A DNA stretch of 64,000 nt, from the NCBI GenBank assembly GCA_963810935.1, contig CAWEPK010000008.1, forward strand, positions 736,001-800,000. The letters run 5' to 3'. This document shows, in pieces, positions 1 through 64,000 of this stretch (position 1 is the first letter of the stretch; every line of letters starts with the position of its first letter). The notes under the pieces were generated by a model that worked only from the letters and a program-made list of their open reading frames with translations, had not been told where the DNA came from and did no database searches. The position numbers and the translations under genes were made by a program. Source of the stretch: an uncultured delta proteobacterium. Lineage in GTDB: Bacteria; Desulfobacterota; Syntrophorhabdia; Syntrophorhabdales; WCHB1-27.

Positions 1-486
1 TACCGGCTTAAAGTGGGCGGCCTGGTTGAACGGCCCATAAGCCTGTCTCTCGCAGAGATCAGGCAGCTCCCGAGTCGCACCCAGACAACTCGGCACGATT
101 GTGTCGAAGGATGGAGCGCCATAGGCAAATGGAAGGGCGCGCGCCTGGGCGCATTGCTCGAAAAAGCGCATCTGAAGCCCAATGCCCGTTACGTGGTTTT
201 CTACTGTGCGGACCCGATGGAAGAAGACGGCAGCTCTTTCTATTACGAGAGCATAGACCTTGAAGATGCTTTCCACCCGCAGACGATACTCGCATACGAC
301 CTTAACGACAAGCCGTTGCCCGTTGAAAACGGGGCGCCCCTGCGCTTGCGATTGGAGCGGCAGCTCGGCTACAAAATGGCCAAGTACGTCATGGCCGTTG
401 AATGCGTGGAAGACCTTTCCCGCATAGCCGGGGGTAAGGGCGGCTATTGGGAAGACCAGGGATATGACTGGTACGCCGGCATATAG
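1..486 (+). CDS. Molybdopterin-dependent oxidoreductase, sulfite oxidase/MsrP(YedY)-like; 5' partial
   Basis: Motifs HDCVEGWS and NGAPLRLRLERQLGYKMAK, C-terminal GGYWED; frame is open from base 1. Confidence 0.85.
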   Translation, partial: YRLKVGGLVERPISLSLAEIRQLPSRTQTTRHDCVEGWSAIGKWKGARLGALLEKAHLKPNARYVVFYCADPMEEDGSSFYYESIDLEDAFHPQTILAYDLNDKPLPVENGAPLRLRLERQLGYKMAKYVMAVECVEDLSRIAGGKGGYWEDQGYDWYAGI

Positions 487-552
487 ACTGTATAAGGCAT
501 CCGGGAGCCGGGGAGTCATCGTTAATGGGCGCAGCCGACGCCCGGCGCCCTG

Positions 553-1053
553 TCACTTCGCCGGCGTGCCCAACTCGTTCAGGATCTCGCCCATGTGGTC
601 GATGTGAAACTGGATATGGAACTGGCCGAGTCCTCCTATCATTGCTTCCAGAGTGGGGTACTCCCCGAGCGGCGTCTCCTTGAGCATCGGTACATGGGCC
701 TTGCGGTCGAGCTGTTCCGGCGATAAGCCCGCAGCAAAGCCCGCGATGCCGGCGTATTCCTTTTCGACCTCCGAAAGAAGCTCGGCAAAAGTCATCCCGG
801 CGCGCTTCCCGGAAAAGAATGCATTCCCCGGCTCCATACCCACGGGAATATCCCCTTTCAAAAACCCCTGGAGGAACGGTAAGTGACCTGACCCTTCCGG
901 TCCGCACAGATGGGAAAGGATCTCCTTCGGCGACCACCGCCCGGCAGGTGCGCGCGAAGCCGTTTCCTCATCGAGCCCTTCGCATAACTTTTTTAATTCC
1001 CTGATCTTCCGGCCGATCCCTTCGGCCAGCTCCTTCCCTGTAGCGGTCGCCAT
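553..1053 (-). CDS. DinB/YfiT-like protein
   Basis: [10 protein letters not shown] and C-terminal H-x3-H (HIQFH) metal motif; AGGAGG RBS. Confidence 0.75.
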
Positions 1054-1074
1054 TTCATTGCCTCCTTGTGCTCT

Positions 1075-1500
1075 TTACGCAGACTTTGCGACCCCGCCGG
1101 CAAGCCGCCTCGAGATCGCTTTTGTCAGGCCTTTTCTGTCCTTCCGTATTTCTCTCGCAAGCATGCGGGCACGCTCCGTGATTTCATAATACTTGTCGCC
1201 CCACAGGACCATCTCGAACAGGACAGGCATCAAATCGAGCCCCTTGGGGGTCAGCTCGTAAAGGTTCTTCACCTTGTTGCCGGGAAAGGCCTTTTTTTCG
1301 ACTATACCGGTCTCTTCAAGAACGGTAAGGCGGTCCGCAAGGACGTTGGTCGCTATCTTTTCGGGCGATTGCAGGAATTCACCGTACGTCCTCTTTCCGC
1401 CGAGCATCAGGTCCCTTATTACAAGCAAAGTCCACTTATCGCCCAAAATATCGAGGGTGATGCTGATAGGGCACGTCGATCTCCCGGCTACCTTCTTCAT
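1075..1500 (-). CDS. HxlR-family winged-helix regulator
   Basis: CPISITLDILGDKWTLLVIRDL...YELTPKG signature. Confidence 0.9.
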   Translation of the reverse strand: MKKVAGRSTCPISITLDILGDKWTLLVIRDLMLGGKRTYGEFLQSPEKIATNVLADRLTVLEETGIVEKKAFPGNKVKNLYELTPKGLDLMPVLFEMVLWGDKYYEITERARMLAREIRKDRKGLTKAISRRLAGGVAKSA

Positions 1501-1521
1501 AAGTAACAAGATATACACAAT

Positions 1522-1570
1522 ACTTGCATAATGCAAGTGGATGTTTTATACTACTTTCAAATCGCAAGTG
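1522..1570. promoter_or_regulatory. Putative HxlR operator pair in the divergent promoter
   Basis: Perfect palindrome ACTTGCA-TAA-TGCAAGT (1522-1538) plus degenerate copy TACTTTCAAATCGCAAGTG (1552-1570). Confidence 0.55.
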
Positions 1571-1609
1571 ATGCGGTAAAGGACTCATCCATCGGGAGGA
1601 CGCACGATC

Positions 1610-2644
1610 ATGGAGAATCAAATACGCGAAAAGGCTCTGGAGCTGGGATATGAAGACTGCGGCATTATAAAAGCCGGCGCGCTGGTGGGCTACAGGGAGA
1701 AGCTGGAGGAGCGCATCTCGCGGGTGCCCACGGACGAAAAGACGTTCGGCCGCTTCAGGGGCTATGCAAACCCATCGGCGGATAATCCCGATATAAGGTC
1801 GATCGTAGTCGCCATCGTACCTACTTACAAGTACAATGTACCGGGCGAGTTCGAAGGCGTATACGGCAAAAGCTTCATGTTCGACAACAGGACCGACGAA
1901 AAAGCGCCGTTTTTCCGCAAACGGGACGAATTCTCCGCATTCCTCCGAAGCTTCGGCCTCAAGTGCACGGTGGGCGAGGCCCACGGGATCCCGGCGCCTG
2001 CACGCTGGGCGGCGTATAAGGCGGGGCTTGGCATCATCCGCCGGAATAATTTCTTCTACACGGGGAACGGGTCGCACGTTCGCATCGAGATGTTCGCCAT
2101 AGACCGGGAGCTTGAGCTTGTCCGCGACGTAAAGCTCAAAGAGTGCCCTGAGAAATGCGGTAAATGCATCGAAGCCTGTCCGACCCACACCTTGAGCGCG
2201 CCTTACACCATGTCGATGCTACGGTGCGTCACATTCCAAACCAGCCTATCGCCGAATGCAGGGATGGGCGTACCTTCTTTCGAAATGGCGGAGCAGATAG
2301 GCGGAAGATTGTACGGCTGCGACGCGTGCCAGGATGCATGTCCTTTCAACAAGGGCAAATGGACGGGCGGCGAGGAGTTTCCGGGGCTGGCTGCGCTCGC
2401 CCCGTCAATGCGTCCGGAAAATATCATGGCGGCAGGGTACGACGAGATTCAGCGCATGCTGGCTCCCAAATACTGGTACATAAAACCGGAGGACCTCTGG
2501 AAATGGAAGCTGAACGCGCTGACCGTTATGATGAACGGTTACAGCGGGAAATACGAGGTGCCGATAAAGCTGGGGCTCTCGGACACCAACCAGAACGTGC
2601 GCGACTTCGCGCGCGCCGCCTGCTCGAAGCTGGGAATATCGTAA
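1610..2644 (+). CDS. QueG-like (epoxyqueuosine reductase family) 2x[4Fe-4S] protein
   Basis: AYKAGLG..RRNN, CPEKCGKCIEACPT and GCDACQDACPFN motifs. Confidence 0.75.
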   Translation: MENQIREKALELGYEDCGIIKAGALVGYREKLEERISRVPTDEKTFGRFRGYANPSADNPDIRSIVVAIVPTYKYNVPGEFEGVYGKSFMFDNRTDEKAPFFRKRDEFSAFLRSFGLKCTVGEAHGIPAPARWAAYKAGLGIIRRNNFFYTGNGSHVRIEMFAIDRELELVRDVKLKECPEKCGKCIEACPTHTLSAPYTMSMLRCVTFQTSLSPNAGMGVPSFEMAEQIGGRLYGCDACQDACPFNKGKWTGGEEFPGLAALAPSMRPENIMAAGYDEIQRMLAPKYWYIKPEDLWKWKLNALTVMMNGYSGKYEVPIKLGLSDTNQNVRDFARAACSKLGIS

Positions 2645-2786
2645 TATTGCGCGCATAAGGGATGGATCCTTCTTTTCTCGTCCGCTTCCGGGCCCCTTGA
2701 CGCAGCCTTTACCGGTACCTATATAGTATATCTCTGTGAGCACTGGTCCCTAAGCTTTTGTAGCCGGCTCTTCGGAGGTACTGTTC

Positions 2787-5663
2787 ATGGTGCCTCATGG
2801 CGTCCCAGGCAAGCGGTCCGGAAGCAGTCCCAAAAAACCCAGGAGCGGCCGGCTCAACGAAAGGCAAAGCACTCCAATTACCGGGAACCTGAGTGCAGAG
2901 GACCTCTACCGCTCAATCCTCGAAATCTGTCCCGATGCCACTTATAAAAGGAACCTGTCAAAAGATCAGTATGATTATATCAGTCCTGTTATCGAGCAGA
3001 TAACCGGCCTCACGGCGGCAGAGTTCTTTCCCCTTACGCTTGCCGATATCATGGCTCGCATCCATCCCGACGACGTTAATGCCTTCAAGCAATCTATCAA
3101 AGATGCAGCATATACCGGAAAGGAAATTGTCGAATACCGTTTCAAGCATAAGCAGGGAGAATACCGATGGCTTTCCGACCACTTTGTAGTCATAAGAGAC
3201 GACGAAGGCTGGCCCATGCACCTCTTTGGTGCGGTGAGGGACATCACGGAGCGCAAGAATGTCGAGCAGGCATTGCGGGAGAGCGAGGAGAAGTTCAGGA
3301 CGCTCACGCAGGCAACCTTCGAGGGTGTCGCAATTACCGAGAAAGGGAGGGTGATAGACGGCAACGATCAGTTCTTCCGCATGCTCGGATACGGCCCGGA
3401 AGAGATGATCAGCAGGGAAGTGGCCGAGTTTCTGGCGCCCGAGGGTCGTGTCCGTATCATGAACAATATATTGCACGAGCGGGAGGCGATCACAGAGCAT
3501 GTTATGATCAGAAAAGATGGGGGCCGCATCACCGTAGAGGCCCACGGTAAGAACGAGACTTATCGAGGCCGGAGGATGAGGTTTACCGCTGTGCATGACA
3601 TCACCAAGCGCAAATGGATGGAGGAGGCCCTGCGGCAGAGCGAGGAGCAATACCGGACCTTCTTTGAGCTTGGTGCAGTGGGCATGGGCCAGGCAGACCC
3701 GGTGACCGGAAAACTGCTCCAGGTCAACGACCGGTTCTGTGAGGTAACCGGTTACAGCCGGCAGGAGTTGCTGTCGAGGACGGTGGAGGACCTTACCCAT
3801 CCGGAGGACCGGGAAACTGACTGGGCGAAGTTCCAGCGCATGCTGAGGGGGGAAATTGACGAGTACCTGGCAGAAAAGCGGTACGTCCGTAAAGATGGAC
3901 AAGTTATCTGGGTGCTTGTGACAGCCAGAGCCATGCGTGATACCGGCGGCAAACCTATCAGAACGGCGGGCATTCTTATCGACATTACCGAGCGGAAACG
4001 TATGGAGCAGGAACTGCGAAATTCCCACGATGACCTTGAGGCGCGAGTGTTCGAACGAACTGAGGCGCTCCGCCGCCAGACACTGCTGGCCGAGCACGAG
4101 CGCGACAGGCTCATGACTCTTATCGACAGCATGAATGAGGGGGTATGGTTTACCCATACTGACGGTCGCGTCGTGCTTGTCAACTCCGTCGCAAAGGCAC
4201 AGGCTGCGGAAGTGGGGATAGATCCCGACGGCATCCTCCAGTCCCAGTCGTATTCGCTCCTATCTCAGGTGGATATGTTCAGTGCCGATGGGACACCCCT
4301 TCAAATGGAGCAGTTCGTGCGGGTGTTCCAGGGAGAACCGTTTGCCGGCGTGGAAATAGGCCTGCGCAACAGAAAAACCGGGGAGATGTTCTACCGACGG
4401 ATGTCGGCGAACCCCATTCTTGATGAAAAAAAACGGATAGAGGGGGCTATTACAGTCGTACAGGACATCACTGCTTCGAAACGGGCCGAGAAGGAGCAGA
4501 CTCGGCTTGAAGAGCAGCTCCGCCAGGCTACGAAAATGGAGGCCATCGGCACCCTTGCCGGGGGCATTGCCCATGATTTCAACAATATGCTGGCGGTCAT
4601 TATAGGAAATGCTGAAATGGCGCTCGACGACGTCACAGGCAATGCAGAGGCTGCACGGAAGATAGAGCAGATAGTGAAGGCGTCCAAGCGTGCAACGGAC
4701 CTGGTCAAGCAGATACTCGCTTTCAGCAGAAAGACGGAGACCGGCAGAAATCCGATAAACCTGGCGCCTCTCCTCCACGAGACATTAAAATTCCTTCAAG
4801 GCACATTGCCCAGCACCATACGGATGGTACTGAATATTCAGACCGAAAAAGACGCGGTGGTTGCCGACGTCTCTCAGATTCAACAGGTCCTTATGAACCT
4901 GTCCATGAATGCAGCCCATGCCATGCGGGAGAATGGAGGAGTCCTCACTATCGGCATATCCGATGTCGCCGTGAATGAAGACATATTACCCGACTCGGAA
5001 TTGCAGCCGGGAACCTACGTTAAGCTGACGGTGCAGGATACGGGGACCGGCATGACAGAAGAAGTGCGGCAGAGAATATTCGAGCCATTTTTCACGACTA
5101 AGGAAGCTGGCATGGGGACCGGCATGGGGCTCGCCGTCGTCTATGGAATAGTAAAGAGCCACGGAGGCGCTGTTACCGCAAAGAGCGAGCCGGGCAAAGG
5201 CTCTGCTTTCAATGTCTTTCTCCCCTATGCACATACGGGGGCGAAGGAGCAGCAGCAAGAAGAGGGGGACGTTCCCGGCGGCAGTGAGCGTATACTCCTT
5301 GTAGATGACGAGCCCAGTATTGTCGAAACCGTCTCGCTCACCCTGGAGCGGCTCGGCTACCGTGTATCGGGCGCCCGAAGCGGTGCTGAAGCGTGGAAGA
5401 TGTTCTCGGAAGAGCCCACGGGCTTCGATCTCGTTATCACGGACCAGACAATGCCGGACCTTACCGGGATCGAGCTTGCCCAAAAGATGCTGAACGCTAG
5501 AAAAGACCTTCCCATCATTCTTTTTACCGGCTACAGTGAAACAGTCTCGCCGGAGAAGGCAAAATCGATAGGCATCAGCGAGTTTGTTATGAAACCGTTA
5601 TCCAAACAGAAGGCAGCCGAAGCGATAAGGCAGGTGTTGGACAGCCGGGAAAGGACCAAATAG
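2787..5663 (+). CDS. Multi-PAS hybrid sensor histidine kinase with receiver domain
   Basis: Several PAS/PAC repeats (DITERK), GIAHDFNN H-box, [15 protein letters not shown]-terminal LVDDE..DLVITD receiver. Confidence 0.95.
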
Positions 5664-5674
5664 AATGACCGCGC

Positions 5675-6793
5675 TTAATCGTGTCGAGCGTAGCCGACCA
5701 GCTCGACATATCCTATCGCCGTGACCGGCCTGCCTGCCGACGTGCCCTGCCCTTTTGCCGCACCTTCCCAGTACGTGAGGCCCGTCGATCCGGTAGTCAC
5801 CAATTCCTGGTCCGCAAAGAGGGGCGCCAGGAAGATGTCGATCCCTTCCGATGCGATCCGCAGCCGCCACCGGGCCGGATAGGTCGCCCCGCTCTTGGTG
5901 CTTTTCCAGCGGTCGAGGACATCGACCTTTACGTCGGGCAACGGGACGTGGCGGCCGTGTCCGCCTGCGTCGACGAGCGTGCCGGAGGAGGCGGGCTCGA
6001 TGGTGCCGTCCTTGCGCCGCAAGACATAGATCATCAAGTCGCGGCCGTCAGAAAGGTGCAGGCCGAACCAATCCCAGCCCGCCTGCGCTGCACTCAACTG
6101 GTTCGAGCCGAACTCATGGTCGAACCAGCTCACCCCCTGCAACGCACGCGCCTCACCGCCGCCTACGCTCACAGACCCGGAGGTCTTAAGGCCCGTGCAG
6201 GATGCGTAATATGAGGCCTCACCGGGCATCGCCCCTTTCTTGCTTACACCCTTTTCCCCATTTATGACCGGCGGCTTCTGGAAGGCAAGGCGCAGGTCGA
6301 GGGCCGTACGGTCCGATTTGGCGCGAAGGCGGATCACCCCGTTCTCCATGCGGGCGGACCAGCCGAGGAGATTGACGTCGAGCCGCTCCGTCGCCGCATC
6401 CGCGAGGCCGGGGCCTTTGCGCGACGTACGCTCGTCGAAGAGGAAGCGGCCTGCCGCAACGTCCGTTACGGTGAAATGGGCAAGGTAGACATCCCGCAGG
6501 GACCACGCATTCGCGCCTGTACCCGGCGCAAAGCGCACACCGTGCCTGAAGAACGTAAGCTCGTAGCCGTAGGCGTGTCCCGCGTCGTCCGTCAGGTTGC
6601 CGGTGAAGTACCACCATTCGGTTTTGTAGGCCGGGTGCGACCCGTGGTCCCTCGGAAAAGACCACTGCCTCGGGGCAAGCACCTGCCGCCATGCCGAATC
6701 TTCGGCCGGCATGTCGGCCCGCACCGATGCGGCCACTGCTATTAACGCGAGCGCACATGCCAGAGCCATGACCTGCCGCCGCATCCCTCCCAT
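5675..6793 (-). CDS. AttH/CrtC-like lipocalin-domain protein, secreted
   Basis: FPRDHGSHP..TEWWYFTG, SWFDHEFG, GWDWF, YWEGA motifs; signal peptide; start overlaps the upstream stop. Confidence 0.85.
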   Translation of the reverse strand: MGGMRRQVMALACALALIAVAASVRADMPAEDSAWRQVLAPRQWSFPRDHGSHPAYKTEWWYFTGNLTDDAGHAYGYELTFFRHGVRFAPGTGANAWSLRDVYLAHFTVTDVAAGRFLFDERTSRKGPGLADAATERLDVNLLGWSARMENGVIRLRAKSDRTALDLRLAFQKPPVINGEKGVSKKGAMPGEASYYASCTGLKTSGSVSVGGGEARALQGVSWFDHEFGSNQLSAAQAGWDWFGLHLSDGRDLMIYVLRRKDGTIEPASSGTLVDAGGHGRHVPLPDVKVDVLDRWKSTKSGATYPARWRLRIASEGIDIFLAPLFADQELVTTGSTGLTYWEGAAKGQGTSAGRPVTAIGYVELVGYARHD

Positions 6794-9291
6794 CACTCCT
6801 CCCTCAGTTGCATGTGCGGATACGTGCGCAGCACCTTCCAGACAGGATAAAGAGCGGCGGCGAAGCTCGCGAGCAGCGCCGTGGCGGCGGCGGTCAGGTA
6901 CGGACCCCATTCGGGGTAAATGAATATAGTCCAGTTGAAGCTCTGAAGGTTGATCACCTTTATCAGTATCACCGCGAGGAGTGTGCCCGTGACTGCCGCG
7001 AGGCCCAGGCTGACTACGCCCATCGCGAGCCCTTCGAGGAGCGTCATAGCAGCCACCTGGCCGACGGAAAAACCCAATGCGCGCAGGATGCCGAATTCGC
7101 GCTGCCTCTCGACGAAGAGCGTCAGCAGCGCGCCGGCTACGCCAAAGAAGGCAACTACGATAGCAAGCATCCGCATCGAGCGCGTAACTGCGAAGGTCGA
7201 GTCGAATACGGCGAGAATCCTCCCGTGCATCTCGTCGCGGCTGAACGCGGGCAGACCTGCCGCTACGGACCTCCTCCGCACGTCATCGAGGATGCGCGTT
7301 CTATCCGGGTTTGCCGGGTCTATGAAGACGCCCAGGCTGTTCACGGTGCTGTCGCCGAAGGCGGCCGCGTACGTGGACCAGTCCATCATGACCAGGCCGT
7401 GCTCGGTAGTATAGTCGTAAAAGACGGCGGCGATCTTCAGCCGCACGGGCCCTGCCCTGCCGGGCAGCTCGATCGTATCGCCGGGGGCTACTTTAAAGCC
7501 CCTGCAAAAGCTCTCCGAGACCGCCACCTCGCCGCGCTTCACCGGGTCCCAGTTCTCGTTGCCCCCTTTGAGCCAGCCGAAGTGCGTGAAGCGCTGGAGG
7601 ACCGCCGACCGGACGGCAGCCACGGTTATCACTGCGCCGCGGTACGTGACCGGCGCGTTCCTATACGGGTCGATACCGGCGACCCCTGGTACTGAGTCGA
7701 CCTCACGGCAAAAGCTTTGCGGCACCTCGATGCCTTCGGAAGTACTGCCGACATAGAGGTCCGCCTGGAGCTGCGTATCCATCCACCAGATAAGCGACTG
7801 CCTGAAGCTGCCGATCATCGAGCCGAGGCCGACGGACATGGAGAGGGCCACCATGAAGGCGGCGATGGCGACTGCCGAGCGCCCGAGGTTCTGCCTTATC
7901 GTACCTGCCGCCATGCGCCCCGCGATGCCGCCTACAACGCCGAATGCCGCTTGCAGCGCCGGGCCTATCCGCACGAGCACGGCGCCCATCATGAGGCTTG
8001 CCGCGAAAAGGAAAGTGAACGCCGATGCGAAGCCAACGTAGACGTGCATGGGCGACAGGAGAAGCAGAACGGCAGTCAGGCCGAGGACTGCAAGGCCGAT
8101 TGTCGCAACCCGCTGCACAGCCGCGGCAGCCTTCCTTGTTGCGGTCTTGGGCTGCATGATGCGGACCGGATCGAGGTGCGAAAGCTCCATTAGCGGAAAG
8201 AGGCTCCCAGCAAGGCTTGCGGCGACCCCGAAGAGTGCACCCCAGCCGAGGGTCGCCCAGGACCACGGAAGGGGGACAGGCTCGAGGAAGAAATAAAGGT
8301 TGGTAACGGTGAGTCCGACGAGGCCGGTGAGTACGCGGCTCAAGAGGTAACCGCCCACGCCGCCCAGGGCCCCTCCGACGATGCCGAAGATGAGCATCTC
8401 CGTAAGGAACGCGCGGGCCACCTCCCCCCTTCTCGCCCCCACGCACAGCAGGATCGCCGCGTCTCTCCTGCGGCTCGCGACAGCGAAGGTCGCGGTATTG
8501 TAAATGAGGAAGACGCCGACAAAAAGCGCGATAAGCGAGAGGGCCTGGAGGTTGAGCCGGAAGGCGCGCAGCATCCCGGCGTAAAGCTGCTCCCTTTGCC
8601 GTACGGACTGCGACCGGAAGCCGTTCTGCCACGCAGACAGGAACGCCGCCTCGTCGCCGACTATCAGGTCTACCCGGTCGATCCGCCCGTCAAGGCCGAA
8701 AATCCGCTGGGCATTGCCTATGTCGATGACGAGAAGCGGCTCGGGCGACAGGGTCGGAAAAGTTGAGAGGAGCTTGAATTCCCCCCGCGATGTTTTGACC
8801 GTATCGCCCGCGGACAGGTGCAGGCGCGCAGCGGTGTTCGCATCCATGAGGACCGTGCGCTCGTCCAGCAGGAATGATGACTGCCGGTCCGTCTCCGTGC
8901 GTATATCGCGCCCGTCTGCGGGACGCGGTGCGAGCATGTGCGGCCTTATTGCCCTGTCGAGGAATGGGTCGATGCCGAGGAGCCGCACGGGCTCCCCATT
9001 GTCGAAGCGCATCTTCCGGTCGATGACGGGAGCAAAGGAACGGACGGACCCGTCTTCCGCAAGGCGCGCCAGGACCCGCTCGTCGAGGGGCCCGGCGACC
9101 GATTCAAGGGAGTGGGTCGCCCGGCCGTTAAGATACTCAATGGCTGCAGAAAAGCTGACCATCGCGGCGCGCGCGGAAAAGATCATGCCGATGGCTGCGG
9201 CAACGCCGCACGTGATACCTGCGATATGTAGCAGGCTCAACGAGCGCCTCCGCGGCAGGTAGCGCAGGAAAGCCTTTGTGACCGTCTTCAA
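6793..9291 (-). CDS. FtsX-like ABC transporter permease (AttF/G-like)
   Basis: Two FtsX/MacB halves (RRRDAAIL..VGA; ERQREFGILRALG); TTG start overlaps the ATPase stop. Confidence 0.85.
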   Translation of the reverse strand: MKTVTKAFLRYLPRRRSLSLLHIAGITCGVAAAIGMIFSARAAMVSFSAAIEYLNGRATHSLESVAGPLDERVLARLAEDGSVRSFAPVIDRKMRFDNGEPVRLLGIDPFLDRAIRPHMLAPRPADGRDIRTETDRQSSFLLDERTVLMDANTAARLHLSAGDTVKTSRGEFKLLSTFPTLSPEPLLVIDIGNAQRIFGLDGRIDRVDLIVGDEAAFLSAWQNGFRSQSVRQREQLYAGMLRAFRLNLQALSLIALFVGVFLIYNTATFAVASRRRDAAILLCVGARRGEVARAFLTEMLIFGIVGGALGGVGGYLLSRVLTGLVGLTVTNLYFFLEPVPLPWSWATLGWGALFGVAASLAGSLFPLMELSHLDPVRIMQPKTATRKAAAAVQRVATIGLAVLGLTAVLLLLSPMHVYVGFASAFTFLFAASLMMGAVLVRIGPALQAAFGVVGGIAGRMAAGTIRQNLGRSAVAIAAFMVALSMSVGLGSMIGSFRQSLIWWMDTQLQADLYVGSTSEGIEVPQSFCREVDSVPGVAGIDPYRNAPVTYRGAVITVAAVRSAVLQRFTHFGWLKGGNENWDPVKRGEVAVSESFCRGFKVAPGDTIELPGRAGPVRLKIAAVFYDYTTEHGLVMMDWSTYAAAFGDSTVNSLGVFIDPANPDRTRILDDVRRRSVAAGLPAFSRDEMHGRILAVFDSTFAVTRSMRMLAIVVAFFGVAGALLTLFVERQREFGILRALGFSVGQVAAMTLLEGLAMGVVSLGLAAVTGTLLAVILIKVINLQSFNWTIFIYPEWGPYLTAAATALLASFAAALYPVWKVLRTYPHMQLREE

Positions 9292-10052
9292 GGCGCGGCC
9301 CTGTCGCCTGGCGATACGGGCGCGGCCTCGACGATGGCGCCGTCCTCCATGCGCATTATGCGGTCTGCGTACCGGCCCGTCGCGGGACTGTGGCTCGCCA
9401 TGATGAGGGTCGTGCCGGATGCGCGGCAACGGCCTTGTAAAAGCTCAAGTACCTGCTCACCCGTCCTGCTGTCGAGGTTGCCTGTAGGCTCGTCCGCCAG
9501 AATAATGGCCGGTGCCTTGACTATCGCCCGCGCTATGGCAACCCTCTGCTGCTCCCCGCCGGACAGCTCGTGGGGATAGCGCGCCTCTTTGCCCTGAAGT
9601 CCTACGTCCGCAAGGGCGGCAACAGCCCGGCCCGCTTCGGGTAACCCTGCAAGCTCAAGCGATAGATAGACGTTCTCGAAAGCAGTCAGGGTCGGCAGGA
9701 GGTTGAAAAACTGGAAAACGAAGCCGAGGCGCATGCGGCGCAAGCGCACGAGGCCCGCCTCGCCCATTGCGGCAAGGTCGGTCCCGTCCACTTCGATGAT
9801 GCCGCTTGTCGGCCGGTCGAGCCCGGCGAGGAGGTTCAAAAGCGTCGTCTTTCCCGATCCGCTCTTACCGAAGAGGGCGACGATCTCTCCCGCAGCGACT
9901 TCCATACCCGCCCCACGCACGGCGTTGACCTCTTCACGCCCGTCCTGGACGTACCGCTTCCAGACATCGACGACCCGGATAGCGGGCCCCGGGTGCGGGC
10001 CTTGAGCGCGTAGGATAGGCGAGACTAAAGGGGCGTTCGGCACGGACTGCAT
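9288..10052 (-). CDS. ABC transporter ATP-binding protein (LolD/AttE-like)
   Basis: GKSGSGKT, LSGGEQQRV, ILADEPTGNLD. Confidence 0.95.
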   Translation of the reverse strand: MQSVPNAPLVSPILRAQGPHPGPAIRVVDVWKRYVQDGREEVNAVRGAGMEVAAGEIVALFGKSGSGKTTLLNLLAGLDRPTSGIIEVDGTDLAAMGEAGLVRLRRMRLGFVFQFFNLLPTLTAFENVYLSLELAGLPEAGRAVAALADVGLQGKEARYPHELSGGEQQRVAIARAIVKAPAIILADEPTGNLDSRTGEQVLELLQGRCRASGTTLIMASHSPATGRYADRIMRMEDGAIVEAAPVSPGDRAAP

Positions 10053-10059
10053 TACCTTT

Positions 10060-10134
10060 CAATTATTGGGGCTCGCGTCGCCCCCTCCCGCAGCAAAGCT
10101 GCCGGAGCCTCCCCTTCATAAAAAGGAAGAGGCA
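10060..10134 (+). repeat. REP-like hairpin repeat, copy A (partial variant follows at 10150-10200)
   Basis: CAATTATTGGGGC-N7-GCCCC-CTCC..CAAAG..GGAG..TCATAAAAAGGAAG, shared with other copies. Confidence 0.8.
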
Positions 10135-10277
10135 TTCTAACGCATACCAGTTATTGGGGCTCGCGTCGCCCCCGGTTACCTATGTGCCGGGGGCGCGTCG
10201 TCTGCATAGTATAGGTGTTTTTGCCCCGCCGGTAAAGCGACGGTAGAAAGCGCGAAAGACGCGCCCGAAAGAGCGCG

Positions 10278-10658
10278 TCAGCGCCGCCAGTTGGGAAAAG
10301 CTGGGGGCGCCGCGCCTGCGGAAGGATTATAGGGCATGCCTGCGCTCGTGTTGGGGTCAACCTGTGTGCGTGTGCCGGTGTAGACCTCGAAGGCCTCGCC
10401 GGACGGGACCTGCGGCTTTTCCTGCGCAAGGTTGCCTCGGGGCGGCAAAGCAGAAAACGGGCTTACCGGCCCGGCCTTTTCCGCCTCCAGCCTTTCTGTG
10501 CGCCCTTCGCCCCAGGTCTCGGGAGGACCGGCCGGGAGGGGATAATCGTCCTGCGCCCCTGCGGGCGCCGCGCAGACAGCGAAACAGGCGAAAGCCAGGG
10601 CAGGGAAAAGAAGATGCACGGGGAGGAGGCTGCGTCTCTTCGCTCTTTTGACTCTCAT
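10278..10658 (-). CDS. Hypothetical secreted Pro-rich protein
   Basis: Signal peptide ending AGA-Q; GAGGG RBS. Confidence 0.5.
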   Translation of the reverse strand: MRVKRAKRRSLLPVHLLFPALAFACFAVCAAPAGAQDDYPLPAGPPETWGEGRTERLEAEKAGPVSPFSALPPRGNLAQEKPQVPSGEAFEVYTGTRTQVDPNTSAGMPYNPSAGAAPPAFPNWRR

Positions 10659-10908
10659 GTGTTTTGTGCCCTCTAACCAACTATATAGCCGCATGCAGCA
10701 GACGGCAAGGGCTCGAGGCGCACCCCGCGCCTGCATATCCTTCCGAGAGGAGGAGAATGGCGACATATCCGGAGGCCGTAATTATTATTTAACTGTAAAG
10801 CTACCCTGCAAAGCGTAAAGGCATCTTTACGATGCGGTGCGACCAATGCGGCGGACGGATAGGTGGCCTTACCCTGTTCAGCGCGTCAAAAGCGCGTTTG
10901 CGGGCGGG

Positions 10909-10937
10909 TTGAATCGCTTGTGTTAAGTTGGTATACT
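10909..10937 (+). promoter_or_regulatory. Sigma70-like promoter of the RHH-PilZ gene
   Basis: TTGAAT-17 bp-TATACT, followed by a GAGG RBS. Confidence 0.55.
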
Positions 10938-10968
10938 TTTTGCTACATCTTTGTTAGAGGTACACACC

Positions 10969-11457
10969 ATGAAAAAACAAGTCACCATTTGTTTTCGGAC
11001 CAGCGACGACCTGCGGGGCGCGGTGGAGGAAGTGGCCAAGCGCGACCATCGCTCCCTCTCTTCCGCAATAGAGCTGATATTAATGGAATACCTGAGCAGG
11101 AACTCTGACTACCCCCAGCAGCACGAGCGCCGGCGGTACGGCCGCAAGCAGGTATCGATACCGGCAAAGATAAAGACCACAGACGCGAAGAAGAAGCAGT
11201 ACAGGGCGACGATCCTCGACATATCATTAAGCGGCCTGCGCCTCTCGATGCCCAAGGAGTCCCTGCCTCAGATCTACGAAGGTGACGAGACCCCCAAGTT
11301 CGAAACGTCGTTTGTACTGCCGCAAAATGACAAGGGCATGCGGATCGTCTGCAAGCCCCAGCGGGTAGTACCTGTAGACGGCAGCATCCAGGTAGGCGCA
11401 AGCTTTATAGACACGGAGTTCACGCAGTATCAGGAGTTGCAGCAGTACTTGATGTAG
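10969..11457 (+). CDS. Ribbon-helix-helix + PilZ domain protein
   Basis: N-terminal TICFRTSDDLR..AKRDHRSLSSAIELIL (RHH); PilZ motifs RRYGR (RxxxR) and DISLSG (DxSxxG). Confidence 0.85.
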   Translation: MKKQVTICFRTSDDLRGAVEEVAKRDHRSLSSAIELILMEYLSRNSDYPQQHERRRYGRKQVSIPAKIKTTDAKKKQYRATILDISLSGLRLSMPKESLPQIYEGDETPKFETSFVLPQNDKGMRIVCKPQRVVPVDGSIQVGASFIDTEFTQYQELQQYLM

Positions 11458-11486
11458 GTATACCGTATCCCAAATTAACGGGAAGG

Positions 11487-11804
11487 TCGGCGCTCAGTCT
11501 ATCTCGGTTATTGGCGCTTCACTCGCAATTACCGGGGCTCGCGTCGCCCCCTCCACGAACAAAGTCCGTGGAGCCACCCCCTCATGAAAAGGAAGGGGCA
11601 CGGCGGCACGGTTTATCGCAATGATATCGGCGCTCAGTCTATCTCGGTTATTGGCGCTTCACTCGCAATTACCGGGGCTCGCGTCGCCCCCTCCACGAAC
11701 AAAGTCCGTGGAGCCACCCCCTCATGAAAAGGAAGGGGCACGGCGGCACGGTTTATCGCAATGATATCGGCGCTCAGTCTATCTCGGTTATTGGCGCTTC
11801 ACTC
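11487..11804. repeat. Tandem array: 3 x 38-bp direct repeat interleaved with 2 identical 102-bp REP-like units (140-bp period)
   Basis: TCGGCGCTCAGTCTATCTCGGTTATTGGCGCTTCACTC at 11487, 11627 and 11767. Confidence 0.95.
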
Positions 11805-13531
11805 ATCCATATCTCATGGATCGATCGGAATAGGTCCTCGCTGACGGAGACCTTGTATGGCGTGGGGTTGACTGCGCGCATGTGGTCGGGCCGCATCTCG
11901 GATATCTGGTCGATCGCGTATTGGCGGACCGTGTCGAGGGACGGGAAGGCGTATGTCTGCCGGCCGTCCCACATGCAGTGGTGCAGGGGAACAACGCTTT
12001 TCGGGATCACGTAGGCACGCTTTGCTTCACTAATAGGATGACGGCACAAAATACGCTCGCCCGCCTCCGGCGCCGGTTTGCCCGCCTCCACCATCAAATC
12101 GAGCACGGGTTGCCTGTTAGTGCCGATAAGCCTGTATGCCTCTTTCCTCCCGGGGATCGTCATCTTGTTCACCTCGTCGGACAGCTTGATCCTCGGGTGG
12201 CCGTTAAGGGCGACGAGCTTGTAAACGCAGCCTAGGGCCGGCTGCGCCTGGCAGGTGACAAGGTGCGTGCCTATGCCGAAGACGTCGATCTCGTGCCCCT
12301 GCTGCGTCAGAGAAAGAAGGATCGATTCGTTGATGTCGTTGCTCGCCATGATCGACATGTCCCCGAACGAATCGACGGAGAACGCATTGCCCACCTTGCG
12401 GAAAGTTTTCCTTGCCTCCTTCGAGAAGTAGGCAAGGTCGCCGGAATCGAGCCTTATGCCGACCGGATTGTAGCCGACGCGCAAAAGCGCAAGGGCTACG
12501 CATATGAAATTCGGCAGGCCCGACTTCAGGGTGTCGTAGGTATCGACCAGGGCAAGGAAACCGTCTTTGAAGGCAATGGCGTACGATATGAACGACGCCA
12601 GCTCTCCCTCGTGCGTCTGCCCGTAACCCAACCGGTTGCGGTAATCGAGGACCATTTCGACAAAGTTATGCTTCGTCCCGTCCGGACCCTCCAAAGTCGG
12701 GTCGGCGATCTCGCCGAGGGACGAGAAAGAGGCTACATAGGAGTGCGCCATCGTCCCCTTCGTCGGCAGGCCGAACAGCTCGCCCGCCGCTACGTTGCTC
12801 GTCCCGTTGAACCCGCCGATATAAGCGTAGCGCGAAGCGGAAATACCTCCATCAGGCCCCTGCGCCCTGCGCAGGCCGAACTCGACGAGCCCCTTGTCGG
12901 TGCCGGCGGCGAGCCTGAAACGGGCGGCGTTCGTCGCGAGCAAGCTCGGGAAGTTAACCAGGTTGAGGAACGTAGTCTCCTGCATCTGGGCTATGCACAG
13001 GGGGCCTTCGACCCTGATGAGCGGTATCCGGGGGAAGGCAAGGGTGCCTTCCGGCATAGCGTATACTTTCAGCTCCGAGCAATCGGGCTGTTTAAGCCAA
13101 TCGAAGAAAGCGGGGTCGCACCCGGCCATAGGGCCGGTGATGGCGAGATCGCCCCTGGGACGGGCTACGGGCTGCCAAGCGCCGATACCCCTTTGGTCGA
13201 AGGAGAACTCCTCGAAGCTGCCGTCTTTCTCCCTGACGAAGCCGTTCTTCAGGCCGGTCTCGAATCCGTACTCAAGCTCGGCCTTGCGCTTTATCGTGCC
13301 GTCGCGCAGGAACGCGATGTCTGAATCGGTGAACCTGAAGGCGTGGAGCGAGCGGATCACCTCCTCCAGTCCGGCGAATATGGTGAACTCGCCGCCGAAG
13401 GGGTTCTTTCGGAAGAAGAGGTCGAAGACCGCCTTGTCCCGCTCCTTGCCGTTCTTCCAGTACCCGTACGCCATGGTAAGCTCGTACAGGTCTGTGAGCG
13501 TAGGCTTTACGAATGCATCAGTCGGCCTCAT
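11774..13531 (-). CDS. pncB: Nicotinate phosphoribosyltransferase
   Basis: TDLYELTM, EFGLRRAQ, GTMAHS, LVDTYD, IRLDSGDL, GIGTHLVT, GCVYKLV. Confidence 0.95.
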   Translation of the reverse strand: MRPTDAFVKPTLTDLYELTMAYGYWKNGKERDKAVFDLFFRKNPFGGEFTIFAGLEEVIRSLHAFRFTDSDIAFLRDGTIKRKAELEYGFETGLKNGFVREKDGSFEEFSFDQRGIGAWQPVARPRGDLAITGPMAGCDPAFFDWLKQPDCSELKVYAMPEGTLAFPRIPLIRVEGPLCIAQMQETTFLNLVNFPSLLATNAARFRLAAGTDKGLVEFGLRRAQGPDGGISASRYAYIGGFNGTSNVAAGELFGLPTKGTMAHSYVASFSSLGEIADPTLEGPDGTKHNFVEMVLDYRNRLGYGQTHEGELASFISYAIAFKDGFLALVDTYDTLKSGLPNFICVALALLRVGYNPVGIRLDSGDLAYFSKEARKTFRKVGNAFSVDSFGDMSIMASNDINESILLSLTQQGHEIDVFGIGTHLVTCQAQPALGCVYKLVALNGHPRIKLSDEVNKMTIPGRKEAYRLIGTNRQPVLDLMVEAGKPAPEAGERILCRHPISEAKRAYVIPKSVVPLHHCMWDGRQTYAFPSLDTVRQYAIDQISEMRPDHMRAVNPTPYKVSVSEDLFRSIHEIWMSEAPITEID

Positions 13532-13575
13532 CGGTTCTCCCTGCCCATTTATTATACCAGTTTAATAAATTAATG

Positions 13576-13715
13576 ACCCCGCCGCAAGCGGCGGGGTATC
13601 GAATCAAAGCAAGCGTAGCGCCGCGCATAGGGGGGAGGCCGGGGCACCCGCCCGACGTAAGGAGGGAAGGGTCACCGCTTTGCCGACGGAGGGGGGTGCT
13701 GCACCCCAATGATTG
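13576..13715 (-). repeat. REP-like composite repeat (GCAAGC-loop hairpin plus long variant copy D)
   Basis: ACCCCGCCGC-AA-GCGGCGGGGT, then AAAGCAAGCGTAGCG...GGAGGGGGGTGCTGCACCCCAATGATTG. Confidence 0.75.
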
Positions 13716-13730
13716 CCTCATTGATTTCGC

Positions 13731-14010
13731 CCCCTTACCTTCCTTTTTCACAGCAATTGTGCAAAAGATGTGAAAAACATGTGGAAGCCGGTCGCTAACA
13801 TATCGTAATAACATGCTTTTCAGCGTTCTGCCTCATCCTTAGGCAGCGCAAAAAGCCCAATCCTTTCAAGAAGTATTCAGAAAATTGAATGTCATGGGTG
13901 TCGCATTTCGTGCTGTTTGTCGCTCGAAATAACATCCAATTATATGGCATACTTGCCGAACACCGCTTTTCACTCCCCGTCTTTCGGCCTGTTTTGCCGC
14001 TTTTTACGGC
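13731..14010. repeat. Diverged ~280-bp non-coding duplicate, copy 1
   Basis: Colinear with 16001-16280 (offset about 2270). Confidence 0.75.
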
Positions 14011-14130
14011 CTCCCCTTTTGCCACTCGATTTGCCCTCCAAACCACTGCGAAAGACGATCCGCCCCCGGCACGCCGATTGCTAAGGTCCGCCTTCTAGCT
14101 TAGTGCGATAGCCATCTCGTGTTTTTAGCG

Positions 14131-14216
14131 AGAGGGGAGGCCGGGGCACCCGCCCGACGCAAGGAGGGAAGGGTCGCGGCTTTGCCGGTGGAGGGGGCGC
14201 TGAGCCCCAATAGCTG
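14131..14216 (-). repeat. REP-like repeat, long variant copy E
   Basis: GGGGAGGCCGGGGCACCCGCCCGACG.AAGGAGGGAAGGGTC shared with copy D; ends GGGGCGCTGAGCCCCAATA. Confidence 0.8.
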
Positions 14217-14300
14217 TGACGCGAGCCGGCCGCACAACGCATCAGTACAGTTTTTTCTACGGTAATTTTTCAGAAGACATCGCGACAATTACGCGATGAA

Positions 14301-15932
14301 CTATGCATCGAACGTGAAACTCTTGCTCCCAAAAAGCCCCAGGCATATATCGACGATCTTCTCGTCGTAGAGTGTCCCCCTGCCCTTCTTCATCTCCTTC
14401 ATCGCCTCCGCATTTCCCAGCGACGCCCGGTACGGTCTGTGCGACGTCATCGCCTCGATCACGTCGGCTGCCCCGATGATCATCGCTTCCTGGCTTATCT
14501 GCCCGCCCGCAAGCCCATTGGGATACCCGGACCCGTCTATCCTCTCATGGTGCTGCAGCACGATCTCCGCGAGCGCATAATCGAACTCGACGTCTTTCAA
14601 TATCTCGTAGCCCGCTTTGCAGTGGTCTCTCAGCACTGCGAACTCATGCTCTGACACCTTGCCGGGTCTCGTCAGGATCTCCGACGGGACATAGATTTTG
14701 CCCACGTCATGTACCGTGGCCGCCACGTAGACTGCCTCCGTATGCTCCCTCGTAAAGCCGAGTTTCTCGGCTATGGCCGCCGTAAGCTTTGCGACTTTCT
14801 GCTGGTGCCCGGCCGTATACGGGTCCCGGAACTCTATCGCCCTGGACAGCGCCTTGACGGCCCCTTCCATCACCCGGTGCAGCTTGATGAAGTTACGCCG
14901 CATCTGCTCTTCGTTCTGCTGCCGGGCCGTTACGTCCTGGACAAACCCTTCATAGAAGAGGTTCTCGGACCCATTGCGGACCGCACGGACGTTCATAGAG
15001 ACCCAGATCCTCTCCCGGTCTTTCCTGTAAAGCTCCGCCTCGAAGGAGGTCACGCGCCCCTGGGACGCAAGCAACCGCTTTAGCTCGGCGCAGCGGTCCG
15101 GCTCTACAAAGAGCTGCGGTTCCAACCCGGCCGCAACCTCCATCATCTCCGCCGGCGACTGATAGCCCAGCATTGACGCCAGGGAGTCGTTCGCCATGGT
15201 ATATTTCCCGTCATCCGTCGTCTGGAATATGCCTTCGAAGGCGTTCTCGAACAGGCTGCGGTACCTTGTCTCGGTTTCTTCCAGCGCCCTGTCTTTCTGC
15301 TTCGACTCGAATACTTCGTGGCGCAGGTTTTTGTTGGCCTTATCAAGCTCGCGCTTCCGCTCCACGACTTGGCTCGCGAGCCGGTCCCTCTCAAATAGGA
15401 GGTGCGTCTCCGCCTCTTTCCGGGCCGTGATCTCGTTGCCCACGCTCAGGACCTCGACCACCCGGCCGTTTCTATCGAGCACTGCCCTATTCGTCCAGAG
15501 CACCCAGACGCGGCTCCCGTCCTTCCTGATATTCTCGTTTTCGTTGATCGAGTAAGTGCCGGGGTCCTGGATGATGGATTCCATAAGCCGGGAGAGGTCT
15601 CTGCCTGAGGACTCGGCAACGGGCACCAGCGTCCCGATCACGCTTTTACCCACGATCTCTTCCTTCGTGTATCCGAAAAACTTTTCTCCGAACGCGTTGA
15701 TGAAGAGTACAGTCCCGGAGGTGCTAGTCCTGACGATGATGCTGTTGACGAAATCTACGATCTCCCGGTAGTCTTTAATGCGGCCGACTATGGCGGGCGC
15801 TGCTAAAGCCGCCGATCTTTTCGCGTCTTCAGCACCGGGCCGTCCGGCGGCCTCGAGTTTGGGTGCCCCTCGGCTGGGCGGCTTCCTGACGTTTAGTTTT
15901 ATCGTCCTTTTGTCCATCATTTCTTTTCGCAT
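14301..15932 (-). CDS. PAS-PAS-HD-GYP c-di-GMP phosphodiesterase
   Basis: Two PAS domains; DPYTAGH, HDVGK, HHERIDGSGYP motifs; start uncertain. Confidence 0.9.
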   Translation of the reverse strand: MRKEMMDKRTIKLNVRKPPSRGAPKLEAAGRPGAEDAKRSAALAAPAIVGRIKDYREIVDFVNSIIVRTSTSGTVLFINAFGEKFFGYTKEEIVGKSVIGTLVPVAESSGRDLSRLMESIIQDPGTYSINENENIRKDGSRVWVLWTNRAVLDRNGRVVEVLSVGNEITARKEAETHLLFERDRLASQVVERKRELDKANKNLRHEVFESKQKDRALEETETRYRSLFENAFEGIFQTTDDGKYTMANDSLASMLGYQSPAEMMEVAAGLEPQLFVEPDRCAELKRLLASQGRVTSFEAELYRKDRERIWVSMNVRAVRNGSENLFYEGFVQDVTARQQNEEQMRRNFIKLHRVMEGAVKALSRAIEFRDPYTAGHQQKVAKLTAAIAEKLGFTREHTEAVYVAATVHDVGKIYVPSEILTRPGKVSEHEFAVLRDHCKAGYEILKDVEFDYALAEIVLQHHERIDGSGYPNGLAGGQISQEAMIIGAADVIEAMTSHRPYRASLGNAEAMKEMKKGRGTLYDEKIVDICLGLFGSKSFTFDA

Positions 15933-16000
15933 AATCAACCGACAATATCAATGAAAAAGCGGGACGCTCCATGCTGAAAGGAAGTCGGCAGTCAATTCGA

Positions 16001-16280
16001 CACCTTACCTTCCTTGTTAACAAAATGTGTGAAGAACGTGAGGAAAACTTGTTGAAGCCGATCTTTAAGGCGGCGGTATCACTTGCCTTTTTAGCGTTAT
16101 GCCTCATCCCTAGGCAGTGCAAAAAACGCCAGTTGTTTCAATGGGTATTCAAGAACCTGAATGTCCTTTATGTCCCTGCTTGTCGTTTCTGACAGTCAAA
16201 ATAAATGCGAGCCTTATTACGGCTTGCCGGACACCTGTTTTCGCCCCCGTCTTACGGCCTGTCCCGCCGTTTTTACGCGC
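16001..16280. repeat. Diverged ~280-bp non-coding duplicate, copy 2 (upstream of HD-GYP gene)
   Basis: Shares CCTTACCTTCCTT, GAAGCCG, TGCCT-N7-AGGCA and CCCCGTCTT.CGGCCTGT with 13731-14010. Confidence 0.75.
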
Positions 16281-17028
16281 CGGTTTCCGGGATACCCTTG
16301 AGGTAGCTTGCTGCATTCTTGCCCAAGTCCTCGATATAGTAACCGCCTTCGAGGAGCGTGAAGAAGCGGCGGCTGGAGGAGGCGATCATCTCCGCGATCT
16401 TACGGTAGTCTTCCGTAAAGAGCAGGCCGCCCCAATCGCGGACGTACGTATCGAAGCCGGCCGAGCACCCCACAATATCATAGTCACGGGCATTTTCCAG
16501 GGCGGCTTCCAGAGCGGCAAAGAACTCCTCCCTTTTGGACGCTGCGATATTTCTGAAAGAAATCCGGTTGTCCCCTTTCACGATGTCTTCCGTGCCGTTC
16601 CCGTAGTGGAGGTCGATATCCACGATAAGGGCGCTCCCGATCGTGCCCCGCGACAGGAGGCTGTACAGGGCGACGGCCATGTTGTTAAAGAAGCAGAAAC
16701 CGCCGTTGAAATTGCGCCCGGCGTGGTGTCCCGGGGGCCGGATCAGCGCAAAGGAGGGCTTCTCGATGGCGATCTCCGCCGCTTTGATTGCTCCCCCGGC
16801 GGCCTTTGCCGCTACGCGAAAGATTTCTCTGTCCCTTTCGACGCTCCGGATCAACTCCCCGGTATGGCACCGCAGAAGGTCCTCTTCCGTGCACGGCCCC
16901 GGTTCTGTGAAATCGGCAATCTCCCGGATTGCAGAGCGTATTGCGTATGCCCTGTCGGGGGACTCGCAATCGACAGTCGGGTAGTCAGTAATGAAATCCT
17001 CGCTGTAGACGACCGGCACCTTTGCCAT
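16273..17028 (-). CDS. Histone deacetylase-family (AcuC/AphA-like) amidohydrolase
   Basis: RPPGHHA, GGFCFFNN, DIDLHYGNGT, SAGFD, LEGGY. Confidence 0.95.
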   Translation of the reverse strand: MAKVPVVYSEDFITDYPTVDCESPDRAYAIRSAIREIADFTEPGPCTEEDLLRCHTGELIRSVERDREIFRVAAKAAGGAIKAAEIAIEKPSFALIRPPGHHAGRNFNGGFCFFNNMAVALYSLLSRGTIGSALIVDIDLHYGNGTEDIVKGDNRISFRNIAASKREEFFAALEAALENARDYDIVGCSAGFDTYVRDWGGLLFTEDYRKIAEMIASSSRRFFTLLEGGYYIEDLGKNAASYLKGIPETGA

Positions 17029-17160
17029 ATCTTCCCAAGACCATAAATGGCCGCCGGTGTCAAGAGAAGTTCCGCAAAGCTTCCTTATCTTAAGCTTTTT
17101 CCCTTTCCATCCGATATAATTTGAGGATAGCGGCTTATTGCCGACAGGTGACTACTATTT

Positions 17161-17817
17161 ATGGCAAGATGCAATCGATGCGGTAAAGGGGGACTGTTCT
17201 TCAGGGTCAACGCAGGCGGCAGGTGCCCGGAGTGCGAGCGCAACCTGATACTGCAATCGGAATATATTCAGCTCGAAGAAGCGGTCAGGAGAATGAAGGC
17301 GGACCTGTGGGCGGCCGAGAACAGCTACGACGCGCTAAAGAAAAAAGAAAAGGGGCTCCACAGGCAGATGGCAGGCGTGGCAAAGAAAGGCCCCCTGCCT
17401 GAAGGGATACCGGACGCCGGGGGCGAGAGCGCAGGGTTGCCGGAAGCCGTACGGGCAAACGTGAGCGCTTACAGGCTCATGGCCGCCATCGTGATCGGGG
17501 CCGAATTTCAAAACCTCCTGCTCAATATCAGGTATTCGACGCAGGACGAGGCGATGGAGCATATCAAGGCGATTGCCGCTACATGCCGGGAGATAGCCGG
17601 CGGCGACCCGGACGCCGCCCCGTTCGTCGGAAATTATATCGACGACGTCGAGCGCCTCCTTACAGAAGCAATCAGGAATCAATATCATGCCACGGAAGAA
17701 CAGAAAAAGCCGTCCCACCCCAAGCGGCAGGGCGGAAGCCGGGGCCGCGAAGAGACGCGCAGCAAAGTGCCGAAAACCGCGCCCGCCGAATCCGGGAGCA
17801 AAAAGAAAAAGCGATAG
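17161..17817 (+). CDS. Hypothetical protein with N-terminal CxxC...CxxC and coiled coil
   Basis: 218-aa ORF; CNRC/CPEC zinc-ribbon-like N-terminus; basic disordered tail. Confidence 0.6.
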   Translation: MARCNRCGKGGLFFRVNAGGRCPECERNLILQSEYIQLEEAVRRMKADLWAAENSYDALKKKEKGLHRQMAGVAKKGPLPEGIPDAGGESAGLPEAVRANVSAYRLMAAIVIGAEFQNLLLNIRYSTQDEAMEHIKAIAATCREIAGGDPDAAPFVGNYIDDVERLLTEAIRNQYHATEEQKKPSHPKRQGGSRGREETRSKVPKTAPAESGSKKKKR

Positions 17818-17858
17818 GCGCGCCGCTCGCGGCTGCCGTCGTACTCCCTGTCGGGCAT

Positions 17859-18557
17859 TCACGTTGCGGCCCGGCCTCCGGCAGCCGACGCACCGGGGGC
17901 AAAGGACAGCGCCTTTTTCGGGCATACGGCGACGCAGGAGCCGCACTTGAGGCAGTCACCCTCCAGCACCCGCTGAATCCCATCCCGCTTGTATTCAGCC
18001 GGCTTGAGTTGCACCGGGCAGACCTTCGAGCAGGCTCCGCACTCCACGCACTCTTCCGAATCGATAAAAAGAGGCTCTTTACTTCCCCCGACCCACTTTT
18101 GCATCGTGCCTATCGGGCAGAGATAACACCACGTCCTCTGGTGAAACAAAAGCGCCAGGACTACGCCGGCGGAGGTTGTTACCGTCAGTAGAATCACGAA
18201 AAACATGCCGATCGAGACGAAATCGGGCCACCTTATAACGATCTGGAAGGTCAGGAACGCCATGAGAAAGGCGAGCAGACCAACTCTCGCGGGCTGCTGC
18301 CTGATAAAGGCCGCGATCCGCCTGCCCGGGCTTATCATTTTTCCAAGCACGTCGTAGAAGCTGCCCCTGGGGCAGTACCAGTCGCACCATTTCCGGCCCC
18401 TGCGTACCGCGATGCCTACGCCGAGGACCATACAGGCCGGGATAAAATATCCCAAAAGGGGCAGGAACCATCCCCCGAGGAGGACCGCGAAAAACAGGAC
18501 GGTCATAATGACCTGTTTTGCACGGCGGTGCGCCGCGAACGTCTTAAACCGGCTCAT
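17859..18557 (-). CDS. Membrane 4Fe-4S binding protein (NapH/MauN-like)
   Basis: WCDWYCPRG and WCYLCPIG (Cx3CP) plus two CxxCxxCxxxCP motifs. Confidence 0.9.
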   Translation of the reverse strand: MSRFKTFAAHRRAKQVIMTVLFFAVLLGGWFLPLLGYFIPACMVLGVGIAVRRGRKWCDWYCPRGSFYDVLGKMISPGRRIAAFIRQQPARVGLLAFLMAFLTFQIVIRWPDFVSIGMFFVILLTVTTSAGVVLALLFHQRTWCYLCPIGTMQKWVGGSKEPLFIDSEECVECGACSKVCPVQLKPAEYKRDGIQRVLEGDCLKCGSCVAVCPKKALSFAPGASAAGGRAAT

Positions 18558-18601
18558 TATATTCCTCAATTCGCATATAATGATATAGCGCCCAAATTTT
18601 T

Positions 18602-18940
18602 TTAGCGCGCCTGGGCCTTCCTCAGGCTCTTCGAAATTTTCTCCGTATCGGCCAGCCTTTCCAGCAGTACTTCCGTTACTATATCGAAAGCCTGGAGGAT
18701 CCTCTCGTTGGCCAGCGAATAGAAGATCGTCACCCCTTCCCTGCGCGTCACGACAAGCTTCTTTGACCTCAATAACGCCAGATGCTGCGAGACGTTCGCC
18801 TGCCGCATGTCGGCCAGCCTCGCTATCTCCCCCACAGACAGTTCCCTCCCCCTCAAAAGGTTGAGTATCAGAAGCCTTTTGGGGGAAGTAAACACTGCAC
18901 AAAGCTGCGCGTGAAGTTCATATAGCTTACTACGGTCCAT
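18602..18940 (-). CDS. ArsR/SmtB-family regulator
   Basis: PKRLLIL..ELSVGEI..QANVSQHLALLR..RREG..IFYSL. Confidence 0.9.
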   Translation of the reverse strand: MDRSKLYELHAQLCAVFTSPKRLLILNLLRGRELSVGEIARLADMRQANVSQHLALLRSKKLVVTRREGVTIFYSLANERILQAFDIVTEVLLERLADTEKISKSLRKAQAR

Positions 18941-18942
18941 AG

Positions 18943-18982
18943 CTTATATTAATATATAAGTACGTTCGCATATACTTGTCAA
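18943..18982 (-). promoter_or_regulatory. ArsR promoter/operator
   Basis: Minus-strand TTGACA (18977-18982) and palindrome CTTATAT-N4-ATATAAG (18943-18960) just before the ATG. Confidence 0.5.
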
Positions 18983-19197
18983 GTGCGACAGTCGAGAAAA
19001 ACCAGATTCCGCCGCTCGTTCCAATCCTGACGCACCGGCCCCTGCGAGGTAAGGCCGTGCCCCTTGCCCCTCGTGGGCGCAGAACCTATGTTTCCATCAT
19101 GGCCGGGCCGCTAAAAAAACGCGGCGGGCACGCGCACCTACCCGGCCGACCGTTCTCGTGAAGGGTCGCGTGCGCCTTGCCCGCAAAGGAGGATAGC

Positions 19198-19581
19198 ATG
19201 AACGCAAAACTCGCAGCGCTGTTATTCGTCGCAATCCTGATCTTGCCGGGTATCTCCCCGGCGGTAACCAGCGAGAACTTCCAGACCAGGACGACGCAGG
19301 ACCTTGTCAACCTGTGCGAAAGCCCCTCGACCGATCCGCTTCATAACGAAGCTGTCAACTTTTGCGAGGGCTATATCGTCGGAGCTTACAGCTTTCATAA
19401 TGCACAGCACCCCGGATCGGGCGCGGGCCGGATGGTCTGCCTGCCGCAACCGGCCCCGTCGCGGGACGCGGCCACCGGCATGTTCGTCGAATGGGCCAAG
19501 GCGCACCCACAGTATATGAGCGAGAGGCCGGTCGACACATTGTTCAGGTTCGCCGAGACTACGTGGCCTTGCAAAGGTTAG
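19198..19581 (+). CDS. Rap1a/Tai-family immunity-like periplasmic protein
   Basis: Signal peptide; DLVNLC..FCEGYIVG..VCLP..WAKAHP..TWPC cysteine pattern. Confidence 0.75.
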   Translation: MNAKLAALLFVAILILPGISPAVTSENFQTRTTQDLVNLCESPSTDPLHNEAVNFCEGYIVGAYSFHNAQHPGSGAGRMVCLPQPAPSRDAATGMFVEWAKAHPQYMSERPVDTLFRFAETTWPCKG

Positions 19582-19601
19582 TTACATCAAGGAGAGGAAA
19601 C

Positions 19602-19898
19602 ATGAGCAGGGTAATAATAGCGATCGTTCTCATCGGCAGCCTGGCGCTCGCCGGATGCTCATCAATGAGCCCGACCGAGCAGCGTACTGCGACCGGCGGC
19701 GCGGCAGGAGCAGCGGGCGGCGCGATACTCGGCGCCGTCGCCGGAAATACCCCTCTCGGCGCGGCGATAGGCGCGGGCGTCGGACTTGCAGGAGGCTACC
19801 TCTACAGTAAGCACGAGGAGTCACAACAAACCGCGTACCAGCAAGGTTATCAGGCGGGTACCCAGCAGCAAGCGTCGCAGCAGCAACAGAAGCAATAG
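19602..19898 (+). CDS. Glycine-zipper lipoprotein
   Basis: Lipobox LAGC; GAAGAAGGAILGAVAG...GAAIGAGVG; GGAGAGG RBS. Confidence 0.8.
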   Translation: MSRVIIAIVLIGSLALAGCSSMSPTEQRTATGGAAGAAGGAILGAVAGNTPLGAAIGAGVGLAGGYLYSKHEESQQTAYQQGYQAGTQQQASQQQQKQ

Positions 19899-20095
19899 CT
19901 AAAGCGACGCAAAACCCTTCGGTGCCATGAGGTCCCGACCGGGCCTGCAAAAGCTCTCTTACCGTCGGCTTCAAGGGACGCGTGCCCCAGTTCTTCCTGG
20001 CGGTCTGCCGATTCGAGCATCCACCGGCCGCAATAATAAAGCAAGCGTATGCGCCGCGCCGAGCGGGGAGCAACTGTGTTCGATGTCAAGAGATT

Positions 20096-21200
<1,105 letters not shown>

Positions 21201-21216
21201 GGATATAAGATACAAG

Positions 21217-21263
21217 GCTCCGCGAGCTTCGCCCGTGGAGGGGGCGCTGAGCCCCAATAATTG
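21217..21263 (-). repeat. REP-like copy F, right half (left half at 20038-20070)
   Basis: GCTCCGCGAGCTTCGCCCGTGGAGGGGGCGCTGAGCCCCAATAATTG. Confidence 0.85.
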
Positions 21264-21329
21264 CATAGTGAAACGTCGACAACGGATATATGCTGACGCG
21301 GCGATGTAACCTTCAGAAGCCCCGCCGCA

Positions 21330-21405
21330 GTGTCTCTTCCTTTTTATGAGGGGGTGGCTCCGCCGGCTTTGCCGGCGGAGGGGGCAACGCTAGCCCCAAT
21401 AATTG
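21330..21405 (-). repeat. REP-like copy G
   Basis: Reverse complement closely matches copy A (10060-10134). Confidence 0.85.
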
Positions 21406-21441
21406 ATTTCCACCCTGCCCGATGTTATCCTTATCCGGCAT

Positions 21442-23121
21442 ATGAAAAGCTCCGATACATCTCAAGCGGCGCGGTTCAAGGTCCTGATAACGGACACTAT
21501 CGCGGAGGCGGGCATAAAGAAGCTCACCAGGAGCGGCACCGTCGACGTTGACATCAGGCCGGGGATCGGAGGCGAAGAGCTGGCAGCGGTCATAGGCGAC
21601 TACGACGCGATCATCACGCGGAGCGGCACATCGATTTCCGCGTCATTGCTCGAGCGCCCCGGCAGGCTGAAGGTGATCGGCCGGGCAGGCGTCGGCCTCG
21701 ATAATATCGACATAGAGGCTGCGAGCAAGAAGGGCATTATCGTGATGAACGCCCCCACCGGCAACACCCTGGCTGCTACAGAGCTGACCATGGGCATCAT
21801 GCTCGCGGCGGCCAGAAAGATACCGCTTGCCCATTATTCCCTCAAGGCGGGCAAGTGGGACCGCAAGAAGTTCATGGGCGTCGAGCTGTTTCGCAAGACC
21901 CTCGGCATCATCGGGCTCGGGCGGATAGGGACCAATGTCGCCATAAGGTCGAAGAGCTTCGGCATGCGTGTGATCGCCTACGACCCATATATCAAAAAAA
22001 ACAAAGCCGATTCCGCCGGCGTCCTCCTGTACGAAAACCTTGAAGACGTGTTGCGGGAAGCCGATGTCATTACCTTCCATACGCCCCTCACGACGGCGAC
22101 CAGGAACATAATTGCCGCCCGCGAGTTTGCGCTGATGAAAGACGGCGTCATTCTCGTGAACTGCGCGAGGGGCGGCATCGTCAACGAGGGCGATCTTTAT
22201 GATGCGCTCAAGTCGGGTAAGGTATTTGCGGCCGGTATGGACGTGTTCGCAAAGGAGCCTGCGGCAAGCAACAAGCTCCTTGAGCTTGAGAATGTTTTCG
22301 CCACCCCCCACATAGGGGCCAACACGAAAGAGGGCCAGAACGCGGTCGCCCTCATTATAACCGAGCAGGTCCATAACGTCCTCCACGGCAAAGCGTACGA
22401 GAACGCAGTCAATATCCCTTTTGTCAAATCTCAGCTCCCTTCGGCCATGCAGCTCTATTTCGACCTGGCGGAGAAAATGGGCAAGCTCTCGGCGCAGCTC
22501 ATAAAAGGGAGGACCTCGCAAGTCAAGCTGGTGATGGTGGGAAAGACATTCGAGGAGGACCTCTGCGAGCGCAAGTTCGACGTACCTTTCAGCTACCAGC
22601 CCTTCACGACAGCCGCCCTGAAGGGTTTCCTCGGGGTCTTCAGCCGTGAGACTGTCACGTTCATCAATGCGCCGTACTTTGCCCTCGACAGGGGCATCGA
22701 GGTGGAGGAGTCAAAGACGGAGCATTTCGAGAAGTTCAACGACCTGCTCGTGCTACAGATAAAGACGGACGCCAGAGAGACGAGCATCGCAGGCACCGTG
22801 TTTTCCGACGGCATCGGAAGGATCGTCCTCTACGACAAGTTCCGTCTGGATATAGTGCCCGAAGGCACCTTCCTTCATTTCAGGATCGTAGACAGGCCGG
22901 GGATCATAGGGAAAGTGGCGGGCATCCTAGGCGACAACCATATAAACATCGCGGGCTTCGGGCTGTCGCGGGTCGTGGACACGGACGGACGGGGCGCCGC
23001 CAAGCGCGTTGCCGGCGAGGAGGTCGCTTTTGTCTCCGTCGACAGCCCGATAGGACCCGGCGTGCTTGCCGACATACGCGCCATCGACGGCATGATCGAG
23101 GCCAGCGTCGTGCATCTTTAA
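21442..23121 (+). CDS. serA: D-3-phosphoglycerate dehydrogenase
   Basis: GRAGVGLDNID, GLGRIG, NCARGG, TPHIGA, ASB domain and C-terminal ACT (DRPGIIG). Confidence 0.95.
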   Translation: MKSSDTSQAARFKVLITDTIAEAGIKKLTRSGTVDVDIRPGIGGEELAAVIGDYDAIITRSGTSISASLLERPGRLKVIGRAGVGLDNIDIEAASKKGIIVMNAPTGNTLAATELTMGIMLAAARKIPLAHYSLKAGKWDRKKFMGVELFRKTLGIIGLGRIGTNVAIRSKSFGMRVIAYDPYIKKNKADSAGVLLYENLEDVLREADVITFHTPLTTATRNIIAAREFALMKDGVILVNCARGGIVNEGDLYDALKSGKVFAAGMDVFAKEPAASNKLLELENVFATPHIGANTKEGQNAVALIITEQVHNVLHGKAYENAVNIPFVKSQLPSAMQLYFDLAEKMGKLSAQLIKGRTSQVKLVMVGKTFEEDLCERKFDVPFSYQPFTTAALKGFLGVFSRETVTFINAPYFALDRGIEVEESKTEHFEKFNDLLVLQIKTDARETSIAGTVFSDGIGRIVLYDKFRLDIVPEGTFLHFRIVDRPGIIGKVAGILGDNHINIAGFGLSRVVDTDGRGAAKRVAGEEVAFVSVDSPIGPGVLADIRAIDGMIEASVVHL

Positions 23122-23258
23122 GCTAACCGTTTAAAGAAAGCTAAACCGCCGTTCCGGTCCCCAAGCATCCGAAGAAACGGATGCAATGTCCGGGCAGACC
23201 CGGTATAATAAATATGTAAGGCACTTCCCGATCGATCTCAAAGAAAACAGGAGGCAAG

Positions 23259-24794
23259 GTGACGCGGCGTGAGTTCTGCACGGCCGTTTTGTGGGGCGTG
23301 CTGTCGGTTGTCGGAGGAACGGGAAGAGCCGCGGCGCAGCAGACCGGAGGCGCAGTCCCTTTCAGCAGGGATTTGCTGAGGGAGAAGGCGCGCTCCCTGT
23401 CCAGGCAGCCGTATACGCCGCCCGACGAAAGCCTGCCCGCCTGGGTCCCGATAGGCTGGGACGAATATCAGGCGATCCGCTTCCGGCCGACTAAGGCGCT
23501 ATGGGCCAAAGAAGACCTGCCGTTCCAGGTCCGTTTTTTCCATCTCGGCCTTTATTACAAAAGGCCCGTGCGGATATACGAGGTAAGCGGCGGTCTGGCG
23601 CATCCCATTGCTTACTCGCCGGCCCTTTTTCAGTTCCCAGGAAGCCTCGACGGGCGGCGCGCCGGAGAGCCGCGCGGCTATGCCGGCTTCCGCGTGCATC
23701 CGAGGGACGATTTCGAGCGGGATGAGGTGTCCTTTCTCGGGGCCAGCTATTTCCGGGCAACGGGCGGACAGAAACAGTACGGCTTATCTGCCCGCGGCCT
23801 GGCCATCGATACAGGGATGCCGAGGCCCGAAGAATTCCCGGATTTCCGTGAGTTCTGGCTGGAAAGGCCGGCGCCCGGCGCACAGTCCCTGCGCGTCCAT
23901 GCGCTCCTCGACGGCCCCAGCGTGGCCGGCGCCTATTCCTTCGACATTACTACCGGTGAGAAGACCGTCATGGATGTCGAGGCTGCCCTCTTCCCCCGGT
24001 GCGAGATCGAGCGGCTCGGCATAGCGCCGATGACCTCGATGTTCCAGCACGGCGAGAACGACAGGCGGCACAACGACGATTTCCGGCCGGAAGTCCACGA
24101 TTCGGACGGTCTCGCATTATGGACGGGGGCCGGGGAGCGCATCTGGAGGCCCCTCGTCAACCCTTCTTCCCTGAACGTCAACTCCTTTATCGACGATAAC
24201 CCTCGCGGGTTCGGTCTTCTTCAGCGGGACCGCAACTTCAACGACTACCAGGACGCCGGGGCTTACTATCACAAGCGCCCGTCCCTCTGGGTCGAGCCGC
24301 TCGACGCCTGGGGAAAGGGCGCAGTGCAGCTCGTGGAGATACCGACCGACGACGAGATTTTCGACAATATAGTCGCGTACTGGAACCCGGCCGCGCCCAT
24401 ACGGCCGGGCAGTGAGGCTACTTTCCGCTACCGCCTTTACTGGGGTGCGCAACCCCCATTTCCGCCAACGTGCGCCGAGACGGTAGCCACCCACCTCGGC
24501 AGGCCGGGCGTGCTCGGGAAGCATGAAGTCCTGAAGGGGCGCAAGTTCGTGATCGACTTTGTGGGCGGGCGCCTCTCTGGCCTTCGCAAGGGCGCCCTGG
24601 TGGAGCCTGTCATACAGGCGTCCCACGGAAAAATTGCCAACACGGAAGTCTTCCCCATCAAAGAGCTGGGAGGCTGGCGCTTAAGCTTCGACCTCGTCTA
24701 CGACGGCGCAAAACCCGTGGACCTGCGGTGCTACCTGACGGACGGGCACGACGCCCTGACGGAGACATGGCTCTACCAGTGGTCCACCGCCTAA
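23259..24794 (+). CDS. opgD: Periplasmic glucan biosynthesis protein D/G, Tat-exported
   Basis: TRREF Tat motif; FLGASYFRA, YGLSARGLAID, RPEVHDSDGL, DNIVAYW, ETWLYQW. Confidence 0.85.
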   Translation: MTRREFCTAVLWGVLSVVGGTGRAAAQQTGGAVPFSRDLLREKARSLSRQPYTPPDESLPAWVPIGWDEYQAIRFRPTKALWAKEDLPFQVRFFHLGLYYKRPVRIYEVSGGLAHPIAYSPALFQFPGSLDGRRAGEPRGYAGFRVHPRDDFERDEVSFLGASYFRATGGQKQYGLSARGLAIDTGMPRPEEFPDFREFWLERPAPGAQSLRVHALLDGPSVAGAYSFDITTGEKTVMDVEAALFPRCEIERLGIAPMTSMFQHGENDRRHNDDFRPEVHDSDGLALWTGAGERIWRPLVNPSSLNVNSFIDDNPRGFGLLQRDRNFNDYQDAGAYYHKRPSLWVEPLDAWGKGAVQLVEIPTDDEIFDNIVAYWNPAAPIRPGSEATFRYRLYWGAQPPFPPTCAETVATHLGRPGVLGKHEVLKGRKFVIDFVGGRLSGLRKGALVEPVIQASHGKIANTEVFPIKELGGWRLSFDLVYDGAKPVDLRCYLTDGHDALTETWLYQWSTA

Positions 24795-24907
24795 AGCGCC
24801 TCACTAGGCATTTGCCGCCAGGGCCTGCCCGCCCTGACGGCAAACTCCCTCCGGCATCCGCCATGCATGAGCTAAAACACCGAGCAACGACACGGGTAAG
24901 AAAATGC

Positions 24908-24952
24908 TTGACAATATTTCCAGTAATGGTATACCAAAATATATACCAAAAT
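24908..24952 (+). promoter_or_regulatory. Promoter with FadR/GntR-type operator
   Basis: TTGACA at 24908; palindrome TGGTATACCA (24927-24936); direct repeat TATACCAAAAT x2. Confidence 0.6.
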
Positions 24953-24970
24953 CCGAAAGGGGGGGCTGAT

Positions 24971-25867
24971 ATGAAACGGATTATAGTTCTGGCTTTATCA
25001 GGTTTGTTACTGTTCAGCACCGCGGTATTGGCCGAGCAGAATAAATTGGTTGGCGACGCTTCTTCCGTCGACACGAAGTACACCAGCGCTTATACCGTCA
25101 ACATGTATAAGTGGTTCGACGAACATCCTCTGGCGCCCGAGCAGAAGACGGACATGAAGCCGATATTCATGACGCCCAGGGTCGTCGTCTTGGGTGCGAT
25201 CAACAAGGGACAGCTCGCAGATTTCCACTACCACACCGAGGCCGATGAGATCGAGCTCGTCGTAAAAGGACAGTGCGAGAAGTACATAGACGGCAAGTGG
25301 ATAGCGATGAAGCCGGGAGACATCCACTATAACCCGCGCGGCGTCATCCACGCAACGAGGATCATCGGCAGCGAGCCCTTCCAGGCCGTCTCCATCTTCA
25401 CCCCGTCTACAGCGGTCCCCGACCGGGTGTTCCTCAACACGGATATAACCACGGCGAAACCCGGCGCGACAATCGGCGACTGGGCGCTGCTGGATACGCA
25501 GTACAAGAAAGGCTATATCATCAACCTCGACGAATGGTACGCCAGCCACCCCTTAAGCGCGCAACAACCCGTTAGGAGCGAACCGGCGATGGGGACGAAA
25601 CGCAGCCAGCTCATGATTGCCCAGAGGCCCGCGCTCCCCGTCCACTACCACGGCTCCGCCGATGAGATCATCTATACTTACAAGGGCCAGGGCCAATTAT
25701 ATATCAACGGCGTGTGGACGACGGTAAAGCCGGGCGACATCCACTTCTGCCCTAGGGGCTTAATCCACGGCATCCGCCCGGCGGGCGAGGGTGAGTTCAA
25801 GATTTTCGCCATCTTTACACCGCCGCAGGCAAACCTGAGCGATAGGATATTCGTCGATCTGAAGTAG
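24971..25867 (+). CDS. Secreted bicupin protein
   Basis: Signal peptide; two HYHxxADEI...KPGDIH.[NC]PRG.IH cupin repeats. Confidence 0.85.
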   Translation: MKRIIVLALSGLLLFSTAVLAEQNKLVGDASSVDTKYTSAYTVNMYKWFDEHPLAPEQKTDMKPIFMTPRVVVLGAINKGQLADFHYHTEADEIELVVKGQCEKYIDGKWIAMKPGDIHYNPRGVIHATRIIGSEPFQAVSIFTPSTAVPDRVFLNTDITTAKPGATIGDWALLDTQYKKGYIINLDEWYASHPLSAQQPVRSEPAMGTKRSQLMIAQRPALPVHYHGSADEIIYTYKGQGQLYINGVWTTVKPGDIHFCPRGLIHGIRPAGEGEFKIFAIFTPPQANLSDRIFVDLK

Positions 25868-25868
25868 G

Positions 25869-26552
25869 ATGATAGGCATAAACAGGCTAAAAGCGGAAAA
25901 CCTGAAGAACAGCGTCAGTTCCACGTTCGTGTTACGCGAGCTGGAAAATGCAATCCTTTCCGGCTATTTTAAGCCGAGGGAACGCCTCGTCGAAAGGGAG
26001 TTGCTCTTGCATTTCGACGTCAGCCGCACGGTGATAAGGGAAGTCCTCAACAAGCTCGAAGGAAAAGGGCTTGTCAAGATCACCCCTTACCGGGGAGCGG
26101 TGGTCGTCGACCTAACATCGGACGAGATCGAGCAGATCTATTTCCTGCGCGCAAAACTCGAAGTGATCGCTGCCGGCCTGGTCGTTAAGAACATCACCCG
26201 GCAGGAGGTCCAGCAATTGGACCGGCTCCAAAAGGAGCTGCAAAAGCACCAGCGGGAGCGGACCGCGCAGATGATCGAGAAGGACAACGAGTTCCACCGC
26301 ATCATGTTCCAGCCTTCGAGGAACGACCACCTCAATTACATGATCGATTATCTCAGCACGAAGGCGCATGTCGTCAAGTTCAACGCCTGGTCCCTCCCGA
26401 ACAGGATCGAGCAGTCGATGCGGGAGCACGGGGAGATGATCGAGGCCCTGAAGGTGCGCGACGCGGACGCCTTCGAGAAGCTCGTCGTCGACCACCTTCT
26501 TTTTTCGAAAAAGAGCTACCTGGAGCGCCTGGGCGGGAGACAGCGAAGATGA
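25869..26552 (+). CDS. GntR/FCD-family regulator
   Basis: PRERLVEREL..FDVSRTVIRE HTH; FCD motifs EFH..EH..DH. Confidence 0.92.
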   Translation: MIGINRLKAENLKNSVSSTFVLRELENAILSGYFKPRERLVERELLLHFDVSRTVIREVLNKLEGKGLVKITPYRGAVVVDLTSDEIEQIYFLRAKLEVIAAGLVVKNITRQEVQQLDRLQKELQKHQRERTAQMIEKDNEFHRIMFQPSRNDHLNYMIDYLSTKAHVVKFNAWSLPNRIEQSMREHGEMIEALKVRDADAFEKLVVDHLLFSKKSYLERLGGRQRR

Positions 26553-26593
26553 CAGAAAAAACACGGCGAGCGCAGGAGAAACAGAAAAATACC

Positions 26594-26833
26594 ATGAGCG
26601 ACATAACGTTATACGACCAGCTTTGCAAAGGCGTCGAGGAGTGCGGCATCTGCATAAGCGTCTGCCGCCGGTCGGTCTTCAAACCGGGCGCTACGCTGAA
26701 CCGGAAGGGCTACCGCCCGCCCGAGATATGCGATGCCGGCGCCTGCACGTCATGCGGCGACTGTATGATCTTCTGCCCCGACATGGCCATCGCCGTGCCG
26801 GCAAAAGCAAAGCAACGGCGAAAGGAAGCCTGA
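26594..26833 (+). CDS. 2-oxoacid:ferredoxin oxidoreductase delta (ferredoxin) subunit
   Basis: CKGVEECGICISVC and CTSCGDCMIFCPD; alternative start at 26549. Confidence 0.8.
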   Translation: MSDITLYDQLCKGVEECGICISVCRRSVFKPGATLNRKGYRPPEICDAGACTSCGDCMIFCPDMAIAVPAKAKQRRKEA

Positions 26834-26837
26834 GGCG

Positions 26838-27992
26838 ATGAAAGCAGAGCGCGTCCAGACAGGACGATACTTCATGATGGGCAATGAGGCGTGCGCGGAG
26901 GGCGCGTTGGCTGCGGGTTGCGAGTTCTCGGCGGGTTATCCGATAACACCGGCTACGGAGATCGCGAACCGGCTCGCCGAAAGGCTGCCTGCGGTCGGTG
27001 GGGCTTTCCTTCAGATGGAAGACGAGATCGCCTCCATCGCGGCGATCATCGGCGCCTCCTGGGGCGGAATGAAGGTAATGACGGTCACTTCGGGGCCGGG
27101 CATCAGCCTCATGTCGGAGAATATCGGGTTCGCGGTAGGAGTGGAGACGCCTTGCGTGATCGTCAACGTCCAGCGCGGAGCGCCGACGACGGGCATGCCC
27201 ACCGTTGGCGTGCAGGGGGACATGGTGCAGGCCAGGCACGGCTCGCACGGTGATTATGAGATTATCGCCCTCTGCCCGTCTTCGGCCCAGGAGATGTTCG
27301 ACCACACGGTGAAGGCATTCTATTACGCCGAAAAATACCGGACGCCTGTCTTCATCCTGTCGGACGCCTTCGTCGGTCACATGCGCGAGGAGGTCGTGAT
27401 ACCCGGGCCGCAGGAAATCGAGACCGCGTACAGGAAAATCCCGCCGGAGGGTACCGACCCCCAGGCGATCAGGGGCTTCCTTGATGAAGATATCGCGCCC
27501 ATGCCCATTTTCGGCCGGGGATACAGGGCGCACGTGACAAGTTCCTGCCACGACGAGACGGGGAAGCGCAACCTGATCGATGTCTCCTCCCTCGACATGT
27601 TCGTACGGCGGCTTTCCAACAAGATCCTCAAGCACAAAGAAGAGATAACGATAGTGGACAGGGATTACGAAGGCGCCGACGTAGTCCTCGTATCGTACGG
27701 CGCGGTGGCGCGGGCCGCCGCAGCCGCGGCGAGCCGGGCGCGGGAGGCGGGCATAGCTGCGGGCACGTTGCGCCTCGTCACCGTATGGCCCTTCCCCGAC
27801 CACGAGGTCGAGAAAATGGCGGCGGGCGCAAAACACGTGATCGTGCTCGAGAACAACCTGGGGCAGATGTACCCGTACATCAAGGCGGCGGCCGCCCCGT
27901 TCGCGGAAGTCTCTTTCCTTCCGCCCAGGCTTTTAGGGCAGATCCAGGACCCGGAAGATATACTGCGCAGGATCAGAGAGGTAATCCGATGA
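26838..27992 (+). CDS. 2-oxoacid:ferredoxin oxidoreductase alpha subunit (KorA-like)
   Basis: GYPITPATE, QMEDEIA, TSGPGISLM, QRGAPTTG. Confidence 0.92.
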   Translation: MKAERVQTGRYFMMGNEACAEGALAAGCEFSAGYPITPATEIANRLAERLPAVGGAFLQMEDEIASIAAIIGASWGGMKVMTVTSGPGISLMSENIGFAVGVETPCVIVNVQRGAPTTGMPTVGVQGDMVQARHGSHGDYEIIALCPSSAQEMFDHTVKAFYYAEKYRTPVFILSDAFVGHMREEVVIPGPQEIETAYRKIPPEGTDPQAIRGFLDEDIAPMPIFGRGYRAHVTSSCHDETGKRNLIDVSSLDMFVRRLSNKILKHKEEITIVDRDYEGADVVLVSYGAVARAAAAAASRAREAGIAAGTLRLVTVWPFPDHEVEKMAAGAKHVIVLENNLGQMYPYIKAAAAPFAEVSFLPPRLLGQIQDPEDILRRIREVIR

Positions 27993-28822
27993 GCCAGGTC
28001 GTCCATCCGCTCCACAAGTTCTTCCGGCCTTCCGTCAACTCTACTACGAATTGCGCAGGCTGCGGCAACGGCATCGTAACCCAGGGCATCCTGCGCGCCA
28101 TTGTGGAAATGGGCATGGGCCTGGACGATTTCGTCTTCGTCTCGGGGATAGGCTGCGCTGCCTGGATACCAAGCCCGCTCTTCAACGCAGACGTTTTCCA
28201 CTCTATCCACGGTCGGCCCATCCCATTCGCCCTCGGTATCAAGGTGGCCCTGCCGGGGAAGAAGGTGATCGTCATAAGCGGCGACGGCGACCTCGCGGCC
28301 ATCGGGGGAAACCACCTCATCCACAGTGCGCGGCGGAACGTGGACATGACCGTCATCTGCGTCAACAACAAGATTTACGGCATGACGGGCGGCCAGGCCG
28401 GCCCCACGACGCCGGCAGGTATACGCACTACCACGACGCCCTTCGGCAGCTTCGAGAACCCTTTCGACATCTCACGCCTGGTCATCGCAGCGGGCGCTTC
28501 GTTCGTGGCCTGCTGGACAACCGCTCACTCGAGGCAGTTGACGCAGTCGATCGTGAAGGCGATCGATAAGAAAGGCTTCGCCTTCATCGAGGTCCACTCT
28601 CAGTGCCCCGTGCAGTTCGGCCGCAAGTCGGGCATGAGCGGCTCCGTCCAGATGATGGACGATTACCGCAAAAGGTCGATAAGGGTCGAGAAGGCGTCGG
28701 GGCTGTCGGATGAGGAGCGCGCGGACAGGATCGTCGTCGGGGAGCTTGTCGATATAGAGAAGCCGGAGATGATCGAAGAGATAGAGCGGATGAAGACGAG
28801 GGCAGCAGGGAGGCAGCAATGA
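27989..28822 (+). CDS. 2-oxoacid:ferredoxin oxidoreductase beta subunit (KorB-like)
   Basis: CAGCG, SGIGC, HGR, TPP motif GDGD...NN..YGMTGGQ. Confidence 0.92.
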   Translation: MSQVVHPLHKFFRPSVNSTTNCAGCGNGIVTQGILRAIVEMGMGLDDFVFVSGIGCAAWIPSPLFNADVFHSIHGRPIPFALGIKVALPGKKVIVISGDGDLAAIGGNHLIHSARRNVDMTVICVNNKIYGMTGGQAGPTTPAGIRTTTTPFGSFENPFDISRLVIAAGASFVACWTTAHSRQLTQSIVKAIDKKGFAFIEVHSQCPVQFGRKSGMSGSVQMMDDYRKRSIRVEKASGLSDEERADRIVVGELVDIEKPEMIEEIERMKTRAAGRQQ

Positions 28823-29352
28823 GTCGCACGGAAATCCTCGTCGGAGGCATAGGGGGCCAGGGAGTGGTCCTGTCGGGCATCCTTCTGGGGACGGCCGCCA
28901 CGCTTTTCGAAGGCAAGAAAGCGGTCCAGACCCAGTCATACAGCTCGGAGCTGCGGGGCGGCGCCGCGCGGGCCGAGGTCGTCATCTGCGACGGGCCCGT
29001 CTCCGACCCGCAGGTCAGACGGCCGGACATTTTCATCGCGCTGGCCGAAGAGGCCGTTCCCCGTTACATCGGCATTGTAAAACCCGGAGGGACGGTCTTG
29101 ATCGACTCGGACATGGTTAAAAACACGGTATCGGGGGACTACACGATTGTGGAAGTGCCGGCGACGAGCATAGCCGCAACGGAAATGGGCAACACGATAG
29201 TAGCCAACCTCATCGTGCTGGGAGTGCTGGTCAAAAAGACCGGGGTAGTATCGGCGGAATCGATGGAAAAGGCGATAGAGATGAGCGTACCGAAGAAGGC
29301 CGTCAGCCTGAACCTGACCGCCTTCAGGAGAGGGCTCGCGATTAGTGCCTGA
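28819..29352 (+). CDS. 2-oxoacid:ferredoxin oxidoreductase gamma subunit (KorC-like)
   Basis: GGIGGQGV, QSYSSELRGG. Confidence 0.92.
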   Translation: MSRTEILVGGIGGQGVVLSGILLGTAATLFEGKKAVQTQSYSSELRGGAARAEVVICDGPVSDPQVRRPDIFIALAEEAVPRYIGIVKPGGTVLIDSDMVKNTVSGDYTIVEVPATSIAATEMGNTIVANLIVLGVLVKKTGVVSAESMEKAIEMSVPKKAVSLNLTAFRRGLAISA

Positions 29353-29380
29353 TCTAAGAGATCGGGCAGCGGAGGTACGT

Positions 29381-30598
29381 ATGCCGTCTAAAAAACTGAA
29401 GTACGTTGCTAACGCCTGTCTCATTGTGGGGTTCGCCGTACCTTTCCTCGTCTCACACTTTATCGGGATGCGGCTCGGCAAGATGCCCTTGGTAAGCACG
29501 GCCAATATTGTGCTGTGGGCAGCCGGGCTCGTTTTGGCTTATTTCGTCTTCATAACCGAGAAAAAACCTGCACCCACGCTCTCACGCACGATGAGAATCG
29601 GCAATTTCATCTCCGCTTACGCCTCGACCTGCCTGACGCTCGGCATTCTTTTCGGATACCTCTTCTACCCTACCGTAGAGAAGAGCATCGTGCCGCCCGC
29701 CGGTCCATATCTCCTGATGACGATAATGTTCACCATGGGGCTCGCCATCACCTTCCAGGACTGGAAGCGCATAGCCGCGAGACCCAAGATCGTTAGTATC
29801 GCCGTAGTGATGAGATGGATCATCATGCCGGCAGTCGCCTTTATCCTTTCCCTGGCCATGGTAAAGGTTTTTCCCGGAATCACGGGAAAGTCCCTTGCGG
29901 TCGGTATAATCGTGATAGGCACGACCCCAACTGGAGGCGGATCGAACGCGCTCACGATGATAAGTAAAGGCGACCTCGCCCTCTCGGTCTCGGTCACGTC
30001 GCTCAACACGGTGCTCGCGCCTTTCCTGCAGCCGGTCATGATACTCTGGCTCGCCGGCGGCCTCGCTACCCTCAACGCGAATGCACTTTTTCATGACCTC
30101 ATTTATCTCGTGGTCATACCGGTTTTGGCGGGTACAATCCTGGGATCGATCTTTCGCAGGCCGGTAAGCAGGATCAAGCCCATATTCGCCCCGCTCGCCG
30201 TCGTCTGCCTCTCCTTCATAGTGATGGGCACCATGTCGAAGGGAACGAGCACCCTGATAAAACAGTTCTCCGTGCTCCTCTATCTGGTGGCAGCGTGCCT
30301 CATCCTGGCGCTGGTGGGCCTTCTCCTGGGCTTTTTCGTGCCCAAGATGTTCAAATTTAACTATGCCCAGCGCAAAGCCGTCTGCTTCGAGGTGGGCGTG
30401 CAGAACGCTGCGCTTGCCATGCTGGTCGCGCTGCGCCATTTCGACCCGCTCACGGCTCTGCCTTCCATTGTTTATGGTAAAATACAATACATAGTCACGT
30501 CCGCGATCTTTGTTCCCAAGCTGCAAAAGCTGGAGGACGAACCGATCGCGGAAGGCGCCGCAACGCAAAAGGTGGTCGTCGAGCCGGCGGCCCGATAG
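29381..30598 (+). CDS. Bile acid:sodium symporter (BASS) family transporter
   Basis: IMFTMGL, PTGGGSN..KGDLALSV, FEVGVQNA motifs. Confidence 0.9.
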   Translation: MPSKKLKYVANACLIVGFAVPFLVSHFIGMRLGKMPLVSTANIVLWAAGLVLAYFVFITEKKPAPTLSRTMRIGNFISAYASTCLTLGILFGYLFYPTVEKSIVPPAGPYLLMTIMFTMGLAITFQDWKRIAARPKIVSIAVVMRWIIMPAVAFILSLAMVKVFPGITGKSLAVGIIVIGTTPTGGGSNALTMISKGDLALSVSVTSLNTVLAPFLQPVMILWLAGGLATLNANALFHDLIYLVVIPVLAGTILGSIFRRPVSRIKPIFAPLAVVCLSFIVMGTMSKGTSTLIKQFSVLLYLVAACLILALVGLLLGFFVPKMFKFNYAQRKAVCFEVGVQNAALAMLVALRHFDPLTALPSIVYGKIQYIVTSAIFVPKLQKLEDEPIAEGAATQKVVVEPAAR

Positions 30599-30625
30599 GA
30601 GGGCAGAAACGGGACAGACGGGTGC

Positions 30626-31705
30626 ATGGGGAGTGAGTCGATGCGGCGGATAGGCTTCACGGAGCTTAAAGACTTCTGCGCCGCTGCCTACGTAAAGGCA
30701 GGCGTGCCCGTAGACGAAGCGGAGATAGTAGCCGACCTGCTCGTCAGGTCGGATTTGCGCGGCGTCGAGACCCACGGCGTCACGCGCCTGCCCATTTACA
30801 TACTGAGATTACAAAAAGGATACGTCAGGAAAGAGTGCAAGCTGACGGCGATAAGGGACAAAGGCCCGACAGCCTTTCTCCAAGCGCATGGATCAATGGG
30901 CCACATCGCTGCTTACAGGGGTATGGAAAAAGCCATAGCCAAGGCGGAGGAATTCGGCATAGGGTGGGTTTCGGTGAAAGACAGCGGCCACTTCGGCGTG
31001 GCCGGTCTTTTCCCCATGATGGCGCTGCCTAAAGACTTTATCGGGTACCTGGTCTCCAACTCCGCCCCGATGATGTTCCCCTTCGGAGGCCGCGAGCGCA
31101 TCGTAGGGAACAACCCGCTGGCCTACGCCGTCCCCGCAGGTCGCCGCCCTCCGGTCGTCCTCGATTTCTCCCTTGGCGTCGTGGCTTCCGGCAAGCTGGT
31201 CCTGGCCAGGAAGAAGGGTGAAAAGATACCCTTCGGGTGGGCCGTTGACAAAGAGGGTAGGCCCACGGAAGACCCGTATGAGGGATATGAGGGCGGGGGC
31301 GCCCTCCTTCCCGTAGGCGCACACAAGGGCTACGGGATGGCCCTTGTCCACGAGATACTTACTGCGGTGCTTACCGGCGGCAAGCAGACAAGCCGGATAA
31401 AAAGCATTTATGAAGAAGACCCGACAGGCGTACAGGGCACGTGCCATTCCTTTATGGCAATCGACCCTGACTGTTTTATCGGCAAAGAACGTTTTAAAGC
31501 GGATATGGACAGCTACATCGAACGCATCAAAGAAAGCGCAAAAGCGAAGGACATCGAAGAGATCCTCATGCCGGGGGAGCCGGAGATGAGGACCGAGGAG
31601 GAAAGGCTAAAGAAGGGCATCCCGGTGGCGGAGGCCACGCTGAGCGAGCTTAAGGCGCTCGGCGCGTCGCTGGGCATCCCGTTCCCGCCGGTCTCATCGC
31701 CTTAG
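30626..31705 (+). CDS. Ldh_2-family (malate/L-lactate/ureidoglycolate-type) dehydrogenase
   Basis: DLRGVETHG, SGHFG, GNNP, HKGYG, MPGEPE. Confidence 0.92.
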   Translation: MGSESMRRIGFTELKDFCAAAYVKAGVPVDEAEIVADLLVRSDLRGVETHGVTRLPIYILRLQKGYVRKECKLTAIRDKGPTAFLQAHGSMGHIAAYRGMEKAIAKAEEFGIGWVSVKDSGHFGVAGLFPMMALPKDFIGYLVSNSAPMMFPFGGRERIVGNNPLAYAVPAGRRPPVVLDFSLGVVASGKLVLARKKGEKIPFGWAVDKEGRPTEDPYEGYEGGGALLPVGAHKGYGMALVHEILTAVLTGGKQTSRIKSIYEEDPTGVQGTCHSFMAIDPDCFIGKERFKADMDSYIERIKESAKAKDIEEILMPGEPEMRTEEERLKKGIPVAEATLSELKALGASLGIPFPPVSSP

Positions 31706-31780
31706 AACGATGCGGCAGGCGGATGACATCGAGCTGTAAAGGGGGAGTTTAGAAACGGTGCGCTATCAACAAAGGAGGGC

Positions 31781-32251
31781 ATGATGATTTCCCTGAAGGT
31801 TAACGGTAAGGTTTACCAGGTCGATGTCCCGCCTGACACGCCTCTTCTATGGGTGCTGAGGGACAATCTGAAGCTTATGGGCACGAAGTACGGCTGCGGC
31901 ATAGGCGAATGCGGCTCGTGTACCGTCCACGTGGACGGCAAGGCGGTCCGCTCCTGCACTGTTTCGGCCGGCGACATGGGACGCAAGTCGATCACGACGA
32001 TCGAGGGCCTCCCGGAAAGCCATCCCGTAAAACGCGCCTGGGTCACGGAGCAGGTCCCGCAGTGCGGTTACTGCCAGCCGGGAGTCATGATGCAGGTAGC
32101 GGCCCTCATTGCCGAAACCAAAACACCCGATCCTGAGAAGGTCATTGCAGCAATGGACGACGTTCTCTGCCGCTGCGGGAGTTACCCGGCCATGAAGCGG
32201 GGCATTAGGTCGGCCGTCGCGATAGCCAGGAAGGAGGGGCGAAAATCATGA
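31781..32251 (+). CDS. IorA-like [2Fe-2S] subunit of a xanthine dehydrogenase-family oxidoreductase
   Basis: GTKYGCGIGECGSC, QCGYCQPG, LCRCG. Confidence 0.92.
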   Translation: MMISLKVNGKVYQVDVPPDTPLLWVLRDNLKLMGTKYGCGIGECGSCTVHVDGKAVRSCTVSAGDMGRKSITTIEGLPESHPVKRAWVTEQVPQCGYCQPGVMMQVAALIAETKTPDPEKVIAAMDDVLCRCGSYPAMKRGIRSAVAIARKEGRKS

Positions 32252-34441
32252 AATCATCCATATCCCGCCGTGATTTCTTGAAAGGGTTTCTGGGCGCCGC
32301 CGGATTGACCATCGCTGCCTCCGTGACACCCTTCGGTTATAAGATCCTCAACGCCTCGGACGCAGGAGCGGCGTTCAAGCCGAACGTCTTCTATCAGATA
32401 ACGCCCGACAACACGGTCAAGGTGTATATACCGAACTCCGAGATGGGCCAGGGTGTCAGGACGGCCTTCGCCATGATCGTCGCCGAAGAGCTCGACGCGG
32501 ACTGGGGTCAGGTCAGGGCGGTGCAGGCGCCGAACGCCGACGGGTATAAGAGCCCGATCCTCGGCGCCCAGATAACGGTCGCGAGCGCCAGCGTAAGGGG
32601 TTTCTACGAGCCGCTCCGGAAGGCAGGCGCCGCGGGCCGAATGATGCTGATAAAAGCGGCCGCAGAGACATGGAAGGTGCCGGAAGACCAGTGCGTAGCC
32701 GCACTCGGCAGGGTGAAGAACAAGAAAACGGGGCGCACCCTCACGTACGGCCAACTCTGCGCCAAGGCCTCCGGGCTGGCCGTCCCGAAGGATGTGGTCT
32801 TAAAGAAGGAAGGCGAATTCAGGTATATCGGCAAGCCGATGGCCCGTCTGGACATCCCCGAAAAAGTCAGCGGCAAGGCGGTCTTCGCCTCCGATATCGT
32901 CCTCAAGGACATGCAGTACACCGTCCTCGCGCGGCCGCCGGCCTACGGGGCAAAGCTCGTTTCATTCGAGGGCGCGGCTGCCGAAAAGGTCAAAGGGGTG
33001 CAGAAGATCGTACAGGTCCCGAGGGGCGTGGCCGTCTGCGCGGATTCGGTCGCTGCGGCCCTCAAAGGCCGTGATGCCCTGAAGGTGACGTGGGACAAGG
33101 GGGCCGTGCCCGACATGGACACAGCCTACGTCGAAAAATCCTTGAACGCGGACCTCGAAAAGCCTGGTATCAAGGTGGTCGATCAGGGCAACGTCAAGCA
33201 GGCCCTGACAGACGCGCCGAAGAAAATGAGCGCGGAATATTATGTCCCCTGCGTCGCCCACATTACGATGGAGCCGATGAGCTGCGCGGCATACGTGCAG
33301 GCGGACAAGTGCGAGCTGTGGGCGCCGACGCAGACCCAGACCGTTTCCATGGTGGTCGCCTCTAAGGTGTCCGGTTTGCCGATGAACAAGATCGAGGTCA
33401 ATACGCCCTTGCTCGGATGCGGTTTCGGAAGGCGGGCACAGCAGGACTATACAGCCGAAGCCGTTTCGGTGTCAAAGGCCGTCGGTAAACCGGTCCAGGT
33501 ATTCTGGACGAGGGAGGACGATATCAAGTACGACGGCTTCCGGGGAGCGGCCGCGCACAGGGTGGAGGCGGCCGTAGATACCCAGGGGAAGCTGGTTGCC
33601 TGGTCGCACAAGCTCGCCGCCACTTCTATTTTGCGGGACCTCAACCCGGGCGCGATAAAGAACGGCATCGATTATTACTGCCTGTGGGGCCTTGCGGACG
33701 CCCCCAACTCCCCTACGTGGAACTGCAATTTCCAGTACGAGACGCCGGGCCTGTATATCGAGCTGCTTGCTCTCCTCGCTGCCCGTGACGTGCCTGCCCT
33801 GGAGGTCGGTGCAGAACGGCCCCAACGCCTTCGTCATCGAGTCCTTCATCGACGAGCTTGCCCGCGCGGCCGGCAAAGACCCGCTGGAGTTCCGCCTGCT
33901 CAACCTGAAAAACAACATGCGGGCGAGCCGCGTGCTGAAGGTTGCGGCTGAGAAAGCGGGCTGGGGCAAGCCCCTTTCGAACGGCCATGCCCTGGGCATC
34001 GCCCAGCACGCCTGCTTCGGGACTTACGTGGCCCAGGTGGCCGATATCTCCGTAGACAAGGCCGGCGGAAAGATAAAGGTGCACAAAGTCGTTGCGGCCG
34101 TCGATTGCGGCCCTGTGGTCAACCCCGGTCCGCTGGTCGACCAGATACAGGGCGCCATCATAATGTCGCTGAGCGCCGCGCTCAAGGAAGAGGTGAAGTT
34201 TGCAAAAGGCGGCGTCGCCTCGTCGAACTTCGATAACTACCCCATAATGCGTATGAGCGAGGCGCCCGAGATAGACGTGCATATCGTAAAGAGCACGGAG
34301 AAGATCGGCGGCATCGGTGAGGTCGGCGTTCCCGCTGCGGCGCCGGCCGTGGCGAACGCGCTGTTCGCGGCCACCGGCGTCCGCATGAGGCGGCTGCCGA
34401 TGACTCCCGCGAATGTGCTCAGTGCGTCGAAAAAGGCTTGA
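32248..34441 (+). pseudogene. IorB-like molybdopterin-binding subunit, Tat signal; frameshifted near 33770 (possibly a sequencing error)
   Basis: SRRDFLK, EMGQG, GCGFGRR in the first ORF; WRSV..NAF, DCG, GGIGEVG in the overlapping second ORF. Confidence 0.85.
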
Positions 34442-34463
34442 GGAGTAGATACTCTTTTCGACT

Positions 34464-34494
34464 GGCCCGCCCGATTTCCGGGCGGGCCGTTTCT
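34464..34494 (+). terminator. Hairpin / probable terminator
   Basis: GGCCCGCCCG..CGGGCGGGCC followed by TTTCT. Confidence 0.5.
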
Positions 34495-34520
34495 CTAAAA
34501 CCGACCGGGGAGGGCGAGAC

Positions 34521-35102
34521 ATGAAGAAGTCGCTTGGTGCAGGTGTATTCGTCGGCGCGACAATAGTGTGGGTCGTGGGAACGTACGATAAGGAAGGCAA
34601 GCCGAACCTCATGACAGCCGCCTGGGGCGGTGTCTGCTGCTCCGACCCGCCCTGCATCGGCGTCTCGTTAAGGAAGGCTACGTACAGCTACTCCTCGATA
34701 GTCGAGAGGAAGGCGTTCACGGTAAGCATACCGCCTGCGGGTTATGCGAAGGAGACGGACTACGCGGGGATCGCCTCGGGCAGGGACATAGACAAGTGGC
34801 AGGCAACGGGCCTCACGCCGGAACGGAGCAAGCTGGTCGACGCGCCCTACGTTGCGGAATTCCCCCTCGTCATCGAGTGCCGCCTCGTCCACACTATAGA
34901 GCTAGGGCTGCACACGCGCTTCACAGGCGAGATAGCCGACGTAAAGGCGGACCCTTCAGCGCTCGGAGAGGACGGCGCAATCAACATAGAAAAAGTCGAC
35001 CCCTTCTTCTACATACCCGGCATCCGCACCTACTATCGGATAGGCCCCTACCTGGGGAAAGCCCACTCGATGGGCGCGGGCCTGGCGAAGACCCGGAAAT
35101 AG
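34521..35102 (+). CDS. Flavin reductase-family (flavoredoxin-like) protein
   Basis: PNLMTAAW, GIASGRD, ECR, GLHTRFTGEI. Confidence 0.9.
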   Translation: MKKSLGAGVFVGATIVWVVGTYDKEGKPNLMTAAWGGVCCSDPPCIGVSLRKATYSYSSIVERKAFTVSIPPAGYAKETDYAGIASGRDIDKWQATGLTPERSKLVDAPYVAEFPLVIECRLVHTIELGLHTRFTGEIADVKADPSALGEDGAINIEKVDPFFYIPGIRTYYRIGPYLGKAHSMGAGLAKTRK

Positions 35103-35187
35103 CCTGTTCCCGCCGCAAGGGCCTATCAGACATCTTTCTGTTGACATGGACGCGCGCGTGGTATAAACAATATTAACAGTACATCAA

Positions 35188-35370
35188 TGGGCGTAGGATG
35201 GCTCATTTGAGCCGAGAAGGGAAGCCGGTGTGATTCCGGCACGGACCCGCCGCTGTGAATGGGGACGAAACCCGGACGTATTGCCACTGGGCCGTATGCA
35301 TTAGACGAAACGGCCCGGGAAGGCGCGGGGATTAGGACGATCCATTAGTCAGAAGACCTGCCGCTGCCCA
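35188..35370 (+). ncRNA. Cobalamin riboswitch
   Basis: AGGGAAGCCGGTGTGATTCCGGCACGGACCCGCCGCTGT...GCCACTGG...GGGAAGG...AGTCAGAAGACCTGCC (B12 box); TTGACA at 35141. Confidence 0.95.
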
Positions 35371-35393
35371 CGGTAAAACTTGGAGAGAAGGTA

Positions 35394-35432
35394 AATCCCC
35401 AGGCTGACAATGTCGGTCCGGGGATTTTTTTT
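35394..35432 (+). terminator. Riboswitch-associated intrinsic terminator
   Basis: ATCCCC...GGGGAT stem followed by a T run, upstream of the first start codon. Confidence 0.7.
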
Positions 35433-35460
35433 ATTGCCCCGCCGGCGAAAGGAGTAGGAA

Positions 35461-35757
35461 GTGGCTAACGAGATTTCAATAAAGATCACGCCCGAGAACT
35501 GCCGGGGCTGCCGGCGCTGTCAGCTCGCCTGTTCCTCCTACGACCCGGGCCCGCTCAACCCGCGCCTCGCGGGGATCCAGATCCTGAGGCTCGATGACGA
35601 AAGCGGGGAATGGCCGGTCGTCAACATGGAGTGCCTGGAGCGGTTCTGCGGAAAGTCGAATGCGCAAATCGGCGCAGAAAGCAAGCCCGCGTGCGTGGCA
35701 GCCTGCCTGTTCGGCGCGCTGGAAATGGAAAAGGAATTACCCAATGAAGAAGAGTAA
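35461..35757 (+). CDS. 4Fe-4S ferredoxin-like AOR partner
   Basis: CRGCRRCQLAC and CVAACLFGA; GTG start with AGGAG RBS. Confidence 0.8.
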   Translation: MANEISIKITPENCRGCRRCQLACSSYDPGPLNPRLAGIQILRLDDESGEWPVVNMECLERFCGKSNAQIGAESKPACVAACLFGALEMEKELPNEEE

Positions 35758-37624
35758 GAAGTGGTACGGATGGAGCGGCACTATCCTGGAGGTCGATCTT
35801 ACCGGCGAATCGGTCCGGAAGGCTGAGCTTTCCGAGGAGCTGGCTTACAATTACCTGGGACAGGCGGGGATCAACGCGCGCATATTGCACGACCGCATCC
35901 GTCCGGATATGGACCCTCTGGCCCCGGAGGCGCCGCTGATCTTCGGCGTCGGCCCCCTGGGCGGCACGCTCGCCCCATGCTCCGGAAGGCTTTCCGTAAC
36001 GTTCAAGTCGCCCCTCACCGGCATATTCGGCGACTCCAACTGCGGGGGCCACTGGGCCTCCGAGCTGAAGATGGCCGGATACGACCATATCGTCATCACC
36101 GGAAAGGCAAAGCACCCCGTATATCTGTGGATCGACAATGATAAAGTGCAGGTGCGCGACGCGCGGTCCATCTGGGGAATGAGCACATGGGAGACGGACG
36201 AGGCGGTCCGGGACGACGTTGGCGAAAGGACCGCCCAGGTGGCGTGCATAGGACCGGCGGGCGAAAACCTCGTGCGGTTCGCCGCGATCATATGCAACCG
36301 GGCAAGGGCTGCGGCGCGATGCGGTCCGGGTGCTGTCATGGGATCGAAGAACCTCAAAGCGATAGCCGTGCGGGGTGACCGGGGCATAAACGTGGCCGAC
36401 AAGCCGGCCCTGCGCGATGCAGTGGACGAAGCAGTAAGCGCCATCCTGGCCGATCCGCTTTATCAGTCGGCCAGCTTGTATGGGACACTTGCCATCACGC
36501 CGCTGGCGCAGGCCCTTGGGTTCCTGCCCACCCGCAACTTTCAGGAATCGACTTTCGAGGGCGCGGACGGGCTGTCTGGAGAGGTCTTCATAAAACAGTT
36601 CGCCACCCGGCACAAGGGGTGTTACAACTGCCCCGTCGCGTGCAGCAGGTTGTACAAAGTCGGCGAAGGGCAGTACGCGACTGCGGGCGAAGGCCCGGAA
36701 TACGAGACGGTATCCGCCTTAGGCTCAAAGTGCGGCAACGGCGATTTCGAGTCGATCCTTCATGCCAATACGCTCTGCAACCAGTTGGGGATGGATACCA
36801 TCTCGACGGGAAACGTCCTCGCCTGGACAATGGAGTGTTATGAAAAAGACATACTGAGCAAAGAAGACCTCGACGGCCTCGACTTGCGCTTCGGCAACGC
36901 GGAGGCGATGGTCGAGATGATCAAGAAGATCGCGGCGAGAGACGGCCTGGGCGATGTGCTCGCCGAAGGCGCGTACAGGGCCGCGCAGCAGCTCGGCGGC
37001 GACGCATTCGTGGTGCACGGCAAGGGCATGGACTATCCTGCCGTCGATACGAGGGGGACGAAAGGCATGGCCCTCTCCTTCTCCGTCTCGCCCAGGGGCG
37101 GGGACCATCTGAAAGGTCTCTCCCTCTATGAAGTGGCGCCCGACGTCTACGCAGGGGACATCAGGAAGGAGACGGGCATAACCGTCACGCCGCAGTACTG
37201 GCTACAATACGAGACCAAGGCGGAATTGATGCGCTGGCATGAAAACTGGCACTGCGTAGTCGATTCACTCGGCCTATGCAAGCTGGAAGGAATCGCTCTC
37301 AAGCCGCTTTTGCCTAGACACTTTCAGCGTCTGCTCTCGGCTGCGACCGGATGGGGCCCATCGGTTGCGGACCTTGAGACGATCGGGGAAAGGATCTGGA
37401 ACCTGGAGCGCCTGTTCAATATAAGGGAAGGTATGGGCAGGCAGGACGACCTGCCGCCCCGCCGCCTGCTGGAAGAGCCCATCGCGACGGGGCCTGCAGA
37501 GGGGGAGCGGCTTGACCGGGGCCGGTACGAGCGGATGCTCACCGACTATTACCGGCTGCGCGGATGGGACCCGGAGACAGGCGTGCCGACCGGAGAAAAA
37601 CAACGCGAGCTGGGATTGGCCTGA
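35744..37624 (+). CDS. Aldehyde:ferredoxin oxidoreductase family (W-pterin) protein
   Basis: KSPLTG..DSNCGG, IGPAGEN, MGSKNLKAI, CYNCPVAC, GPEYE, DSLGLC, DYYRLRGWD. Confidence 0.95.
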   Translation: MKKSKKWYGWSGTILEVDLTGESVRKAELSEELAYNYLGQAGINARILHDRIRPDMDPLAPEAPLIFGVGPLGGTLAPCSGRLSVTFKSPLTGIFGDSNCGGHWASELKMAGYDHIVITGKAKHPVYLWIDNDKVQVRDARSIWGMSTWETDEAVRDDVGERTAQVACIGPAGENLVRFAAIICNRARAAARCGPGAVMGSKNLKAIAVRGDRGINVADKPALRDAVDEAVSAILADPLYQSASLYGTLAITPLAQALGFLPTRNFQESTFEGADGLSGEVFIKQFATRHKGCYNCPVACSRLYKVGEGQYATAGEGPEYETVSALGSKCGNGDFESILHANTLCNQLGMDTISTGNVLAWTMECYEKDILSKEDLDGLDLRFGNAEAMVEMIKKIAARDGLGDVLAEGAYRAAQQLGGDAFVVHGKGMDYPAVDTRGTKGMALSFSVSPRGGDHLKGLSLYEVAPDVYAGDIRKETGITVTPQYWLQYETKAELMRWHENWHCVVDSLGLCKLEGIALKPLLPRHFQRLLSAATGWGPSVADLETIGERIWNLERLFNIREGMGRQDDLPPRRLLEEPIATGPAEGERLDRGRYERMLTDYYRLRGWDPETGVPTGEKQRELGLA

Positions 37625-37630
37625 AGTGTA

Positions 37631-38086
37631 CTATCCGTACCGCGTCCTGAAGAACTGGTAGAAAAAGGCGACGGTAAGTCCGAACAGCATGTGGTTAAGG
37701 AGCCCGGCAACAAAGGCGGCCGGCCCGAGGAGCTTCGTCATATAAAAGCCCGGAGCGGTGACGACACCCGTTCGCAGACCTGCGTGGACTAAAGGCAAAG
37801 CGCCCATAAAAATGCCCAGGATCAGCCACTGGATCACGCTGAAGAGGAGGCCGAAGCGGTAACCGGGCCATCCGACGCCGGCCGACCAGAGGGCCGCGTA
37901 AATAAACGTAAACCCGACGCCCCAGACGAAGAGAAGAGTAAAGCCGAGGGGTTTGTTTTCTCTCCTCGTGAACATGGTGCTCAGATAGCGCTCCATGCCC
38001 ATCAGGTTCATCGTCGTGAGCCGCGTAGTTACGAATAAGACTCCTGTTGCCGCTAGACCCGCTATGAGAGCGCCCGGTATGCTCAT
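37631..38086 (-). CDS. Hypothetical membrane protein
   Basis: Four hydrophobic segments; conserved-looking NHMLFG. Confidence 0.65.
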   Translation of the reverse strand: MSIPGALIAGLAATGVLFVTTRLTTMNLMGMERYLSTMFTRRENKPLGFTLLFVWGVGFTFIYAALWSAGVGWPGYRFGLLFSVIQWLILGIFMGALPLVHAGLRTGVVTAPGFYMTKLLGPAAFVAGLLNHMLFGLTVAFFYQFFRTRYG

Positions 38087-38164
38087 TTATATAGGAAACC
38101 TGCGTATGGACTCAAAGGTTTTCAAGGTTGACAAACAGGCCTCCCTGCACGAATATTATTTATA

Positions 38165-38686
38165 ATGCGTAAAATGCGGCGTTCATTGGTTGTCATCTGG
38201 CTGCTTCTACTTGCGCTGCCCGTGCAGGCAGGGGCCGGGCAACCTTATCAGCAGGGAATAGAAGTAGGTATGAGGGGCGAACGTTACCCGGCGCCCGGCC
38301 AGAAAATAATTGCTGCGTCCGGTTCCCTGACGGGCACAGACGTCGTCGATCCGCAAAGGACTCGACTATGCAGGATCGACAGCATCGTCCTCGACCTCGC
38401 ATCCGGTTATATATCCTACGTAGTGGTCCAACCAGGGACGAACGACCGCCTCATCCCCATACCTTTTAGCGCGTTCAGGGCCACACCGGGAAAACAGCTC
38501 GTCCTCGATATCGACGAAGGCAGGATCTATACGGCGCCGAGCTACCCTAAGGACGCGAAGCCGGACTGGGCCGACCCTGTCTTCAGCCAAAACGTGGCGG
38601 CCTTTTGGGGGACCTTGCCGGCAGGGATTGCAACGGCGCGGACGCAACAGCAGCAGCCACAGTCTCCATCGACAGGGTCTAAGTGA
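38165..38686 (+). CDS. Secreted PRC-barrel domain protein
   Basis: ASGSLTGTDVVD..IDSIVLD..SGYISYVVV..IPIPF..AP. Confidence 0.75.
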   Translation: MRKMRRSLVVIWLLLLALPVQAGAGQPYQQGIEVGMRGERYPAPGQKIIAASGSLTGTDVVDPQRTRLCRIDSIVLDLASGYISYVVVQPGTNDRLIPIPFSAFRATPGKQLVLDIDEGRIYTAPSYPKDAKPDWADPVFSQNVAAFWGTLPAGIATARTQQQQPQSPSTGSK

Positions 38687-38701
38687 TCACCCGTGTTGCC
38701 G

Positions 38702-41141
38702 TCACATCTTCAGTGCTTCGGCTTTCAGAGAGACGCGCAGCGCATTTCCCGTCACCGTGATACTGCTCGCGAACATCGCAAATACAGCCAGGAGAGGATT
38801 GAGAAACCCCGACGCGGCTGCCGGAACGGCAATTGCGTTATAGAAAAAGGCAAACAGCAGGTTCTGCCGCATGGAGCGGGCTGCGATGACGGAGAGCCTG
38901 TAGGCGTCGAGAAATAGAGCGGGGTCGGACGTCGTGAAGCTGAGATCGCACGCCTCGCTCGACAAACCAACAGCGGCACTGACGCCACATCCCACGTCTG
39001 CTGCCGCGAGGGCGGCTGCATCGTTGATGCCGTCCCCGACCATTGCGACCTTGCGGCCGTCAGCCTGTAAGGCGCGGATGATCCCGACCTTATCCGCCGG
39101 AAGGGCCTCGCCCTTGAAGCTGCTTATTTCCAGTAAGCAAGCCACGGACCGCGTGGTTTCCATGGAATCGCCTGAGACAAGGTATACATCCATGCCCCTT
39201 GCCCGAAGCGCAGCCACCAGCTCGCGGCTGCGCTGCTTCAGGGTGTCGCCGAGTACGAGGAAGCCCCGCACTGCCCCATCCCACGCAAAAAACGCGACGG
39301 TCTTTCCTTCCGACTGCCGCAATCCGGCTTCGCGGGCAAACCGGTCGCCTAGCGCCATGGACGAGCATTCCATGAAAGCACGGCTGCCGATATAAATGTC
39401 CAGGCCGCTTGCGCGCCCCTTTACGCCCAAACCGTCGAACGCCTCGAATGCCCCGGCAGGCTCTATTTCTGCACCGATGCGCCTCGCCTCGCGGACTATC
39501 TCGCCTGCTATAAAGTGGTTCGAACGGACTTCGATAGAGGCAAGCCTGGCCAGCAACTCCGGCCGTTCGATCTTCTCGTCACAGACTATCGCTTCGAGGG
39601 CATACCTGCCTTCCGTGAGCGTCCCCGTTTTGTCGAAGACTACCGTATCGATCTCTTTCATCTTTTCGAGCGCCTCGGCTGTGCGTATGATAATGCCTTT
39701 TTTCCGGGCGGCGCCCATCACTGCCGCCTTGACCAGCGGAACGGCGATGCCGAGGGCACAGGGGCAGGCGATGAGGAGCACGGCAAGGGACCGCAAAAAA
39801 ACCTGCTGGGCCGCAATGCCCGTCCACAACGCAAAGAATCCCGTACCTGCGGCAATCGCAATGACGACGGGCACAAAGGCCCGGCTTGTCCGGTCGGCAA
39901 GCAGCTCGTACTTCCCTCTCCGGCCGAGGGCCTCCTCGACAGTCTCCACCATCCTGCCTATGACGCTTTCCCGGCTAGTCCTTAAAGCCTCAAGAATAAC
40001 GCCCTCCCCGCCTGCAACGACGCTGCCGCCCGGCGCCTCATCCCCGGTGTTTAAGGCGCGCGCCTTGGATTCACCCGTAAGGAAGGAGACGTCGAAGAGG
40101 CCGCTACCTTTCACGATCCTGCTATCGACGGGCAGGCCGTCGCCCGGTGCAGCGACGAATCTATCGCCCGGCCGTAATGCATCAGCCTTTACCCAGTGTT
40201 CCCTACCCGCATCGGTTATCCTGACCTTCCCGTCGAGGACGCGGTAAAGCTCCGTAATGCCCGATGTGCTCCGCTGCCGCGCCCGCATCTCGATATACCG
40301 CCCCAAAAGGACGAAAGCTGACGAGCATCGACGACGTATCGAAATAGAGATAGTAAGTCTCCATGCCTACCTGGACCGTACTGTAAACGTACGATGAGAG
40401 TGCGCCGATTGAGACGAGGGTGTCCATGGAAGGAAGGCCGCAAAAAAGGGAAACGGCCCCTCTGCGCAGGATGGGGAGACCTCCGTAAAAAAGAACGACG
40501 GAGGCCATGACCAGCAGAGGATAGGAGAAATAACGGATATCGGCAACATGCAGTTTCAGAAAAAAACCCGAATAAAGGGCAAAGGAGACCATCATAATAT
40601 TTGCCGTAAGGATGGCCGAGACGCCGAGCCTCAAAAGCAGCGAACCGGCATCGCGCCCTGCCGCATCATAGCCGTAGCCCGCCGCCAGGTGATAGCCTAA
40701 TCTTTCAGCCCTTGCCTCGATGGCCTTTGGCGATATTCTGTGGGGCAGGTATTTTACGCGGAGCGTATCGGTAGCGAACGAGACGTCTACGTAAGTGACG
40801 CCTTTGCTTCTTGCGAGCACCTCACGGATGAGCCAGGCGCACGATGGGCACCACATACCGGAGACGTGGTAAGTGAGATCGAGGGGCGCCGGCTCAGTTT
40901 GATATTGAGACAGCGCGCCGGCCCCGCCGCCGTTCGATGCGGGTATGATCGCCCACTCCACGCACGCGCGGTAAAGCTCCGTCTCCCGGAAACCCTCGGG
41001 AGGCACGCCATTGGCCGCAGAAAGGATAAGGAAGACCTGCCGGCATCCGTGGCAGCAAAAATGTAACTCCCGGCCGTCCCGGTGCTCCTCTATTTCGGAA
41101 GTTGCCGTCTCCTGACCGCAAAGGTCGCAAGGTTGCGGCAA
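38702..41141 (-). pseudogene. CcoI/FixI-like P1B heavy-metal ATPase; frameshifted near 40315 (possibly a sequencing error)
   Basis: N-terminal CDLC/FCCHGC and GMWCPSC; C-terminal ORF has LTGES, ACPCALG, DKTGTLT, GDGINDA. Confidence 0.85.
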
Positions 41142-41144
41142 CTG

Positions 41145-41639
41145 CTACCCCCCTTTGAGCGTCCGCAGGAAATCGATCACGGCCCAGGTATCGGTTGCGT
41201 ACACGGTCGTATATAACCGGGGGTGCCTCATGTAGCCCAACCTGATTTTCGCGTATAGCTCGCCGTCGCTGTGCAACTGGACGTGGCTGGACCGAAGGTC
41301 TGCGGGCAGCGGGGAGAAGCTCTGCCCGACCGTACCCAGGCCGTCCGCGCCTGGGCCGTGGCACTGGGCGCAATAATACCCGTATGCCAGCTTACCCCTG
41401 GCGACCGATTCCTTCGTTGACGGCACGGGGTTCCTGAGGGTTGCCGGGTCTGCATTCCTGAGTGCCTGGAACCCGTCGCTGACCGGGATCGTCCGCTCGT
41501 CCATTACCGGCATCTCTTTCTTGTATGTACGCACCGATTCCTGGTCCCTCATCCGCTGATAGTTACAACCCGTGAGTGCGGCAAGGCAAGAGAGGGCAAC
41601 GCAGTACGCAAGGACCTTTTTGACGCGGCTCATTGTCAC
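41145..41639 (-). CDS. Monohaem cytochrome c lipoprotein (ActE-like)
   Basis: Lipobox LTGC; CAQCH. Confidence 0.8.
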   Translation of the reverse strand: MTMSRVKKVLAYCVALSCLAALTGCNYQRMRDQESVRTYKKEMPVMDERTIPVSDGFQALRNADPATLRNPVPSTKESVARGKLAYGYYCAQCHGPGADGLGTVGQSFSPLPADLRSSHVQLHSDGELYAKIRLGYMRHPRLYTTVYATDTWAVIDFLRTLKGG

Positions 41640-42085
41640 GGTTGCTGCTCCTTGCTCGGGCCAGGCTCGGGAACGGACGGGATTTGATCCGGGCGTAATC
41701 CGGTCTTAGCCTCAGGCGGCTTCCGGTTGACATGCTGCGGCTCCGGCTGTTTTGCTTCGCCCCTGTAAGGATAGGTCGAATAGGCCGATTGCGCGGGCAC
41801 GTCGGGGATGCTCCCGTAATCCCAGTCTGGGGAGCCTTTGTCCCCTATCACGAAGTAGGCAAAAAACCCGTAAAGCGTAAACAGTAATGCGACGGCGCAG
41901 ACTATCACCCATCCGGTCAGGGCCGTCCGGCCCTCCTTACGGTCTTCTTCGACGCGGGCTTCCTGCTCCGTGGACTTCCGCTTTCTGCCGAGGAGTGCAA
42001 GAAGTGAAAGACCCGTCGCAAGAAGGAGCGTCTTGAAGAGTCCGCCCTGTTTTTCCTTTTCCTGAAGGATCCCGCGCTGCTCCAT
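41636..42085 (-). CDS. Hypothetical membrane protein in the oxidase operon
   Basis: Two hydrophobic segments; stop overlaps the next start. Confidence 0.6.
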   Translation of the reverse strand: MEQRGILQEKEKQGGLFKTLLLATGLSLLALLGRKRKSTEQEARVEEDRKEGRTALTGWVIVCAVALLFTLYGFFAYFVIGDKGSPDWDYGSIPDVPAQSAYSTYPYRGEAKQPEPQHVNRKPPEAKTGLRPDQIPSVPEPGPSKEQQP

Positions 42086-42100
42086 TTCAATCCTTTGCCG

Positions 42101-42373
42101 TCAGTAAGGACCGCCTCTGATGCCTACGTAGATCACATAGAAAATCGCCCAGACAACGAACCCGAGACAGATGAAAATGATAAACGGCGGCATCGGGAGG
42201 TCGCCGCCCCGGAGGCCGTCCGGGTACGTAAATTCGCGGCGCGCCTTCTCGCCGGCCCGCGCCTTTGAATAACCGTAGCTCCTGAAAGCGAGGTATACGA
42301 GGATTGCGAGCACGAGGCCGAGGAAAACCGCGAGCAGCCACTGCTGGTAATCCTGTAGAAAAAAGAGCCTCAT
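42101..42373 (-). CDS. Small 2-TM protein (CcoP N-terminal-like)
   Basis: Two TM helices; YPDGLRGGDLPMPPF resembles the cbb3 subunit III N-terminal motif. Confidence 0.6.
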   Translation of the reverse strand: MRLFFLQDYQQWLLAVFLGLVLAILVYLAFRSYGYSKARAGEKARREFTYPDGLRGGDLPMPPFIIFICLGFVVWAIFYVIYVGIRGGPY

Positions 42374-42380
42374 CTTTTGC

Positions 42381-42656
42381 CTATCCCCCGTACTGCTTGA
42401 AAACGGCGAAGCCCAAAGTCAGGGCGAGGGCAATAATCGAAGCCGCAATGAGGCCGGCCAATGCATAGACCTCCGGGCTAAGCTTCACCGAACCTACGGC
42501 TTTGAAGGTCTGTTCAAGGTCGCGCAGCGGAAGGTAACGCGCCCTCTCCTGCTCGGCGAGCTGGCCGCTCCTGTAACCCCAGACGAGAAGCGCCACCGCG
42601 GCAACCAGCCCTGCGGCCATAAGGCAAAACCAGGGAATAAGGCCGCACAGCATCAT
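42381..42656 (-). CDS. CcoS/FixS-like maturation protein
   Basis: LVWGYRSGQL.E.ERAR motif. Confidence 0.65.
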   Translation of the reverse strand: MMLCGLIPWFCLMAAGLVAAVALLVWGYRSGQLAEQERARYLPLRDLEQTFKAVGSVKLSPEVYALAGLIAASIIALALTLGFAVFKQYGG

Positions 42657-43600
42657 TTCACCCCCTGGGCCGTCTCATACGAGGCAGGTATCCCCTTCGG
42701 CGGCTTCCCTGCGTCCGATTGGCCTATGAACGTGACTGCCACGTAGTCCCCGACGCTCCATATCTTCTGCGATTCAAGGTCTTTCTTGAAGTACATCATC
42801 GCCGTCCCCGTTATACCGTTCATGATCTGATAGTAGAGTATGCCCCCCGTTATCCCCCTGTCTTTCAGGATCGTGAAATTGAGGGGGGGCGGATAGAGGA
42901 AGCGCTCGGCTGGCCCCATGCCGTCGCCTATCGGCCCGTGGCAGCCGATGCAGAAGCTTTCATATATGCGCTTGCCCTGGGCAAGGCTCCAGTCGGTAGT
43001 CGGATACGGGTTCGGCAGCGTCCGCCAGCCGTCAGGCACCCACGAGTGGAGCCAATCAACGTTTTTCTCCGGTCCCTCAAGGTATGCCGCGATGGCTTGC
43101 CCTTTCCAGTAACGTTGCCTTTCGACCCGTAAGTCCGCCATGCGGAAGCCGAGGGATTGCTTGTACGCGACGAGGGCGTTTATCTTTTCCGGACCGAGGA
43201 ACTCAAAGGCCGGCATGATCGACTCGGGCCTGGTGAAACGTGGGTTCGTAAAGTGGGCGATGTGCCAATCGTCCGGCCGCTCTCCCCCTTCCTGCGACAG
43301 GTCGGGGCCTGTCCGTTCCGTGCCGAGGAGGTGCGGCTGGTCGGCAACGTAGTCGCCCACCCTCGCGACGCGCTCAGCCCCGTGACCCCAATCCAGGTTT
43401 CTCACGAACTGCGTATGACAGAAGGTGCAGCCGTTTTGGATATAAACCTTGCGCCCCTCATCTTCAATGGCTGTCCTCGGTCGGAATATTTTAGAGGGCT
43501 CGCCTGGTACAGTCGTCCACGGCAGGATGACGGCGATCAGGAGGACCGCTCCGAAGACTATCAGCCCCCCTATGACGATGAGGCCCACCGACATTCTCAT
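42653..43600 (-). CDS. ccoO: cbb3-type oxidase subunit II (CcoO-like) fused to a second cytochrome c
   Basis: GRKVY..GCTFCHTQFVR, GTERTGPDL, PESIMP; second CIGCH. Confidence 0.85.
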   Translation of the reverse strand: MRMSVGLIVIGGLIVFGAVLLIAVILPWTTVPGEPSKIFRPRTAIEDEGRKVYIQNGCTFCHTQFVRNLDWGHGAERVARVGDYVADQPHLLGTERTGPDLSQEGGERPDDWHIAHFTNPRFTRPESIMPAFEFLGPEKINALVAYKQSLGFRMADLRVERQRYWKGQAIAAYLEGPEKNVDWLHSWVPDGWRTLPNPYPTTDWSLAQGKRIYESFCIGCHGPIGDGMGPAERFLYPPPLNFTILKDRGITGGILYYQIMNGITGTAMMYFKKDLESQKIWSVGDYVAVTFIGQSDAGKPPKGIPASYETAQGVK

Positions 43601-44988
43601 GGCGCCTCCTCCCCTGCGCCGGGTCGCGCGCCGCGCAGGCTCATCCATATGTTGAACAGCCCGATACAGGCGCCGACGAGGATGAGCATGGCGAATAACA
43701 GCCTGAAAATAAAATACGGGTGTAGCTCGGGGAGCATCCTGTAAACCGTCTCTCCGTTGAGCCAGCCGTTGCCCTGGATTAGACCCGCAGCGGTAAGGAC
43801 AAACCAGAAGCCGCCCAGGCCGATAAGCACTAGCCAGTATTGGATGTCCGCAAGCTTCGCGCTGTACAGCGGCCTTCCGGTTATCCTCGGTATGATGAAA
43901 TAGGCAGCGCCGATAGCTATGAAGCCTGAGAAGCCGAGCACCGCTATATGTGAATGGCCCACCACCCAGTTCGTCAGGTGTGTCACGCGCTGGATAATCG
44001 GGAGGGCCTGAAACGGGCCCTGAAGGCAGACGATCAGGTACCAGACGAGGCCCGCGAATATCCACTTTCCCCCGACGTTAGCGTGCAGCACGGCCAGCCT
44101 CCCCCGCATCGTGAGCCACAGGTTCGTCAGTACGGTAAGCACGGGAAGGAGCATGCCGATAGAACCCGTGACCGCGACGACCTTCAGCCATGTGGGTACC
44201 GGGGCTTGCAGCAGGTGATGTGCGCCGATGTGGGGATAAAAAATAAGTATCGACCAAAAGCCTACGAGCGATATGGTGTGGCTGAAAAGCGGCCTGCCAC
44301 TCAAAATAGGGACCGCGTAGTAAGAGGCGGCGACGGCCAGCGGCGTCAGGAAAAGCCCGACGATGCCGTGGCCGTAAAACCAGGCCAGTATGCCGTCGGC
44401 TACGCCGGTGATCGCCCCGGTGTAAGGGTGCCAGACAGCGTTCCCGAAGAAGTAGATCCACCAGATGAAGACGATTGCCGCGAAGGCGTACCAGACGGAG
44501 ACGTAGAGTATCTTTTCCTGCCGCGCCCGCGCGGTCCTGAAAAGATTTAAGAACGTGATCGCCCAGGTGAAAAGCACCAGTATGTCGATGGGCCAGATGT
44601 ATTCTGCGTACTCCCGGCCCTGGCTGTAACCTAAAAGCAGAGTGACGCTGCCCGCCACTACCACCAGGTTCCAGAGCCACATCGAGAGCCGACCGATGAA
44701 CGGGCTGTACACCGGGGCCCGCACGAGGCGCGGCACATAGTAGTACATGGCGCCCATCAGGCCTGAGCCGACGAACCCGAAGATCATGCCGTTCGTGTGC
44801 ACGGGCCTTACGCGGCTGAAGACGAGCCACGAGATATTCTTATAGAGGAAAAGGTCGGGCGCGACCATCCAGGAGGCAAGGATAAAACCACCGAGGGCGA
44901 ACACGACGAACCAGATCGCCGACGAGAGGAAGAACCCGGCAACCGTGCCCCGCGCCCGATATGTCTCGTTAGTCTCCAGGTCCATCAT
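43597..44988 (-). CDS. ccoN: cbb3-type (C-family) haem-copper oxidase subunit I
   Basis: RVRPVHTN, GREYAE, WFYGH, FYPHIGAHHL, WVVGHSH. Confidence 0.88.
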   Translation of the reverse strand: MMDLETNETYRARGTVAGFFLSSAIWFVVFALGGFILASWMVAPDLFLYKNISWLVFSRVRPVHTNGMIFGFVGSGLMGAMYYYVPRLVRAPVYSPFIGRLSMWLWNLVVVAGSVTLLLGYSQGREYAEYIWPIDILVLFTWAITFLNLFRTARARQEKILYVSVWYAFAAIVFIWWIYFFGNAVWHPYTGAITGVADGILAWFYGHGIVGLFLTPLAVAASYYAVPILSGRPLFSHTISLVGFWSILIFYPHIGAHHLLQAPVPTWLKVVAVTGSIGMLLPVLTVLTNLWLTMRGRLAVLHANVGGKWIFAGLVWYLIVCLQGPFQALPIIQRVTHLTNWVVGHSHIAVLGFSGFIAIGAAYFIIPRITGRPLYSAKLADIQYWLVLIGLGGFWFVLTAAGLIQGNGWLNGETVYRMLPELHPYFIFRLLFAMLILVGACIGLFNIWMSLRGARPGAGEEAP

Positions 44989-45006
44989 AACTTCGCCTCA
45001 TATATC

Positions 45007-45552
45007 TCATCTATGACACCCCAGCCAGCAATCCCGCTCAGCATTCATTTTCTTATGGCACTGGATGCAGAAACCCATCTGGAACTCCAGGCGGCCCAGC
45101 CTGTCCATGCTCCGCACGTCGCCGTGGCAGCGGGAGCAGTCGAGCTTTGCCCACGCGACGTGCGGCTCGTGGCGAAAGAAAACGTACTCCGGGGTCCAGA
45201 AGACCCGTATCCACGGGACGGGTTTTTTTTCATCGAGGTAGCTTTTCTCCTTCTGTATTTCCGGATGGTCGGGGATCACGTAGTCGTGGCAGAAAAAGCA
45301 TTTCTCTACTGCCGGCATGCCCGCGTTCTGCGACCTCTCCACTCCGCTATGGCAGAAGCGGCAATCTATCTGCTTTACTCCCGCGTGGACCCTGTGGCTG
45401 AAGGGAATGGGCTGGACAGGGCCCACCACGATGGCGGGATAAGCCGCATAGAAAAAGAACATGGCGGCAAAGATGCAGCCTCCGAGGACTATTAGAAGAT
45501 AGCCTTGCCTCACCCCGGCTCGTTCTTTTTGTTCTTTTATGGGCTCATCCAT
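45007..45552 (-). CDS. Multihaem cytochrome c (ActA-like)
   Basis: QPIPFSHRVH; CRFCH, CFFCH, CSRCH, CIQCH and atypical CWLGCH. Confidence 0.85.
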   Translation of the reverse strand: MDEPIKEQKERAGVRQGYLLIVLGGCIFAAMFFFYAAYPAIVVGPVQPIPFSHRVHAGVKQIDCRFCHSGVERSQNAGMPAVEKCFFCHDYVIPDHPEIQKEKSYLDEKKPVPWIRVFWTPEYVFFRHEPHVAWAKLDCSRCHGDVRSMDRLGRLEFQMGFCIQCHKKMNAERDCWLGCHR

Positions 45553-46766
45553 CTCTTTTCTTCCAACAGGAACCTGTGGAACAGCGGGTCCGAGACAGGC
45601 ACGATAGGGACCCTTGAGAGAAACGCCATGATGCAAAGCGACACAAGGCCGAAAAAACCCGCCGATACCAATACTTCCAGCAGCCCGAACGGTATGCCTC
45701 GCCGGCCCGCCCACGTGGACGGCACAACAAGAAGGAAGCGCTCCATCCACAGGCCGACGAGCATCATGGTCGTAACAAAGATCATCGGGCCGCGCTTTAT
45801 CTTGATCCTCTTGCTGAGCAGGGTGAAGAAAGGGATGATAAAGACCATGAGGAGCACCGCCCAGCCAAAATGCTCCCACGGGGCCAGCTTGGCGCGCAGG
45901 ATCACGAACCTTGTCTCCTCCGGCAGGTTGCCGTACCAGATGACGAGGAGCTGCCCGTAGAACAGATACCCGGTGAAAATGCAGAACCCGAAGGTCAGCT
46001 TGCCGAGGTCGTGAAACTGGCGCGGGTACAGGTACGACGCCAGGGCCAGCCGCCTGCCTGCAATGAGGGCAAATAAATAAATGGCGATGATTGCGCTGTA
46101 AAAACTTGCGGTGAAGAAATATCCCGGAAAGAGGGTGCTGTACCATTCCGGATCGAGGGACATGACGAGATCGATTGCAAAGAGCGAAAGGATGAAGCCA
46201 TACGCTATGGGAAGGACGGGGGAGAACCTCCACTGCGAGCGGAAGGGGCCCGTCCATGGATATCCGGTTGCGACTTGCGGCCTGCTGTTTGCGAGCCATT
46301 GTCTGTCTGCTTTAACGGAATAATAAACCAGGACCAGGGAGAAAACCGTCAGCGCCAGGATGCAGATGCCCTCTCGCGCGAACATAAAGCGCGCGTTGAG
46401 GAAGGCCGCCTTTTGCGGCACGGGATTGAGCACCCAGCGGAATATGTGTCCTTTACCGGGCCAGAGGACCCAGAAGAGCAGGAAAGAGACCGGCAGGTAG
46501 GCGCCGAAGGACTCGGCGAGGCGCTTAAGCGGCCTGCCCCAGACTGCCTTCGAGAGGTTGAGGACGGCCGAAAATAGGACGGCGCCGAAAGCGAGGCCCG
46601 CCCAGAATACGTAGTTCACGACGTATACCTGCCAGGCCCGCAAAGCCATCTCGCCCGAAATGCCGTAAAGGAACGCGGCTGCACCCGCAAGGGTCAAAAG
46701 TATAGAGACGGCGATCCAGGTTCCAGGCATCGCAGGATAGATGTCTTTCGGCTCAGGCGCCTGCAT
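45537..46766 (-). CDS. Alternative complex III subunit ActF-like
   Basis: W.RPLKRLAE, MSLDPEWYSTLF, QLLVIWYGNLPEET. Confidence 0.85.
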   Translation of the reverse strand: MQAPEPKDIYPAMPGTWIAVSILLTLAGAAAFLYGISGEMALRAWQVYVVNYVFWAGLAFGAVLFSAVLNLSKAVWGRPLKRLAESFGAYLPVSFLLFWVLWPGKGHIFRWVLNPVPQKAAFLNARFMFAREGICILALTVFSLVLVYYSVKADRQWLANSRPQVATGYPWTGPFRSQWRFSPVLPIAYGFILSLFAIDLVMSLDPEWYSTLFPGYFFTASFYSAIIAIYLFALIAGRRLALASYLYPRQFHDLGKLTFGFCIFTGYLFYGQLLVIWYGNLPEETRFVILRAKLAPWEHFGWAVLLMVFIIPFFTLLSKRIKIKRGPMIFVTTMMLVGLWMERFLLVVPSTWAGRRGIPFGLLEVLVSAGFFGLVSLCIMAFLSRVPIVPVSDPLFHRFLLEEKRWMSP

Positions 46767-47265
46767 CGCGTACCCCCTCTGCGCCGGCTTCCCTGGCGAT
46801 GCGCTCCGCCTCCGACCGGTCCTCCTCATCCGTTGCGAAGACGATCCCGAATTTGTCGCCGGAAAATTCCTGGTTGTAGCCCGCATCGACAAACGGCTGG
46901 GGGAGGCCTGCCTTGAAGACCCAGGAGATGAAGGCGGAAAGGGAGGCGAGAAGTATAGTCCCCTCGAAGGCGATGACCACCCAGGGTATCCAGGCTAGGA
47001 CCGGCTTGCCGTAGACGATCAGCTTGAAGGAGAGGTGCGCATAAGTCGCCAGACCGACAAGCACGCTGCCTCCAGTAAGCCCTCCGATGAGGGTGAAGAG
47101 GCGGGTCTTGCTCACGCTCGTACCGAGGGCCTCCTCTATCTGCGGCAGGCGCACGGGGGAAAAGACCGAATTGATCCGGTATCCCTTCTCCTTCAATGTT
47201 TTGAGGCACGCAAGGAAATCATCGATGTGGCTGAAGGCCGCGACGAGCATCATTTCACTCTTCAC
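46753..47265 (-). CDS. ActD-like (DUF3341) protein
   Basis: VFSPV, GKP..W.P...IAFEGTIL. Confidence 0.8.
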   Translation of the reverse strand: MKSEMMLVAAFSHIDDFLACLKTLKEKGYRINSVFSPVRLPQIEEALGTSVSKTRLFTLIGGLTGGSVLVGLATYAHLSFKLIVYGKPVLAWIPWVVIAFEGTILLASLSAFISWVFKAGLPQPFVDAGYNQEFSGDKFGIVFATDEEDRSEAERIAREAGAEGVRDAGA

Positions 47266-48607
47266 GGAACAACCCTCCCTTCCGCATGGGTATCCCGGCC
47301 TCCTTCTTCACCTCCGAAATGGGGATCGACGGCAAAAACTTTGCGAAGAGCATGAAGCAAAGAAGGAGGAAGCAGAACGTGCCGAAGGTATAGGCAAGCT
47401 CAGTCCAATTGGGCCAGTAGAATCCCCACTGGTAGGGAAGAAAATTCTGCGAGAGCGACTGAACGACGATGATGAACCGCTCCCACAACATGCCGATGTT
47501 TATCACTATCGAGATAATAAAGAGCCAGACCGTGTTTGTCCGGAAAGTCCGGATAAAGAAAAGCATCGGGACCGCCACCACACAGAAGACGACAAGCCAC
47601 ATGATCCAGCCGTAGTAGCCGGTCAGGCGGAACATGTAAAGCTGGTTCTCGAATATATCCGCAGAGTACCAGGCCATGAAGTGCTCGGCTGCGTAAGAGT
47701 AAGCCAGGATAACGGCAGTCACTATCGAAGTCTCGGCGATAAGCTCCAGTGTGCGCGTTGTGACGATATTCTCGATGCGGAAGATGCGCCGCATGGGGAT
47801 AAGCAGGGTCAGCACCATGGCGAGACCCGAATGGATGGCTCCGGCAACGAAGTACGGCGGAAAGATCGTGCTGTGCCATCCCGGCTGTATGGGGAGTGCG
47901 AAGTCCCAGGAGACTACGGTATGGACGGAGATCACGAGCGCCGTCGCGAGACCTGCAAGCAGGAGATAGGACGTGGCGTAATGGTGCCATTGTTTGGCGG
48001 ACCCCGTCCATCCGAGGGCAAAGTAGCCGTAGACCTTGCGCCAGGTGCCCGTCGTCCGGTCACGAATTACGGCCAGATCGGGCACGAGGCCCGTATACCA
48101 GAAGATGAGGCTCACCGTGAAATAGGTGGAGACTGCGAGAACGTCGAAGATCAGGGGCGATATGAAGTCGGGCCATATCTCTCGCTGGTTGGGGTACGGG
48201 AGGAGCCAGTAGAATATCCAGCTCCTGCCCAGGTGTATCAGCGGGTAGGTGCCTGCAATCATGATGCAGATCATCGTCATGGCCTCTGCCATACGGTTGA
48301 TGGACGTGCGGAACCGGGCGCGGAACAGGTAAAGGATCGCGGAGATAAAGGTCCCGGAATGCGCGAGCCCTATCCAGAAAATAAAGTTGGATATGAAGAT
48401 GCCCCACATGACGCCCGGCGGGCGGTAGCCCGCCCCGCCGAGGCCGACCGCAACAAGATACCCCCAGGCGCAAAGCCCGCAGATGAACCCCAGGGACAGA
48501 AGAAAAGCGACAAACCAGTAATATCGGGGCGGACGCCAAAGCGTGCCGAGGATCTCATCGTTGACGTCCCTGAAATCGACCACAGGTCCCGTTTCCGGTT
48601 CGGCCAT
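47255..48607 (-). CDS. ActC / NrfD-family quinol-interacting subunit
   Basis: FIFWIGLAHSGTFISA, HLGRSW, SPLIFD, SVHTVVSWDFA, WHSTIFPPYFVAGA. Confidence 0.92.
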   Translation of the reverse strand: MAEPETGPVVDFRDVNDEILGTLWRPPRYYWFVAFLLSLGFICGLCAWGYLVAVGLGGAGYRPPGVMWGIFISNFIFWIGLAHSGTFISAILYLFRARFRTSINRMAEAMTMICIMIAGTYPLIHLGRSWIFYWLLPYPNQREIWPDFISPLIFDVLAVSTYFTVSLIFWYTGLVPDLAVIRDRTTGTWRKVYGYFALGWTGSAKQWHHYATSYLLLAGLATALVISVHTVVSWDFALPIQPGWHSTIFPPYFVAGAIHSGLAMVLTLLIPMRRIFRIENIVTTRTLELIAETSIVTAVILAYSYAAEHFMAWYSADIFENQLYMFRLTGYYGWIMWLVVFCVVAVPMLFFIRTFRTNTVWLFIISIVINIGMLWERFIIVVQSLSQNFLPYQWGFYWPNWTELAYTFGTFCFLLLCFMLFAKFLPSIPISEVKKEAGIPMRKGGLFREE

Positions 48608-48621
48608 AGGATCGCCCCTTC

Positions 48622-51540
48622 CTACACCCGGACTGTCCGGGTGATTTTCTTCAGGTAGATAACGGCCGTCTTAGTATTGAGCCTGCCCAGCACCTGGTAG
48701 GCGCGGGACTGGCTCACCAGCTTCGAGACCCGGCTTTCGGGGTCCATAAGGTTGCCGAACGTTATGGCATCGGCTGGACACGTCTGCGCGCAGGCGGTCG
48801 TGAACTCTCCGTCCTTTACCTTGCGCCCCTCAGACGTAGCCATCCTCTTCGCCCCGATGATGCGCTGGATGCAGAAGGAGCACTTCTCCATCACTCCTTG
48901 CTGCCGCACGGTAACGTCCGGGTTGAGCTGCCATTCCAGGGGGTGGTCGTGCGGCCACTTGTGCCAGTTGAACCTCCGCACTTTCCAGGGGCAGTTCTGG
49001 TTGCAGTCGCGTGTTCCGATGCAGCGGTTGTAGACCTGGTTGTTGATCCCTTCTTTGTTATGGTTCGGCGCGAAGACCGGGCAGACCGATTCGCACGGCG
49101 CGGAGTCGCAATGCTGGCACAGCATCGGCAGGAACCGGATGAAAGGCTGCTCGTGCTCAAGATAGCGCTCGATGTGAAGCCAGGACATCTCGCGCCCCAT
49201 TGCGAAATCCATCTTTCCGATGGTTTTCACGTTGTTCTCCGCGTAGCACGCGATCACGCACGCCTGGCAGCCGATGCACCGGTCTAGGTCGATCGCCATG
49301 CCCCAGCGGTAGGCCACGTGCATGTGGATCGGGTAGAAATCGGTCTCCTTCCTCCATCCCGAAGGCAGGGGCATGTTCACTTCCGGGGCCCTGTCCGGCG
49401 TCTCGCCGTATTCCTTGTATGGGATGGTCCGGGCGAGCCTCCGGCCGTGCTGGTAGGCGCTGCCGTCTGCATTTGCCACGACGACGGAGCGCCCCGTCTT
49501 GGTGATGGTGACCAACTGAAGCGACCGGACGAGCCCCCCTGATGCATCGAGATTGCCTGAGAGCAGCACGTTCGGATTGCCGCTTGAATCGGGCTCGACG
49601 TAGCGGCTGAACGCCTTCGCGTGGCCCTGGCCGAGGGGCATCGCCAGCGTGCCGGGCCGGATGCCCGCATACGGGAAAGCGGGCGCCTCTATCGTCTTGT
49701 TTTCCTCGCGTATCCTGACCACGTCGCCTTTTGCGATATCCATCTGCCTTGCCGTATCAGGGTCGATCTCCACCCAGCCGCCCCACGCAATCATGGTGAC
49801 CGGATCGGGCATTTCCTGCAAGAAAGGACGGTTCGCCAGACGGCCGTCGAAGAACTGGATGGTCGGGTAGACAAAGAAATCCATCGCGTCCACAGGTCTT
49901 TGGACGGGGACACCGGATGGGGGCGAAAATGCAAAGGTGCGCGCCCTGCCCTGTTCCGCCGCCCGGCCGGGCGCGGCCTCTTCCCAGAGACCTCCCCGCG
50001 CGACGCACTGCTGCCAGAAGGCTTCACCGGAAGTGGCCCCGGCCTGCCTCAGGCGTTTCTGCTCCCAGGCGTTTCTCAAGGCTGCGTAGAAATCTTTCTC
50101 AGGGAACTTCGCCTGCCCGGCAGCGGCCTTACCCAGATAAAGCATGATGTCGCCCAGGGGCATCGTGTTGAAAAGCCTGCCCATGGCCGGCTGCAAAAGG
50201 CCGGTCACATTTGCCGAGGGGCTGTAATCGCCCCATGATTCGAGGAAGGTGTCGGCGGGTAATATAAGGCCCGCGTGGCGGGTCGTCTCGTCTGGGAAGC
50301 TGGAGAGGCTTATTACCAGCGGGACTTTAGCCAGGGCTTTTTCGAACTCCCAGGAGTCGGGGAGGTTGTAAACGGGGTTGGCTCCGTACAGGAGCAGCGC
50401 GCCGACGTTGCCGGCAGCCATGCGCTCCTTCAGCGCCTTTATGTCTGAAGCGGGCGCAGTCCGGCCGAGGGAGGACGGGTTTCCAAAATCGATGAGCTTT
50501 CCACTTTCCGGCGACAGGGTGCAAAGGAGGTTCGCTGCGACCGCGGTCTCCAGTGCATTCGGGTCCTGGAACGCCATGCCTTCCGCAAGCGCGAGAGGCC
50601 GCCTGGCTGCCGAAAACTGTTTGGCGATGGCAGACAGGACGCTTGCCTGCACCCCGGTCCTCGCTTCAACGGCCGCAGGGGTAAAAGCGACAACGCTGCC
50701 CGGAATGCCTGCCGCACCCTCCTGAGCAAGCAGGCGAAGGAGCCCGAGGGCCACATAGCGCTCGCCGCCCGGAGGAACCGGCACCCATTGGTCCGCACTG
50801 GCCGCAGTCATCGAAAGCCGCGGACCGACAAAAACGAACATGCTCTTCCCGTCACGGCGCGGCTCGTGAAAGGCGGCGAACTGGCGCGTAAAGTGGACGT
50901 TGGATATCCAGGTCTCCAAAAAATAGGCGCCGAACGAAATCAGGAAATCGGCCTCGTCGATGCGGTAGTCGGGTATCCGGGCGGAGCCGAAGACGATGTC
51001 ATTGGCCTGCCGCAAGGGCTCGTACGCGAACGGCTCGTAAATAACATACCGGCCGCCCAGCGCGCCCATCAGGCGCTCTGCGAGGTCCTGCTCCGTGCCG
51101 GTCATAAGGTGGGACATGAAGACCGTCTTCTGACCGGCGGCTGACAGCCCATCGGCGGCTATTTTCAGGGCTTTTTCCCAGGATACGGGCCGCATAGCGC
51201 CGCTTGCGTCTCTCGCCATGGGCTGCGTATACCTGTCCGGGTTGTATATGCCCTGCACGGACGCCTGCCCCCTCGGGCAAAGCCTGCCCGTGTTCACCGG
51301 GTGCTCCGGGTTGCCTTCCACCTTGATGATATGGCCGTCCCTGTTTTTGGTTAGGATGCCGCAGCCGGCCGGGCACTCCCTGCACGTACCGGCGTACCAT
51401 GTCGCCTCTCCGGGCACGATGTCCTCCGGCGGGACTACGTAGGGTATCAGGTAGCGCACCTTCTCCGTGCAACCCGATAGGGTTGCGGAGCCTGCGACAC
51501 CAAGTGTTTTGAGGAATTGGCGTCTTGAGAGCTTCGCCAT
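48622..51540 (-). CDS. ActB-like Tat-exported molybdopterin-oxidoreductase-fold + 4Fe-4S fusion
   Basis: SRRQFLK; IKVEGNPEHP; C-terminal CIGCQAC, CQHC..PC..VCP, CIGTRDC, MEKCSFC. Confidence 0.9.
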   Translation of the reverse strand: MAKLSRRQFLKTLGVAGSATLSGCTEKVRYLIPYVVPPEDIVPGEATWYAGTCRECPAGCGILTKNRDGHIIKVEGNPEHPVNTGRLCPRGQASVQGIYNPDRYTQPMARDASGAMRPVSWEKALKIAADGLSAAGQKTVFMSHLMTGTEQDLAERLMGALGGRYVIYEPFAYEPLRQANDIVFGSARIPDYRIDEADFLISFGAYFLETWISNVHFTRQFAAFHEPRRDGKSMFVFVGPRLSMTAASADQWVPVPPGGERYVALGLLRLLAQEGAAGIPGSVVAFTPAAVEARTGVQASVLSAIAKQFSAARRPLALAEGMAFQDPNALETAVAANLLCTLSPESGKLIDFGNPSSLGRTAPASDIKALKERMAAGNVGALLLYGANPVYNLPDSWEFEKALAKVPLVISLSSFPDETTRHAGLILPADTFLESWGDYSPSANVTGLLQPAMGRLFNTMPLGDIMLYLGKAAAGQAKFPEKDFYAALRNAWEQKRLRQAGATSGEAFWQQCVARGGLWEEAAPGRAAEQGRARTFAFSPPSGVPVQRPVDAMDFFVYPTIQFFDGRLANRPFLQEMPDPVTMIAWGGWVEIDPDTARQMDIAKGDVVRIREENKTIEAPAFPYAGIRPGTLAMPLGQGHAKAFSRYVEPDSSGNPNVLLSGNLDASGGLVRSLQLVTITKTGRSVVVANADGSAYQHGRRLARTIPYKEYGETPDRAPEVNMPLPSGWRKETDFYPIHMHVAYRWGMAIDLDRCIGCQACVIACYAENNVKTIGKMDFAMGREMSWLHIERYLEHEQPFIRFLPMLCQHCDSAPCESVCPVFAPNHNKEGINNQVYNRCIGTRDCNQNCPWKVRRFNWHKWPHDHPLEWQLNPDVTVRQQGVMEKCSFCIQRIIGAKRMATSEGRKVKDGEFTTACAQTCPADAITFGNLMDPESRVSKLVSQSRAYQVLGRLNTKTAVIYLKKITRTVRV

Positions 51541-51684
51541 CGGTGCCCCTTTTATAACGTATGTACGCAAAGCACGCGCTTCAAGAGAAAACCGGGTAGG
51601 CTGCCGCCCGGACCACAGTATTGATTTTTTGCCGCGGAAGTGCGATATAGGAATAGAAGCTACTGACCAATCGAGGAGGTTGTC

Positions 51685-52089
51685 ATGGATACTGCTTTGG
51701 AATTTTTGAAGGCCAACAAGGTCTTCCACATCGGGACTACCGACGGGGCCAAAGGAAGGGTACGCCCCTTCGCTTTTGTAATGAAGAGAAACAATACCAT
51801 CTATTTTTGCACGGGAAAGATGAAGGAAGTCTACAAGCAGATGAGCCAGTACCCGGACATCGAGATTTCCGCGATGGGCTCGGACAATACGTGGCTCAGG
51901 ATACGCGGCAAGATCGCCTTCGATGACACCCGCGATGCAAAAGCGCAGGCCTTCGCCGAGTCCGCCAACCTTATAAACATGTACAAGAAAGGGGCCGACG
52001 ACGAGACATTCGTCACCTTTTACTTTACCGACGGCACGGCAACCCTTTATTCTTTCGGCGGGCCGCCAAAGAACTTGCCGTTGGCGTAG
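51685..52089 (+). CDS. Pyridoxamine 5'-phosphate oxidase-family protein
   Basis: RVRPF..IYFCT..KEVYKQ..WLRIRG; GAGGAGG RBS. Confidence 0.85.
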   Translation: MDTALEFLKANKVFHIGTTDGAKGRVRPFAFVMKRNNTIYFCTGKMKEVYKQMSQYPDIEISAMGSDNTWLRIRGKIAFDDTRDAKAQAFAESANLINMYKKGADDETFVTFYFTDGTATLYSFGGPPKNLPLA

Positions 52090-52160
52090 AAGACAGCCCT
52101 CAAGCGCTTCCCCGCCACCGGGAAAGCGTGGCGCCGAAAGGAAATAGCGCATCAAAATTT

Positions 52161-52202
52161 AAAATAGAGGGGTTAGCCCGTCCCGGCTGACCCCTCTATT
52201 TT
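52161..52202. terminator. Bidirectional intrinsic terminator
   Basis: AAAATAGAGGGGTTAGCC...GGCTGACCCCTCTATTTT. Confidence 0.75.
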
Positions 52203-52400
52203 ATCCGGCCCGGCGTTGACCCGCCACGAGCTTCCCGTCCTCTTCGGCCGCATTCAGCCGCGGCTATTTCCCGGCAACCTTCAAAAGCAGAGGCATAACA
52301 CCGACTTGCCGGGGAGAATAAAGCATTGTTGACGCGTGAGGACGAACCGATATAGTATACACAAACACCGGCCGGCCTCATCGCAGCGTTTAGGAATGCT

Positions 52401-53942
52401 TTGGAAGAATCAGCGATACGCCACATTTTAAAGACTTCGTTCGGCATCCAGTCCTTTCGTCACGGCCAATGGGAGATTATCTCATCGGTGTTGAGCAAAC
52501 GGGATACACTGGCCGTAATGCCGACGGGCGGAGGAAAATCCCTTTGCTACCAGCTCCCCTCTGTCTGTCAGAAAGGAATTACATTGGTGATAACGCCTCT
52601 CATCTCACTGATGAGGGACCAGGTGTCGGCCTTGAAGGCAAGGGGAATCCCTTCCGGATGTATCAATTCCGGCCAGGACGCAGCCGAAAACCGGCGCGTG
52701 TTTCACGAGCTCAGGGCAAGCGATTCATTCCTGCTCTACCTTTCTCCCGAACGAATTCAGAAACCCGGTTTCGACCGCTGGGTGAAAACCGCACCCATCT
52801 CGCTCTTCGCCGTTGACGAGGCCCATTGCGTGTCCCAGTGGGGACATGATTTCAGACCGGATTACGGCAGGCTCAATCTCCTGCGTACCCTGCGCCCGGA
52901 TGTTCCCATTCTCGCCACTACTGCGACGGCCACTCCGCAGGTTTTGAGAGACATCGCGAAACAACTTGCGCTTAACGCGCCAAGCCGGCATGTTTACGGC
53001 TTCTATCGCCCTAATCTCTATTACCAGGTCGAGTATTGCGACGACGAGGCAGAGAAGACGGCCCTTGTTCGGGAAGCGATAGACCGAACGCCTCAAGGAA
53101 GGATTATCATTTACGCAGGAACGCGGAAACAGTGCGAGAACCTCTGTGACGAGCTGCGGACGCGGTATCCCGGCGTTGATTATTATCATGCGGGTCTTTC
53201 AAGCGAAGAACGCGACTCCGTACAAGGCCGGTACAACAATGGCGCCGTCAGGATACTGGTGGCTACAAATGCCTTCGGCATGGGTGTCGATAGCCCGGAT
53301 GTGAGGCTCATCGTTCATTATCAAATGCCTGCCAATCTCGATTATTATTATCAGGAAGTGGGGCGGGCCGGCCGGGACGGAGAAGAGTCCACCTGTCTTC
53401 TGTTGTACGCAAAGAAAGACCGGAGCCTTCAATCATTTTTTATACGCGAAAGAGAAGCCCCGGCTGAAATTAAACAGGCACGCTGGAAATCTCTCGATGC
53501 CATCATTCAGTACGCCGAAGGCGGTGAATGCCGGCACGCAGGGATCCTCACTTACTTTAAGGATGAAAATCGGATTCAGTCGTGCGGCCATTGCGACGTG
53601 TGCGACCCCGGCTCTCCGAGAAGAGTTCCGCATAGCTTCACTGCACAGACACCGACCCGGAAGGGGAAATCGAAGGAGAAGAAATCTCGCATCGAAAGAG
53701 TTGCAGGCCCGATGAGTGCTGAGGAATCCGCCAGGATGAAGGCCATCAAGGACTGGCGGCTCGAATATGCGAGGTCCCAGGATATGCCGGCCTTTATAAT
53801 CTTCAGTAACCGGACGCTGGAAGACCTGGCCAGGAAGAACCCTGAAACATTAACCGGCTTGCAAGAAGTTTACGGACTGGGCCCCCAGAAGATTGAAGCA
53901 TTCGGCACAGAACTGCTCGAAATCCTCCGCGAGAATGCCTGA
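52401..53942 (+). CDS. recQ: RecQ-family ATP-dependent DNA helicase with HRDC domain
   Basis: MPTGGGKS, DEAHCVSQWGHDFRP, QEVGRAGRDG, Zn motif, PAFIIFSNRTL. Confidence 0.9.
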   Translation: MEESAIRHILKTSFGIQSFRHGQWEIISSVLSKRDTLAVMPTGGGKSLCYQLPSVCQKGITLVITPLISLMRDQVSALKARGIPSGCINSGQDAAENRRVFHELRASDSFLLYLSPERIQKPGFDRWVKTAPISLFAVDEAHCVSQWGHDFRPDYGRLNLLRTLRPDVPILATTATATPQVLRDIAKQLALNAPSRHVYGFYRPNLYYQVEYCDDEAEKTALVREAIDRTPQGRIIIYAGTRKQCENLCDELRTRYPGVDYYHAGLSSEERDSVQGRYNNGAVRILVATNAFGMGVDSPDVRLIVHYQMPANLDYYYQEVGRAGRDGEESTCLLLYAKKDRSLQSFFIREREAPAEIKQARWKSLDAIIQYAEGGECRHAGILTYFKDENRIQSCGHCDVCDPGSPRRVPHSFTAQTPTRKGKSKEKKSRIERVAGPMSAEESARMKAIKDWRLEYARSQDMPAFIIFSNRTLEDLARKNPETLTGLQEVYGLGPQKIEAFGTELLEILRENA

Positions 53943-53981
53943 AACCGATAAGCAAGCTATCTGTATTAGACAACCATCTTT

Positions 53982-54998
53982 CTACCGGGCAGCGAGAAAT
54001 GCAATCAGGTCGTATACGTCATCGTCGGACAGCTTATCTTTGAAGGACGGCATTAGCCTGTAGGGCGTCCGTAATTGCCTGTAAACATTCTCGGGTGTCG
54101 CCTGGCGGCCGCTCACCGGCAACCGGGATCGTTTAAACACCCCTTTCAGTCCGGGACCGGCTATAGTCTCCCTGCTCTCCACCGTGTGACAGGTCGCACA
54201 GTCAGCATTGAAGAGGGCCTGACCCCTTTTCACGCTCTCCGCATCCGTCCTTATCGGTACCTGTTTTGGCGGCTCTTTTGCCGGCTGCCCCTGGGGCGCT
54301 CCGGTAATCACGTTCACTATGTATGCGAAGAGGCGCCCCGCCTGCTCGTCGCTTATCCGCACTTGAGAGAAGGCAGGCATTAACCCTAGCCTCCCCGATG
54401 AAAGACGAGGATCGCGTATCCAATGCAGGAACGAAGGGAGATCTTCGAGCTGAGGTGAACCTCTAAGGGGATGAGCAGGGCTCGCAATGTTAGCGCCGTA
54501 AGGATGGCAGCCGCTGCAATTTCCACGAAAGATATGCTCGCCTGCGCGGTATTGGGGGCCACCGGGCGGAGTTCTCCCATCATACACAAGATTACCCCCG
54601 AAATACCCGAGCCCGATTACGGCGAGCAAGCTCAATACGTAGAGGGTAAAGCACGTTCCTGACATGGGCCTCGGATACCGGCCGACAATAAGAGCCACAG
54701 CCAGCAGGATTACGAGCAGACCCGCGAGGACCAGTTTTATCTTGACGGACAAAAGCCACCCGCCGGCAAAGAAATGCTGCCAATCGGCTATGCCAAAGAA
54801 GGCCGCTGCAAAGACAGAAACGAACGCAGTAGCCGCGCAGTAACGGGCAGCACGCCGCAGGTGATCGCTGCGCAGCGACAGCGACAGCAGCCCAAACAGG
54901 CAGGCACCGAATATCAGGCCTATCGGGATATGCGTAAACTGGGGGTGAAGTGGATGCGGGTACCCGATAGCTTCCAGCAGGGCGTATATACGATCCAT
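53982..54998 (-). CDS. DUF2231-like membrane domain + dihaem cytochrome c
   Basis: HPLHP.FTHIPIG, GYFGGNLVY; CSGCH and CATCH. Confidence 0.8.
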   Translation of the reverse strand: MDRIYALLEAIGYPHPLHPQFTHIPIGLIFGACLFGLLSLSLRSDHLRRAARYCAATAFVSVFAAAFFGIADWQHFFAGGWLLSVKIKLVLAGLLVILLAVALIVGRYPRPMSGTCFTLYVLSLLAVIGLGYFGGNLVYDGRTPPGGPQYRAGEHIFRGNCSGCHPYGANIASPAHPLRGSPQLEDLPSFLHWIRDPRLSSGRLGLMPAFSQVRISDEQAGRLFAYIVNVITGAPQGQPAKEPPKQVPIRTDAESVKRGQALFNADCATCHTVESRETIAGPGLKGVFKRSRLPVSGRQATPENVYRQLRTPYRLMPSFKDKLSDDDVYDLIAFLAAR

Positions 54999-55237
54999 CG
55001 GCTTCTTAGGAATCTATATTTTATGTTTAAGACCCGATACGGCAAACAGCAACCGAATTAGTCTGTTAACACAGGCAGTAGCCGATCTGATTGACAGCGA
55101 GGCGGGACATGCATAAGGTAATAACGTACATCCGTGCGTCTACTCTTCGGCAACCTGGTCCGGTAAGTTCTTCGGGCACTATTTGAAGACAACAAAAGAA
55201 AGTGGCGTTTCAACCGCATCAAGCGTGGAGAAACCAA

Positions 55238-56479
55238 ATGAAGCATTTCGTGAGATGTTTCTTCCTCTGGAGCGCTTTTCTTTGGGTCCTGGTCTTTGCC
55301 GGTTCTTCCGTCTCCCCAGGATGGGCCGCCAAGTGCAACTCCACCCCCCTCTCCCCTGGATTATACCACTACACGATCGACGGCCAAACGGTCGTTGTTC
55401 GCGTGCCTTCGGGCTACTCCGACCAGACGCCCACGCCGGTCCTTCTCGATCTACACGGGGCCGGCTTGAATGGAGATGCCGAGGAGCTGATATCCGGGTT
55501 CGCGCCCCTCTGCGACGAGCACAATTTTATCGGCGTCTGGCCGAGCGGCGCGAACGGACAATGGCGGACCGATATCAACAACCCCCCCACGGATATCCAG
55601 TACTTACTGGACGTTGTCGACTATATCCGGACGATTGCGAATGTAGACAGGAGCCGGATATACATCATCGGCATCTCCGAAGGGGCACAGATGACCAACA
55701 CAATGGTCTGCCAGGCCGCCGATGTCTTTGCGGCGGCAGCGCCCGACTCCTTCCCCCTGACCGAGACCATCGCTCAGTGCAGGCCCGTCAGACCGGTTTC
55801 GGTCATGGAATGGGCCGGTTACGAGGACCCCATAGTCCCGTACAACGGCGGAGGGACCCTGAATGTCCCCCCTGCCCCCCAATCTCTCCTTGAATGGTCA
55901 CAGATAATGGGCTGCACCGGCAATCCTGTCACGACCGCTCCGCCGGACGGCTCGGGGCAGGTTCAAACGTACGAGACATGCAGCGCAGGGACCGAAGTCG
56001 GACTCGGAAGCATACACGGCACCCACGGCCTTTACGCCCAGTTCAATATCCAGGAATATACCTGGGCCTACCTTACCAAGTTCACCCTGCCCCTTACCCA
56101 GGATCAGCTTAACGCGTGCCCCGGTGACCCGAGTCCGGCGTCCGGTGGGGGTGATGGAGGCGGCGGAGGGGGCGGCAGTTGTTTCATCGCGACGGCTGTC
56201 TACGGGTCTTACCTCCACCCGCACGTGGCCGTATTGAAGGACTTCAGGGACAAGCGGCTGCTGACGAATGAGCCGGGCAGGGCCTTCGTCAGGCTTTACT
56301 ACCGATACTCCCCTCCCGTGGCCGCCATGATAGATAGGCGCCCCGTTCTCAGGACAGCAGCCCGAGCCGGCCTCACCCCTATCGTTTGCGCAGTCAAGCA
56401 CCCCTACGGTGCGCTGACCTTCGCAATCCTGGCGGTGGGCGCCGTGTGGATAATTCGGAAGAGGATAACAAAGCGATAA
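55238..56479 (+). CDS. Secreted LpqC/PHB-depolymerase-like esterase with CFI-box-CTERM tail
   Basis: LHGAG, GISEG nucleophile motif, DPIVPY; Gly linker then CFIATAVYG..V.VL..FRD..L...GRAFV.LYY.YSP. Confidence 0.85.
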   Translation: MKHFVRCFFLWSAFLWVLVFAGSSVSPGWAAKCNSTPLSPGLYHYTIDGQTVVVRVPSGYSDQTPTPVLLDLHGAGLNGDAEELISGFAPLCDEHNFIGVWPSGANGQWRTDINNPPTDIQYLLDVVDYIRTIANVDRSRIYIIGISEGAQMTNTMVCQAADVFAAAAPDSFPLTETIAQCRPVRPVSVMEWAGYEDPIVPYNGGGTLNVPPAPQSLLEWSQIMGCTGNPVTTAPPDGSGQVQTYETCSAGTEVGLGSIHGTHGLYAQFNIQEYTWAYLTKFTLPLTQDQLNACPGDPSPASGGGDGGGGGGGSCFIATAVYGSYLHPHVAVLKDFRDKRLLTNEPGRAFVRLYYRYSPPVAAMIDRRPVLRTAARAGLTPIVCAVKHPYGALTFAILAVGAVWIIRKRITKR

Positions 56480-56865
56480 GGTGGCCGTACGGAAGCCCGA
56501 AGGACCGTGTGCCCCCTGCCGTTGATAATCGATGCCCCCTTGTTCTTCAAAGTTATTCTATGTTGACAATTGACAGTTCGTCAATACGTACATACGTTTA
56601 GAGTCAGACCCATTCTAATAGGGAGTTTCAGAAATTGATCCGACTCTCTATTTGGGCATAAGTCCTGATCGATATAACGGAAAGAACAAAACAAAGGAAA
56701 CCCCCGATGTGGAGCGAGCCACTTCCGAGGGTCGGGGTGAAGCGGAGGCCTGCGAGCCGACGGGTATCGCCGGGTGGAGGTGTATGCCCGAAAAGCGCGC
56801 CGTAGCTGCTTGCCGGTCAGACGGCGGACACGACGGGCAGCATTGCTACTCCGGAGGGGCATCGC

Positions 56866-57850
56866 TTGAACGCTCTTGTAACGGGCGGAACAGGATTTAT
56901 TGGTAGTCACCTGGTGGACTCTCTCGTGAGCGCGAACTGGGCCGTCCGCTGCCTCGTGCGTAGAAACAGCGGCGGCGCCTCCTGGCTCCGAGGGCTCCCG
57001 ATCGAGCGTTGCTCCGGGGATTGCCGTTATTCGACGTCGCTCCGGGAAGCAGTAAAGGGGGTGGATGTCATATTCCATCTGGCAGGCGCGACCAGTGCGC
57101 TCGACGCCCGAACATATTTCGAGGTTAATGCGGTTGGAACCGACAACCTTTTGAGCGCCTGTGCAGAATTCAACCCGCACGTCAAAGCGTTCGTCTACGT
57201 TTCCAGCCAGGCTGCAGCCGGTCCGAGTGCCGGAGTTGCCTGCACCGAGGCGGACCCGTGCGCTCCCGTGTCCGCCTATGGACGCAGCAAACGGCGAGGC
57301 GAGGAGCTTGCCCTGGGAATGTCCGCAAAGATTCCCGTTGTCGTCATCCGGCCTCCCGCCGTATACGGACCGAGGGACCGGGGCCTTCTCCCATTGTTCA
57401 AGCTTCTCTCATGGGGCATTCAACCACGCCTTGCCCGAAGGGGCCAGCGCTTCAGTCTCTGTTACGTGGAGGACCTGAGTTCGCGGCCTGCTGCTTGTCG
57501 CTGAAAAGGAGGAGGCCCGAGGAGAAATTTTCTTTCTTTCCGACGGGAAGGACTACGGTTGGAAGGAAATAGGCGATGCCTTCGCCAGGGCTGCCGGACG
57601 AAGGGCGACCCGGGATTTTACGGTCCCTGAATCCTTCATCCGGACATACGCCGCCATCGCCGATATGGTCGCGACAGTAAGGCGCAGGCCGGCGCTCCTC
57701 AACAGTGACAAAGTGAAGGAAATGGTCCAGCCGGGCTGGGTTTGCGATAACGGCAAATCGAGAAGATTGCTAGGTTTTGAGCCGCGCGTGACCCTCGACG
57801 AGGGCGCCCGGCTGACTTTCGGATGGTACAAGGAGGCAAAATGGCTTTAG
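56866..57850 (+). pseudogene. NAD-dependent epimerase/reductase, CerR-like; frameshifted near 57478
   Basis: GGTGFIG, SSQAA, YGRSK, VYGPRD; reading continues VRGLLLVAE...WYKEAKWL in the next frame. Confidence 0.8.
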
Positions 57851-59056
57851 AAAACGCTCGGTGCACTTATTCACCAGTAGACTTGTTCGACAAATGTGCC
57901 GGAATGAACGAGTTCGTTCGTTCGTTACGAGAGAGCGGTTGCTATTTTTTCTTCAGGAAGATCGAGTCCGCACAGGATACGGAGGTCACGATCGACGGCC
58001 GGCGGGTCATAATGGCGGGTTCCAATAATTATCTCGGCCTGGCGAGTCATCCCCGCGTCAAGGAGGCGGCTATCCGCGCTGTGGAGCGATACGGCACGGG
58101 CTGCGCGGGCTCGCGCGTCTTGAACGGCAACCTTGACATCCACGAGGAGCTGGAAAGCAAGCTGGCCAAGTTTTTCCGCAAGGAGGCAGCCCTGGTCTTT
58201 GCCGCAGGATACCAGGCGAACCTTGGCATCATTTCCGCGCTGGTCGGCAGGCAAGACAGCGCCGTCATCGACAAATACGACCATGCGAGCATCATTGATG
58301 GATGCCGCCTTTCTTTCGGCAAGGTGAGAAAATTCGATCACAATAATATCGAGGACCTCGCCAATGTTCTCCGTAACGCAAATAGCGGCGGCTGCCTGAT
58401 TATTGTAGACGGCGTCTTCAGCATGGAGGGCGATATCGCCGACCTGCCCGCGATTACGAAACTCGCTAACGAGTGCGGGGCGCGGGTGATGGTGGACGAT
58501 GCACACGGCATCGGTGTTCTGGGCAAAGGGGGAAGGGGCACGGCCGAACATTTCGGCGTGGAAGATGATGTCGATCTCATCATGGGGACGTACAGCAAAT
58601 CGCTGGCCGGAATCGGGGGCTTCGTCGCCGGGGCGGCCGACGTCATCCGGTACATCCGCCATGTCGGCCGTTCAATGCTCTTCAGCGCCGCCCTGCCGCC
58701 GCCGCTCGTCGCGGCAGTGAGTACCGCCCTGGATATCGTCGACGAGGAACCGGAGCTCCGGGAGCGCCTGTGGAAGAACACCCGAAAGATGCTGGAGGGA
58801 TTCAGAGAGATGGGTTACGACATCGGCCGCAGCCAGACGCCTATCATCCCGATCATCATAAAGGACAACGCCAAGGTGTACCAGATGTGCCGGCTCCTTT
58901 TCGAGCAGGGCGTTTTTGTCAACCCCGTCATTAGCCCGGCGGTCCCCCCGGGCGAGAGCCCTGCGCACGAGCTATATGGCGACGCATACAGATGAGCAGC
59001 TCGACCGTATCCTGGAGGCCTTCCGCACAGTGGGCAGGCAGGTGGAAGTAATCTAA
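57841..59056 (+). pseudogene. spt: Serine palmitoyltransferase (alpha-oxoamine synthase family); frameshifted near 58960
   Basis: GSNNYLGL, GSRVLNG, DDAHG, GTYSKS; C-terminus LRTSYMATHT...VI* is in another frame; lies between cerR- and cerS-like genes. Confidence 0.75.
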
Positions 59057-59078
59057 AAGAACAGGAGGGTTGTGAGCG

Positions 59079-60196
59079 ATGGGTAATTTGGCCCTATGCG
59101 AGGCGACCGAAGAAAAAGAACGCATGCTTTTCGTCCGGTGCCCGTGGGATATTTACTCGGGGGACCGCTACTGGGTCCCGCCGCTCATACGGGAAACCAT
59201 CGCCAAGATCAGTCCTAACCACCCCTTTTATTCCCATGCCGACCTGTCGCTCTTCATTGCGAGGAAAAACGGCCGTGTTGTCGGCCGTGTTGCGGCCATT
59301 ATCGACCGCCACTACCTTGAGTTCCATGGCCGTAAGACAGGGTTCTTCGGGTTTTTTGAATCTTTACCCGATCCCGATATCGCCCCGGCGCTCCTGGAAG
59401 CGGCGCGGCACTGGCTGAAGGAGCGGGGCATGGAAGAGATGGCCGGACCCATGAACCCTTCGACAAATGATGAATGCGGCCTGCTGGTGAACGGTTTCGA
59501 TTCCAGCCCCTGCTTCATGATGCCCTACAACCCGTCTTATTATCCAACGCTGCTGGAAGACTACGGCCTGCGCAAGTCGATGGACCTGCTGGCTTATGTG
59601 GTGGAGGAGCCGTCACGCGGGTTCCGTCGTCTGGAAGCTCTGGCGGAGCGCATCCGCCGAAAGGAGCCGTCTCTCACTGTACGGCCTGTCAATCTGAAAC
59701 GTTTCGATGAGGAGTGCAGAAGGTGAGAGACATCTACAACCAGGCATGGAGCAAGAACTGGGGGTTTGTGCCGTTCACTGATGCCGAACTCGAGTATGCG
59801 GCCGCTAATTTAAAGCAATTGATTGTCCCGGACCTCTTCCTGTTTGCCTACTTCGGAGAAGAGCCCATCGGTTTCTCCCTCACCATGCCCGACTACAACC
59901 TTGCCCTGAAACGTATGAACGGGAATGCCGGTCTGCTGGGGACGCTGCGGTTTCTATATTTCTCGCGGAAGATCAGAAGCCTCCGGGTCATGCTGCTCGG
60001 CATAAAGCATGCTTTCCAAAAGAGGGGCGCCGAAGGGCTGCTCATTCTGGAGACGTTCCTGCGGGCCATGGCACGGGGCTACCGGAGCGGCGAATGCTCC
60101 TGGATTCTGGAGGACAACCTCCTCATGCAGCACGGGATCGAGGCGGTGGGCGGAAAGCAGTACAAGACGTACCGCATTTATCGAATGCCTATTTAA
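59079..60196 (+). pseudogene. Bacterial ceramide synthase-like GNAT protein; frameshifted near 59713
   Basis: WVPPL, GRVAA, FFGFFE, GPMNPS..GLLV.GF..MPYNP.YY; second half WSKNWGFVP..ECSWILEDN..KTYRIY. Confidence 0.8.
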
Positions 60197-60354
60197 ATAT
60201 CCTGCTGCAAGCAGCAGGATATTAAAGCAAGCGTAGCGCGGCGCCGAGCGGGGAGGCTCCGCGAGCTTTGCTCGTGGAGGGGGTGCTGAACCCCAATAAT
60301 TGTCACGGAGCGAAGCGGAAACATCGATCTCCCTGCAGCAAGCTGCAGGGAATC
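60196..60354 (-). repeat. Composite REP-like locus H: GCAAGC hairpin + REP copy + GCAAGC hairpin; uninterrupted IS110 target
   Basis: AATATCCTGCTGC-AA-GCAGCAGGATATT; AAAGCAAGCGTA..GAGCGGGGAGGCTCC..CCCCAATAATTG; TCCCTGCAGC-AA-GCTGCAGGGA. Confidence 0.85.
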
Positions 60355-60427
60355 CACAAGTTGAACAAAGACCGACATCGGTTTATTGCGCAACGAACGA
60401 ACTAACGACCATGAGGCTATTTGGGAA

Positions 60428-61744
60428 ATGGTCCCGGTAATTCACAAGCCCATGAATGCCACTGAAGCCCCCGCGCGCTATCCGGCGCTCACGCTGGACC
60501 GGATGCTGCACCTGGCCCGCCACCTGCACGACGGGCAGAGCCGATACCTCGTCACCTTTTCCGGACGCCTCGATACTGAGCGGATAGCCCGGGCCTTCGA
60601 GCTGAGTCTCGATGCCGAGCCTGTCCTGGGTTGCAGGTTCGTCGACCACCCCTGGCGCCCGTACTGGGAACGGCTCCCCTGCGTGAAACGGGTCTCCCCT
60701 CTTTCGATCGTGGAAACGGATAACGAGCATTCAGTGCACGCCTGGCTGGGGGCCCCTCTCGACGCTTCAGCGGGTGTCCAGGTCCGCGCGTCTCTTTTTA
60801 GGAGGTCCACGGAAAAACTCGCAGTCAAACTGAGCCACGAAGCGGCCGATTTCGGAGGGTCGATCGATTACCTCGGTATCCTAAGCACCATTTACCGGGA
60901 GTTGCGGACCAACCCCGCATACGTTCCCCGGCCGCGGACAGCAAGGCTTGGACAGGGCCCGGTGCTGCGCGGCGCGGGCTTCCGCCAACTGCTGCGAGGC
61001 TGCTTTCATTTCTCGGCCCCGAACGCGGGGATTGATTTCGGGGTCTCCGCTGACGGGATTGGGGAGCCGGCCTTCGCCGAGCGTCACCTCGAGCCTGACG
61101 GTTTCCTCCGCATTCGGGAGTACTGCCGCACGCGCGGGACCACAATAAATGAAGTCGCCCTGGCCGCTTTTTATCGCGCCCATTTTCAGGTCTTCGCGCC
61201 CCCGGCTGGTGCAAAGCTGACTATTCCGATCCCGGTAAACCTTCGCCGTCACCTGCCCGCTGACAGCTCGGCGGGCGTCTGCAACCTCCCGGCGATATTC
61301 TTTGCGGGGGTGAAAGATCAGCGCTTCGATGCCCTGGCCGCGGATGTTCGCCGGCTCATGGCGTCCGCCCGCCTCAACACGCCCTGGCTCGGGCAAGCCG
61401 TTCTGGTCGAGCTGATGTTCCTCCTGCCGTACGCTCTCCTTCGGTGGATAGCCAGGCGGCGTATACCTCGCCAGATCGCATCAGGGAAGATCTATCCTTA
61501 CATCTCGAACGACGGGATCATCGACACCCGCCGCTTCGATTTCGGAGATCCTGCGATATGTGACTTCGACACATGGGGCCCGGTGCCCAACCACCCGCTT
61601 CCCACTATCTCCGTTTACTCGGTCGGCGACAAATTAAAGACTTCGATAGCGACCCGGGACCGGCCGAATGGCCGTTGGGCGGAGCGTCTCCTGGACGCTT
61701 ATATGCGAGAATTGCCGGGGCAAGCTCCCCCGGCAGCATCTTAG
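60428..61744 (+). CDS. Condensation-domain / CoA-dependent acyltransferase-like protein (paralogue 1)
   Basis: FSGRLD.ER, HEAADFGG (HxxxD), TINEV.LAA, PVNLRR, N.G.ID; start could be 60386. Confidence 0.8.
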   Translation: MVPVIHKPMNATEAPARYPALTLDRMLHLARHLHDGQSRYLVTFSGRLDTERIARAFELSLDAEPVLGCRFVDHPWRPYWERLPCVKRVSPLSIVETDNEHSVHAWLGAPLDASAGVQVRASLFRRSTEKLAVKLSHEAADFGGSIDYLGILSTIYRELRTNPAYVPRPRTARLGQGPVLRGAGFRQLLRGCFHFSAPNAGIDFGVSADGIGEPAFAERHLEPDGFLRIREYCRTRGTTINEVALAAFYRAHFQVFAPPAGAKLTIPIPVNLRRHLPADSSAGVCNLPAIFFAGVKDQRFDALAADVRRLMASARLNTPWLGQAVLVELMFLLPYALLRWIARRRIPRQIASGKIYPYISNDGIIDTRRFDFGDPAICDFDTWGPVPNHPLPTISVYSVGDKLKTSIATRDRPNGRWAERLLDAYMRELPGQAPPAAS

Positions 61745-61754
61745 GACAGGGTGC

Positions 61755-63092
61755 ATGAACGCTGAATCCAGAGAAATGCACAAGGCCATAAAAGCCACGG
61801 AGGCCCCCAGACGCTATCCGGCGCCTGCGCTCGATCGAATTCTGCACCTGGCCCGCTGCCTGCACGACGGGCAGAGCCGAAGCGTGGTCACCTTTTCCGG
61901 CAGCCTCGATACGGAGCGGATGGCCCGCGCTTTCCGACTCAGCCTCGATGCCGAGCCTGTCCTGGGCTGCCGGTTCGTTGCCCACCCCTGGCGCCCGTAC
62001 TGGGAACGGCTCCCGGATGCGAAGCTGGTCTCCCCCCTGTCGGTCGTGGAAACGGGAAGCGAGAATTCACTCCACGACTGGCTGGCGGGTCCTCTCGATG
62101 CTTCAGCGGACATCCAGGTCCGCGCTTGCCTTTTTCGGGGTTCCAAAGAAAAACTGGCTGTCAAGCTGAGCCACGAAGCAGCCGATGCGAGCGGCATGCT
62201 CGACTACCTCAACCTCGTCGCCGCTATTTACCGCGAGCTGCGGACCAATCCCGGCTACGTTCCCTTGCGACGGGAAGGAAGGCTCGGGCAGGGCCCGGTG
62301 CTGCGCAGCGCCGGCTTCCGCCAACTGCTCCGGGGTTGCCTTCATTTCTCCTCCCCCGGCCCGGGGGTCGATTCACCTGTCGAAACGCTTGGGGAGCCGG
62401 TCTTCGCCTTGCGCCGCATAGAGCCTGAAACCGTCGCCCGCATCCTTGAATACTGCCGCAAGCATGACGTAACGGTCAATGAAGTGGTTTTGGCCGCCTT
62501 CTATCGTGCCGAATTCGCGAGGTCGGCTGCACCGCCCTACACGACGCTCACGATTCCGGTCCCGATCAACCTTCGCCGGTTCCTGCCTGCGGGCAGCAAG
62601 TGGGGTGTTTGCAACCTCTCGGCGGTCTTCTTTGCGGGTATGAGAAATCAGAGCTTCGACGCCATGGTTGCATCTGTTCACCGGCTGATGGCGTCCGCCC
62701 GCTCCGATACGCCCTGGCTCGGGCAGGCCGTGCTGCTTGAGCTGATGTTCCTCCTGCCCTATGCCGTTATCGCACGTCTGGTCAGGAGGTCGATACTCCG
62801 CCAAATTGCATCCGGAAGGCTCTATCCCTACATCGCGAATCACGGGATTATCGATACGGCCGGGATCGATTTCGAAGGAGTCCCGGTAAGCGATTTCGAA
62901 ACGTGGAGCCCGGTCCCCAACCACACCGTCCCCATGCTCGGCGTCTATACGGTCGGCGGCGCACTCATGGTGGCGATGGTCACCAGGGACCGGCCGAACG
63001 GCAGGAAGGCAGACCAGTTCCTGGACGCTTACTTAAAAGAGTTGCCGGGCCAATGTTTCCCGACCGCATATAAGGAGAGGGATACCGCATGA
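61755..63092 (+). CDS. Condensation-domain / CoA-dependent acyltransferase-like protein (paralogue 2)
   Basis: HEAADASG; colinear with and highly similar to paralogue 1. Confidence 0.8.
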   Translation: MNAESREMHKAIKATEAPRRYPAPALDRILHLARCLHDGQSRSVVTFSGSLDTERMARAFRLSLDAEPVLGCRFVAHPWRPYWERLPDAKLVSPLSVVETGSENSLHDWLAGPLDASADIQVRACLFRGSKEKLAVKLSHEAADASGMLDYLNLVAAIYRELRTNPGYVPLRREGRLGQGPVLRSAGFRQLLRGCLHFSSPGPGVDSPVETLGEPVFALRRIEPETVARILEYCRKHDVTVNEVVLAAFYRAEFARSAAPPYTTLTIPVPINLRRFLPAGSKWGVCNLSAVFFAGMRNQSFDAMVASVHRLMASARSDTPWLGQAVLLELMFLLPYAVIARLVRRSILRQIASGRLYPYIANHGIIDTAGIDFEGVPVSDFETWSPVPNHTVPMLGVYTVGGALMVAMVTRDRPNGRKADQFLDAYLKELPGQCFPTAYKERDTA

Positions 63093-63901
63093 ATCATGGG
63101 ATTCATTCAAGATCGGCCCAGCCGCCGGGTTTCCTCAGGCCCGCGACTCGCGCAATCCTTTTGCCGCTCGTAGTTCTTTTGCTGGTGTTGCTCGCGTACG
63201 GGCCGTCGAGCGCCCAGGACGCGCACGGCATCGTGGATGCGGCGGTACGCTACTACCGTGGAAAGTCCTCGGTCTGCGTCATCGATATGAAGATCTCACG
63301 CCCCGGTTGGAGCCGCGAGATGTCGATGAGGGCCTGGACCAAGGGGCAGAAAGACAGCCTCTTCACCATCGTTGCCCCGCCGAAAGACGAGGGTAACGGG
63401 ACGTTGAAGAAGGGGCGGGAAATGTCGACGTACAACCCGAAGGTCAACCGGGTCATCAAGCTGCCCCCCTCGATGATGTCCCAGTCTTGGATGGGCTCCG
63501 ACTTCTCTAATGAAGACCTCGCCAAGTCCGACAGCATAGTCGATGACTACACGCACAGCCTCGAAGGCACCGAAATCCACGAAGGGAAGACGGTCTACGT
63601 AATCAAGTGCACACCGAAGCCGGGCGCGGCCGTCGTCTGGGGGGCGCAAAGGCTGAAGATCAGGGAGGACCGTATCCTTTTGCTTGAGGAATTTTACGAT
63701 GAGGATGGGAAGCTGGTCAAAGCCCTTGCGGGTTCGGAGATCCGACAGATGGGGGGCAAGCTGTTCCCAAAAGTCTGGACGATGCGGAAAGGGACCGAAG
63801 GAACGGAATTCACCGTCGTGACGTACAAGGACATCCGTTTCGATGTGGACATTCCCAACTACTTCTTCAGAGAATCTTCCCTGAAGAGCGCCTGGAGGTA
63901 G
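63089..63901 (+). CDS. LolA-like outer-membrane lipoprotein-sorting family protein
   Basis: Signal peptide; PPKDEG..TLK, SWMGSDFSNED, EFYDEDG.LVK. Confidence 0.85.
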   Translation: MNHGIHSRSAQPPGFLRPATRAILLPLVVLLLVLLAYGPSSAQDAHGIVDAAVRYYRGKSSVCVIDMKISRPGWSREMSMRAWTKGQKDSLFTIVAPPKDEGNGTLKKGREMSTYNPKVNRVIKLPPSMMSQSWMGSDFSNEDLAKSDSIVDDYTHSLEGTEIHEGKTVYVIKCTPKPGAAVVWGAQRLKIREDRILLLEEFYDEDGKLVKALAGSEIRQMGGKLFPKVWTMRKGTEGTEFTVVTYKDIRFDVDIPNYFFRESSLKSAWR

Positions 63902-63905
63902 CACG

Positions 63906-64000
63906 TTGCTCTACGTCCGGATGGCCTGGCGTAACATATGGCGCAACCCCAGGCGATCTCTTTTGACTATGGGGGCAGTCGCCTTTGCCACGGTGCTTCT
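63906..64000 (+). CDS. FtsX/LolE-like ABC permease; 3' partial
   Basis: MLYVRMAWRNIWRNPRRSLLT N-terminal signature. Confidence 0.8.
   Translation, partial: MLYVRMAWRNIWRNPRRSLLTMGAVAFATVL

Follow-up and report, generated by a model that had tools for sequence, protein, structure and literature searches.

A cobalamin riboswitch is linked to one clade of predicted aldehyde:ferredoxin oxidoreductases in anaerobic bacteria

The control of B12-independent isozymes by B12-elements was reportedly described by Rodionov et al. in 2003. Cobalamin riboswitch regulons are usually divided into four classes of genes, i.e. those for cobamide synthesis, for the uptake of B12, for the uptake of cobalt and for isozymes of B12-dependent enzymes (Sun et al. 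2013, PMC3766115). For instance, according to the available part of Rodionov et al. 2004 (PMC545781), nrdDG is under the control of B12-elements in delta-proteobacteria that also have NrdJ. Genes for aldehyde:ferredoxin oxidoreductases (AOR) are missing from the cobalamin-regulated genes of Sun et al. 2013 (PMC3766115) and also from those in the available part of Rodionov et al. 2004 (PMC545781). In agreement with the preliminary description of the locus analysed here, which had called an AOR an atypical target of a B12 riboswitch, our literature search found no paper linking the two, while an early (2003-2004) mention is possible. Two described systems are comparable. In Clostridium scindens, the fdx-aorA-moaD operon is under the control of a Moco/Tuco riboswitch (Table S1 in Sun et al. 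2013, PMC3766115). In Desulfofundulus kuznetsovii, methanol is used by two routes, one with a cobalt-dependent methyltransferase and the other with an alcohol dehydrogenase and an AOR; in the available part of that study, the gene for the AOR, Desku_2951, adjoins an alcohol dehydrogenase gene, the protein is abundant with and without cobalt, and a riboswitch is not mentioned (PMC5770442).

In the 64-kb stretch of DNA analysed here (referred to as the window), a cobalamin riboswitch and an intrinsic terminator precede two genes encoding a small Fe-S protein and an AOR (Table 1). The riboswitch, the terminator and the two-gene unit had all been noted, with correct coordinates, in the preliminary description and are confirmed by the Rfam score of the aptamer, which is far above the gathering score of RF00174 (31.5), by the folding energy of the terminator and by the two AFOR domains. 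RF00174 is the sole match in an Rfam scan of the window, in which the Moco RNA motif was not found. The aptamer has a B12 box and a long peripheral extension and, therefore, presumably belongs to the adenosylcobalamin-sensing class. Thus, as in C. scindens, an Fe-S protein gene and an AOR gene lie behind a cofactor-sensing riboswitch; however, the ligand in C. scindens is the enzyme's own pterin cofactor, whereas it is a cobamide here, which is not known as a cofactor of AOR. The AOR gene shares its first 14 nt with the end of the small gene, and the gene that follows (37631-38086) is encoded on the opposite strand. None of the 23 ORFs scanned between 25869 and 46892 is a cob, cbi or btu gene, as had been stated earlier for the two-gene unit itself.

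Table 1. Position of the riboswitch, the other leader elements and the two genes in the window
Feature	Coordinates	Strand	Details
Promoter-like site	35141..35167	+	TTGACA 35141-35146, spacer 15 nt, TATAAA 35162-35167; read from sequence
Cobalamin riboswitch aptamer, RF00174	35178..35379	+	Rfam 100.4 bits, E 6e-24, full model 1-189
Conserved linker hairpin	35379..35403	+	CUUGGAGA, 9-nt loop, UCCCCAGG; shares 5' arm with terminator; candidate antiterminator
Intrinsic terminator	35393..35432	+	Hairpin 35393-35427 and eight U to 35432; RNAfold dG -21.1 kcal/mol
Small Fe-S subunit gene	35461..35757	+	GTG start, 98 aa; eight invariant Cys; AAAGGAG upstream
AOR gene	35744..37624	+	ATG start, 626 aa; AFOR_N E 3e-81, AFOR_C E 2e-139

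The AOR matches the catalytic subunits of Pyrococcus furiosus AOR (1AOR; E 2e-140), its closest solved structure, and Aromatoleum aromaticum AorABC (8C0Z; E 7e-121) over the full length. In the alignment with 1AOR, its CxxCxxxC, EGPEYE and GGxH motifs and a distal Cys are matched, and we take the aligned residues to play the same roles as in 1AOR, with four Cys binding the [4Fe-4S] cluster and a Glu and a His close to the metal. With the catalytic and cluster residues intact, the protein is predicted to be a tungstopterin-type aldehyde:ferredoxin oxidoreductase of the AOR sensu stricto type. However, the identity to characterised AORs is only moderate, the identity to the other AORs compared is 30-48%, and the protein belongs to a clade on its own long stem. 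The small gene lies directly 5' of the AOR gene in all 17 orthologous genome loci compared; the encoded proteins are 48-72% identical over the main match in 16 of them, while the gene is frameshifted in L023. In a search with a profile of 17 small-protein orthologues, the top matches were 8c0z_C (AorA; 5.6e-13), 9mqx_E (1e-9), 4z3w_E (BamC; 3e-7) and 6x6u_B (WOR5-S; 4e-7). The N- and C-terminal cluster motifs align with AorA, but the two middle motifs are absent. Because it has two cluster motifs and not four, the small protein is a shortened variant rather than a standard member of the AorA/WOR5-S/BamC group. Compared to A. aromaticum AorABC, an AorC-like flavoprotein gene is also missing. 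The small protein probably carries two [4Fe-4S] clusters and, on the basis of homology, gene overlap and co-conservation, appears to be better described as a truncated AorA/WOR5-S-type Fe-S subunit (“mini-AorA”) than as a free ferredoxin. In other words, the original reading of the gene pair as ferredoxin plus AOR holds for the AOR, while the ferredoxin is replaced by an AorA-like subunit.

The link between riboswitch and AOR is conserved. Among orthologous loci in genomes (AOR identity 63-84%), each of the 17 with upstream DNA has a cobalamin riboswitch in front of the genes and in their orientation; two further loci were excluded because a contig end cuts the upstream DNA. Similarly, the riboswitch is present in all 20 metagenome loci scanned out of 29 orthologous ones, the other nine being too short upstream and left unscanned. 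The orthologous leaders have RF00174 scores of 86.7-137.5 bits. At the same time, the riboswitch is absent from all 32 more distant AOR loci scanned (12/12 and 20/20; 33-48% identity). In a FastTree phylogeny, which had been suggested as a check at the outset, the riboswitch-linked AORs (28 rows and L086, which is without usable upstream DNA) form one clade with an SH-like support of 100 and a stem of 0.42, and in the host genome one of about eight AOR paralogues bears the switch. These observations bear on a concern raised in the preliminary description, which had named orthologues without the riboswitch as a sign of an orphan left by a deletion; no such orthologue was found among the loci with upstream DNA. 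More generally, a deletion or rearrangement could have stranded the riboswitch before an unrelated gene as a relic that is physiologically meaningless. While such an origin would fit with the lack of a cob, cbi or btu gene near the cassette in the window, each of the 37 loci with upstream DNA, in two phyla, has retained the riboswitch, the terminators are intact in 18 of 18 leaders examined, and the riboswitch is confined to one AOR clade, all of which makes a relic hardly credible.

The distribution of the clade is patchy, with members in Thermodesulfobacteriota and Bacillota, and no orthologue of the cassette was found among 400 sampled genomes of the phylum. There is no conserved neighbour among 113 flanking ORFs of the 17 genome loci or among 51 flanking ORFs of 11 metagenome loci (51 of 63 ORFs were scanned; L089 and L090, which are near-copies of L007 and L088, and two short ORFs were left out). 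Several loci have transposases and toxin-antitoxin genes nearby. A clustering of the orthologues with cbi genes had also been considered; no cob or cbi gene adjoins the cassette in the 28 orthologous loci with scanned flanks. Judging from these comparisons, the cassette is passed on as one unit, in varying genomic surroundings.

The leader contains candidate elements for regulation by transcription termination. The claim of a promoter stands in part: Both hexamers are present, and similar hexamers are found upstream of several orthologous leaders in the leader alignment, but because of the 15-nt spacer and because a consensus scanner did not flag the site, we consider it only a plausible promoter. 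Within the aptamer, the GCCACUG region (B12 box) and the core columns show little or no variation among 18 aligned leaders. The terminator lies wholly 3' of the aptamer; it is missing from the output of a simple consensus scanner, for which a mismatch within the stem is the probable reason. Each of the 18 leaders has a corresponding hairpin (-20 to -31.5 kcal/mol) with a T-rich stretch behind it, and in the L011 leader there is a compensatory change across both terminator arms. The 5' arm of the terminator has two conserved alternative pairings. The first is the linker hairpin, which folds once the 3' arm of the terminator is omitted from the fold; in the orthologous leaders, 93% of its cells are paired, six of its seven pairs vary on both sides, and the observed score was reached by none of 500 shuffles. 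The second is with UGGGGA in the aptamer (95% paired). A GGGGAUU segment in the aptamer of the window was also considered as an antiterminator and was rejected, as it is not conserved among the orthologues. Together, the terminator and the two pairings are predicted to form an expression platform through which the ligand could act on the expression of the genes.

The direction of the switch can be approached through related leaders. The AOR leader is 81% identical to the leader of the host's own cbpB-cbiMNQ (cobalt-transport) genes, and the platform is common to both. The cobT leaders of two other hosts have the same general design, with a purine-rich linker (GGNAAA) leading into a C-rich terminator arm, while these leaders as a whole share only 65-69% identity with the AOR leader of their own genome. 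Because the terminator lies 3' of the whole aptamer, the cbpB-cbiMNQ leader has this platform too and the cobT leaders resemble it in design, the switch is very probably an OFF switch, i.e. the genes are turned off when cobamide is present. With plentiful cobamide, the ligand-bound aptamer would allow the terminator to form and transcription would stop 5' of the genes. With scarce cobamide, the 5' arm of the terminator would be captured by an alternative pairing and the enzyme would be made. An ON switch would instead have cobamide stabilise the linker hairpin as a P13/L13 element and thereby prevent termination, and AOR would then be made alongside cobamide-dependent, aldehyde-forming enzymes. 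The linker hairpin itself lends this arrangement some appeal, as it is conserved and covaries, is incompatible with the terminator, carries a 9-nt loop that is also conserved and does not overlap the P1 stem. However, the complementarity of this loop to L5 is limited to 2-3 bases, as read by eye, and is inconsistently kept across the leaders; moreover, cbpB-cbiMNQ and the similarly designed cobT would then also be B12-induced, contrary to what is known of such genes, and aldehyde-forming B12 enzymes were not found among the hosts (EutB and PduC, each 0/18, with the PduC controls silent too). Altogether, we regard an ON switch as very improbable.

Based on these data, we suggest as the best explanation that promoter, adenosylcobalamin-type riboswitch, terminator and a translationally coupled gene pair would form a self-contained cassette that is inherited as a unit, is switched off by cobamide and has a bypass role. 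The gene pair would provide a two-cluster Fe-S subunit and a tungstopterin-type AOR. As a whole, this explanation comes near to an even chance in our judgement while falling short of it. On its physiological part, we tentatively propose that AOR is a cobamide-independent and cobamide-sparing redox route, and we put this role somewhat below even. When a cobamide-dependent pathway stalls, the enzyme would act on a compound that builds up or is required, either by oxidising an aldehyde or by reducing an acid; one candidate is a semialdehyde step in a B12-independent detour around acyl-CoA mutases. The logic would be analogous to that of riboswitch-controlled metE or nrdDG. Like the metE, nrdAB and nrdDG isozyme units, the cassette is a stand-alone unit of enzyme and own riboswitch outside cob/cbi/btu clusters, and, with the OFF direction proposed here, it would likewise be repressed when B12 is available. 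Unlike for these isozymes, a cobamide-dependent counterpart of AOR is neither known nor was one found here.

The gene content of the 18 host genomes is relevant to this proposal. A corrinoid Fe-S protein is present in 16 of 18 and a mutase family also in 16 of 18, while MetE is present in only one; thus, the hosts depend heavily on cobamides. We know of no functional equivalence of the mutase family or the corrinoid Fe-S protein to AOR. Co-occurrence with the Wood-Ljungdahl pathway does not discriminate the hosts, since the corrinoid Fe-S protein is hardly less frequent in a sample of the phylum (263/401). No cobamide-dependent enzyme that AOR could replace was identified among those searched for in the 18 hosts: MtaB (methanol methyltransferase; control positive in Methanosarcina), EutB (ethanolamine ammonia-lyase; control positive in E. 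coli) and PduC (diol dehydratase) were each found in none of them, and the blank for PduC is weak because the control genomes were also silent. The D. kuznetsovii AOR, at least in the available part of its description, is a documented case of an AOR in a cobalt/B12-independent alternative to a corrinoid-dependent pathway in a sulfate reducer; however, the cassette hosts are without MtaB and there is no dehydrogenase gene in the cassette. A bypass of methanol metabolism was rejected, with MtaB missing and the D. kuznetsovii AOR not regulated by cobalt, and a bypass of the B12-dependent aldehyde-forming lyases for ethanolamine or diols is unsupported.

The same genomes and their regulons also offer a different role for the cassette, i.e. 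that AOR and its Fe-S subunit help to produce or activate cobamides. They might deliver low-potential electrons to the reduction of cobalt or corrinoid before adenosylation or to Fe-S/radical-SAM steps, or clear away the acetaldehyde that CbiG releases. Electron supply and acetaldehyde removal, like the bypass of a B12-dependent step, had been put forward in the preliminary description. In five host genomes, 19 of 24 other cobalamin riboswitches precede genes for cobamide synthesis, cobalt/B12 uptake or CbpB (cobT, cobU, cobC, cobD/cbiP, cbiK, cobN, cbiM, btuC-like, TonB-system and cbpB); the remaining five comprise an acsC leader, two in front of a NifH/CfbC-like gene and two in front of ORFs without a Pfam match. 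This regulon content favours a supply-side role, as does the close paralogy of the AOR leader to the cbpB-cbiMNQ leader. With MetE so rare, raising the supply would be the main option for the hosts, and CbiG, which marks the anaerobic pathway of corrin synthesis, occurs in 16 of 18 of them, which would allow both acetaldehyde removal and electron supply. Nevertheless, the cassette is not located in or beside a cob/cbi cluster in the loci with scanned flanks, and it is rare, being absent from the 400 sampled genomes of the phylum, most of which presumably make cobamides without it. CbpB (cobopeptide maturase) is present in only 4 of 18 hosts and, because of this low co-occurrence, is not linked to the cassette. 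Moreover, the acetaldehyde from corrin synthesis would be stoichiometrically negligible, the host has about seven other AORs, and the source of an aldehyde substrate is left unexplained. Weighing these points, we consider a role in cobamide supply rather unlikely and favour the bypass role over it.

One specific form of electron supply deserves mention. The acid/aldehyde couple has a very low potential, among the most negative in metabolism, and AOR with its two-cluster subunit might be a dedicated low-potential electron source for the reduction of corrinoid Co(II) to Co(I) for adenosylation in anaerobes. To our knowledge, no such Co(II) corrinoid reductase of the anaerobic pathway has been identified so far. 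As adenosylcobamide, which the riboswitch would sense, is the product of adenosylation, the cassette would set up a direct feedback loop, with more reductant being made at low coenzyme levels. We rate this idea as improbable. It is compatible with the paralogy of the leader to cobalt-uptake leaders and with CbiG in most hosts.

In summary, a whole clade of tungsten-type redox enzymes is tied to a cobalamin riboswitch in every checkable locus in two phyla, with no obvious fit to the four classes of cobalamin regulons. For anaerobic bacteria, the data point to a previously undescribed connection of a shortage of B12 with the redox metabolism of aldehydes and acids. Regulators can also tell apart AOR paralogues, most of which still lack an individual role. 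A choice between bypass and supply is directly testable with the at least two cultured strains that have the cassette, Desulfatitalea alkaliphila M08but and Desulfallas sp. Bu1-1. If the cassette serves cobamide supply, it would represent an unrecognised accessory step in the anaerobic provision of cobamides. If the bypass role is correct, the sulfate reducers and syntrophs behind the turnover of carbon in peat, wetland soil, soda lakes and hot habitats would have a so far unrecognised route that is independent of B12.

The preliminary description placed a cobalamin riboswitch, an intrinsic terminator and a two-gene unit with an aldehyde:ferredoxin oxidoreductase (AOR) gene at this site, and all three were recovered by Rfam search, folding and ORF analysis (see table); the riboswitch is the sole Rfam match in the 64 kb window. 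The terminator hairpin is directly followed by eight T, the last at 35432. A consensus scanner listed neither this terminator nor the TTGACA/TATAAA pair upstream of the aptamer. The predicted terminator is supported by its fold and by its conservation among leaders. Because of its short spacer and its absence from the scanner list, the pair is only a plausible promoter.

Elements of the riboswitch-AOR cassette in the window
Feature	Position	Strand	Remarks
Promoter-like TTGACA/TATAAA pair	35141-35167	+	spacer only 15 nt
Cobalamin riboswitch aptamer, full-length	35178-35379	+	Rfam 100.4 bits (gathering score 31.5), E 6e-24
Terminator hairpin	35393-35427	+	dG -21.1 kcal/mol; starts 14 bases past the aptamer
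Cys-rich ORF, 98 aa, GTG start	35461-35757	+	AAAGGAG six bases upstream
AOR gene, 626 aa, ATG start	35744-37624	+	AFOR_N E 3e-81; AFOR_C E 2e-139

The first gene had been called a ferredoxin. The 98-aa product is Cys-rich, with eight Cys invariant in an alignment of 17 orthologs, and its Pfam 4Fe-4S matches are all sub-threshold. The best solved relatives of the alignment profile are Fe-S subunits seated on AOR-family enzymes, i.e. AorA of Aromatoleum (8c0z_C, 5.6e-13), the small subunit of the Acetomicrobium complex (9mqx_E, 1e-9), BamC (4z3w_E, 3e-7) and WOR5-S (6x6u_B, 4e-7). The alignment to AorA covers the motifs at both ends of the 98-aa protein, which lacks the two cluster motifs between them. 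We read it as a putative shortened, two-cluster electron-transfer subunit and not as a free ferredoxin; the overlap of its gene with the AOR gene by 14 nt and its position directly upstream of the AOR gene in 17/17 orthologous loci support this reading. For the 626-aa protein, the nearest solved structure is P. furiosus AOR (1aor, E 2e-140); the cluster Cys and the Glu and His motifs are kept in the alignment with 1aor. In a Desulfonatronospira-type ortholog (L022), AOR codon 244 is an in-frame TGA where other orthologs have Leu. The same TGA occurs in two metagenome contigs (L103, L104), identical across these and the genome bin; the gene could be a pseudogene, or the codon could be read through or recoded. 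The sole MetE match among the hosts, in the genome of L022 (G416), also contains one TGA.

The riboswitch is a constant feature of the AOR orthologs, which the preliminary description had left to be checked. With each species represented by one genome, a scan gave 36 AOR loci, including 19 orthologs at 63-84% identity; in all 17 orthologous loci with upstream DNA, a same-strand cobalamin riboswitch lies 300-750 nt 5' of the AOR match (two orthologous loci ending at a contig edge, L014 and L027, are outside this count). The hosts, as named in the records, are Syntrophorhabdales, Syntrophaceae, Desulfomonilaceae, Desulfatitalea, Desulfovermiculus, Desulfonatronospira, Peptococcaceae, Desulfallas and one "Bacteroidales" bin. 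Metagenome contigs added 29 orthologous loci at 62-85% identity, and the riboswitch is present at each of the 20 scanned, all of which have some 570 nt or more of upstream DNA. Several metagenome loci nearly duplicate genome loci (L089 and L090 match L007, L100 matches L017, and L103 and L104 match L022), and the 37 riboswitch-bearing loci therefore represent fewer than 37 independent cases. No riboswitch was found at the 12 scanned AOR loci with 33-45% identity. In a sample of 400 genomes from the host's phylum, no ortholog was found (best AOR match 48% identical), and the 20 best AOR loci had no riboswitch within the 1.5-kb flanks scanned. In a FastTree phylogeny of 105 AORs, all 28 riboswitch-linked sequences fall in one clade (SH-like support 100, stem 0.42), which also holds L086, a locus with only 360 nt upstream, and within which two Bacillota sequences are nested. 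Finally, the source genome has about eight AOR-family loci and five cobalamin riboswitches, and only the AOR locus in the window carries a switch. Because of this conservation in orthologs, absence from distant loci, confinement to one clade and single switched AOR in the source genome, the switch seems to go back to a single acquisition, with no loss within the clade since. One metagenome locus has a second, divergent cobalamin riboswitch (L087, 1-112, minus strand), which is truncated by the contig edge, lies 250 nt from the AOR riboswitch and resembles the back-to-back pair at C7:97536-98009 of the source genome.

The surroundings of the cassette are variable. No cob, cbi or btu gene is present among the 23 ORFs scanned in window 25869-46892. 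Pfam searches of the flanks of 17 genome loci (113 ORFs) and 11 metagenome loci (51 ORFs) revealed no conserved neighbor, nor did they place any cob or cbi gene next to the cassette. The gene 3' of the cassette is mostly on the opposite strand; hemA and hemC are in convergent orientation in one lineage (L007, L088), a gene for a MoaD/ThiS-like protein follows the AOR gene in the two Bacillota loci, and transposases (L099) or toxin-antitoxin or restriction genes (L016, L021, L091) lie nearby. These variable neighbors and the patchy distribution fit a self-contained cassette that would move horizontally. Two flanking genes appear split by frameshifts, i.e. a molybdopterin-binding dehydrogenase large subunit (32248-34441; ORFs 32248-33951 and 33692-34441) and, on the minus strand, a heavy-metal P-type ATPase (38702-41141; ORFs 38702-40306 and 40203-41141). 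A TonB receptor gene, cobQ and one AOR paralog elsewhere in the source genome are likewise split, and these may be assembly errors in a 93%-complete, 7%-contaminated bin.

A terminator immediately follows the aptamer in 18/18 aligned leaders (-20 to -31.5 kcal/mol), with a compensatory change in both arms in L011. Its 5' arm has two conserved alternative partners. With a linker segment just past the aptamer it forms 7 pairs, of which 6 are changed on both sides; 93% of cells are paired, and 0/500 shuffles score as high. With UGGGGA inside the aptamer the pairs number 6 (3 changed on both sides, 95% paired). Either partner is a candidate antiterminator; the linker hairpin, which has a conserved loop, could in principle be stabilized by the ligand. 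In the source genome, the leader of cbpB-cbiM-cbiN-cbiQ shares its linker and terminator with the AOR leader in the window, and overall identity between the two is 81%, comparable to that of orthologous AOR leaders from elsewhere (81-85%). The cobT leaders of Desulfovermiculus and Desulfatitalea share the general design, in which a purine-rich linker runs into a C-rich terminator arm, and are less similar overall, with 65-69% identity to the AOR leader in their own genome. Genes of the cbpB-cbiM-cbiN-cbiQ and cobT types are textbook B12-repressed targets. Because leaders of this platform and design control B12-repressed genes, the AOR leader is very probably an OFF switch, in which cobamide binding would cause termination.

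What the enzyme does for its hosts is a matter of more tentative argument. The hosts are heavily cobamide-dependent and are probably cobamide producers: CbiG, the corrinoid Fe-S protein and the methylmalonyl-CoA-mutase family are each present in 16/18 hosts and MetE in 1/18. As a Wood-Ljungdahl marker, the corrinoid Fe-S protein does not discriminate, its 16/18 being close to the phylum background of 263/401. The five host genomes examined contain 29 cobalamin riboswitches, of which five belong to AOR cassettes. Among the remaining 24, 19 regulate genes for making cobamides, for importing cobalt or B12, or for the cobopeptide maturase CbpB; the last five precede acsC (1), a NifH/CfbC-like gene (2) and ORFs without a Pfam match (2). 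This largely supply-side regulon, together with the paralogy of the AOR leader to a cobalt-uptake leader, speaks for a supply-side role of the AOR, which we consider possible but somewhat less likely than a bypass. A bypass or cobamide-sparing role is possible and is our tentative preference: the cassette stands alone as metE and nrdDG units do, it is rare and apparently mobile, and the long stem of the AOR clade suggests a specialized substrate or partner. A role of another kind is about as likely as the supply-side one. Particular bypasses were not supported: the methanol methyltransferase MtaB, ethanolamine ammonia-lyase and diol dehydratase were each found in 0/18 hosts, the controls for the last being silent too.

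Several other riboswitch loci deserve description. Outside the window, at C16:126944-127121 of the source genome, a cobalamin riboswitch (L001/L042, 117.8 bits) lies directly 5' of acsC and the methyltransferase gene acsE. AcsC (NF003195, E 4e-191), the acetyl-CoA synthase gamma subunit, is the corrinoid Fe-S protein itself, a cobamide-dependent target; its leader has no terminator, and a ribosome-binding site is near the riboswitch. The same arrangement occurs in 3/14 other cassette hosts checked (L167, L169, L170), the closest relatives. In host genome G405, three tandem matches (118.8, 35 and 119.8 bits; L179, L182, L201) lie within 1.2 kb (contig C23, 37532-38736), and past the last is a gene for a NifH/CfbC-like ATPase (NF033200, E 2e-94, below cut-off). 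At C7:98214-102997 of the source genome (L043, 10214-14997), the riboswitch that comes closest to the AOR leader controls genes for CbpB, a radical SAM/SPASM "cobopeptide" maturase (TIGR04163, E 1e-197), for a family-less 206-aa protein and for CbiM-CbiN-CbiQ. Host G403 has a likewise riboswitch-controlled CbpB, 57% identical to the former. CbpB accompanies the cassette in only 4/18 hosts, which indicates no link.

B12-element targets listed for delta-proteobacteria in Rodionov et al. 2004 (PMC545781) include cbi, btu and nrdDG. Sun et al. 2013 (PMC3766115) describe four functional classes of cobalamin-regulated genes and, as far as searched, assign an aorA operon to the Moco motif alone. The AOR of D. 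kuznetsovii belongs to a cobalt-independent methanol route but is constitutive, with no riboswitch mentioned in the relevant passages (PMC5770442, PMC12093947). A full-text literature search returned no paper linking a cobalamin/B12 riboswitch to an AOR, an early mention in papers of 2003-2004 being possible; as far as searched, the link is thus unreported. Judged by its conservation, the link is real and clade-wide. The riboswitch and the enzyme family are each standard, and what is new here is their strictly conserved combination.
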